Shown: positions 1-29,899 of the stretch, piece by piece
How positions within the stretch are numbered: the first letter of the stretch is position 1
How the letters are laid out: each line of letters opens with the position of its first letter
NCBI GenBank assembly: GCA_041176025.1
Contig: JBEDDY010000166.1
Coordinates: 1-29,899 of the forward strand
DNA length: 29,899 nt
From: Actinomycetota bacterium
GTDB taxonomy: Bacteria > Actinomycetota > Acidimicrobiia > Acidimicrobiales > Ilumatobacteraceae
Direction: 5' to 3'
The notes under the pieces: model-generated
Told to the model about the DNA's origin: nothing
The model's database searches: none
What the model saw: the letters and a program-made list of their open reading frames with translations, nothing else
Position numbers and translations under genes: made by a program

Positions 1-1473
1 CGACGAGCCCCTCTGCCCCACCCTTGTGTCCAGTCCCTCGGGCAGCGCCGCCACCCAGTCAGCCAGATCGAGGGAGAGGAGTGCGTCCATGCACTCCTCT
101 TCCGTGGCACCGGGGCGTGAGAAGCGCAGGTTGTAGAGAATCGAGTCATCGAACAGGAAAGGCTCCTGAGGCACCACCATCAAACGAGTGCGGAGGTCCT
201 CGTTGGAGACGTCGGCGACATCCACTCCCCCGATGAGGACACGTCCCCGTGACGGATCCGCGAACCTGGCGACGAGCCGACCGAGCGTCGTCTTGCCCGA
301 GCCGGTCCTTCCGACGACGGCAACCACCTGCCCGGCGGGGATCCTGAGCGTCACGTCATGAAGGACGAGATCCTCGGTGATGTCGGTGTCAGCTGTGCGA
401 CTTCGGTACGCGAACGACACGTGTTCTATGTCGATGTCCAGTGATCCTGCAGGAAGCGGGCTCGGTTCGGGATGCTGCGGAGGGCCGACCGGGGTGTCGA
501 GCACTCCGATCACCCGCCGCAGACTCGCCACCGCGCTCTGGGTCTGGTCGAACACCTCCGTGAACTCGGCCACGGGCTCGAGGAACCTGTAGGTCAGGAA
601 GATGAATCCCACGAGCGCACCCGACGTCAATCCGCCGCCCGGGCCGCGCCAGACCCCCACGGCCACCACACCACTCACGCAGAGAACGGAGAACAACTCG
701 CCCGACGGGAAGAGGAACGCACCGATGACCGACGCTCGCACGTACTTCCTCGTCCTCAGTCGCATGAGGTCTCCGATGCGACCGACGGGTAGTCCGGCCA
801 CGCCGTAGGCGTGGAGGGTCTCCGTGCCGGACGTCATTTCGCTGACGGAACCCACCACTTCCGCCGTCACCTCGCGCGTCTCCGACCACGCGTTCACCAA
901 CCGCCGCTGCACCGTACGGAGAACAACGGCGAGGGGTGCGGCGATGGCGAACGCGACCAGGCTCAGCATCCAGTCGTACGACATCATCACCGCCGCGACG
1001 ACGATCATGAGTGTTCCGTCCAACAGGAACGCGAGTGCACCCCAACTGAAGAACTGCTGGAGGGTCTCGATGTCGCTCGTCACCCTGCTGACCAGTGCAC
1101 CCCGCTTCTCGTCGTTGTGGTCCGCAAGACTCAAACGGTGAATGTGCGAGAAAAGTGTCACCCGCAGCGTGTACAGCGCGGACTCCGAACGCAGACCCAG
1201 CCTGACCACGGCCGTCCGCTGGCAGATGCTCGTCACCACGACGAGCATCACACCGATCACCGAGAGCCGGGTCACGTACCCGACGCGGACATTGCCGGGC
1301 CTCACCCCGTGATCAATCGCCAGCTGCAGCAGAATGGGGATCGCCACCCGCGCGCCCGCACCCACGGCGGCGAGAGCGAACGTCACACCGAAGCCGTGGC
1401 GGAGTGCCGGCGCGATCTCGACACTGCGGCCGATGATGCCGAACGTTCCCCTTGTGTCGTCCCTCTCCGTCAT
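1..1473 (-). CDS. ABC exporter subunit (TMD+NBD), partial; runs off the window start
   Basis: Missing from the ORF track because no stop lies in the window. ATG at 1473 overlaps the upstream gene's TGA (ATGA, 1470-1473). Hand translation: MTERDDTRGTFGIIGRSVEIAPALRHGFGVTFALAAVGAGARVAIPILLQLAIDHG...; Walker A GRTGSGKT; Q-loop VPQEPFLF; ends LPEGLDTRVGQRGSS just before the signature motif. Confidence 0.93.
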   Translation of the reverse strand, partial: MTERDDTRGTFGIIGRSVEIAPALRHGFGVTFALAAVGAGARVAIPILLQLAIDHGVRPGNVRVGYVTRLSVIGVMLVVVTSICQRTAVVRLGLRSESALYTLRVTLFSHIHRLSLADHNDEKRGALVSRVTSDIETLQQFFSWGALAFLLDGTLMIVVAAVMMSYDWMLSLVAFAIAAPLAVVLRTVQRRLVNAWSETREVTAEVVGSVSEMTSGTETLHAYGVAGLPVGRIGDLMRLRTRKYVRASVIGAFLFPSGELFSVLCVSGVVAVGVWRGPGGGLTSGALVGFIFLTYRFLEPVAEFTEVFDQTQSAVASLRRVIGVLDTPVGPPQHPEPSPLPAGSLDIDIEHVSFAYRSRTADTDITEDLVLHDVTLRIPAGQVVAVVGRTGSGKTTLGRLVARFADPSRGRVLIGGVDVADVSNEDLRTRLMVVPQEPFLFDDSILYNLRFSRPGATEEECMDALLSLDLADWVAALPEGLDTRVGQRGSS

Positions 1474-3221
1474 GCGCCGGACCCGTTCTCCCGGCGGTCG
1501 TCATCAAAGGCCTCGATCAGCGAGCGATAGTCGCTGTTCGCCAGCACGAGTTCGTCGTGGGCACCCTGGACAACCCGCCCGTTGCCGTCCATGAACAGGA
1601 CGTTGTCCGCCACCGAGATTGCCGAGGGACGCGAGGCAACCATGACGATGGTCCGCGCCGAGTCGCTCGCGACAAGGTTGCCGAGCACCCGCAGTTCGGT
1701 CGAAGGGTCGAGTGCAGAGGTGGTGTCATCGAGCAGCAGGAGATCCGGCCGTCGCACGAGAGCCCGCGCAAGGGCAAGCCGTTGCCGTTGACCGCCGCTC
1801 AGGCTGACTCCTCTCTCCCCGAGCGACGTGTCCAGGCCGTCCTCGAGGTCGAGAAGGAACTCGGCATCGGCAACGCGGAGAGCGTCACGAACGACGTCCT
1901 CGTCCGTGTCGGAGCCCAGACAGAGGTTGAACCGGACGGATTCGGAGAAGATGAACGCCTCCTGGAACACCATTGTCACGCCTCCCCCGGTCACTCCGAG
2001 TCGGCCCGACCGGAGCGGGACGATTCCCATGATCGCCTCGAGAAGAGTCGTCTTGCCGCATCCGGTTGCACCCACGAGGGCAGTCAACGTTCCCTCGGGC
2101 ACCGTGAAATTGGCCTTCTCCACGACGGCCACCTCGGGGATGTGCCTCACGACCACGTCATTGGCGCTCAAGGCGACACCCGGGTCCGTTGTCCCCAGCG
2201 ATGCACGGGGGTCATCAACCAAGGGGTCATCGAGAACCTCGCGCACTCGCCTGTACCCCGCGTATGAATGCGGGATCTCGGAGAAGACGTATCCGATGAG
2301 CCTCAGCGGGATCACCAGCAGAGTGAAGAGATACATCGCCGCGGCAAGGTCGCCGACCGTGATGTGCCCCGACCTCACCCGCAGCGCACCGACCGAGAGC
2401 AGGACGAGGTTGGCGACGGACGGAACCGTGTCGAGCATCATCTCGAACGTGGCCCTCGCGCGCATCGACCGGACCCTCGCATCCCTCAACAGCCCCGTGA
2501 TCTCCGAGAGCCTCTCGGTCTCTCGGTCCTCCGCACCGAACGCTTTCACCACCGCAACGCCCTCGAAACTCTCGAGAGCGGCCTCCGACAGGCGTCCCAT
2601 CTGCTTCTGGGCCTCGTCAAAATGCCGGTCGACACGGCGTTGGTAGCCAACGTTCATGAACACGAGAAGAGGCAGCACAACCATGGCGACCGCACCGAGG
2701 ACGGGATCCATGACGGTCAGTCCGACGGCGCTCGCCACGAGCATCAACACCACGGAACTGCCGTACGGCAACGGGGCGAGAACCGCAACGGCTGCCTCGA
2801 CGTCAACGTTTGCTCTCGCCACGAGGTCCCCCGTCTGGTGCCGACGGTGCCACACCACGGGCTGCTCGGCGTACCGGCGGACGACCTGGACGCCGAGCTT
2901 CTCTGCCACGCCCCACTCGGTGCGGCCGGCGAATGTCCGCCTCACCACGACACCGGCCGCCCTGACGACGGAGATCGCGATGATCAGCAGGCATGCCGCA
3001 ACGACGGTTGACACCGCCACCCCGCCCTCGTCGAACCTGGCCACCACGACGTGGTCGATCATCCACTTGACCCCGAGCGAGGACCCCGCGGTGCAGAGAG
3101 CGAACACTGCCGCGCCCGACACGGCAACGACGAAAGGCGCCCGTTGCAATCGCACAAGGTCGGAGATCAGGCCGAGACCCCGCCGGAAACGCGAATCGAC
3201 GTCGACGTTTTCCGCACTCAC
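1470..3221 (-). CDS. ABC exporter subunit (TMD+NBD) with degenerate ATPase motifs
   Basis: Multiple hydrophobic helices, Walker A GATGCGKT, signature LSGGQRQR, Walker B LLLDD, D-loop SALD. Start moved from 3293 to GTG 3221, which has a CACAAT hexamer 7 nt upstream. Confidence 0.92.
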   Translation of the reverse strand: MSAENVDVDSRFRRGLGLISDLVRLQRAPFVVAVSGAAVFALCTAGSSLGVKWMIDHVVVARFDEGGVAVSTVVAACLLIIAISVVRAAGVVVRRTFAGRTEWGVAEKLGVQVVRRYAEQPVVWHRRHQTGDLVARANVDVEAAVAVLAPLPYGSSVVLMLVASAVGLTVMDPVLGAVAMVVLPLLVFMNVGYQRRVDRHFDEAQKQMGRLSEAALESFEGVAVVKAFGAEDRETERLSEITGLLRDARVRSMRARATFEMMLDTVPSVANLVLLSVGALRVRSGHITVGDLAAAMYLFTLLVIPLRLIGYVFSEIPHSYAGYRRVREVLDDPLVDDPRASLGTTDPGVALSANDVVVRHIPEVAVVEKANFTVPEGTLTALVGATGCGKTTLLEAIMGIVPLRSGRLGVTGGGVTMVFQEAFIFSESVRFNLCLGSDTDEDVVRDALRVADAEFLLDLEDGLDTSLGERGVSLSGGQRQRLALARALVRRPDLLLLDDTTSALDPSTELRVLGNLVASDSARTIVMVASRPSAISVADNVLFMDGNGRVVQGAHDELVLANSDYRSLIEAFDDDRRENGSGA

Positions 3222-3227
3222 CCTGCC

Positions 3228-3234
3228 TATTGTG
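3228..3234. promoter_or_regulatory. Overlapping -10 hexamers: TATTGT (+, 3228-3233) and CACAAT (-, 3229-3234)
   Basis: Lies in the 50-bp gap between divergent genes. The minus-strand hexamer is 7 nt from the ABC GTG (leaderless geometry). Confidence 0.5.
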
Positions 3235-3271
3235 TCAGTGCCGTCGTCCGCGCCACGGCAACCGCGACACC

Positions 3272-3763
3272 ATGGACAGAATCGACCCCGCACTTCTCCT
3301 GCTCAGGACGGTCTTCGGGCTCTTCCTCGCGTACCACGGGCTGAACAAGGTGAAGAGTGGCATTGCAGGCACCGCCGGCTGGTTCGCATCGATCGGCATG
3401 AAGTGGCCGAGACTGCAGGCGTTCACCGCTGCGACGACAGAGATGGTCGCAGGTGTCATGTTTGCCGCGGGATTGGCGACACCGCTGGCCGCCGCCGCGA
3501 TCATTGCCACGATGACGGTCGCAATCGTCACCGTCCACTGGCGCGTCGGTTTCTTCATCTTCCTGCCGAACGGCGGTTGGGAGTACTGCGCCTCGATCAT
3601 CGCGGTCGCCGCGGCGGTCTCCATCGGCGGAGCCGGGGAATTGACCCTGGACAGTTTGCTCGGCTTGGCCTGGGATCCTGCCGTCGGGCTCGGTGCCGTC
3701 GGCATGGGTTTCGTCCTCGCTGTCACCCATCTCGCCCTGTCACACAGGCCGGGAGGATCCTGA
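3272..3763 (+). CDS. DoxX family membrane protein
   Basis: LLLLRTVFGLFLAYHGLNK (DoxX LRxxxGxxfxxHGxxK pattern), TEMVAG, GGWEY and four hydrophobic segments. ATG 3272 preferred over TTG 3230. Confidence 0.85.
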   Translation: MDRIDPALLLLRTVFGLFLAYHGLNKVKSGIAGTAGWFASIGMKWPRLQAFTAATTEMVAGVMFAAGLATPLAAAAIIATMTVAIVTVHWRVGFFIFLPNGGWEYCASIIAVAAAVSIGGAGELTLDSLLGLAWDPAVGLGAVGMGFVLAVTHLALSHRPGGS

Positions 3764-3764
3764 G

Positions 3765-4280
3765 ATGTCGCGCACCGTCGCACTCGCCGTGAAGATTCTC
3801 GGTGGAGCATTCATCGTGTTCATGTGGTTCTACGCGTACGTGCTCGCACCGCGCGAGAGCGCAAACAACATCGACGACAGGGACTGGTCCGCCCGTTCGG
3901 AGGCAACATGCGCCAGGGCCGCGGAGTACCGCACGGGACTGGCCGACATGAGCAGGATCGACCCCGGCGACGCCTCGGCCCTGCGCAAGAAGGCCGACAT
4001 CATCGACCTCGCCACCGATTCGGTCGTTCAGGTGCTCGACTCGATCGCGGCCGACACCCCGGCAACCGCGAAGGGTCGGGAACTCGTTCCGGAATGGATC
4101 AAGGACTTCCGTGTCTACGTGGAGGACCGACGCGACTACACGAGCCGCATGAGGGCAGGCAACCTCGTCGAGTTCAGCGAGAGCATCGTGGAGGGCATCC
4201 CCATCACCGAGCGTCTCGGGAAATTCGCACGCGAGAACTTCATGCCCGCGTGCCAACCCCCGAGGGATCTTCAGTCCTAG
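3765..4280 (+). CDS. Hypothetical protein with one N-terminal TM helix
   Basis: ATG 1 nt after the DoxX stop. Hydrophobic stretch VKILGGAFIVFMWFYAYVL followed by a soluble, helical-looking domain with two Cys (ATCAR, PACQPP). Confidence 0.75.
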   Translation: MSRTVALAVKILGGAFIVFMWFYAYVLAPRESANNIDDRDWSARSEATCARAAEYRTGLADMSRIDPGDASALRKKADIIDLATDSVVQVLDSIAADTPATAKGRELVPEWIKDFRVYVEDRRDYTSRMRAGNLVEFSESIVEGIPITERLGKFARENFMPACQPPRDLQS

Positions 4281-4906
4281 GTCGGTTCGGTCGCGACAGG
4301 GGCCCAGTTCCTGCCGTCGAAACGCCTGATCACACGTGCGGGAGCACCCACTGCCACGCTGAAATCGGGAATGTCATGCGTGACGACGGAGTTGGCCCCG
4401 ACGACCACGTGACGTCCGATGGTCACACCCGGGAGAACGACGGTCCCGAACCCGAGCCAGGAACCGTCGCCGATCCTGACGGGACGCTCCGGCTGGGTCT
4501 GTGTCGATATGGGACGCGAGACATCCTCGTACCCGTGGTTCTGGTCCGTGATGTACACGTTGTGACCGGTCCACACGTCGTCACCGATCTCGATCGAGAA
4601 ATGACCGACGATTCCGCTCCCCCTGCCGATCAGGCACCTGTCACCGATCGACACCACACGGTCGGAGATGCACTTCTGGCCGGGGACCATCCCCGCGGAG
4701 AGCGCAACGTGCGGGCCGATCATCGTGTGCTCACCGATGTGGATGTAGGACTCGTTGAAAATCGTCGTGACCGGCCACATGATGATGCTCCGGTGACCGA
4801 AGGAACCGAACCGGCGGCCCCGTTCGTCATCGGGACCGATGGCGGCCCAGGCATTCAGGGATTCTGTCGCTCGTGCCCACAACAGCCCCAGACGACGCCT
4901 CAACAT
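4277..4906 (-). CDS. Hexapeptide-repeat (left-handed beta-helix) acyltransferase
   Basis: Repeats IHIGEHTMIG, VSIGDRCLIG, IEIGDDVWTG, VRIGDGSWLG, VTIGRHVVVGANSVV; ITDQNH; VAVGAPARVIR. Confidence 0.9.
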   Translation of the reverse strand: MLRRRLGLLWARATESLNAWAAIGPDDERGRRFGSFGHRSIIMWPVTTIFNESYIHIGEHTMIGPHVALSAGMVPGQKCISDRVVSIGDRCLIGRGSGIVGHFSIEIGDDVWTGHNVYITDQNHGYEDVSRPISTQTQPERPVRIGDGSWLGFGTVVLPGVTIGRHVVVGANSVVTHDIPDFSVAVGAPARVIRRFDGRNWAPVATEPT

Positions 4907-4912
4907 GGAACC

Positions 4913-4918
4913 ACGCTA
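4913..4918 (-). promoter_or_regulatory. -10 element TAGCGT, leaderless acyltransferase transcript
   Basis: TANNNT hexamer 6 nt upstream of ATG 4906; no Shine-Dalgarno. Confidence 0.6.
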
Positions 4919-4941
4919 CCGAGCCGGTCGTCAGCGGAAAG

Positions 4942-4947
4942 TACGGT
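4942..4947 (+). promoter_or_regulatory. -10 element TACGGT, leaderless carboxylesterase transcript
   Basis: TANNNT hexamer 6 nt upstream of ATG 4954; no Shine-Dalgarno. Confidence 0.6.
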
Positions 4948-4953
4948 GTGGCC

Positions 4954-6375
4954 ATGACAACAGCAGTCGAAGCACCCACCGGTCACTACGTGGGTCTGCC
5001 CCCGAAAGACGGCATCCGCGAGTTCCGCGGCATCCGGTACGCGACTGCCGGGCGATTCGCCGAACCTGTCCAGCAGGTCGCACACCAGGGAACGGTGGTG
5101 GCCGACACGTTCGGGGGCATCGCATACCAGGTTCCGGGCTTCCTCGAACTGAGCCAGGGGATGTCAGTCGATGACATGAGCGAGGACTGCCACTTCCTCA
5201 ACATCTTCGTCCCGGATGATGCGACGCCGGAGAGCAAGCTCCCGGTTCTCTTCTGGGTCCACGGTGGTGGCTTCGTGAACGGCTCGGGGTCCGCCGAGTG
5301 GTACAGCGGCGGCAACCTCGCGCGCAGGGCTGCAGTCGTCGTCACCATCAACTACAGGCTCGGCGCATTCGGCTATCTGGGCGACCGCAACCTCGGCCTG
5401 CTCGACCAGGTGTGCGCCCTGCGCTGGGTCAGGGACAACATCGCGGCCTTCGGGGGTAATCCCGGGAACGTCACCGTCTTCGGAGAATCAGCGGGGGGTT
5501 CGGCCACGGTCTCCCTGATCGCATCCCCGATGACCACGGGTCTCATTCACCGCGCGTGGGCAATGAGCCCGAGCATCGGCCAATACAGGGACAGCGAGAC
5601 GGCGGGCGTCATCGAGCAGATGTTCCTCGAGGAACTCGGCGTCGCATCCCTCGTGAAGGCGATGGACGTTCCCGCAACGGAGATCCTCGACGCACAGACG
5701 AGGGTGTCGGCACGCCGCATCGGGGCTTCCGACAACTTCGCGCCCACGCACGGTGGGGCCGGACTCTCAGGTCACATCGTCGAAACGGCCTCCGTCAGTC
5801 CCGTGCCGCTCGCCATGGGATCCAACCGTGACGAGAGCAGGTTGTGGACCGCTTTCGATCCCGCCTTTGCCGCCAAGACGGAGGCGGACTGGACCAAGCA
5901 CCTCGATCGAATATTCGGCAGTGCCGCCGGGACCGCCCGCGCCGTCTACGAGGAGCTCAGGCCCGGCGAGTCCTACGGGCAGTTGATCACGGCCGTGAAC
6001 TCTGACGTTGCCTTCAGACAGCACGTGCGAGAGCTCGCGAACCGTCGGGACGCCGTTTCCAATCCCACTTGGGTCTACTGGTTCACGTGGGCGTCCACCG
6101 CCCTCGGCGGCCAGCTGGGCTCGTGCCATGCACTCGACATTCCGTTCGCATTCGACAATCTCGACGCCCCCAAGGTGCGCGGGCTCATCGGCCACGACGC
6201 CGACACGGGAACGTTGGCCACGGAGTTCGCAGACCACATCGTCCACTTCGCCGTCCACGGGCACGCAGCATGGGCCCAGTACGACCGCAAGAACGGGGCG
6301 ACACTGCGGATGGACCTTCGGTCAGAACTGCTGTCGCACCCCGAGAACGAGATCCATTCCTTGTTCGGCAACTAG
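4954..6375 (+). CDS. Type-B carboxylesterase/lipase (alpha/beta hydrolase)
   Basis: FRGIRYA, SEDCHFLNI, WVHGGGF (oxyanion hole), NYRLG, nucleophile elbow FGESAGG, GSNRDE (acid), CHALDIPF (His). Confidence 0.92.
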   Translation: MTTAVEAPTGHYVGLPPKDGIREFRGIRYATAGRFAEPVQQVAHQGTVVADTFGGIAYQVPGFLELSQGMSVDDMSEDCHFLNIFVPDDATPESKLPVLFWVHGGGFVNGSGSAEWYSGGNLARRAAVVVTINYRLGAFGYLGDRNLGLLDQVCALRWVRDNIAAFGGNPGNVTVFGESAGGSATVSLIASPMTTGLIHRAWAMSPSIGQYRDSETAGVIEQMFLEELGVASLVKAMDVPATEILDAQTRVSARRIGASDNFAPTHGGAGLSGHIVETASVSPVPLAMGSNRDESRLWTAFDPAFAAKTEADWTKHLDRIFGSAAGTARAVYEELRPGESYGQLITAVNSDVAFRQHVRELANRRDAVSNPTWVYWFTWASTALGGQLGSCHALDIPFAFDNLDAPKVRGLIGHDADTGTLATEFADHIVHFAVHGHAAWAQYDRKNGATLRMDLRSELLSHPENEIHSLFGN

Positions 6376-6404
6376 GACAGGTTTCACGCACTCGCACCCT
6401 GTCC
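6375..6404 (+). terminator. Possible hairpin after the esterase (GGACAGG-N16-CCTGTCC)
   Basis: Perfect 7-bp inverted repeat starting at the stop codon; long loop and no U-tract. Confidence 0.3.
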
Positions 6405-6423
6405 GACGCGCGACAGCCGCCCA

Positions 6424-6429
6424 TAGCCT
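6424..6429 (+). promoter_or_regulatory. -10 element TAGCCT, leaderless panB transcript
   Basis: TANNNT hexamer 7 nt upstream of ATG 6437. Confidence 0.6.
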
Positions 6430-6436
6430 TGGGGAT

Positions 6437-7249
6437 ATGGACCGCACCAAGATGACCGTCCCGCGCGTGCATGCATCCAAGGACTCAGGCACACCCCTCG
6501 CGATGATCACGGCGTATGACGCGCCCTTTGCTGCGATCGTGGACGAGGCCGGGGTCGACCTCATTCTCGTCGGAGACTCCGTCGGGACCGTGATGCAGGG
6601 CCAGCGAACCACCATCCCGGTCTCGATGGAGGACATGGAGTACCACGTTCGGATGGTGGCGTCGGCGCGACCGAAGGCACTGATCGTCGGCGACATGCCG
6701 TTCGGCTCGTACCAGGCAGATTCCGCCGATGCAGTCCGGAACGCCGTGCGGTTGATGAAGGCAGGGGCGGAATGCGTGAAGCTCGAGGGCGGGGTGAACG
6801 TCGCCGACCGCATCGCTGCGATCGTGAGAGCGGACATTCCCGTGATGGGACACATCGGCCTGACACCGCAGAGCTACCACCGGATGGGTGGCAACCGCAT
6901 CCAGGGTCGCAACAGCGGCGACACTGCCGGCTCGAGAGAGAGACTCATCGAGGACGCCCACTCTGTCGAGCAGGCCGGTGCGTTCGCCCTCGTCATCGAG
7001 GGCGTGCCGGCAGGACTCGCGGCAGAGATCACCGAGAAGGTTTCCGTACCCACCATCGGGATCGGCGCCGGCCCGTCATGCAACGGCCAGGTTCTCGTCC
7101 TTCATGACGTCCTCGGGCTCTCCCCGCGCAAGCTCTCGTTTGCCAAGCCGTACGCGCGACTGCACGAGGCGTCCATCGCCGCGGTGCGCGAGTACGCGGC
7201 GGAAGTGCGCAACCGGACATGGCCGGACGAGGCCCACAGCTTCGACTGA
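6437..7249 (+). CDS. panB: 3-methyl-2-oxobutanoate hydroxymethyltransferase
   Basis: MITAYDA, ILVGDS, VGDMPFGSY, VKLEGG, GHIGLTPQS, TIGIGAG, GQVLVLHDVLG. Confidence 0.97.
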   Translation: MDRTKMTVPRVHASKDSGTPLAMITAYDAPFAAIVDEAGVDLILVGDSVGTVMQGQRTTIPVSMEDMEYHVRMVASARPKALIVGDMPFGSYQADSADAVRNAVRLMKAGAECVKLEGGVNVADRIAAIVRADIPVMGHIGLTPQSYHRMGGNRIQGRNSGDTAGSRERLIEDAHSVEQAGAFALVIEGVPAGLAAEITEKVSVPTIGIGAGPSCNGQVLVLHDVLGLSPRKLSFAKPYARLHEASIAAVREYAAEVRNRTWPDEAHSFD

Positions 7250-7251
7250 AC

Positions 7252-8091
7252 ATGCAGGTCTTCCACGACGCCGCTTCCATGCGTCGTTTCTCGCGCGAAA
7301 CCAAGCTAACCGGAGGGAGCATTGCCTTCGTGCCGACAATGGGGGCACTCCATGCCGGGCACATGGAACTGGTCCGCCGGGCACACCTTCTCGCAGACAC
7401 GGTCGTGCTGTCCATCTTCGTGAACCCCATGCAATTCAACGTTCGGAGCGATTTCGACAGGTACCCGAGGGATTTCCGTGAGGACTCGCGTGTCGCCGAG
7501 GAAGCCCGGGTGTCGGTCATCTATGCGCCGTCACCTGAGCAGATGTACCCGCCGGGCTTCGACACCACGGTCCATGTCGAGCGCACGGCGACCCCACTCG
7601 AGGGTGCGGGTCGGCCGGGGCATTTCGACGGCGTCGCAACCGTCGTCACGAAACTGTTCAACGCGGTGCAGCCGGATTTCGCGTTGTTCGGCCGGAAGGA
7701 CCACCAGCAGCTGGCAGTCGTCACCCGCATGGCAACCGACCTCGACATGGGCATCACCATCGTCGGGGTGGACACGGTCAGGGAACCGGACGGACTTGCG
7801 CTGTCGAGCCGGAACGTGCGCCTGACCCCGGCACAGCGCGGACAGGCGCCCGCGATTCACCGCGCACTCACCGAGGCGCGCGACATGCTGGGGCGCGGGT
7901 CCAGCCCCGATGACGCGCGGGCTCACTTCGCCGGTCGACTGGCAACCGTCGACGGGGCGCGCGTTGAATACGTCTCGGTCGCCGATGCACAGTCCCTTGA
8001 GGAGCTCTCTGTCGTGACGGGTCCAGCGGTCATCAGTTGCGCCGTCTGGTTCGGCGATGTCCGCCTCATCGACAATCTCCCCGTGCCATGA
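7252..8091 (+). CDS. panC: Pantoate--beta-alanine ligase
   Basis: FVPTMGALHAGH (HIGH-like), SIFVNPMQF, RPGHFDGVATVVTKLF, FGRKDHQQ, REPDGLALSSRN, RLIDN. Confidence 0.97.
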   Translation: MQVFHDAASMRRFSRETKLTGGSIAFVPTMGALHAGHMELVRRAHLLADTVVLSIFVNPMQFNVRSDFDRYPRDFREDSRVAEEARVSVIYAPSPEQMYPPGFDTTVHVERTATPLEGAGRPGHFDGVATVVTKLFNAVQPDFALFGRKDHQQLAVVTRMATDLDMGITIVGVDTVREPDGLALSSRNVRLTPAQRGQAPAIHRALTEARDMLGRGSSPDDARAHFAGRLATVDGARVEYVSVADAQSLEELSVVTGPAVISCAVWFGDVRLIDNLPVP

Positions 8092-9536
8092 ACATCCTGT
8101 CGGCCCTTCGGCCCCAGCCGGGTGACAGACGAGCGAGTCGACGGGAGAAAAGAGAGGAAAGCAGGCACACGTGGCCCCAGTCACTCTGGAGGGACACGAA
8201 CCGGCGGTTCTTCTTCCAGTCCCCGTCCGTCGACCTCGATGCCGACGTGTTGATCGTCGGTGCAGGATTCAGCGGTCTGTGGACCGCCGTGCACCTGAAG
8301 AAGTCGGACCCGGGACTGAACGTCGTGATCATCGATGCACAACAACCTGGTTTCGGTGCGAGCGGGCGCAACGGGGGTTGGTGCTCCGCACTTGTCCCCA
8401 CTCCTCCGGAGGACATCGCGGCGGGAACGTCCCTCGAGGCAGCGGTCGCCCTCCAGCACAGGATGTTCTCGGTCGTGGACGAGATCGGTTCGTTCGTCTC
8501 GGAACGGGGGATCGAGTGCGGCTGGGCGAAGGGAGGGACCCTGACCGTTGCCACCAACGCCGCCCATGGTGAGCGACTGCGGGCGGAAATCGACCACCTT
8601 CGCACCTACGGGTTCTCCGAGGATGACCTCAGGTGGCTTGATGCGGACGAACTTGCGCGACGAATCACGGTTCCCGGTGCGTTGGGCGCGACGTTCACCC
8701 CACATTGCGCAGCCGTCAATCCTTACAGGCTTCTCGACGGACTCGTCCAGTTCGCGCTCGACAACGGGGTGCGGATGTTCGGCGCCACCAACGTCTTCCG
8801 GATCGGCAACGGCTATGCCGAGGCACGCGGCGAGAACGGTCTCGTCTTCGTCACCAGCAGACACACGGTCGTTGCAACTGAGGCGTACACCGCAAGGCTC
8901 CGCGGGCACAAGAGGCGCGTCGTTCCCCTGTACTCCTACGTCATCGCGACCGAACCCCTGCCCATGTCGACCTGGGAACAGATCGGTTGGTCGGACCGCG
9001 AGACCGTGGCCGACGGACGCAACATGGTCACGTACGCCCAGCGGACGGCGGACGGGCGCATCGTCTTCGGTGGACGGGGTGCTCCGTACAAGTTCGGAAG
9101 CGACATCCATTCGGACCATGACACCTCCGGGAACGTGCACGCGAAGATCATCGAGACGATGCACGAGATGTTCCCGCAGACGAGGAACGTCCGCATTTCC
9201 CACAGGTGGGGAGGCCCGCTGGGTGTCCCCCGTGATTGGCATCCCTCCGTGACAACGGACCCGGCGACGGGAGCCATCCACGTGGGTGGTTTCGTCGGCG
9301 ACGGCGTCGCGCTCAGCTACCTGGCAGGCCAGGTGGCGGCCGCGAGAATCACGGGAAGCAACACCGAACTGCTGGACCTCCCCATCAACGACCACGGTTC
9401 GCGCAGGTGGGAGCCGGAGCCGTTCAGATGGCTCGGGATCAACGCGGGACTGATGGCGACACGGCTCGCCGACCGCATCGAGAGAAGGACCGGACGACAG
9501 TCGCGGGTGCTCAACGCGCTCATGAAGCTCTTCTGA
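8088..9536 (+). CDS. FAD-dependent oxidoreductase, DAO superfamily (PuuB/OrdL-like amine or polyamine oxidase)
   Basis: ADVLIVGAGFSGLWTA (GxGxxG), GASGRNGGW, VVATEAY, IATEPL, RIVFGGRG, HRWGGPLG, EPEPFRWLG. ATGA overlap with the panC stop. Confidence 0.88.
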   Translation: MNILSALRPQPGDRRASRREKREESRHTWPQSLWRDTNRRFFFQSPSVDLDADVLIVGAGFSGLWTAVHLKKSDPGLNVVIIDAQQPGFGASGRNGGWCSALVPTPPEDIAAGTSLEAAVALQHRMFSVVDEIGSFVSERGIECGWAKGGTLTVATNAAHGERLRAEIDHLRTYGFSEDDLRWLDADELARRITVPGALGATFTPHCAAVNPYRLLDGLVQFALDNGVRMFGATNVFRIGNGYAEARGENGLVFVTSRHTVVATEAYTARLRGHKRRVVPLYSYVIATEPLPMSTWEQIGWSDRETVADGRNMVTYAQRTADGRIVFGGRGAPYKFGSDIHSDHDTSGNVHAKIIETMHEMFPQTRNVRISHRWGGPLGVPRDWHPSVTTDPATGAIHVGGFVGDGVALSYLAGQVAAARITGSNTELLDLPINDHGSRRWEPEPFRWLGINAGLMATRLADRIERRTGRQSRVLNALMKLF

Positions 9537-11021
9537 TCAACGGTGCAGGCCGGCGTCGGTCTGATGAACGCGGAGACGCACGGTGTACCCCGAGTCACCG
9601 CTGAGGATGCCCGACCGGGAGAACAGACGGCCCGACTGCCAGTTGGACAGACCGAGCTCAGGCCTGAGCAGAGCGAACTGACCGTCGACCCAACGGGTGA
9701 ACCCGTCGCCGACGAAGGGTGCATTGCACAGTGACCAGACGGTGTCATGGTCGTTCCGGTCCTCGGAGACGCACGAGACCACGAACAACGGGCTGTGAGC
9801 ATTGAAGAGCGCAGAGGCCTCGACGACATCGTCGACGAGAACAACATGGAACTCGGGATTCTCCTCCCACTCGAACTCGTGGCCCAGCATCCCCTCTGTC
9901 TCCACGGTCACACGGGGCTCGGTGTGGGGACCGTCGGCACGCCTGACCTCGATCTGTTCGGCGGGACCGCAGAGGTCGAACGCGTCACCGACTGCGTGCA
10001 CCCGTGCCCTCAGCCCCCTTCGTGCAGCGGCCGCGTCGGCACTGGCCATGACCACGGGCAGGAGCTCCCGCGCACGCGAACGCACGACGGCGACGACATT
10101 GAGCGTGTTGCAGACCTTGCGGTCGAGCGAATGCTCGACCACCCGGGACAACCGGTCGGGGTCGGCGCTCTCCCCCACGATCATCCATGCGCCGCCGGTG
10201 CCGTGGAGACTGACCGGGATGCCGCTTTGCTGCGCCATGGCACCCAGCTCGGCGACGGCCGGTCCGGAACCGCGGGCAACTGCGAGGGACAGCCGACTGT
10301 CGGAGAAGAGCGCCCACCCCGCTGCGTGTTCCGGCGAGTCGAGGAGCCCGACACAGCCCTCGGGCAGACCGGAAGCCGCGATCGCCGGCGCCACGACGTG
10401 TTCCATCAAGGCGCGAGCGGTTCCGAGCGCGTCGCTTCCGATGCGGAACACGACTGTGTTTCCCCCGCGCAGGACCCCGGTCGCATCGGCGAAGACGTTC
10501 GGGCGACCCTCGAAGACGAAACCGATGACGCCCAGCGGGGCACGTTCCTCGGTCACCGTCCATCCGTCATGCTCGATCGACGGACCGACGCCACCTTCCT
10601 GTGCACTGTCGCGCCACATGCGGAGCGCCTCGACCATGCCCTGCCGCATGGAGTCCGAGAGCACGAGCCGCGTGGTGCTGCGTCCGCGCGCCGCAGCCGA
10701 TTCCACATCGGCTCTGTTGGCCCGTGCGACGGCCCCGAACACCCGGTCATCGGCAAGGAGACCCGCCGCCACCTCGAAGAACCGTGTGACCTGATCCTGT
10801 CCGACAAACGACATGGCGGAGAACGCGTCGACTGCTGCATCCATCGACGCACCCACCAGTTCAACGACACGGGAAGGTATGCGCCGAAGATCACCCGACG
10901 AGGCGACACCCAGCACCTTGTCCCCCGGTTCGAGCGCGGAGGCAAAGTCGGCATCAACCGTGAGAACCGTCGCCCCGACAAGGACACGGTCACCGGCCCG
11001 GAGCAGGTCATCGTTGGTCAC
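9537..11021 (-). CDS. Divergent gamma-glutamyl phosphate reductase (ProA)-like aldehyde dehydrogenase
   Basis: PLGVIGFVFEGRPNV (ProA PLGVIGIIYESRPNV), LAVARGS, catalytic Cys in KVCNTLN, TRWVDG...ELGLS. Carries an N-terminal extension. I did not assign the symbol proA because of the divergence. Confidence 0.75.
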   Translation of the reverse strand: MTNDDLLRAGDRVLVGATVLTVDADFASALEPGDKVLGVASSGDLRRIPSRVVELVGASMDAAVDAFSAMSFVGQDQVTRFFEVAAGLLADDRVFGAVARANRADVESAAARGRSTTRLVLSDSMRQGMVEALRMWRDSAQEGGVGPSIEHDGWTVTEERAPLGVIGFVFEGRPNVFADATGVLRGGNTVVFRIGSDALGTARALMEHVVAPAIAASGLPEGCVGLLDSPEHAAGWALFSDSRLSLAVARGSGPAVAELGAMAQQSGIPVSLHGTGGAWMIVGESADPDRLSRVVEHSLDRKVCNTLNVVAVVRSRARELLPVVMASADAAAARRGLRARVHAVGDAFDLCGPAEQIEVRRADGPHTEPRVTVETEGMLGHEFEWEENPEFHVVLVDDVVEASALFNAHSPLFVVSCVSEDRNDHDTVWSLCNAPFVGDGFTRWVDGQFALLRPELGLSNWQSGRLFSRSGILSGDSGYTVRLRVHQTDAGLHR

Positions 11022-11026
11022 CCGCC

Positions 11027-11033
11027 TATTCTC
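11027..11033. promoter_or_regulatory. Overlapping bidirectional -10 elements: TATTCT (+, 11027-11032) and GAGAAT (-, 11028-11033)
   Basis: Only 18 bp separate the two GTG starts (11021 and 11040). The hexamers are 7 nt and 6 nt from their starts. Confidence 0.65.
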
Positions 11034-11039
11034 TCTCAG

Positions 11040-11762
11040 GTGAGCGACGACACCACAGACCGACTCTTTTTCCGCCAGTTGCTGTCCGGGAGGGACTACG
11101 CACAGGGGAACGCGATGGCCCGGCAGATGGTGAACTTCACGTACGCCATCGGGGACCGACAGACCGGCGAGTGTGTTCTCGTGGACCCGGCCTACGCCGT
11201 GGCAGACCTGGTCGACCTCGTCGAATCAGAGGGCATGAAGGTGGCGGGGGTGCTGGCCACTCACTACCACGCCGACCATGTCGGGGGTTCGATGATGGGC
11301 CACACGATCGAGGGCGTGGCCGCACTCCTCGAGCGGGGCTCCGTGCCGATCCACGTGAACAAGCACGAGGTTCCGTGGGTGACACGCACGACCGGGCTCT
11401 CCGAGTCCGATCTTGTCGCCCACGAGTCGGGGGATGTCGTGAAGGTGGGCGACATCGACATCACACTCGTCCACACACCCGGACACACCCCCGGGAGCCA
11501 GTGTTTCCTCGCACTCGGATGTCTCGTCTCGGGCGACACACTGTTTCTCGATGGATGCGGGCGGACCGACCTGCCAGGCAGCGACCCGGAGCTGATGTAC
11601 GAGAGTCTGTCCCTGTTGGCGGGCCTGCCCGATGACACGGTCGTGCTGCCCGGCCATCGGTACTCGGAGGCGCCCGCCGCACAACTGTCCGATGTGCGGA
11701 CGAACAATTACGTGTTCAAACCACGCACCAAGGAGCAATGGATGATGATGTTCGGGCACTGA
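11040..11762 (+). CDS. MBL-fold metallo-hydrolase (glyoxalase II-like)
   Basis: THYHADH (HxHxDH), HTPGHTPGS, SGDTLF, GRTDLPG, VLPGH. The real gene is the 3' third of track ORF 9747..11762. Confidence 0.92.
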   Translation: MSDDTTDRLFFRQLLSGRDYAQGNAMARQMVNFTYAIGDRQTGECVLVDPAYAVADLVDLVESEGMKVAGVLATHYHADHVGGSMMGHTIEGVAALLERGSVPIHVNKHEVPWVTRTTGLSESDLVAHESGDVVKVGDIDITLVHTPGHTPGSQCFLALGCLVSGDTLFLDGCGRTDLPGSDPELMYESLSLLAGLPDDTVVLPGHRYSEAPAAQLSDVRTNNYVFKPRTKEQWMMMFGH

Positions 11763-11770
11763 CCGGTCGG

Positions 11771-12502
11771 TCAGTGCGTCGCTGCCGCGACGATCGCGCT
11801 CGCCCCCGAGGCGAACATCAACCCGAGCACCAAGCGCCGGAAACGCTCTCCCCTGACCGCCGGTGCCACGCGCGAACCCAGCCACTGGGTCACCAGCACC
11901 ACGGGAACCGACACAAGCGCGGCAAGTGCAGCATCGTGCCGGACCTTCCCGGCCACCACGAACATCGACAGTGACACCGCGTTCGAGTAGACGAACACCC
12001 GCGAGATGGTTCCCCTGAACACGTGCGGTTCGTATCCCCTTGCCTGGAACAGAAAGACGAGAGGCGGCCCGTTCGTGGACACAGACGTGTTCAGGACACC
12101 ACTGACAGCCCCCAGGACGAATTCGTCCCTGCGCGACGCGTGATCGAGGGTGAACCCGCGCACCAACAGGATCGCGGCGATGATGACGACCACACCGACC
12201 GCGAGACGCAGCTGGTTTGCGGTGCCGATGACGAACACCACCAACCCGAGTGGCATGCCGACACAGGCGCCGGCGAACACCCTGTGCGCAACGGACGTGT
12301 CGCAGTGTTCACGCTCCGACCATGCCTGCGCAGCGGTCGTGTACATCGCCAGCAACGTGGCGATGATGACACCCTCCTGCGGGGCGAGAAACAGCGAGAG
12401 GAGCGGAACGACGATCAACCCGAAACCGAACCCGGAGATCTTCTGCACGAATGCCGCGCAACCGACGACCGCCATCACCCCGGCGAACTGCAGGAGGGTC
12501 AA
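11771..12502 (-). CDS. TauE/SafE family (sulfite exporter-like) membrane protein
   Basis: VQKISGFGFGLIVVP and GVLNTSVSTNGPP internal repeat motifs, about 8 hydrophobic segments. TTG 12502 start is inferred (2 nt after the upstream stop); GTG/ATG a few codons later is also possible. Confidence 0.85.
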   Translation of the reverse strand: MTLLQFAGVMAVVGCAAFVQKISGFGFGLIVVPLLSLFLAPQEGVIIATLLAMYTTAAQAWSEREHCDTSVAHRVFAGACVGMPLGLVVFVIGTANQLRLAVGVVVIIAAILLVRGFTLDHASRRDEFVLGAVSGVLNTSVSTNGPPLVFLFQARGYEPHVFRGTISRVFVYSNAVSLSMFVVAGKVRHDAALAALVSVPVVLVTQWLGSRVAPAVRGERFRRLVLGLMFASGASAIVAAATH

Positions 12503-12504
12503 TG

Positions 12505-13854
12505 TCAGGCACCCAGCGAGTCGATTGCGTCCGCGAACACCTGCGTGTGCAGGTCCACGTCTGCCTCCCCGTGGGACGGGCAGAACAACGCCATGTTGTG
12601 GAACGGTGTGAGGAGTATCCCCCGGTTCAGCGCGAACAGGTGCATGTACGAATCCAGTTCGGCGTCCGATGCCGCCGCCGCGTCCGCTCCGTTGCGGGGA
12701 ACGGGACAGAACCAGTACTCGGCGCGGGCGCCGAGCTGCTGGACATGCCACTGCAGGCCCTTGTTCTCGTACGCGGCGCGGACACCCTCGGTCCATCTCG
12801 TCGCCAACGGCACCATCACCGCAAAATCCTCCACGCGAAGATTCGAGGAGAGCGTTGCCCGGATCGCCGCCATGGCGAGGGCGTTGCCGGTGAGTGTGCC
12901 GCCGACACCGGACACGTCCACCGAGTCCCCCGCCATCAATGACTCGAGTCGGTGCGCCACTTCGCCGGACATCCCGTAGACGGCGGCGGGCATTCCCCCT
13001 GCTATCGGTTTGCCGATGACGAACATGTCCGGATCTAGGTTCCATTCGCGGGTGCAACCGCCCGGCCCCGCACAGATGGTGTGGGTCTCGTCGATCACGA
13101 GCAGAACCCCGTGGCGTCTGGTCACGTCCCGTACCGCATCGAGATAGCCGTCATCGGGCAGGACTATCCCGATGTTCGTGAGGGCGGGCTCCATCAGCAG
13201 ACATGCGACGTCGCCGTGCGACAGTGCCGCTTCCAGCGCATCGATGTCGTTGAACGGAACGACCCGTGTCGTCGTTGCCACATTGAAAGCCGGCCCGATG
13301 GCACCCGGCCGCGGCACGACACGGCCGCTCCGGTCGAGCACCGCGAGTGTCTCGTCCACGGTGCCGTGGTAGCACCAATCCATGACGGCGATCTTCGGAC
13401 GTCCCGTGATGGCACGCGCAAAACGGAGAACGAACCGGTTCGCATCGGTTGCGGTCATGGCGAACTGCCACTTCGGCAGGCCGAAACGGCGCGTCAGCTC
13501 ACCGGCCACCCAGATCGCGTCCTCGTTCGGCAACATCGTGGTGATGCCCCGTGATGCGCGGTCGTGCAGCGCATCTGCCACACCCGTCAGCCCGTGACCG
13601 GTCATGGCCCCGGTGTCACCGAGACAGAAATCAACGTATTCGTGCCCGTCGACATCAGTGAAGCGGGCCCCACGGGCATCCTCGAAGAACAGCGGGAACT
13701 CCCCCGGCCACCTTGCCATCCATGGCATGGGCACGCCCGACAACAGGCCCTCCCGGGCGCTACGGGCCAGCCCCGCCGAACGCGGATGGAGACGGCCGAA
13801 GAGGGAGAGCTCCTCGGCATGACGGGATGCGAGAGTGGCGCGGTTGATGTTCAT
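12505..13854 (-). CDS. Class III PLP aminotransferase, HemL/GSA-aminomutase-like paralog
   Basis: DVDGHEYVDF, CYHG, LMEP, LLVIDETHT, PLP-lysine GKPIAGGMP, GGTLTGN. ATG 13854 start; TATGGT lies 14 nt upstream. Confidence 0.88.
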   Translation of the reverse strand: MNINRATLASRHAEELSLFGRLHPRSAGLARSAREGLLSGVPMPWMARWPGEFPLFFEDARGARFTDVDGHEYVDFCLGDTGAMTGHGLTGVADALHDRASRGITTMLPNEDAIWVAGELTRRFGLPKWQFAMTATDANRFVLRFARAITGRPKIAVMDWCYHGTVDETLAVLDRSGRVVPRPGAIGPAFNVATTTRVVPFNDIDALEAALSHGDVACLLMEPALTNIGIVLPDDGYLDAVRDVTRRHGVLLVIDETHTICAGPGGCTREWNLDPDMFVIGKPIAGGMPAAVYGMSGEVAHRLESLMAGDSVDVSGVGGTLTGNALAMAAIRATLSSNLRVEDFAVMVPLATRWTEGVRAAYENKGLQWHVQQLGARAEYWFCPVPRNGADAAAASDAELDSYMHLFALNRGILLTPFHNMALFCPSHGEADVDLHTQVFADAIDSLGA

Positions 13855-13937
13855 GAGCTCGACGTTCCACCATAGGTTTCGTGGACGGACGGGCCGAGGA
13901 TTCCCAATGAAGTCAGGCCTCTCGGCTTTACATTTCG

Positions 13938-13943
13938 TACACT
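13938..13943 (+). promoter_or_regulatory. -10 element TACACT, leaderless start of the carbamoylase/Xdh operon
   Basis: TANNNT hexamer 7 nt upstream of GTG 13951. Confidence 0.65.
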
Positions 13944-13950
13944 TTGACCC

Positions 13951-15207
13951 GTGAGCACCGACCGGCACCCCTTGGACCTCCGGGTCAACGGAGAGCGGCT
14001 GATGGCGCGTCTCGATGCTCTTGCCGAGGTGGGGGCCATTCCTGGTGGCGGATGTGCGCGTCTCGCCCTGACCGACGATGACAAGACAGGCCGTGACCTC
14101 GTGGTGTCCTGGATGAGGGACCTGGGGCTCGACGTCACCGTCGACGTCGTCGGCAACGTGGTGGGGACATGGAACGTGGGCACCGGGTCTCCCGTGATGA
14201 CCGGCTCACACATCGACACTGTCCGGACCGGCGGCAGGTACGACGGCAACTACGGGGTGCTCGCGGGGCTCGAGGTCATCCAGACCGTCCAGGAGTCAGG
14301 TTTCGTCCCGCTTCGGCCGCTCGCCGTCGCGTTCTTCACGAACGAGGAAGGGGCTCGTTTTGCCCCCGACATGATGGGCTCACTCGCCTTTGTCGGCGGG
14401 AGCCCCGTCGAGACGGTTCTCGACACCGTCGGCATCGACGGCGCCCGTGTGGGGGACGAACTGGAGCGAATCGGGTATTCCGGCTCCATTCCGTGCCCCC
14501 AGATCGCGCCGCATGCCTTCGTCGAGCTGCACATCGAGCAGGGACCGGTGCTCGAACAGCAGGACACGACGATCGGTGTCGTCACGGGTGTGCAGGGAAT
14601 CAGCTGGCAGGAAGTGACCATCACGGGACAGTCGAACCACGCGGGCACGACCCCCATGAACCTCCGTCACGATCCCGCCTACGCGGCCTCGAACATCGCG
14701 GTGTTCCTCCGCGAACTTGCACGCGGGTTCGGCGGCCACCAGGTGTGCACGGTCGGGAAGATCGACATGCACCCGAATCTGATCAACGTTGTCCCGGCAT
14801 CGGCCACCCTCACCCTGGACGTCCGGAACACCGACGAGGAACTGCTCAGGGACGCCGAACGGCAGATTGCCGCCCATCTGCGGAAACTTGCCGCCGACGA
14901 GGGCGTCTCGATCACCACCAGGACACTCGCGAGATTCGAGCCCGTCGACTTCGACTCCTCGGTGATCTCGCTCATCGAGGGCGTCGCATCGGACCACGGG
15001 TTGAGCCACATGCGGATGCCGAGCGGCGCGGGTCACGATGCACAGATGCTGGCGCGGGTCTGCCCGGCCGCAATGATCTTCGTCCCCAGCCACAAGGGCA
15101 TCAGCCACAACCCAGCCGAGCACACCGACGCCCACCAACTCGTCGCAGGCTGCAACGTCCTGCTCCACGCTCTTCTCTCACTCACCCACCCGGAGGTAGG
15201 CCAATGA
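13951..15207 (+). CDS. M20 Zn-dependent N-carbamoyl-amino acid hydrolase (beta-ureidopropionase/L-carbamoylase/allantoate amidohydrolase family)
   Basis: GSHIDTV, GRYDGNYGV, FTNEEGARF, ELHIEQGP, GQSNHAGTTPM, SGAGHDA, GISHNPAE. Confidence 0.93.
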   Translation: MSTDRHPLDLRVNGERLMARLDALAEVGAIPGGGCARLALTDDDKTGRDLVVSWMRDLGLDVTVDVVGNVVGTWNVGTGSPVMTGSHIDTVRTGGRYDGNYGVLAGLEVIQTVQESGFVPLRPLAVAFFTNEEGARFAPDMMGSLAFVGGSPVETVLDTVGIDGARVGDELERIGYSGSIPCPQIAPHAFVELHIEQGPVLEQQDTTIGVVTGVQGISWQEVTITGQSNHAGTTPMNLRHDPAYAASNIAVFLRELARGFGGHQVCTVGKIDMHPNLINVVPASATLTLDVRNTDEELLRDAERQIAAHLRKLAADEGVSITTRTLARFEPVDFDSSVISLIEGVASDHGLSHMRMPSGAGHDAQMLARVCPAAMIFVPSHKGISHNPAEHTDAHQLVAGCNVLLHALLSLTHPEVGQ

Positions 15208-16127
15208 GTCGCATCATCACCGTCGGCGCGGCACAGCTCGGGCCGATCCAGAAGGAGCATTCACGCGAGAGCGTGGTGCAACGCTTGATCTCCCTCCTCC
15301 GGCAGGGGGCATCAGCCGGTTGCGACCTGGTGGTGTTCCCCGAGCTGGCGCTGACCACCTTCTTTCCCCGTTGGTTCGTCGAGGACATCACCACTGCTGA
15401 CCACTGGTACGAGCGGGAGATGCCGTCACCAGCCACGCAGCCACTGTTCGACACGGCGCGGGACCTGGGTGTCGGCTTCTGCCTCGGGTACGCCGAACTC
15501 ACCGATGACGGCCACAGGTTCAACACACAGATCCTGGTGGAAAAGGACGGGAGTGTCGTCGCCAGGTACCGCAAGGTCCACATTCCCGGCCACGAGCATC
15601 ACGAGCCGGACCGGCCTTTCCAGCACGCCGAGCGCTATTACTTCGAGCCGTCCATGGAGGGATTCGGGGTGTGGAAAGCATTCGGTGGCCGCATCGGAAT
15701 GATGATCTGCAACGACCGGAGGTGGCCCGAGACATACCGTGTGATGGGCCTGAAGGGCGTGGAGATGATCCTCTGCGGCTACAACACGCCGATCCACTAC
15801 GTTCCCGACCCGAGCCAGGACATCCTGCAGGGTTTCCACAACGCGCTCGTGATGCAGTCGGGTGCGTACCAGAACGGCACGTGGGTGGTCGGCGTCGCGA
15901 AGGGCGGTGTCGAGGAAGGTGTCGACAGCCTGGGGCAGTCCATGATCGTCGCGCCGTCCGGCCAGATCGTCGCGCAGGCACTGACCACCGATGACGAACT
16001 GATTTTCGCACGTTGCGACCTTGACTGGTGCGCACGGTACAAGGGCACCCTCTTCGATTTCGACCGCTACCGCCGTCCCGAGGTCTACGGCAACATCACC
16101 GCACAACGCGGAGTCGTCCTGGACTGA
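15204..16127 (+). CDS. N-carbamoyl-D-amino acid amidohydrolase (nitrilase superfamily)
   Basis: VVFPELALTTFFPRW, YRKVHIPGH, ICNDRRWPE (Glu-Lys-Cys triad), GYNTP, QSGAYQN, all typical of D-carbamoylase. ATGA overlap with the previous gene. Confidence 0.88.
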   Translation: MSRIITVGAAQLGPIQKEHSRESVVQRLISLLRQGASAGCDLVVFPELALTTFFPRWFVEDITTADHWYEREMPSPATQPLFDTARDLGVGFCLGYAELTDDGHRFNTQILVEKDGSVVARYRKVHIPGHEHHEPDRPFQHAERYYFEPSMEGFGVWKAFGGRIGMMICNDRRWPETYRVMGLKGVEMILCGYNTPIHYVPDPSQDILQGFHNALVMQSGAYQNGTWVVGVAKGGVEEGVDSLGQSMIVAPSGQIVAQALTTDDELIFARCDLDWCARYKGTLFDFDRYRRPEVYGNITAQRGVVLD

Positions 16128-16128
16128 C

Positions 16129-17190
16129 ATGTCGACCGTCACGAATGGCATGGTGTGTTCGCATCACCACCTGTACTCTGCACTCGCGCGGGGGATGCCC
16201 GCTCCTCCACTGACCCCGACATCGTTCCTCTCGGTGCTCGAACAGGTGTGGTGGCGACTCGACACGGCGCTTGATCTCGACATCATCTACTGGTCCGCGG
16301 CCCTGGGTGCGGCCGAGGCATTGATGAACGGCACGACGGCGGTCATCGACCACCACGAGTCGCCCAATGCCATCGAGGGCAGTCTCGACGTCATCAGGGA
16401 TGCCTGCGACATGATCGGTGTCCGTTCGAACCTGTCCTACGGCGTGACGGACCGGTGGAATTCGGGGGCACTCTCCCCGACCGTCGAACCATCGGGGCGC
16501 ATGACCGACGCCGCCCGACGGGGCCTGCGCGAGAACGAAAGATTCCTGCGCAGCGGTGGGCGCGGGATGGTCGGCGTCCATGCGGCCTTCACGTGCACCG
16601 ACGAGACACTCGAGCACGCAGCGGGACTCGCAGCGGAACTCGAGACAGGGGTCCACATACACGTGGCAGAGGGACCGGAAGACCGCGATGCGGGCCGGAG
16701 GCTCGAGCACCTCTCCGGCGACGATTGGCTGCTCGTCCACTGCGTCCATCTCGACAGGCCGCTCAGGGGAACGATCGCCCACAACCCCCGGTCCAACATG
16801 AACAACTCCGTCGGGTATGCACACCCGGCGCGGCGTGCGAACACCGTAGTTCTCGGCACCGACGGCATCGGTGCAGACATGCTCGAGGAGGCGCGTCTCG
16901 CATACGTCCGGCTGCGCGAGTCCGACGTCACTGCATCCCCCGACACCGCATGGTCCTGGCTGTCGAACGGCGAGAAGTTCTTCCCCGAGGTTGCCAACGA
17001 CTCGGTGGAATGGTCCTACGACCACTCGGAGAGCGCCTGGCATGTCGCCTTCACACCGGGCGTGCGTGCGGTCAACGTCTCCGTCGACGGAGTTCAGGTG
17101 GTTCGCGACGGACAACCGCTCCATTTCGACCTGCAGGAGATCCGCACGAAAGCGGCCGAGGCCGCCACCCGACTTCATTCCCGATTGTGA
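16129..17190 (+). CDS. SsnA-like metal-dependent amidohydrolase (compact form)
   Basis: GMVCSHHHLYSALARG (SsnA-type HxH), GTTAVIDHH, GVHAAF, HIHVAE, VHCVH, HNPRSNMNNSVG, LGTDG. Confidence 0.82.
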   Translation: MSTVTNGMVCSHHHLYSALARGMPAPPLTPTSFLSVLEQVWWRLDTALDLDIIYWSAALGAAEALMNGTTAVIDHHESPNAIEGSLDVIRDACDMIGVRSNLSYGVTDRWNSGALSPTVEPSGRMTDAARRGLRENERFLRSGGRGMVGVHAAFTCTDETLEHAAGLAAELETGVHIHVAEGPEDRDAGRRLEHLSGDDWLLVHCVHLDRPLRGTIAHNPRSNMNNSVGYAHPARRANTVVLGTDGIGADMLEEARLAYVRLRESDVTASPDTAWSWLSNGEKFFPEVANDSVEWSYDHSESAWHVAFTPGVRAVNVSVDGVQVVRDGQPLHFDLQEIRTKAAEAATRLHSRL

Positions 17191-17197
17191 GCCACGC

Positions 17198-18034
17198 ATG
17201 CCAGTTCTGACACCCACCACCATCTCCGACGCTGCGGCCTCGCTCGCCGCGCATCCCGAGGCACAGATTCTCAGCGGCGGCACCGACTTCATGGTCGAGG
17301 TCAACTTCAACCACCGCAAGCCCTCGACAGTCGTCGCCCTCGGCGGGATCGAGGAACTGCGCCGTTGGAGCAACGACGGACACTCCGTTTTCATCGGCGC
17401 CGGGGTCACTTGGCAGGACATCGAGACGGGACCCATCGCGTCAGTCCTCCCCGCACTGGCCGAGGCGGCGCGAACGGTCGGTTCTCCGCAGATCCGTGCC
17501 GCCGGCACCATCGGCGGCAACCTCGGCACGTGCTCACCCGCAGGCGACGGCCTGCCGGTCCTCTCCGCACTCGAGTGCACCGTCCACCTGGTCTCGCCGC
17601 GCGGGGAACGCAGTCTTGCCTTCACGGAGTTCATGGTCGGACCGAAGCGCAACGCCAGGGCCGCGGACGAGATCATCACCGGCGTCACGGTGCCCGTGCC
17701 GAACGGCTACCAGGGCTACGCAAAGGTCGGCGTCCGCAACGCGATGGTGATCTCCATTGCGAGCGCGTGTCTCGTCATCCACGACAACAAGGTCCGCGTC
17801 GGGTTGGGCTCGGTGGGTCCCACGATCATCCGTCCGACGGCAGCAGAGCAATGGCTCGACCAACTGCAGGCGGTACCAGGGCGAGCCGTGTCCCCGGCAG
17901 TTGCCTCAGAGTTCGGGCGCCGCGTTGCTGATGAAGCCCGTCCCATCGACGACCACAGGTCGACCGCCGCGTACCGCCGTCACGCAATTTCCGTCATCAC
18001 ACGCCGACTTCTCGAACGGAGCGCACAGTCATGA
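17198..18034 (+). CDS. Xanthine dehydrogenase family FAD-binding subunit
   Basis: SGGTDF, IGAGVT, VGSPQIRAAGTIGGN, SPAGD, PIDDHRSTAAYR. Confidence 0.92.
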   Translation: MPVLTPTTISDAAASLAAHPEAQILSGGTDFMVEVNFNHRKPSTVVALGGIEELRRWSNDGHSVFIGAGVTWQDIETGPIASVLPALAEAARTVGSPQIRAAGTIGGNLGTCSPAGDGLPVLSALECTVHLVSPRGERSLAFTEFMVGPKRNARAADEIITGVTVPVPNGYQGYAKVGVRNAMVISIASACLVIHDNKVRVGLGSVGPTIIRPTAAEQWLDQLQAVPGRAVSPAVASEFGRRVADEARPIDDHRSTAAYRRHAISVITRRLLERSAQS

Positions 18035-18519
18035 GCAACAACGAGATCTACACACTCACCGTGAACGGGGAGACACGGGAGGTCAGGGACTCCTGGGTCG
18101 GCGAGAGCCTTCTCTACGTGCTGCGCGAACGACTGGGTCTCCCGGGCTCGAAGGGTGCCTGCGAACAGGGCGAATGCGGCAGTTGCACCGTCGTCATCGA
18201 CAACCGGGCGGTCTGCAGCTGTCTCGTCCTCGCGGCGTCCGCAGTCGGCAGGGACATCGCAACCGTCGAGGGTCTGAACCCCGATGGCTCCCTGACCGAC
18301 GTCCAGCAGGCCTTCATCGACGAGGGTGCCGTCCAGTGCGGCTTCTGCACACCCGGGCTCGTGGTGGCCGTGCACGGGCTTCTCGAACGCAATCCCCGAC
18401 CGAACGAACTCGAGGTGAAGGAAGCCCTGTCGGGGAACATCTGCCGGTGCACGGGGTACGGGCGCATCTTCGCGGCGGTCGACAAGGTGGTCGCGGACCG
18501 GAACGGGGGCACACGATGA
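18031..18519 (+). CDS. Xanthine dehydrogenase family 2x[2Fe-2S] subunit
   Basis: GACEQGECGSC, VCSC, QCGFCTPG, GNICRCTGY. Confidence 0.95.
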   Translation: MSNNEIYTLTVNGETREVRDSWVGESLLYVLRERLGLPGSKGACEQGECGSCTVVIDNRAVCSCLVLAASAVGRDIATVEGLNPDGSLTDVQQAFIDEGAVQCGFCTPGLVVAVHGLLERNPRPNELEVKEALSGNICRCTGYGRIFAAVDKVVADRNGGTR

Positions 18520-20777
18520 GTTCGGTCACCACACGCAGGGACACACTCGGCGCGAACGCGTTGCGACCTGACGGAGCAGCGAAGGTCCGTGGTGAGTTCG
18601 GCTTCACGGGCGATCTGTGGCATGACGGCATGCTCTGGGGTGCGACACTGCGTTCACCCCACCCCCATGCCCGCATCGTCTCCATCGACACCACACCGGC
18701 GCTGCGCATTCCCGGCGTCACTGCCGTCGTGACCGCCGAGGACGTCCCGGGACAGATGAACTACGGCCTCATCGCGGAGGACCAACCTGTTTTCGCGTCG
18801 GACATCGTGCGCTACATGGGCGAGCCCGTCGCTGCGGTGGCCGCCGACCACCCGGAGACCTGTCGTCGTGCGCTCGCCGCGATCGCCGTCGAATACGAGG
18901 TGCTGACCCCACTGTGGGACCCCGCGAAGGCGATCGACGGGAGTGCAGAACCGATCCATCCCGACGGGAACGTCTTCAGGACACAGAAGATCATCCATGG
19001 CGACCCGTCCGTGCGTGGCGACGTCACGGTGGAGGGTGAGTACGTCATCGGAATGCAGGACCAGGCCTTCCTCGGCACGGAAGCCGCTCTTGCAATCCCC
19101 GATCACGACGGCGGTGGCGTCGAGGTCTACGTGGCGACCCAGTGGCTGCACGAGGACCAGAAGCAAATGGCGAAATGCCTCGGGCTCCCGGTCGACAAGG
19201 TGCGACTGACACTCGGCGGAGTGGGTGGTGCATTCGGTGGGCGCGAGGACCTCAGCCTGCAGGTTCACACGGCCCTTCTCGCGCTCCACACCGGGCGACC
19301 GGTGAAGATGCAGTACGGCCGCGAGGAGTCCTTCTTCGGCCACATCCACAGGCACCCCGCGACGGTGTGGATGAGGCACCATGCACGACGGGACGGCACC
19401 ATCGTGAACATCGAGGCACGGTTCGTGTTCGACGGAGGCGCCTACGCCTCCACATCGTCAGCGGTGCTGCTGAACGGGATCACCCACACACAGGGTCCCT
19501 ACAAGTGCCCCAACGCCTCGGTGACCGGATGGGCCGTGCGCACCAACAATCCCCCGTGCGGCGCCATGCGGGGTTTCGGCGTCGTGCAGGCGTGTTACGC
19601 ACACGAGAGCCAGATGGACAAGCTGGCGGCCGCGCTCGGCATGTCACCCGTCGACATCAGACTGAAGAACGCCATGGAAACCGGGGACACCCTCATCACG
19701 GGACAGGTGATGGACAGTGTCGCACCGGTGACGGAATGCATCAGGCAGACCGACGCCATCCCGTTGCCGGCCGAGATGGCCGCGGATCCCGATGAACTCG
19801 AGTTGCCGGGCGGATCGGGACTCACCAGCGACCGACGCCACATCAAGCGCGGCGTCGGCTGGGGTGTGAGCATCAAGAACATCATGTACAGCGAGGGTTT
19901 CGACGATTACTCCACGGCGCGCTGCAGGCTGGAGGACGGCGTGGTCACCCTCAAGTTCGCAACGAGTGAGGTCGGTCAGGGATTCGTCACGCTGGCACCG
20001 CAGATCGCACGCACCGTCATCGGTGTCGACGACGTCATCATCGACACGATCGACACCGGTGTGGGCTCGGCGGGATCGACGTCGGCCTCGCGACAGACAT
20101 GGATGAGCGGCGGCGCTGTCAAGGGCGCATGCATGCTCGTGCAACAGAGAATCCTGGAGCACGTTGCCCGGACCCATTCGTTGGACGTTGCCACGCTGTC
20201 CATCGAGGGCACCGAGGTCGTCAACTCGGCGGGGACACTGCGCATCAACGTGGTCGAGGCCACGCGAGGCGTGTCGTTCGACGAGACATTCGAGCACCAC
20301 CACAGGTCCACGGAGGACCTCGACGAGAACGGCCAGGGCAACTGTCATGTGGCCTTCGCGTTCGTCGCACACCGCGCTGTCGTCGACGTGGACGAGGAAC
20401 TCGGTCTCGTGAAGGTCGTCCAGATCGCCACCGCACAGGACGTGGGGGTCGCGCTGAACCCGCTGTCCGTCATCGGCCAGATCGAGGGAGGCATCGCACA
20501 GGGTCTCGGCCTCGCAGTGATGGAGGAGATCATCGTGACGGAGGGTCGCGTGCGCAACCCCAGTTTCACCGATTACCTGCTGCCCACCACGCTCGACGCC
20601 CCGGTGGTCGAGGCGCGGATGATCGAGCAGTACGAACCGCTGTCACCACTGGGAGCCAAGGGTGTCGGGGAGCCGCCGTGCATCTCCGTGACACCCGCCA
20701 TCGCGAATGCCATCCGCAACGCGACGGGAAAGGTCATTGACAGGGTCCCGGTGCGTCCGCAGGACATCTGCCTCTAG
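18516..20777 (+). CDS. Xanthine dehydrogenase family molybdopterin-binding subunit (PucD-like)
   Basis: LRSPHPHARI, GGAFGGRE, DGGAY, AMRGFG, SEVGQG, QIEGGIAQG, catalytic Glu in GAKGVGEPP. Confidence 0.93.
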   Translation: MSSVTTRRDTLGANALRPDGAAKVRGEFGFTGDLWHDGMLWGATLRSPHPHARIVSIDTTPALRIPGVTAVVTAEDVPGQMNYGLIAEDQPVFASDIVRYMGEPVAAVAADHPETCRRALAAIAVEYEVLTPLWDPAKAIDGSAEPIHPDGNVFRTQKIIHGDPSVRGDVTVEGEYVIGMQDQAFLGTEAALAIPDHDGGGVEVYVATQWLHEDQKQMAKCLGLPVDKVRLTLGGVGGAFGGREDLSLQVHTALLALHTGRPVKMQYGREESFFGHIHRHPATVWMRHHARRDGTIVNIEARFVFDGGAYASTSSAVLLNGITHTQGPYKCPNASVTGWAVRTNNPPCGAMRGFGVVQACYAHESQMDKLAAALGMSPVDIRLKNAMETGDTLITGQVMDSVAPVTECIRQTDAIPLPAEMAADPDELELPGGSGLTSDRRHIKRGVGWGVSIKNIMYSEGFDDYSTARCRLEDGVVTLKFATSEVGQGFVTLAPQIARTVIGVDDVIIDTIDTGVGSAGSTSASRQTWMSGGAVKGACMLVQQRILEHVARTHSLDVATLSIEGTEVVNSAGTLRINVVEATRGVSFDETFEHHHRSTEDLDENGQGNCHVAFAFVAHRAVVDVDEELGLVKVVQIATAQDVGVALNPLSVIGQIEGGIAQGLGLAVMEEIIVTEGRVRNPSFTDYLLPTTLDAPVVEARMIEQYEPLSPLGAKGVGEPPCISVTPAIANAIRNATGKVIDRVPVRPQDICL

Positions 20778-20780
20778 GAG

Positions 20781-22070
20781 TCAGGCACCGAACACGCGAC
20801 GGGTGTAATCGTTGCGGAACGTGCGGTCCGGATCGAGGCGGTTGCGCATCGAGATGAAGTCGTTCCAACGCGGGTACAGCCCGGCCAGTTCGTCTGCCTC
20901 GCGGAAATGGAGCTTGCCCCAGTGCGGGCGGGCATCGTGGCCGCGCAGGATGTCCTCGACGTCGCGCATGAAGGGTTCGTGTTCCATCCCCTTGAACACG
21001 TGCACCGCGATGTAAGCGGACTCCCGGCCGAACGCGGTCGACAACGGGATGTCATCGGGCGCAGTGAAGCGCACCTCCACCGGGAAGTTGAGCTTGTAGC
21101 CCTTGCGGTCGACCATCGCGCGGATCGCGTTCAGGGCCGGCCCGACGGCTTCGCGCGGCATGGCCTGTTCCATCTCGTAGAACTTCACGAGACGCGGGCT
21201 CGCAAAGATCCTGAAACTGTCGTCACTGTAGGAGCGCTCGCCCGAGGCGGGCAGCGCCTTGGCGAGACGCGGGATGGCTGACGGGACCATGCGGCCGGCG
21301 ATGCACACCGCACCGAACGCGTAGTTCTCCATGAAGGTCTTCTCGAACCACCCGCGAACCCTCGGCAGTGGCTCGCGCGGACCATCGTGCCTGTTGTTCC
21401 TCTTGGTGAGTGCCCATCCGGTGTGCGGGACCCAGAAGAACTCGAAATGGTCGTTCGTCCCCACGAGCTCGTCGATACCGGCCAGAACCGAGTCGACACG
21501 CATGGGAACCTCCGTCGCCCTCAACAGGAAGGCAGGAACGACGGAGAGCGTGCACTCCGTGATGATCCCGAGAGCCCCGACACTGACGCGAGCGACATCC
21601 AGAACGTCAGGATTTGTGTCGGCATCGCACACGACGACTGTGCCGGCGCCGTCGACCAATCTCATCGCCCGCACCTGAGTGGCAAGACCCCCGACTCTCA
21701 CGCCGGTGCCGTGGGTCGACGTCGAGATGGCACCGGCGACGGTCTGGTAGGCGATGTCCCCCAGGTTCGGCAGGGCCAGACCCTCGGCGTGGAGCAACTC
21801 GTTGAGCTTCCACAGGGGCGTCCCCGCCCCGACCGTGACGGTCATGGCCTCGCGGTCGATGGAGCGGACTCCCGAGAGTGCCCCGACCCTCACCATGAGG
21901 TCGTTCGTGACCACGGCGGCAGTGAAACTGTGCCCCGAGGCGGCGACGCGGACGGCACGGCCATGGGAATGCGCTCGGGTCACGATTTCCGCCACCTGGG
22001 CCTCGTCTCTCGGATCCTCGATGTTCTCCGGTCGCGCGACCTGGTTGCCGGCCCAGTTGGTCCACTTCAC
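20781..22070 (-). CDS. FAD-linked oxidase, D-arabinono-1,4-lactone oxidase (ALO) family
   Basis: WTNWAGN, SGHSF (His for covalent FAD in this family), AGAISTSTHGTG, FPVEVR, RPHWGK. GTG 22070 has CAGAAT 6 nt upstream. Confidence 0.9.
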   Translation of the reverse strand: MKWTNWAGNQVARPENIEDPRDEAQVAEIVTRAHSHGRAVRVAASGHSFTAAVVTNDLMVRVGALSGVRSIDREAMTVTVGAGTPLWKLNELLHAEGLALPNLGDIAYQTVAGAISTSTHGTGVRVGGLATQVRAMRLVDGAGTVVVCDADTNPDVLDVARVSVGALGIITECTLSVVPAFLLRATEVPMRVDSVLAGIDELVGTNDHFEFFWVPHTGWALTKRNNRHDGPREPLPRVRGWFEKTFMENYAFGAVCIAGRMVPSAIPRLAKALPASGERSYSDDSFRIFASPRLVKFYEMEQAMPREAVGPALNAIRAMVDRKGYKLNFPVEVRFTAPDDIPLSTAFGRESAYIAVHVFKGMEHEPFMRDVEDILRGHDARPHWGKLHFREADELAGLYPRWNDFISMRNRLDPDRTFRNDYTRRVFGA

Positions 22071-22076
22071 GGGCCA

Positions 22077-22082
22077 ATTCTG
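22077..22082 (-). promoter_or_regulatory. -10-like CAGAAT, leaderless ALO transcript
   Basis: 6 nt upstream of GTG 22070; position 1 is non-consensus. Confidence 0.45.
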
Positions 22083-22151
22083 CCCCAACACCGGCGTCAG
22101 AACGGGTCTCAGGGGTGGTGCCCGACTGGGTCCTGCGTGGGGCCGACGGCA

Positions 22152-22180
22152 TAGGGTGAGGGAAACGACTTCAACGGAGG
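22152..22180 (+). promoter_or_regulatory. -10 TAGGGT (22152-22157) plus Shine-Dalgarno GGAGG (22176-22180)
   Basis: Leadered promoter architecture; the SD is 6 nt from GTG 22187. Confidence 0.6.
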
Positions 22181-22186
22181 CTGAAC

Positions 22187-22582
22187 GTGACCACTACCCA
22201 GGTCCCCCACGTCAATTACCTCGTGCTCGGCGACAAGCCGCACCTCGAGGCAAACGAATGCACGAACTGCAAGGCGCGCTTCTTCGATCGTCGCAATGCC
22301 TGTGCCAAGTGCTTCCAGACGGACTTCAAGAAGGTCAGCATCGCGACCGACGGTGTGGTCCGGTCCTTCACGATCGTCACCTTCGCCTCCCCGGGCGTGC
22401 CTGTCCCCTTCGTCGCGGCAATCGTCGACTGCGGCGGCACCAGCGTCAGGGGAAACCTGATCAATGTCGACCCCACCCCCGAGAAAGTCTCGCTGGGGAT
22501 GAAGGTCAAGCTCGCCACCTACTCGCTCGGGACCGACGACAACGGTGCCGAGGCGATCGGCTTCGGGTTCGAACCGGCCTGA
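22187..22582 (+). CDS. DUF35-family Zn-ribbon/OB-fold protein (thiolase partner)
   Basis: CTNC...CAKC zinc ribbon, GVVRSFTIV, VPFVAAIVD, GMKV...F.F.P; directly upstream of a thiolase. Confidence 0.9.
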   Translation: MTTTQVPHVNYLVLGDKPHLEANECTNCKARFFDRRNACAKCFQTDFKKVSIATDGVVRSFTIVTFASPGVPVPFVAAIVDCGGTSVRGNLINVDPTPEKVSLGMKVKLATYSLGTDDNGAEAIGFGFEPA

Positions 22583-22640
22583 TTCACCAATCCATCCACA
22601 AGAACCACTAGAACTACGGAAGAAAGTCAAGGAGAACACC

Positions 22641-23840
22641 ATGGCAACAGATGACATCTACATCCTCGGAATCGTGATGACGAAGTTCGGCAAGCACCCG
22701 GACAAGGACACGGTCGACCTCGCATCAGAAGCAGTCATGGGTGCGCTCAAGGACGCAGGCGTGACGATGGCCGACATGGGCATTCTCGCTGCGGGCTGCC
22801 TGATGGGACAGGGCGGCATCGGCCAGCAGATCCAGAAGCAGGTCGGCCAGACCGGCATCCCGGTGTACAACGTGTCGAATGCGTGCGCCACCGGTGCCAC
22901 CGCACTGCGCACAGCAATCATGGCCATCAAGGCTGGCGAAACCGACATGGGCCTCGCAGTGGGCGTCGAGAAGCTCGCGGGCGTCGGACTGCTGGGCGCA
23001 CGCCCCGCATCCGCCTCCAAGGAATGGACCCCGTCCGGTCGCTATGGCGCCGTCACCGGCACCGACGGTCGCATCGGCACCGACAACATGCCCGGCACGT
23101 TCGCACAGGTCGGCATGGAGTACGGCCACAAGTACGGTGGCGCGACGTTCGAGGTGTTCGCCAAGATCGCCGAGAAGAACCACGCGCACTCCACGCTGAA
23201 CCCCATGGCCGCCTACCAGAAGCGAATGACGCTGGACGAGATCATGAACGATGTCATGATCGCGTACCCGAACACCCGCTCCATGTGCTCGGCCAACTGC
23301 GACGGTGCGGCCGCGGCCGTGGTCGTCAGCGGCGCAAAGCTGAAGACCCTCTCGAAGGAACAGCAGCGCCGTGCCATCAAGGTGTCTGCCTCCATCCTCA
23401 CCAGTGACCCGTACCAGGAGGCCTGCCAGGTTCTCCCCGACGTGAACACGCTCACCCGGATCGCCGCCAAGCAGGCGTACGAGCAGGCAGGCGTCGGACC
23501 CGAGGACCTGAATCTCGTGGAACTGCACGACTGCTTTGCCACCGCGGAACTGGTGCACTACGACAACCTGATGCTCTGCCCCGAGGGTGGCGCAGTCGAC
23601 TTCTTCAATTCCGGCGCCACGTGGCGCACGGGCAAGACCCCGGTGAACGTCTCCGGCGGTCTCGAGTCGAAGGGTCACCCGATCGCCGCCACCGGCATCG
23701 CCAACATCTGGGAAATCTGCCATCACCTCCGCGGTGAGGCCGGTGACCGCCAGATCGAGGGTGCGAAGGTCGGTCTCGCCCACGTCATCGGCCTCGGCTC
23801 GGCCTGCGGCATCCACATCCTCGAGAAGTCGGCTCTCTGA
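22641..23840 (+). CDS. Thiolase family protein, SCP2/SCP-x type
   Basis: MTKFGK, NVSNACATG (Cys kept), ELHDCF, NVSGGLESKGHPIAATG. SD AAGGAG upstream. Confidence 0.92.
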   Translation: MATDDIYILGIVMTKFGKHPDKDTVDLASEAVMGALKDAGVTMADMGILAAGCLMGQGGIGQQIQKQVGQTGIPVYNVSNACATGATALRTAIMAIKAGETDMGLAVGVEKLAGVGLLGARPASASKEWTPSGRYGAVTGTDGRIGTDNMPGTFAQVGMEYGHKYGGATFEVFAKIAEKNHAHSTLNPMAAYQKRMTLDEIMNDVMIAYPNTRSMCSANCDGAAAAVVVSGAKLKTLSKEQQRRAIKVSASILTSDPYQEACQVLPDVNTLTRIAAKQAYEQAGVGPEDLNLVELHDCFATAELVHYDNLMLCPEGGAVDFFNSGATWRTGKTPVNVSGGLESKGHPIAATGIANIWEICHHLRGEAGDRQIEGAKVGLAHVIGLGSACGIHILEKSAL

Positions 23841-24979
23841 CCGGACTCCCGCCCATCTCGGGCCACGTCGAGCCTGCCTATTCGGCGGTTCTCGACGCAT
23901 TCAGGAACAACTTCGCCGAACACAACGAGATCGGCGGTGCCGTGTGCGTGAGCGTGCACGGGAAAGTCGTGGTCGACCTTGTCGGCGGTTGGCGTGACGT
24001 CGCGCGCACCCTGACCTGGGAATACGACACCATCGTCAACGCATTCAGTGTCGGCAAGGGTCTGACCTCCCTCGTGGCGGCAATGCTCGTCGACAGGGGT
24101 GCCATCACCTACGACACGGTCGTGAGCCGCGTGTGGCCCGACTTCTCCGGCCACGGAAAGGATTCGCTGACGTTCGCCGACCTGCTGGGGCACAGGGCCG
24201 GCCTCCCTGCAGTACGCCGCACACTGCCCGCCAATTCCATGTACGACTGGGACCTCATGTGCTCAGAGCTCGCCGTCACCGAACCCTGGTGGAAGCCGGG
24301 GACGGCGCATGGCTATCACGTCAACACCTTCGGGTTCTTGTGTGGCGAGGTGATGCGTCGTGTCACTGGCCAAAGCGTCGGCGGGCTGTTCCGCACCCTC
24401 CTGGGTGAGCCGCTGGGAGCGGACATCCACCTGGGGGTCCCCGACTCTGAACACCACCGCATCGCGGAATTCGAATGGCCACCGGCAGCCCTGTCGGAGG
24501 TCGACACGAGCGGGTTCACCGAGCAACAACTCCTGCAGTACAACACCTACAACAACCCACTTGGCACGTCGGGTGGCGGCACGGTCAACACGGCCGACTG
24601 GCGCACGGCCGAGATACCGAGCACGAACACGCACGCGTCAGCCCGCGGCATCGAGCGCGTGTACAGGGAACTTGCCGCCGGCGGCGGGCAGTTGCTCGGA
24701 CCTTCCACCCTGGCTAGCGCCCTCAGCGAGACATCAAACGGACCCGATGTCGTGCTGGAACGGAACTCCCGGTTCGCGAGAGGCTTCCAGATCCCTCTCC
24801 CCGAGAGGGGGTTCGGACCGAATCCTGCCGCCTTCGGACATTTCGGAGCCGGTGGCTCGGTCGGCTTCTGTGATCCGTCGACCGGCGTGGCGTTCGGGTA
24901 TGTCATGAATCAGATGGGTCCGAGGTGGCAGAACCCCCGCAACCGGGCCCTCATGGACGCCGTCTTCGCCTCGCTCTAA
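23837..24979 (+). CDS. Serine hydrolase, beta-lactamase/class C (family VIII esterase-like)
   Basis: FSVGKG (SxxK), LLGHRAGL, WWKPG..HGYH, FGHFGAGGS. Family-like sequence (GHVEPAYSAVLDAFRNNF..EIGGAV) continues upstream of the first GTG (23942); start tentatively CTG 23837. Confidence 0.88.
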   Translation: MTGLPPISGHVEPAYSAVLDAFRNNFAEHNEIGGAVCVSVHGKVVVDLVGGWRDVARTLTWEYDTIVNAFSVGKGLTSLVAAMLVDRGAITYDTVVSRVWPDFSGHGKDSLTFADLLGHRAGLPAVRRTLPANSMYDWDLMCSELAVTEPWWKPGTAHGYHVNTFGFLCGEVMRRVTGQSVGGLFRTLLGEPLGADIHLGVPDSEHHRIAEFEWPPAALSEVDTSGFTEQQLLQYNTYNNPLGTSGGGTVNTADWRTAEIPSTNTHASARGIERVYRELAAGGGQLLGPSTLASALSETSNGPDVVLERNSRFARGFQIPLPERGFGPNPAAFGHFGAGGSVGFCDPSTGVAFGYVMNQMGPRWQNPRNRALMDAVFASL

Positions 24980-25016
24980 CAGTCACGAACGGGGTCCCGT
25001 GTGGGACGATGAGTGT

Positions 25017-26246
25017 GTGACGACCGGAGGAAGCATCAGGCCCTCCGAGTTGTTCGCCATCAAGCCGTTCCGTTTGCTGTGGGGCAACAGCTTCATCTTC
25101 ACCCTCGTCCTCAGCACCCAGCGGTTCGCGTTCGTCTGGCTGGTGCTCGGCCTCGGCGCCCGATCCGACATCAGCGGCGTCGTGTTGTTCGTGATGGGGG
25201 TGCCAGCCCTTCTGATCTCGCTGCCTGTCGGAGTTCTCTCCGACCATTTCAACCGCCGCGTGCTGCTCATCATCAGCCAGTTGGGCGCCCTGTCCATCAC
25301 CACAGCCACGGCGGTTCTCGTCACCACGGGAACCATCACCGTTGCCTGGGCCGTCGGCTGCAGCTTCGTCAGCGGCATCTTCATTGCTCTCGGGACACCG
25401 GTCCGCACGGCGATCGTCCCCTCATTGGTGGAGCGCGACAAACTCGTCGGCGCCATCGCCGTGAGCACCATCGGGAACAACATCGCTCTCATCATCGGGC
25501 CGGCAACGGCCGGACCGATGATCAAGACCTGGGGAATCCAGGGGGCATTCTGGTTCCAGGCCGTGCTCTATGGTCTCGGCCTCTTGACGCTTCTCCCTCT
25601 CGAGCTTCCTCCTTCGGCAAACACCGAGCGCCGGCGGTTGCGGGAGGAGATCCTCGGTGGCCTCACGTACATCCGCGAGAGCCAGGCCGTCCGCTCCTTC
25701 TTCATCCTCCTCGGCTGCTCGGTGATCTTCATGATGAGCCCGTGGATCGTCCTCGGCCCGCAGATAGCGAAGGAACAGGTGGGAGCCACCGGGAGCCAGA
25801 CCACGTTCCTGTTCGCGCTCCTCGGAGTCGGACAATTGATCACCTCGCTCGGCATCATGCGCTGGAACAACCGCATCAGACAGAAGGGGCTCTGGTTCAT
25901 GTGCGGTCTGTGCTGGGGCTCGACGGTGCAGATTCTCCTCGGACAGTCGGTTGGGTTCGTGTCGATGGGTCTGTTCCTGTTCCTGTGGGGCATCGGCGGG
26001 GGGTTCTACATGAACCTGAACCAGACACTCATCCAGAACAACACACCACCCGCGCTCATGGGCAGGGTCATGGCGATCCAGTCACTCCTCATGTCAGGAC
26101 TGGCGCCCGCAGGCGCCCTCCTGGTCGGTCTCGTCGCCCGCAGCGTGGACTCGGCACCGGCGGTCTTCTCCGTGTGCGGTGCACTGATGCTCCTGTCGAG
26201 CGGCTATTTCCTGACGTTCCACCGCCACCTCAGGCCGATGGCCTGA
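25017..26246 (+). CDS. MFS transporter (DHA3/EntS-like)
   Basis: FRLLW, GVLSDHFNRR (motif A), RTAIVPSLV, IGPATAG, TPPALMGRV, about 12 TM segments. GTG 25017 (TG-G-GACGAT 6 nt upstream) preferred over GTG 24999. Confidence 0.9.
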   Translation: MTTGGSIRPSELFAIKPFRLLWGNSFIFTLVLSTQRFAFVWLVLGLGARSDISGVVLFVMGVPALLISLPVGVLSDHFNRRVLLIISQLGALSITTATAVLVTTGTITVAWAVGCSFVSGIFIALGTPVRTAIVPSLVERDKLVGAIAVSTIGNNIALIIGPATAGPMIKTWGIQGAFWFQAVLYGLGLLTLLPLELPPSANTERRRLREEILGGLTYIRESQAVRSFFILLGCSVIFMMSPWIVLGPQIAKEQVGATGSQTTFLFALLGVGQLITSLGIMRWNNRIRQKGLWFMCGLCWGSTVQILLGQSVGFVSMGLFLFLWGIGGGFYMNLNQTLIQNNTPPALMGRVMAIQSLLMSGLAPAGALLVGLVARSVDSAPAVFSVCGALMLLSSGYFLTFHRHLRPMA

Positions 26247-26253
26247 ACCCACG

Positions 26254-27609
26254 TCACCTTTCGTTGTGCAGCAGGATCGTGTCGGCGTCCGAACGCGCGC
26301 TCAGACGGGACACACACACGACGACCTTGTTGCCGGACACGATCATCCCCGCCCTGCGTGAGACACCGAGTGCCTGCTCGATGGACCGCGTGACGTCCGG
26401 GTTGCGTTCGCCCATCGTCGGGTAGACCCCGCGCACCACGTTCAGTCGCCGGGCTGCGGCCTCGTCGGGTGTGACGGCAATGATCGGGCACGACGGTCTG
26501 CACGCCGCCAGGAGTCTCGCCGAGTACCCGGTGTACGTGAGAGCCACGATCCAGTCGGCATTGATGCGCTTGGCGAGAGCCGCAGCGGCGGCGGTGACGG
26601 CTGCGGTCTCGGGATTCTCGTCAGCGAACCAGTTCGGCATCTGCAGGTTCCGTTCGGCCACCTCGGCGATGCGCACCATCGACGACACCGCAAGGGGTGG
26701 GTTGTGACCGACTGCCGTCTCCCCGGACAGCATCACTGCGTCGAAACCGTCCCTCACCGCCGCACTGACGTCGGCAACCTCGGCCCGTGTGGGCCTCGTG
26801 GACGTCGTCATGGACTCGACCATCTCGGTGGCACAGATGCTGATGACACCCATCTTCAGCGCCGTCAGGGCGATCCTGCGCTGCAGCGACGGCAGTTCCT
26901 CGTAGGGAAGCTCCACACCCAGGTCACCACGCGCCGCCATGACACCATCACTCACGCGGCAGATCTCCTCGAGTCTGTCGATGGCCTGCGGCCGCTCGAT
27001 CTTGGAGAAGATCAACGGCTCGCTGCCTGCAAGCTCGCGCACGCGCACCACGTCCTCGGGGTGCTGCACGAACGACACGGCGATGATCTCGGCGCCCAGT
27101 TCCCGGGCAACGGCGATGTCATCGACGTCCTTCGACGACAGAACGCCACCGAGCACCTCGGTGTCCGGGAGGTTGACCCCCTTCTTCGTGCGGAGCAGTC
27201 CCCCGCGGACGACTGTCAGGGTGACGTCCGAACCGTCCAGACCGGTGATGCGGCACTCGAGGCGGCCGTCATCAAGCAGCACGCGGTGACCCACCTTCAG
27301 ACCGAGCGCATCCGATGAACGGACTCCCGTGTCGAAGCCGAGGATGTCGGTTCCGAGGACGAGGGTCTCCCCTTCCGAGATGGTCCGTTCGGGGCCCGTG
27401 TAACGCATCTTCGGGCCCTGGATGTCCACGAGGATTGCCGTGTCAGGCGACGCTTCGCGCACGCCGAGGAACTGTTGCCGCAACTGGTCCGTGGTGAGAT
27501 GGGAACAGTTGATGCGGATGACGTTGGCACCCGCGGAGACCAGCGCACGGATGCCGTCGGTGGATCCACTGGCCGGACCGATCGTCGCGACAATCTTCGT
27601 GCGTCTCAT
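26254..27609 (-). CDS. pyk: Pyruvate kinase
   Basis: RRTKIVATIGPAS, RINCSH, DIQGPKMR, KGVNLP, KIE, ARGDLGVE, PTRAE, DAVMLSGETA. Confidence 0.96.
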   Translation of the reverse strand: MRRTKIVATIGPASGSTDGIRALVSAGANVIRINCSHLTTDQLRQQFLGVREASPDTAILVDIQGPKMRYTGPERTISEGETLVLGTDILGFDTGVRSSDALGLKVGHRVLLDDGRLECRITGLDGSDVTLTVVRGGLLRTKKGVNLPDTEVLGGVLSSKDVDDIAVARELGAEIIAVSFVQHPEDVVRVRELAGSEPLIFSKIERPQAIDRLEEICRVSDGVMAARGDLGVELPYEELPSLQRRIALTALKMGVISICATEMVESMTTSTRPTRAEVADVSAAVRDGFDAVMLSGETAVGHNPPLAVSSMVRIAEVAERNLQMPNWFADENPETAAVTAAAAALAKRINADWIVALTYTGYSARLLAACRPSCPIIAVTPDEAAARRLNVVRGVYPTMGERNPDVTRSIEQALGVSRRAGMIVSGNKVVVCVSRLSARSDADTILLHNER

Positions 27610-27660
27610 GACCCGTAGAACTCTATGTCCCGTCGGGCACGGAACTCGGGAGCATTCTCA

Positions 27661-27678
27661 TGTTGGAACTTTCCAGCA
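27661..27678. promoter_or_regulatory. Imperfect 18-bp palindrome TGTTGGAA-CT-TTCCAGCA (candidate operator or RNA hairpin)
   Basis: 7 of 8 arm positions are complementary; lies between the tRNA 3' end and the pyk start. Confidence 0.4.
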
Positions 27679-27690
27679 CGACGATGTGTG

Positions 27691-27777
27691 TGGTGTCGAA
27701 GGGGGGACTTGAACCCCCACGCCCTAACGGGCGCCAGCCCCTCAAGCTGGTGCGTCTGCCTATTCCGCCACTTCGAC
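27691..27777 (-). tRNA. tRNA-Leu (anticodon GAG)
   Basis: Reverse complement GTCGAAG...CTTCGAC-A-CCA; D-loop GGCGGAATAGGCAGACGC; anticodon arm CCAGC-TTGAGGG-GCTGG; long variable arm; T-loop GGTTCAAGTCC; CCA is encoded. Sits downstream of secG, a widely conserved arrangement. Confidence 0.97.
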
Positions 27778-27805
27778 GAGGAATCCTCAGGCTACCGAGA
27801 GGTAC

Positions 27806-28045
27806 TCACTTAGCCAAGAGGAATGCGAGCGCAATCACCGAGAAGATCCAGATGGTTGCGAGAACAGCCGTGATGAGGTTGAGGTTCTTCTCCGCCGCCG
27901 CCGACCCGAGGGCGGCACCGGAGGCACCGCCGAACATGTCAGACAGACCACCGCCCTGACCGCTGTGCAGGAGCACCCCGACGATCATGGAAAGCATGGA
28001 AACCACGTTGATGACGATGGTCAGGTACATCACGAAAGTACGCAC
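27806..28045 (-). CDS. secG: Preprotein translocase subunit SecG
   Basis: VLLHSGQGGGLSDMFGG....GSAAAEKNLNLIT, two TM helices. Start is GTG 28045 or ATG 28030. Confidence 0.94.
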   Translation of the reverse strand: MRTFVMYLTIVINVVSMLSMIVGVLLHSGQGGGLSDMFGGASGAALGSAAAEKNLNLITAVLATIWIFSVIALAFLLAK

Positions 28046-28053
28046 GGTGGAAC

Positions 28054-28059
28054 AGCCTA
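28054..28059 (-). promoter_or_regulatory. -10 element TAGGCT for secG
   Basis: TANNNT 8 nt upstream of GTG 28045; its TAG is also the stop codon of the oppF-like gene. Confidence 0.5.
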
Positions 28060-29070
28060 ACGGCGGGTCCCGCCCGTTCCCCTGAGGGAAACCGGCGTGG
28101 AATCGGGGAAATGGCAGGCGACCGAGTGCCCGGGGGCAATCTCGGCGAGCACCGGCTCCTGCTCTGCGCACACGGCCTCTGCCCGCGGGCACCGCGTGCG
28201 GAAACGGCAACCGGAGGGAGGATTGATCGGGCTCGGCACGTCGCCCTCGAGGACGATGCGGTGGCGCTGGCGCTCGAGGACCGGGTCGGGACTCGGCACG
28301 GCGGACAACAACGCCTCGGTGTAGGGATGGGCGGGAACCTCGTGCAGATGTTCCGAGTCGGATATCTCGACGATCTTCCCGAGGTACATCACGGCGATCC
28401 TGTCGGAGATGTGACGCACCACGGAAAGGTCGTGCGCGATGAAGAGGTACGAGAGTCCCATCTCTTTCTGCAGGTCCTGGAGGAGGTTGATGACCCCGGC
28501 CTGGATCGACACATCCAGAGCCGACACCGGCTCGTCCAGGACGAGGAAGTTCGGTTGCAGGGCGAGGGCGCGCGCAATGCCGATGCGCTGGCGTTGGCCA
28601 CCCGAGAACTCATGCGGGAACCGTGACGCATGGTCCCTCGACAGGCCCACGAGGGTCAGGAGTTCGGCCACGCGTTCGGCATGGTCGGACTTCACCTTGT
28701 GGATGTCGAGGGGCTCGGCAATCGCCGAGCCGACGGTGAGACGGGGGTCAAGCGACGCGTACGGGTCCTGAAAGACGATCTGCATCTTCCGCCGGAGCTG
28801 CCGCAGGTCCTCCTTCCCCATCGTGGTGAGTTCGGCATTGTCATAAGTGACCGAACCGGATGTCGGCTCGATCAGGCGCAGGACGCACCGCCCGATGGTG
28901 GACTTGCCCGAACCGGACTCACCGACGAGGCCGAGCGTCTGTCCCCTGCCGACCTCGAACGAGACATCCGACACCGCATGGACCACCTGGTCGACGGACC
29001 GCAGGCCGGTCACCGCCTTCACCTTGAATTCCTTCACCAGGTGCTCGACCCTCAGCAAAGCGTCGGTCAT
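28057..29070 (-). CDS. Oligopeptide/dipeptide ABC transporter ATPase (OppF/DppF-like)
   Basis: [59 protein letters not shown]. Confidence 0.95.
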
Positions 29071-29899
29071 CGCGCACCCCCCGACAGTTCGACCGCACGG
29101 ATGCAGGCGGTCTGGGTGGAACCCACCTGGACAAGGTCAGTCGGCGCGGTGGCACAGGCGTCAGTCGCATGCGCGCAGCGGGGACGGAACGCGCAACCGC
29201 TCGGCGGAGAGATCATGTTCGGGGGCGAACCGAGGATCGGCTTCAGGCGTTCCTTGTTGTGCGACGGCAGGGACGCGAGCAGACCCTGCGTGTACGGGTG
29301 ATGCGGCGTGGCGAACATGTCGTTCACGAGTCCCCGTTCCACCGTGTTCCCCGCGTACATCACCTCCACGCGGTCCGCGACGCGGGCCACGACCCCGAGG
29401 TCGTGGGTGATGAACACGACCGCCGTGTTCAGGCGTTGCCGGACGTTCTCGATGACCTCGAGAATCTGAGCCTGCACGGTGACGTCGAGTGCCGTGGTCG
29501 GCTCGTCCGCGATCAGCACGTCGGGATCGTTGGCAATCGCCATTGCGATCATCACCCGCTGGCGCATGCCACCCGAGAATTCGTGCGGGTACTGGTTCGC
29601 GCGCACGTCGGGCTGCGGGAGACCGACCATGTCGAGCAGTTCGACTGCACGGGAATGGGCGTCAGACTTGGACATGTCCTGGTGAGCCTGGATCATCTCC
29701 ACGATCTGCGCGCCGATCCTGTGCACGGGGTTCAGTGCCGAGAGCGGGTCCTGGAAGATCATTGCGATCTTCTTGCCGCGCTGGCTCCGCACCTGCTGCG
29801 CAGGGACCCCCACCATCTGGGTCCCGACAACCGTCGCAGAGCCGGAGACAGTCGCAGTCGACGGGAGGAGACCCATGATCGACAGGAACGACACCGACT
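29067..29899 (-). CDS. Oligopeptide/dipeptide ABC transporter ATPase (OppD/DppD-like), partial; 5' end lies beyond the window
   Basis: Enters at the end of Walker A ([10 protein letters not shown]), [60 protein letters not shown] overlap with the next gene. Confidence 0.94.

Follow-up and report, generated by a model that had tools for sequence, protein, structure and literature searches.

The oxidoreductase gene that overlaps the end of panC in this actinobacterial genome (below, the oxidase) is probably an inherited neighbour of panBC and not a replacement for PanD, since oxidase and panBC are gained and lost independently among relatives. The gene, single-copy, intact and vertically inherited, encodes an FAD-dependent amine oxidoreductase of the DAO family (PF01266), judged from its sequence to lie on the same branch as PuuB and the aminophosphonate oxidases. 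Its tight coupling to panC looks like a product of genome compaction. Taken as a whole, this account is one we consider fairly probable: an inherited amine oxidoreductase owes its position after panC to a syntenic block, came into contact with panC through compaction and does not replace PanD. The first-pass annotation of this DNA had instead suggested that the gene may encode an enzyme supplying a beta-alanine precursor for CoA synthesis; that interpretation is partly supported, and the comparative data make a new beta-alanine route through the oxidase unlikely.

The window, i.e., the whole 29,899-nucleotide stretch of DNA that was analysed, comes from a 1.87-Mb, 89.8%-complete MAG (G000). 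It was compared with 24 congeners and with a family sample of 91 genomes (probably Ilumatobacteraceae). The tallies take in one unpublished genome, G129; every claim also rests on other genomes.

Locus layout and family of the oxidase

The genes discussed below are as follows:

4873–6375, + strand: esterase (Type-B carboxylesterase; PF00135, 235 bits), upstream member of the conserved block
6437–7249, + strand: panB, 3-methyl-2-oxobutanoate hydroxymethyltransferase (PF02548, 350 bits; TIGR00222, 291.6 bits, cut-off 207.55)
7252–8091, + strand: panC, pantoate-beta-alanine ligase (PF02569, 330 bits; TIGR00018, 311.6 bits, cut-off 212.75)
8088–9536, + strand: oxidase, DAO-family FAD-dependent amine oxidoreductase of the PuuB/PbfD-like branch (PF01266, 197 bits; 482 aa)
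9537–11021, − strand: ProA-like aldehyde dehydrogenase, divergent gamma-glutamyl phosphate reductase-like (PRK00197, 108.8 bits, below the cut-off of 289)
12505–13968, − strand: class III aminotransferase of PRK07046 type (NF005453, 646 bits, above the cut-off of 425)
13951–15207, + strand: M20 hydantoinase/carbamoylase-family amidase (TIGR01879, 416 bits; NF006769, 454 bits, above the cut-off of 452)

The genes panB, panC and the oxidase lie head to tail. Read from the sequence, panB begins with an ATG at 6437 and its stop occupies 7247–7249; panC begins with an ATG at 7252, 2 nt past that stop, and ends at 8089–8091, and both products exceed the cut-offs of their equivalog-level models (TIGR00222 and TIGR00018). 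The oxidase ATG at 8088 overlaps the panC stop as ATGA, which confirms the junction described in the first-pass annotation, and the identical junction occurs in the closest congener, G023, whose oxidase is 80% identical. Because no further in-frame ATG, GTG or TTG lies ahead of the conserved N-terminal motif WPxSLWRD, the only alternative start is a TTG at 8037, and the overlap with panC stands for both. On the far side, the ProA-like gene faces the oxidase tail to tail, with no nucleotide between them. The class III aminotransferase and the beta-ureidopropionase-family enzyme previously noticed nearby are both present. The latter, the M20 amidase, belongs to a broad family shared with the bacterial beta-alanine synthase AmaB, and opens a purine/ureide catabolic operon that continues with a CN_hydrolase, an SsnA-like amidohydrolase and Xdh subunits. 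A promoter and terminator scan of positions 6200–9800 returned no sites, a result that says little for a high-GC actinobacterium.

The oxidase matches PF01266 at 197.2 bits (cut-off 27.9) over residues 53–420, covering model positions 1–353 of 353, and the glycines of its GxGxxG dinucleotide-binding motif (G58/G60/G63) are invariant in 24 homologs. The label "polyamine-oxidase-family" given to it earlier was imprecise: flavin polyamine oxidases of the Fms1/PAO kind are PF01593 (Amino_oxidase) proteins, and PF01593 is not among the Pfam matches of the oxidase at E ≤ 0.001. The oxidase is rather of the DAO/PuuB type. Escherichia coli PuuB (gamma-glutamylputrescine oxidase) is 28% identical to it (393 residues aligned, E 8e-32), and the two share the segment GFGASGRNGG past the FAD-binding GxGxxG. 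FAD-dependent conversion of an amine to an aldehyde, as in PuuB and Pseudomonas PauB, is presumably the chemistry of the oxidase too. This level of identity is one that separates enzymes of different substrates in the superfamily (Table 1 of PMC10590968). The oxidase also differs from PuuB and PauB in a longer N-terminus, which carries WPxSLWRD, and in lying outside any puu/pau-like operon, with no adjoining transporter, ligase or hydrolase.

Structure prediction points to the same superfamily. The AlphaFold2 model (pLDDT 82, pTM 0.85) finds its nearest solved folds by Foldseek in glycine oxidase (ThiO), iminodiacetate oxidase (IdaA) and sarcosine oxidase beta (4YSH, 7CYX, 6PXS, 1VRQ; E 1e-22 to 1e-20, TM-score by target 0.75–0.82), with which the modelled oxidase shares a two-domain GR2-type flavoprotein architecture, although identity is only 16–21% and the oxidase is about 100 residues longer. 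Nearly all of the best 50 PDB matches are DAO-type flavoenzymes, mostly amine or amino-acid oxidoreductases, at E ≤ 1e-16. Searched as a single sequence, the oxidase has no PDB match at E ≤ 1e-5, and a profile of 24 sequences gives weak matches (E about 1e-10) to L-amino acid deaminase, glycine oxidase and sarcosine oxidase. The ESM Atlas returns generic "FAD-dependent oxidoreductase" clusters only. The clade of DAO enzymes to which the oxidase belongs is sizeable (825 representative clusters at E ≤ 1e-30), uncharacterised and without a solved structure.

Among the curated NCBIfam families, TIGR03329 ("putative aminophosphonate oxidoreductase") scores highest (198.9 bits, E 1e-58, full length); its members carry out oxidative deamination of a 2-substituted ethylamine to an aldehyde. 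This match raises the reading that the oxidase is a PbfD-type 2-aminoethylphosphonate (AEP) oxidase serving phosphorus scavenging. PbfD enzymes form phosphonoacetaldehyde from AEP and from N-methyl-AEP, and Terrabacteria have homologs outside phn clusters (PMC10590968); neither beta-alanine nor taurine was a substrate for the characterised PbfD enzymes (Zangelmi et al. 2023, PMC10590968). The score, however, is one third of the 632.8-bit cut-off, the block and window contain no phn genes, and the genome contains neither a phn cluster nor the phosphonatase PhnX (best TIGR01422 match 32.4 bits against a cut-off of 220). We regard a PbfD function as very improbable. By analogy with every characterised relative, the oxidase would most likely act on a small primary or secondary amine, oxidising its C–N bond to give an imine that hydrolyses to an aldehyde and ammonia or an amine, with the electrons passing to O2 or a quinone. 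On the same analogy, its role may be nitrogen scavenging or catabolism.

PanD absence and a proposed polyamine route

Neither the window nor the rest of the G000 assembly matches the PanD profile (PF02261), while the identical search detects PanD in 8 control genomes. The earlier remark that the window holds no panD is thereby borne out at the scale of the genome. PanD was likewise not found in the 24 congeners (0/25 genus genomes with G000) or in 86 of the 91 family genomes, leaving five with it, and 67 of the 91 carry panC without PanD. In sister families, panC and panD are adjacent in seven of nine PanD-positive genomes; panD stands there in exactly the place that the oxidase takes here. 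Positional replacement of this sort is a classic sign of non-orthologous displacement. Searching the literature for pantothenate in Ilumatobacter or acIV yielded nothing relevant.

The first-pass proposal presupposed an absent PanD and a conserved panC-oxidase linkage. PanD was indeed not found, and the linkage is conserved: 27 family genomes of many genera carry the oxidase no more than about 2.5 kb 3' of panC and in the same orientation. In a weaker form of that proposal, the oxidase would turn a polyamine or 1,3-diaminopropane into 3-aminopropanal, and an aminoaldehyde dehydrogenase encoded on contig C49 would convert this to beta-alanine, as an accessory, substrate-dependent route translationally coupled to panC. 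If the first-pass reading were right, it would mean a new route to beta-alanine in bacteria, and hence to coenzyme A, as well as a textbook in-situ gene displacement. In addition to the lack of PanD throughout the genome, the genus and most of the family, and to the panD slot, it is favoured by the linkage itself with its ATGA overlap kept in G023, by homology to PuuB, and by the conserved C49 dehydrogenase, an aminobutyraldehyde dehydrogenase capable of acting on 3-aminopropanal (PRK13473, 722 bits, above the cut-off of 615). The Pseudomonas Pau pathway leads from diaminopropane to beta-alanine. A bacterial PanD bypass from diaminopropane through 3-aminopropanal to beta-alanine has also been described (Perchat et al. 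2022, PMC9213253) and serves as precedent.

The distribution of the genes speaks against this route. The anti-correlation with panD envisaged in the first-pass annotation exists in a weak form for the oxidase, which is present in 1/5 PanD-positive and 67/86 (78%) PanD-negative family genomes (p = 0.014, not corrected for phylogeny); oxidase and panC, however, occur independently. Across the 91 family genomes, 55 have both, 17 panC only, 13 the oxidase only and 6 neither (Fisher p = 0.56), so that the oxidase is found in 76% of panC-positive and 68% of panC-negative genomes. The 13 of 19 panC-negative genomes that keep an oxidase homolog, mostly intact, span at least nine genera. At ten such loci that were fetched (L076–L085), as also at L043, the oxidase sits in the same slot of the block with panBC missing; in at least four of the ten it directly follows the esterase, and esterase-oxidase adjacency without panBC was seen at L043, L081–L084 and L094. 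In one panC-less genome, G050, the oxidase has decayed to a pseudogene with three in-frame stops. Conversely, 13 of the 67 panC-positive, PanD-negative genomes, from about ten genera, have no oxidase. A genus tree built from panB, panC and the ProA-like gene places the oxidase as ancestral with two losses, one in a nine-species clade and one in G004, with panBC kept and PanD absent; no other oxidase homolog was found in the nine-species clade at E ≤ 1e-30.

Pathway partners are also at odds with the polyamine route. A tblastn search of G000 with E. coli PuuA finds a single glutamine synthetase homolog (27% identity), presumably GlnA and not near the oxidase, so this genome, 89.8% complete, appears to have no dedicated gamma-glutamyl ligase of PuuA/PauA type, which is a further difference from the Puu and Pau systems; the gamma-glutamyl hydrolase PuuD gives a weak 29% match only, again not near the oxidase. 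An omega-transaminase on C49 could supply the aldehyde without any oxidase. The aminoaldehyde dehydrogenase itself is equally conserved in PanD-positive and panC-less genomes; it is therefore not tied to pantothenate, and its candidacy as a panC-linked gene was rejected.

With the oxidase kept after deletion of panBC, lost twice while panBC stayed, separated from panC by an opposite-strand gene in many genera and unaccompanied by a PuuA/PauA-type partner, the claim that it feeds beta-alanine to PanC finds no support in the tests able to discriminate, and we judge the polyamine route improbable. It may stand as an accessory source of beta-alanine, which does not explain the absence of PanD. A bolder version would make the oxidase of PanD-less Ilumatobacteraceae a new type of bacterial amine oxidase, a PuuA-independent oxidative route to a CoA precursor in panD's vacated slot. 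Redundancy with a transaminase route would then explain why the oxidase is dispensable; we think this slightly less probable still.

Synteny and probable compaction around panC

The position of the oxidase after panC would have been inherited with a long syntenic block common to the family. Its order is ABC exporters, a hypothetical gene, the esterase, panB, panC, the oxidase, a divergent proA, an MBL hydrolase, TauE, the aminotransferase and the purine-catabolic operon, and the same order was recovered in many genera (tblastn of window proteins on 40 family loci) and at 21/21 genus loci. The functions in the block are mutually unrelated, e.g., an M1 peptidase, the divergent ProA and purine catabolism genes. 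Outside the family, the association dissolves: in sister families the block is absent, and panC is followed by panD with no block genes after it. Distant oxidase homologs (34–38% identity) adjoin an NCS1 permease, DUF1853 plus HrpB, or an AlaDh-like gene, with no common theme. Among four sister-family homologs (42–45% identity), two lie beside a class III aminotransferase, one of these also beside a penicillin-amidase-like gene. The panC gene was never near any of the distant or sister-family homologs examined, a further point against the polyamine route.

Larger relatives of many genera have an opposite-strand gene between panC and the oxidase. M1 peptidase and CAP genes are found in larger relatives between the oxidase and the ProA-like gene. 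In G097, G120, G127 and G091, the panC-oxidase gap of about 0.9 kb holds an opposite-strand Rce1-like/DUF2510 gene. On this comparative evidence, panC and the oxidase do not seem to form an ancestral operon. The small genomes of the genus (1.3–2.0 Mb) would have lost the intervening genes for the Rce1-like membrane protease, the M1 aminopeptidase and the CAP-domain protein, which would have brought panC and the oxidase into contact and produced the ATGA overlap in the G000 species and its closest relative. Co-transcription of the two genes in G000 is accordingly probable, but it would be an outcome of compaction and not of a common function. The adjacency does not come purely from streamlining, because nine other family genomes of eight other genera also have the oxidase directly 3' of panC, with gaps of about 55–125 bp. 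The absence of PanD is far broader than this tight coupling. The locus thus advises caution with guilt by association: in streamlined genomes, start/stop overlaps can come from a compacted syntenic block and need not imply shared function.

Other possible sources of beta-alanine

Nearly the whole family of these abundant aquatic actinobacteria keeps panBC without PanD, and none of the tested candidates tracks panC. That PanD has been replaced by another enzyme, or by beta-alanine uptake, with the oxidase irrelevant, is an alternative on which we are evenly divided. One difficulty is that two high-quality panC-positive genomes, G094 and G096, lack PanD, the oxidase and the first candidate enzyme below.

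That first candidate is a group II PLP enzyme (G000:C83:785-2065) acting as an aspartate decarboxylase. It occurs in 22/25 genus, 67/91 family and 0/5 PanD-positive genomes (p = 0.0009, uncorrected), and its best NCBIfam match is MfnA, an archaeal Tyr/Asp decarboxylase (208 bits). It lies far nearer, however, to sphingosine-1-phosphate lyases (SPL; 3MAD, 274 bits) than to MfnA (88 bits); 15 panC-less genomes have it and 15 panC-positive, PanD-negative ones lack it, and at order level it shows no exclusivity with PanD, co-occurring with it in sister families. The case for an "MfnA-like" PanD substitute is weakened accordingly.

The second candidate is the C49 cluster, in which the omega-transaminase (PRK06541, 703 bits, above its cut-off) adjoins the aminoaldehyde dehydrogenase and an alanine dehydrogenase lies beside them. 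It could make beta-alanine from diaminopropane or via transamination of malonate semialdehyde; yet it is conserved whatever the panC and PanD status.

Organisms with panBC but no PanD are known elsewhere. Yeast bypasses PanD with Fms1 plus Ald2/3, and Fms1 differs from the oxidase in being a flavoprotein of another family, PF01593. Acinetobacter uses Dat/Ddc/ALD (PMC9213253), and AmaB of Rhizobium etli is an experimental precedent for beta-alanine synthase activity (PMC7142369). G000 resembles these systems in having an aminoaldehyde dehydrogenase and an AmaB-family M20 carbamoylase, the latter being the third candidate, as a beta-alanine synthase of the AmaB kind (TIGR01879). It differs from the Acinetobacter system in having no Ddc-type decarboxylase, since its only PF00282 protein is the SPL-like one. 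A dihydropyrimidinase-like (hydantoinase) fragment on C153 would fit a reductive pyrimidine route through the carbamoylase, but no PreA-type dihydropyrimidine dehydrogenase was found in the genome, which sets it apart from the Rhizobium route and led us to reject the pyrimidine route. The M20 gene also belongs to the purine-catabolic operon and, like the class III aminotransferase, is kept in panC-less relatives.

The ProA-like gene was considered as an aldehyde dehydrogenase partner of the oxidase and rejected, being present with or without it. G000 and five other family genomes (one of them closed) have no other ProA homolog, and canonical ProB is present. All six either have ProB or are complete, and by this comparison the gene is probably the organism's own housekeeping proA.

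The panB-panC-oxidase junction and the oxidase enzyme class

The window is contig C166 of its source MAG (G000), which spans 1.87 Mb in 267 contigs and is 89.8% complete. The names carried by its close protein homologs assign it to Actinomycetota, probably Ilumatobacteraceae. The genes considered are as follows.

Features of the panB-panC-oxidase locus (window positions)
6437-7249, + strand: panB, above the equivalog model cut-off
7252-8091, + strand: panC, 2 nt past panB, stop codon at 8089-8091, above the equivalog model cut-off
8088-9536, + strand: oxidase, a 482-aa PF01266 (DAO) flavoprotein (197 bits)
9537-11021, - strand: ProA-like gene, convergent, its stop codon abutting the oxidase end at 9536

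The first-pass annotation placed an oxidoreductase behind panB-panC through an ATGA overlap, and the coordinates confirm this: ATGA is common to the panC stop and the oxidase ATG at 8088, and the identical junction recurs in the closest congener, G023. The overlap is considered real because the only alternative in-frame start before the conserved WPxSLWRD motif is a TTG at 8037. The label "polyamine-oxidase family" proved loose, since Fms1-type oxidases belong to PF01593, which has no match in this protein.

Among curated families, TIGR03329 (putative aminophosphonate oxidoreductase) matches best, scoring 198.9 bits where the cut-off is 632.8; the models for L-pipecolate oxidase and ThiO give lower scores, and no phosphonatase was found in G000. 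The oxidase is 28% identical to Escherichia coli PuuB (E 8e-32). Plain sequence search returned no matching solved structure, and a profile search gave weak matches only. The structures on which an AlphaFold2 model (pLDDT 82) could best be superposed were glycine oxidase, iminodiacetate oxidase, sarcosine oxidase beta and L-proline dehydrogenase. Oxidation of a C-N bond in a small amine or amino acid is common to nearly all characterised relatives and is the putative activity here. At E<=1e-30 the protein groups with 825 representative clusters, a clade of considerable size that is uncharacterised.

PanD absence and the distribution of the oxidase

It was proposed that the oxidase may supply beta-alanine to PanC in place of the aspartate decarboxylase PanD. 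The two premises of this proposal, a lack of PanD and a conserved panC-oxidase linkage, are supported. Profile searches for PanD (PF02261) were negative in G000, in 24 congeners and in 86 of the 91 genomes sampled from the family (probably Ilumatobacteraceae), several of them closed. Among 16 sister families in the order, nine have PanD, and in seven of these nine it lies directly downstream of panC, so that the oxidase occupies the slot held there by panD. Of the 91 family genomes, 68 carry the oxidase homolog as a single copy (40-51% identity). In 27, from many genera, it is encoded no more than 2.5 kb downstream of panC on the same strand, and in 10 of the 27 the two genes are directly adjacent. 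Within the genus, panC is followed by the oxidase in 10 genomes and in one more across a contig break. The expected anti-correlation with panD is weak and not corrected for phylogeny (oxidase in 1/5 PanD+ vs 67/86 PanD- genomes, p=0.014).

These presence and absence calls depend on thresholds (E 1e-60 for the oxidase, 1e-40 for the PLP enzyme discussed below) and are all subject to MAG incompleteness; p-values are descriptive only because related genomes are not independent. An unpublished genome, G129, is counted in the 91-genome tallies; none of the individual claims depends on it.

The core of the proposal, however, is not supported by these data. Oxidase presence is independent of panC (55 family genomes with both, 17 with panC only, 13 with the oxidase only and 6 with neither; p=0.56): the homolog is kept in 13 of 19 panC-less genomes and is missing from 13 that carry panC and lack PanD. 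The fetched loci of 10 panC-less genomes (L076-L085) lack panBC with the rest of the neighbourhood, oxidase included, intact, and in at least four of them the oxidase directly follows the esterase gene. This gene order also occurs at locus L043 (GCA_041181005.1, contig JBEGQL010000042.1), where esterase, oxidase (57% identical) and ProA-like genes succeed one another with no panB-panC between them. In favour of the proposal, the oxidase copy of the panC-less genome G050 (L082:8278-9642, - strand) is decayed, with three in-frame stops within about 45 codons, and is a probable pseudogene; the copy of its congener G108 is intact.

A flanking-gene tree indicates that the oxidase is ancestral in the genus and that there were only two losses, one of them in a nine-species clade; panBC were retained, and panC was left abutting the convergent ProA-like gene. 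The nine species yielded no PanD and no other oxidase homolog at E<=1e-30. In no case did a homolog from outside the family lie near panC, and no common theme links the contexts of these homologs. An accessory role of the oxidase in feeding beta-alanine to PanC is regarded as unlikely.

In two sister families, represented by G040 (L123:9045-11835, - strand) and G038 (L125:7014-9850), an oxidase homolog (42-45% identity) adjoins a class III aminotransferase, possibly a hint at an ancestral pathway; in G040 a penicillin-amidase-like gene also follows.

A probably inherited and compacted neighbourhood

The oxidase is best described as a new member, as yet uncharacterised, of an enzyme kind already known, and its neighbourhood appears to be inherited and compacted. 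Across the family, a long syntenic block runs from ABC exporters through a hypothetical gene, esterase, panB, panC and oxidase to ProA-like, MBL, TauE, aminotransferase, M20, CN-hydrolase, SsnA-like and Xdh genes. Its heterogeneous functions argue against reading the panC-oxidase linkage as a shared pathway, as does a gene on the opposite strand, encoding an Rce1-like/DUF2510 protein, which splits panC from the oxidase in larger genomes (interval of ~0.9 kb in G097, G120, G127 and G091).

Rce1-like CAAX protease genes in the panC-oxidase interval of larger family genomes (fetched loci)
L060:8654-9493, - strand
L062:8508-9326, - strand
L058:9545-10423, + strand
L064:9021-9908, - strand

The N-terminal DUF2510 domain was present in three of four genomes checked. 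Larger genomes also carry M1 aminopeptidase and CAP-domain genes between the oxidase and the ProA-like gene. The streamlined genus (1.3-2.0 Mb) lacks the Rce1-like gene, and its tight panC-oxidase junction therefore probably reflects the loss of intervening genes.

Further downstream, window 13951-20777 holds a co-directional run of M20 amidase, CN-hydrolase, SsnA-like amidohydrolase (NF005540, 245 bits) and Xdh FAD, 2Fe-2S and Mo subunit genes. Across genus and family, identity is 64-97% for the M20 and CN-hydrolase genes at least, far above panC or the oxidase.

Pathway partners and other candidate sources of beta-alanine

The convergent "aldehyde dehydrogenase" was rejected as an oxidase partner. 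This ProA-like gene reaches only 95-124 bits against ProA models, whose cut-off is 317, yet no other ProA homolog was found in G000, in four congeners or in one closed family genome. As these six genomes have ProB (canonical, 399 bits) or are complete, the gene is probably a housekeeping proA of divergent sequence, and the gamma-glutamyl phosphate reductase of the family may be a highly divergent one. A PuuA-type ligase, which would serve a PuuB-like route, was not found in G000, where a single GS homolog occurs.

G000 does encode an aminobutyraldehyde dehydrogenase (PRK13473, 722 bits) that could oxidise 3-aminopropanal. It nevertheless adjoins partners of its own at C49:20-4147 (L110), lying convergent to an omega-aminotransferase (C49:20-1525; PRK06541, 703 bits) and beside an alanine dehydrogenase, an arrangement that resembles a pyruvate-dependent module for diamine or polyamine catabolism; most of the family has the dehydrogenase at 70-81% identity, in genomes with PanD and in those without panC.

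The M20 amidase at 13951 is another candidate source: it shares its family with Rhizobium AmaB, for which experiments have shown a bypass of PanD (PMC7142369). Against it, no PreA-type dihydropyrimidine dehydrogenase was found, and its gene is part of a purine-catabolic operon.

A group II PLP enzyme (G000:C83:785-2065, L049) is also a candidate, nearly universal in the genus and found in 0/5 PanD+ family genomes. Yet 15 panC-less genomes carry it, sister families have it together with PanD, and it is nearer to bacterial sphingosine-1-phosphate lyases (3MAD, 274 bits) than to the Tyr/Asp decarboxylase MfnA. PanD, the oxidase and the PLP enzyme are all missing from two panC+ genomes of high quality, G094 and G096. 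Independently of beta-alanine, the PLP enzyme is a sphingosine-1-phosphate lyase-like protein in a bacterium for which no sphingolipid synthesis is known.

What the first reader, a model, noticed from the sequence alone, without database searches (positions are those of the whole stretch)
13951..20777. Operon with two different decarbamoylases, an SsnA-like hydrolase and an Xdh-family enzyme: candidate variant purine/ureide catabolic pathway
Seen: six genes in one tightly coupled operon (three ATGA overlaps, gaps of 1 and 7 nt) from one apparent leaderless promoter. They encode an M20 Zn carbamoylase, a nitrilase-fold D-carbamoylase, an SsnA-like amidohydrolase and FAD/FeS/Mo subunits. Established: in the enterobacterial ssnA/hyuA/ygeW/ygeY/ygeX/xdh purine-degradation cluster, ring opening leads through ureidomethyl-hydantoin and 2,3-diureidopropionate, which carries one alpha- and one beta-ureido group. 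M20 enzymes of this family include beta-ureidopropionases, and D-carbamoylases remove alpha-N-carbamoyl groups from D-amino acids. Inference: the two mechanistically unrelated carbamoylases could strip the two ureido groups in place of YgeW/YgeY, giving a variant route in a probably aerobic actinobacterium. The natural substrate of D-carbamoylases is poorly defined, so this context is informative. Caveats: no HyuA-like hydantoinase, YgfK-like reductase or Mo-cofactor maturation gene is in the window, and pyrimidine, hydantoin or other N-heterocycle substrates are equally possible.
Basis: partly seen in the sequence, partly recalled or inferred. Interest (0 to 1): 0.75.

Follow-up and report, generated by a model that had tools for sequence, protein, structure and literature searches.

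The report
Split reductive urate-breakdown operon, actinobacterial variant
This six-gene operon of an oxygen-respiring freshwater actinobacterium (Ilumatobacteraceae) is most likely one half of a re-tooled version of the "reductive" uric-acid breakdown route solved in gut anaerobes in 2025; several enzymes are swapped and two key genes have moved elsewhere in the genome, so it is a new variant of a known pathway, not a new pathway.

Summary
Six tightly coupled genes at 13951-20777 encode an M20 carbamoylase, a true D-carbamoylase homologue, a short SsnA-like amidohydrolase and a PucC/E/D-type xanthine dehydrogenase. A class-III transaminase is divergent upstream.

The reading is supported by comparative genomics; no biochemistry exists.
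- **Missing parts found.** A DOPDH/XdhAC-type Mo enzyme and a luciferase-like (probably F420) reductase lie together on another contig (C201). In deeper Ilumatobacteraceae both sit inside the operon, flanking the SsnA-like gene.
- **Remaining steps seen in relatives.** Some relatives carry a D-hydantoinase, a diaminopropionate ammonia-lyase and an 8-oxoguanine deaminase in the cluster.
- **No oxidative route.** Neither uricase nor OHCU decarboxylase was found.
- **Cofactors and respiration.** CofD (an F420 biosynthesis gene) and cytochrome oxidase are present.
- **Tightest partner.** The D-carbamoylase lies near the SsnA-like gene in 30 of 33 species.

The F420 swap was predicted in print for Chloroflexota (Li et al. 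2025). New here are the nitrilase-fold carbamoylase in place of YgeW/UacY, the N-terminally shortened SsnA, the transaminase and the split layout.

This scan found the same system before on other genomes, including one split case (e1-3028987). Verdict: new variant of a known kind, moderate interest.

The parts
12505..13854 (-). Divergent class-III (PRK07046-type) PLP transaminase, 449 aa. Candidate outlet for the diamino product in place of YgeX; its role is inferred.
   Evidence: PF00202. NF005453 646 bits against a cut-off of 425. The same divergent position is seen in 6 of 33 well-flanked relatives. No diaminopropionate ammonia-lyase was found in this genome.
13855..13950 (.). 96-bp divergent intergenic region, presumably holding both promoters. 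The M20 gene starts at a GTG without a Shine-Dalgarno sequence.
   Evidence: Sequence. The consensus scan found no sigma-70 site. Leaderless transcription is not tested.
13951..15207 (+). M20 Zn amidase of the hydantoinase/carbamoylase family (L-carbamoylase / beta-ureidopropionase / allantoate amidohydrolase group). Predicted to remove one ureido group, most likely the 3-ureido.
   Evidence: TIGR01879 416 bits against 204, and NF006769 454 bits against 452. Closest solved relatives are 5thw/5i4m, L-carbamoylase 3n5f and N-carbamoyl-beta-alanine amidohydrolase 8c46. It lies near the SsnA-like gene in 19 of 33 relatives.
15204..16127 (+). Nitrilase-fold N-carbamoyl-D-amino-acid hydrolase (D-carbamoylase) homologue. 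Predicted to remove the 2-ureido group, which sits on a D-configured alpha carbon.
   Evidence: 397 bits over the full length to solved D-carbamoylases 8i99/6lcg, and 351 bits to 1fo6. The Glu47/Lys124/Cys169 triad and the CNDRRW and GYNTP motifs are present. It lies within 10 kb of the SsnA-like gene in 30 of 33 relatives. dN/dS is 0.03.
16129..17190 (+). Short SsnA-like amidohydrolase, 353 aa, lacking the N-terminal ~52 residues of SsnA. Predicted ring-opening hydrolase for the reduced purine.
   Evidence: NF005540 244 bits; the next family scores 78 bits. It is 33% identical to E. coli SsnA across residues 53-438, with no similarity upstream of the ATG. Conserved residues are H12, H14, H176, H178, E181, H204 and D245. 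The AF2 model has pLDDT 95.8 and the nearest solved fold is isocytosine deaminase 7ww2. Homologues of 353-367 aa are numerous in the protein database, and 576 genome stretches encode a relative.
17198..18034 (+). FAD-binding subunit of a three-subunit xanthine-dehydrogenase-family enzyme (PucC/XdhB-like).
   Evidence: PF00941 + PF03450. Best NCBIfam hits are XdhB-type, below their cut-offs.
18031..18519 (+). [2Fe-2S] subunit (PucE/XdhC-like).
   Evidence: PF01799 + PF00111. NF043084 175 bits against a cut-off of 217.
18516..20777 (+). Molybdopterin subunit, PucD-type xanthine dehydrogenase. Predicted to convert hypoxanthine/xanthine to urate.
   Evidence: TIGR03196 pucD 857 bits against a cut-off of 784. 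The motifs GGRE, HRHP, RGFG and GEPP align with the purine-binding and catalytic residues of xanthine oxidoreductases; the residue mapping is recalled from memory.

Best explanation
The operon is the hydrolytic/oxidative half of an Acidimicrobiia variant of the reductive uric-acid (2,8-dioxopurine, 'yanthine') pathway.

Proposed steps:
1. The PucC/E/D-type dehydrogenase (window) oxidises hypoxanthine/xanthine to urate.
2. The XdhAC/DOPDH-type Mo-FeS enzyme (contig C201) reduces urate to 2,8-dioxopurine.
3. The adjacent luciferase-like oxidoreductase (C201), probably using F420H2, dearomatises it. This replaces YgfK/UacX.
4. The short SsnA-like amidohydrolase (window) opens the ring.
5. The stand-alone D-hydantoinase/dihydropyrimidinase (contig C153) opens the second ring, giving 2,3-diureidopropionate.
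6. [quoted passage not shown] They replace YgeW/UacY and YgeY, so no carbamoyl phosphate and no ATP is gained.
7. The divergent class-III transaminase may dispose of 2,3-diaminopropionate, because no YgeX was found.

What is shown: the gene identities, their linkage and their co-conservation. What is inferred: every substrate, the order of ureido removal, the use of F420, and the transaminase role.
For: - **Gene identities:**
- **The missing pair is in the same genome.** On C201, TIGR03311 scores 821 bits (cut-off 830) and the LLM gene follows directly. The pair is conserved in 5 of 5 genomes that share the split layout, at 83-85% and 91-93% identity.
- **Unsplit layout in relatives.** In L039, L042, L052, L025 and others the order is transaminase | M20 - D-carbamoylase - XdhAC - SsnA-like - LLM - FAD - FeS - Mo. 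In L039 the XdhAC scores 838 bits, above the cut-off.
- **Linkage in 33 well-flanked species loci:** D-carbamoylase 30, LLM 26, XdhAC 22, M20 19, PucCED 16.
- **Remaining canonical steps in relatives.** Diaminopropionate ammonia-lyase scores above its cut-off in L066, L077 and L129. 8-oxoguanine deaminase, which makes urate, is in L077. D-hydantoinase scores above its cut-off next to the SsnA gene in L129, and in the same cluster in L130. In L130 an essentially canonical SsnA (437 bits from a fragment; cut-off 444) sits beside an LLM 71% identical to this genome's.
- **No oxidative route detected.** No uricase or OHCU decarboxylase in this genome or in four to five relatives.
- **Cofactor and respiration.** CofD scores above its cut-off and COX1 is present.
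- **Expression hint.** Short contigs from three freshwater metatranscriptome libraries lie on five of the genes and the 5' part of the sixth.
- **Literature.** The pathway chemistry, the F420/luciferase-family variant noted for Chloroflexota, and the proposed R (D) configuration of the ureido intermediates come from PMC12507026, PMC12990295 and bioRxiv 10.1101/2025.04.24.650524.
Against: - No enzyme of this variant has been assayed.
- The SsnA-like protein fails both SsnA model cut-offs and lacks the N-terminal segment.
- This genome's XdhAC scores just under its family cut-off. It is only 24% identical to E. coli XdhD.
- The active-site signatures published for DOPDH could not be confirmed cleanly.
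- The LLM reaches no named F420 subfamily cut-off.
- The hydantoinase is unlinked here. None lies within 10 kb in any of the 80 Acidimicrobiia loci.
- No YgeX, no NCS2/AzgA purine permease and no guanine deaminase was found with E. coli queries. The genome is 89.8% complete.
- It is unclear how a low-potential urate reduction is driven in an aerobe, or what donates electrons to XdhAC.
- The metatranscriptome contigs could be DNA carry-over.
Confidence: 0.65

Rival explanations
1. The enzyme logic is the same (Mo hydroxylase, flavin/deazaflavin dearomatisation, amidohydrolase ring opening, two decarbamoylations), but the physiological substrate is a different N-heterocycle. Candidates include another oxopurine, a pterin/lumazine or a substituted pyrimidine.
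For: - The SsnA-like and XdhAC proteins are diverged from the characterised enzymes: 33% and 24% identity to the E. coli proteins, and below or at their family cut-offs.
- The nearest solved folds act on pyrimidines, purines and triazines alike.
- No purine permease was found.
Against: - The window enzyme reaches the PucD xanthine-dehydrogenase equivalog cut-off.
- 8-oxoguanine deaminase and diaminopropionate ammonia-lyase occur in relatives' clusters. A canonical SsnA shares the same LLM partner in L130.
- A C3 diamino end product fits a purine core, not a pyrimidine.
Confidence: 0.15
2. The two carbamoylases serve general N-carbamoyl-amino-acid, hydantoin or pyrimidine catabolism. For example, the M20 enzyme could act as a beta-ureidopropionase that supplies beta-alanine to the nearby panBC. 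On this reading they are only syntenic with the Xdh and SsnA genes.
For: - The M20 enzyme is close to a solved N-carbamoyl-beta-alanine amidohydrolase and to L-carbamoylases.
- This lineage has a stand-alone dihydropyrimidinase with no carbamoylase of its own beside it.
- panB and panC lie 6 kb upstream.
- Classical D-carbamoylases work with D-hydantoinases.
Against: - The D-carbamoylase stays beside the XdhAC/SsnA-like/LLM genes in 30 of 33 species, through several rearrangements. This includes layouts that lack the M20 and PucCED genes.
- The operon is translationally coupled.
- Relative G001 has a separate pyrimidine-type cluster with its own CN-hydrolase, only 27% identical to this one.
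Confidence: 0.1
3. A conventional oxidative ureide route: xanthine dehydrogenase makes urate, and the M20 enzyme is an allantoate amidohydrolase (AllC-type) acting after an unrecognised urate oxidase and allantoinase.
For: - The M20 enzyme just passes an NCBIfam 'allantoate amidohydrolase' subfamily cut-off, 454 bits against 452.
- The organism respires oxygen.
Against: - No uricase or OHCU decarboxylase in this genome or its relatives.
- The only allantoinase-like hits are a dihydroorotase and a dihydropyrimidinase.
- This reading leaves the SsnA-like, D-carbamoylase, XdhAC and LLM linkage unexplained.
- The AllC equivalog model scores far below its cut-off, 298 bits against 598.
Confidence: 0.05

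Closest known systems
Reductive uric-acid / 2,8-dioxopurine pathway clusters of E. coli (xdhD-ygfM, ygfK, ssnA, hyuA, ygeW, yqeA, ygeY, ygeX) and Clostridium sporogenes/difficile (PMC12507026; bioRxiv 10.1101/2025.04.24.650524; commentary PMC12990295)
   Same: - An XDH-family Mo enzyme of the FeS+Mo fused type. TIGR03311 is the best family; by my reading that is the clostridial XdhAC type.
- An SsnA-family amidohydrolase.
- A D-hydantoinase in the genome, and in the cluster in some relatives.
- An M20 hydrolase.
- A diaminopropionate ammonia-lyase in some relatives' clusters.
- A conventional xanthine dehydrogenase encoded nearby.
   Different: - YgfK/UacX is replaced by a luciferase-like (probably F420) oxidoreductase.
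- YgeW+YqeA (phosphorolytic, ATP-yielding) or UacY (amidohydrolase fold) is replaced by a nitrilase-fold D-carbamoylase.
- The M20 enzyme belongs to the carbamoylase/AllC branch, not to the YgeY branch (31 bits against a cut-off of 321).
- SsnA lacks its N-terminal ~52 residues.
- No YqeC selenium-cofactor marker was found.
- The host is an aerobe.
- In this genome the genes are split over at least three loci.
F420/'luciferase-family' variant of the SsnA cluster noted bioinformatically for Chloroflexota (Li et al. 2025, PMC12507026, Fig. 3c and Discussion)
   Same: An LLM (PF00296) gene sits next to the SsnA and Xdh genes in place of YgfK/UacX. The inference that F420 reduces 2,8-dioxopurine is the same.
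   Different: - That survey used IPR017700 (TIGR03314). The short Acidimicrobiia proteins score below its cut-off (236 bits against 456), so this clade probably fell outside it.
- The text read here names YgeW/UacY as the ureido-cleaving families it surveyed. It does not mention the D-carbamoylase, the carbamoylase-type M20 or the class-III transaminase.
N-carbamoyl-D-amino-acid hydrolases of Agrobacterium / Nitratireductor (PDB 1erz, 1fo6, 8i99, 6lcg), used with D-hydantoinase in the industrial 'hydantoinase process'
   Same: Full-length match of 340-397 bits. The catalytic Glu-Lys-Cys triad and the CNDRRW carboxylate/carbamoyl-binding motif are the same.
   Different: The characterised enzymes have no established natural substrate and are known for bulky D-amino-acid derivatives. 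Here the gene is embedded in a purine-type catabolic operon, which predicts a small polar substrate (D-2-ureido-3-ureido/aminopropionate).
Bacillus subtilis PucABCDE xanthine dehydrogenase
   Same: Three separate subunits (FAD, 2Fe-2S, Mo). The Mo subunit passes the PucD equivalog cut-off.
   Different: No pucA/pucB-type maturation genes lie in the operon. The FAD and FeS subunits score below the PucC/PucE cut-offs. In B. subtilis the downstream route is oxidative (uricase); that route was not found here.

Membership tests
Reductive urate (2,8-dioxopurine) pathway gene set | A urate-reducing Mo enzyme of the XdhD / XdhAC (DOPDH) type | tested here: inconclusive
   It is not in the window. On contig C201 an 864-aa FeS+Mo protein scores 821 bits on TIGR03311 against a cut-off of 830. 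The orthologue inside the operon of relative L039 scores 838 bits. It is only 24% identical to E. coli XdhD. The published active-site signatures could not be mapped cleanly.
Reductive urate (2,8-dioxopurine) pathway gene set | A dearomatising reductase YgfK or UacX (PydA-like) | tested here: not met
   No YgfK-type gene lies in the window or beside XdhAC. The only E. coli YgfK hit is partial (28% over residues 420-847, contig C49). An LLM-class oxidoreductase occupies that position.
Reductive urate (2,8-dioxopurine) pathway gene set | An SsnA amidohydrolase (NF005540 / TIGR03314) | tested here: not met
   It scores 244 and 236 bits against cut-offs of 444 and 456, and the N-terminal ~52 residues are absent. 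SsnA is still by far the nearest family; the next scores 78 bits. Identity to E. coli SsnA is 33% and the metal and catalytic residues are kept.
Reductive urate (2,8-dioxopurine) pathway gene set | A HyuA-type D-hydantoinase (TIGR02033) | tested here: inconclusive
   The genome holds a partial copy at the end of contig C153. It scores 282 bits over its C-terminal 260 residues (cut-off 393 for the whole protein) and is 44% identical to E. coli HyuA. It scores above the cut-off in 5 of 5 relatives, but unlinked. It lies in the cluster in L129 and L130.
Reductive urate (2,8-dioxopurine) pathway gene set | 2-ureido cleavage by YgeW (+YqeA) or UacY | tested here: not met
   E. coli YgeW gave only a weak hit (26% over 167 residues, contig C140) and YqeA gave none. 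A nitrilase-fold D-carbamoylase is present instead.
Reductive urate (2,8-dioxopurine) pathway gene set | A YgeY peptidase and a YgeX diaminopropionate ammonia-lyase | tested here: not met
   The YgeY models score 31 and 24 bits against cut-offs of 321; the M20 enzyme belongs to another branch. No YgeX homologue was found in this 89.8%-complete genome. It is present above its cut-off in the clusters of L066, L077 and L129.
Reductive urate (2,8-dioxopurine) pathway gene set | Selenium-cofactor trait (SelD with YqeB/YqeC) | tested here: inconclusive
   SelD is present (167 bits against 125, partial) but is paired divergently with SelA, the selenocysteine trait. YqeC was not found. Only a weak XdhC-family hit to YqeB was seen.
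N-carbamoyl-D-amino-acid hydrolase (D-carbamoylase, EC 3.5.1.77) | Nitrilase fold with a Glu-Lys-Cys triad, the Asn/Arg-Arg substrate-binding motif, and full-length similarity to characterised enzymes | tested here: met
   PF00795 166 bits. It scores 397 bits over residues 1-304 to 8i99 and 351 bits to 1fo6. E47, K124, C169, N170 and R172-R173 are present.
N-carbamoyl-D-amino-acid hydrolase (D-carbamoylase, EC 3.5.1.77) | Hydrolysis of N-carbamoyl-D-amino acids | not testable with these tools
   This needs an enzyme assay.
PucD-type xanthine dehydrogenase | The equivalog model TIGR03196, and purine-type active-site residues (equivalents of bovine Glu802, Arg880, Phe914 and Glu1261) | tested here: met
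   It scores 857 bits against a cut-off of 784. The motifs GGRE, HRHP, RGFG and GEPP are aligned. The mapping to bovine numbering is from memory and was not checked against a bovine sequence.
Hydantoinase/carbamoylase-family M20 amidase (TIGR01879) | The family model, the dimerisation domain, and similarity to L-carbamoylase / beta-ureidopropionase / AllC structures | tested here: met
   TIGR01879 416 bits against 204, with PF01546 and PF07687. PDB 3n5f, 8c46 and 1z2l score 235-295 bits. Substrate specificity within the family is not resolved.
F420-dependent LLM oxidoreductases | Membership of a named F420 LLM subfamily, and F420 availability in the cell | tested here: inconclusive
   The best hits are F420 families (Mer NF002619 188 bits against 276; TIGR03841 132 bits against 214), all below their cut-offs. 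CofD is present above its cut-off. The choice between F420 and FMN cannot be settled from sequence here.

The most novel reading that the evidence does not exclude
Nitrilase-fold D-carbamoylases have no established natural substrate. In these bacteria their native job would be to remove the D-configured 2-ureido group of 2,3-diureidopropionate (or of 2-ureido-3-aminopropionate) during purine breakdown. The supposedly 'anaerobic' reductive urate route would then run in abundant oxygen-respiring freshwater Acidimicrobiia. It would be driven by F420H2, would not use the YqeBC selenium cofactor, and would end in a transaminase instead of YgeX.
Probability: 0.4. Interest if true: 0.7.

Novelty: new variant of a known kind. 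Interest (0 to 1): 0.55.

Why it matters
- **Reach of the pathway.** It would extend a pathway described in 2025 as a hallmark of anaerobic gut bacteria to abundant aerobic lake Actinobacteria (the acIV/Ilumatobacteraceae lineage). That implies purines are a nitrogen source processed without uricase in freshwater.
- **Convergent enzymes.** It gives a third, non-homologous solution for cleaving the 2-ureido group (nitrilase fold, against carbamoyltransferase and D-aminoacylase folds). It also gives a second solution for the dearomatising reduction (F420-type LLM).
- **A testable substrate.** It offers a concrete, testable natural substrate for D-carbamoylases. These enzymes are used industrially, but their physiological role is undefined.
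- **Annotation lesson.** The split layout shows that scoring a pathway from one locus underestimates its presence.

Tried and rejected
- **Upstream start for the SsnA-like gene.** I looked for a start that would restore the SsnA N-terminus. The frame is open from 16003, but its translation has no similarity to SsnA residues 1-52. Homologues are likewise 353-367 aa. Rejected.
- **Solved structures.** A PDB sequence search with the SsnA-like protein found nothing at E <= 1e-10.
- **Contexts of distant representatives.** P0146 and P0155 were uninformative: one is a stand-alone gene and the other sits on a 1.9-kb contig.
- **Extra ORFs in 'type B' loci.** The ORFs between the D-carbamoylase and XdhAC genes (283-298, 434-471 and 882 aa) have no Pfam family. 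They look like membrane-anchored or secreted proteins and have no homologue in this genome. I treat them as unrelated insertions.
- **Published DOPDH signatures.** These are F1009V and A1078T/S (Liu et al.) and Glu606 (Li et al.). By motif alignment XdhAC has Leu and Thr at the putative positions, but the PucD-type enzyme also has Ser at the second. The mapping rests on recalled bovine motifs, so the result is ambiguous.
- **Promoter and terminator scan.** Nothing was found at the operon start.
- **Metatranscriptomes.** Only assembled short contigs were available, so they give no 5' ends, strands or expression levels.
- **Pyrimidine-type cluster of G001.** It is not conserved in this genome.
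- **Complex prediction** was not used. XdhAC plus the FAD subunit exceeds the size limit, and no binding claim is made.

Full report
**1. The observation**

The window is a whole 29.9-kb contig (C166) of a 1.87-Mb, 267-contig genome that is 89.8% complete. Relatives are named Ilumatobacteraceae/Acidimicrobiia, mostly from freshwater.

- M20 amidase, 13951-15207
- CN-hydrolase, 15204-16127
- amidohydrolase, 16129-17190
- FAD subunit, 17198-18034
- 2Fe-2S subunit, 18031-18519
- Mo subunit, 18516-20777

There are three ATGA overlaps and gaps of 1 and 7 nt. A class-III transaminase (12505-13854, minus strand) diverges from a 96-bp intergenic region. A convergent FAD oxidase follows 3 nt after the last stop.

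dN/dS against the closest species-level relative is 0.03-0.10. The leaderless-promoter idea could not be tested.

**2. What the proteins are**

- **CN-hydrolase.** It is a genuine D-carbamoylase homologue. It scores 397 bits over its full length to solved N-carbamoyl-D-amino-acid hydrolases. The Glu47/Lys124/Cys169 triad and the CNDRRW motif are present.
- **M20 enzyme.** It belongs to the L-carbamoylase / beta-ureidopropionase / allantoate-amidohydrolase family.
- **Mo subunit.** It passes the PucD xanthine-dehydrogenase equivalog cut-off, 857 bits against 784. It carries the motifs that align with the purine-binding Glu and Arg and the catalytic Glu of xanthine oxidoreductases (the residue mapping is from memory).
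- **Amidohydrolase.** It is SsnA-like but not a model-level SsnA. It scores 244 and 236 bits against cut-offs of 444 and 456.
  - It is 33% identical to E. coli SsnA from residue ~53 to the C-terminus, and the N-terminal ~52 residues are simply absent.
  - This is not a local defect. Homologues of 353-367 aa are numerous, and 576 genome stretches encode relatives.
  - The HxH, HxHxxE, His and Asp positions are conserved.
  - The AF2 model is very confident (pLDDT 95.8). It matches the cytosine/guanine-deaminase-type amidohydrolases, with TM 0.83 to isocytosine deaminase 7ww2.

**3. The missing parts are elsewhere in the genome**

In deeper Ilumatobacteraceae the operon is longer: transaminase | M20 - D-carbamoylase - [869-aa FeS+Mo protein] - SsnA-like - [LLM oxidoreductase] - FAD - FeS - Mo.

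The 869-aa protein passes TIGR03311 ('selenium-dependent xanthine dehydrogenase', 838 bits against 830). By my reading that is the clostridial XdhAC/DOPDH type and not the E. coli XdhD type (TIGR03313).

This genome has both extra genes, adjacent to each other, on contig C201. The XdhAC-type protein is 70% identical to L039's and scores 821 bits on TIGR03311. The LLM is 82% identical to L039's. Five of five other genomes with the six-gene layout keep the same XdhAC-LLM pair with the same flanks. The split is therefore an old, stable rearrangement and not an assembly artefact.

**4. Co-conservation**

Among 33 species-level loci with at least 7 kb upstream and 6 kb downstream, these genes lie within about 10 kb of the SsnA-like gene:

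| Gene | Loci |
|---|---|
| D-carbamoylase | 30 |
| LLM | 26 |
| XdhAC | 22 |
| M20 | 19 |
| PucCED | 16 |
| Transaminase | 6 |

A minimal recurrent layout is D-carbamoylase ... XdhAC - SsnA-like - LLM. The D-carbamoylase is thus the most faithful partner and the most conserved protein (97% identity to L004, dN/dS 0.03).

In a 201-genome sample of the phylum, 10 genomes had a match at E <= 1e-60. These include all four other genomes of the same family, two from other Acidimicrobiia families, and three outside the class. One of those three, G129, is an unpublished genome; only this tally rests on it.

**5. Links to the known pathway**

Li et al. (PMC12507026), Liu et al. (bioRxiv 10.1101/2025.04.24.650524) and Percudani's commentary (PMC12990295) describe the route:
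1. urate to 2,8-dioxopurine (XdhD-YgfM or XdhAC)
2. dearomatisation (YgfK/UacX)
3. ring opening (SsnA)
4. hydantoin opening (HyuA), giving 2,3-diureidopropionate
5. 2-ureido cleavage (YgeW or the D-aminoacylase-like UacY)
6. 3-ureido cleavage (YgeY)
7. diaminopropionate ammonia-lyase (YgeX)

Li et al. also noted an F420 'luciferase-family' gene in place of YgfK in Chloroflexota.

Relatives of this window supply the steps that are missing here:
- L066 and L077 carry a diaminopropionate ammonia-lyase (331 and 312 bits against a cut-off of 276) inside the cluster. L077 also carries an 8-oxoguanine deaminase, which makes urate.
- In another Actinomycetota class (L129) the cluster is DAP ammonia-lyase - XdhAC | D-hydantoinase - SsnA-like - LLM.
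- In L130 an essentially canonical SsnA sits with an LLM 71% identical to this genome's, plus XdhAC, PucCED-type genes and a D-hydantoinase.

This genome has one D-hydantoinase/dihydropyrimidinase, cut by the end of contig C153. In the closest long-contig relative it is a stand-alone gene in the same neighbourhood.

**6. Other genome context**

- No uricase or OHCU decarboxylase in this genome or in four to five relatives.
- CofD is present and a haem-copper oxidase is present.
- SelD exists but is paired with SelA, and YqeC was not found.
- E. coli queries found no YgeX, YqeA, YgfM or NCS2/AzgA permease, and only a weak YgeW hit.
- Short contigs from three freshwater metatranscriptome libraries (three studies, 95-100% identical) lie on five of the genes and on the 5' part of the Mo gene. 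Two of them bridge gene junctions. DNA carry-over cannot be excluded.

**7. Interpretation**

The best reading (about 0.65) is that the operon is the oxidative and hydrolytic half of an F420-type reductive urate pathway whose reductive half lies on C201.

The D configuration proposed for the ureido intermediates (PMC12990295) and the use of a D-aminoacylase homologue in C. difficile (PMC12507026) make a D-carbamoylase a natural hydrolase for the 2-ureido group. The M20 enzyme, close to beta-ureidopropionases, fits the 3-ureido group. That assignment is inference.

The transaminase may replace YgeX. The loci with a transaminase and the loci with the lyase did not overlap in this small sample.

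The rivals are less likely, for the reasons given under Rival explanations. They are another heterocycle as substrate, a general carbamoyl-amino-acid or pyrimidine role for the carbamoylases, and an oxidative ureide route.

**8. Novelty**

The pathway and the F420 swap are in print. What I did not find in the held literature:
- the nitrilase-fold D-carbamoylase
- the carbamoylase-type M20 enzyme
- the shortened SsnA
- the transaminase
- the aerobic freshwater host
- the split layout

The scan itself has reported this system on at least eight other genomes, including one split case. My result was reached before I read those notes, and it agrees with them.

Noticed in passing
L116 / L117 7500-17672 (relative G001, the genome that holds L039): This is a second cluster with the same design logic: MFS - CN-hydrolase (281 aa) - dihydropyrimidinase - aldehyde dehydrogenase - luciferase-like oxidoreductase - ABC transporter. 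It looks like a reductive pyrimidine route in which an LLM (F420?) enzyme stands in for dihydropyrimidine dehydrogenase. It is not conserved in this window's genome.
   Followed up: partly
G000 contig C56:2-1773 (L127): selD (partial, Cys-type) lies divergent from selA, so the genome has the selenocysteine trait. The YqeC selenium-cofactor marker was not found.
   Followed up: partly
L016 4945-7296; L072 1703-3957 and 6644-9292; L058 2241-4064: In the 'minimal' cluster layout, two or three membrane-anchored or secreted proteins with no Pfam family sit between the D-carbamoylase and XdhAC genes. They are 283-298, 434-471 and 882 aa and are related to each other across genomes. They have no homologue in this window's genome.
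   Followed up: partly
The M20 enzyme is close to a solved N-carbamoyl-beta-alanine amidohydrolase, and this lineage has a stand-alone dihydropyrimidinase. A side role in beta-alanine supply is therefore conceivable. Not tested.
   Followed up: no
L044 9325-13181 (minus strand): A homologue of the N-terminal 400 residues of E. coli YgfK (38% identity) lies next to a second FeS/Mo pair, about 6 kb from the SsnA-like gene.
   Followed up: no
window 11771-13854: The class-III transaminase is present between the TauE-like gene and the M20 gene in this window and in some relatives (L011, L015). It is absent at the same spot in others that are otherwise syntenic (L001-L003), so the gene has been gained or lost repeatedly.
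   Followed up: partly
record titles (L033, L037, L050, L060): Several public MAGs that carry this Acidimicrobiia cluster are labelled 'uncultured Bifidobacterium sp.'. These are probably taxonomic mislabels in the records.
   Followed up: no
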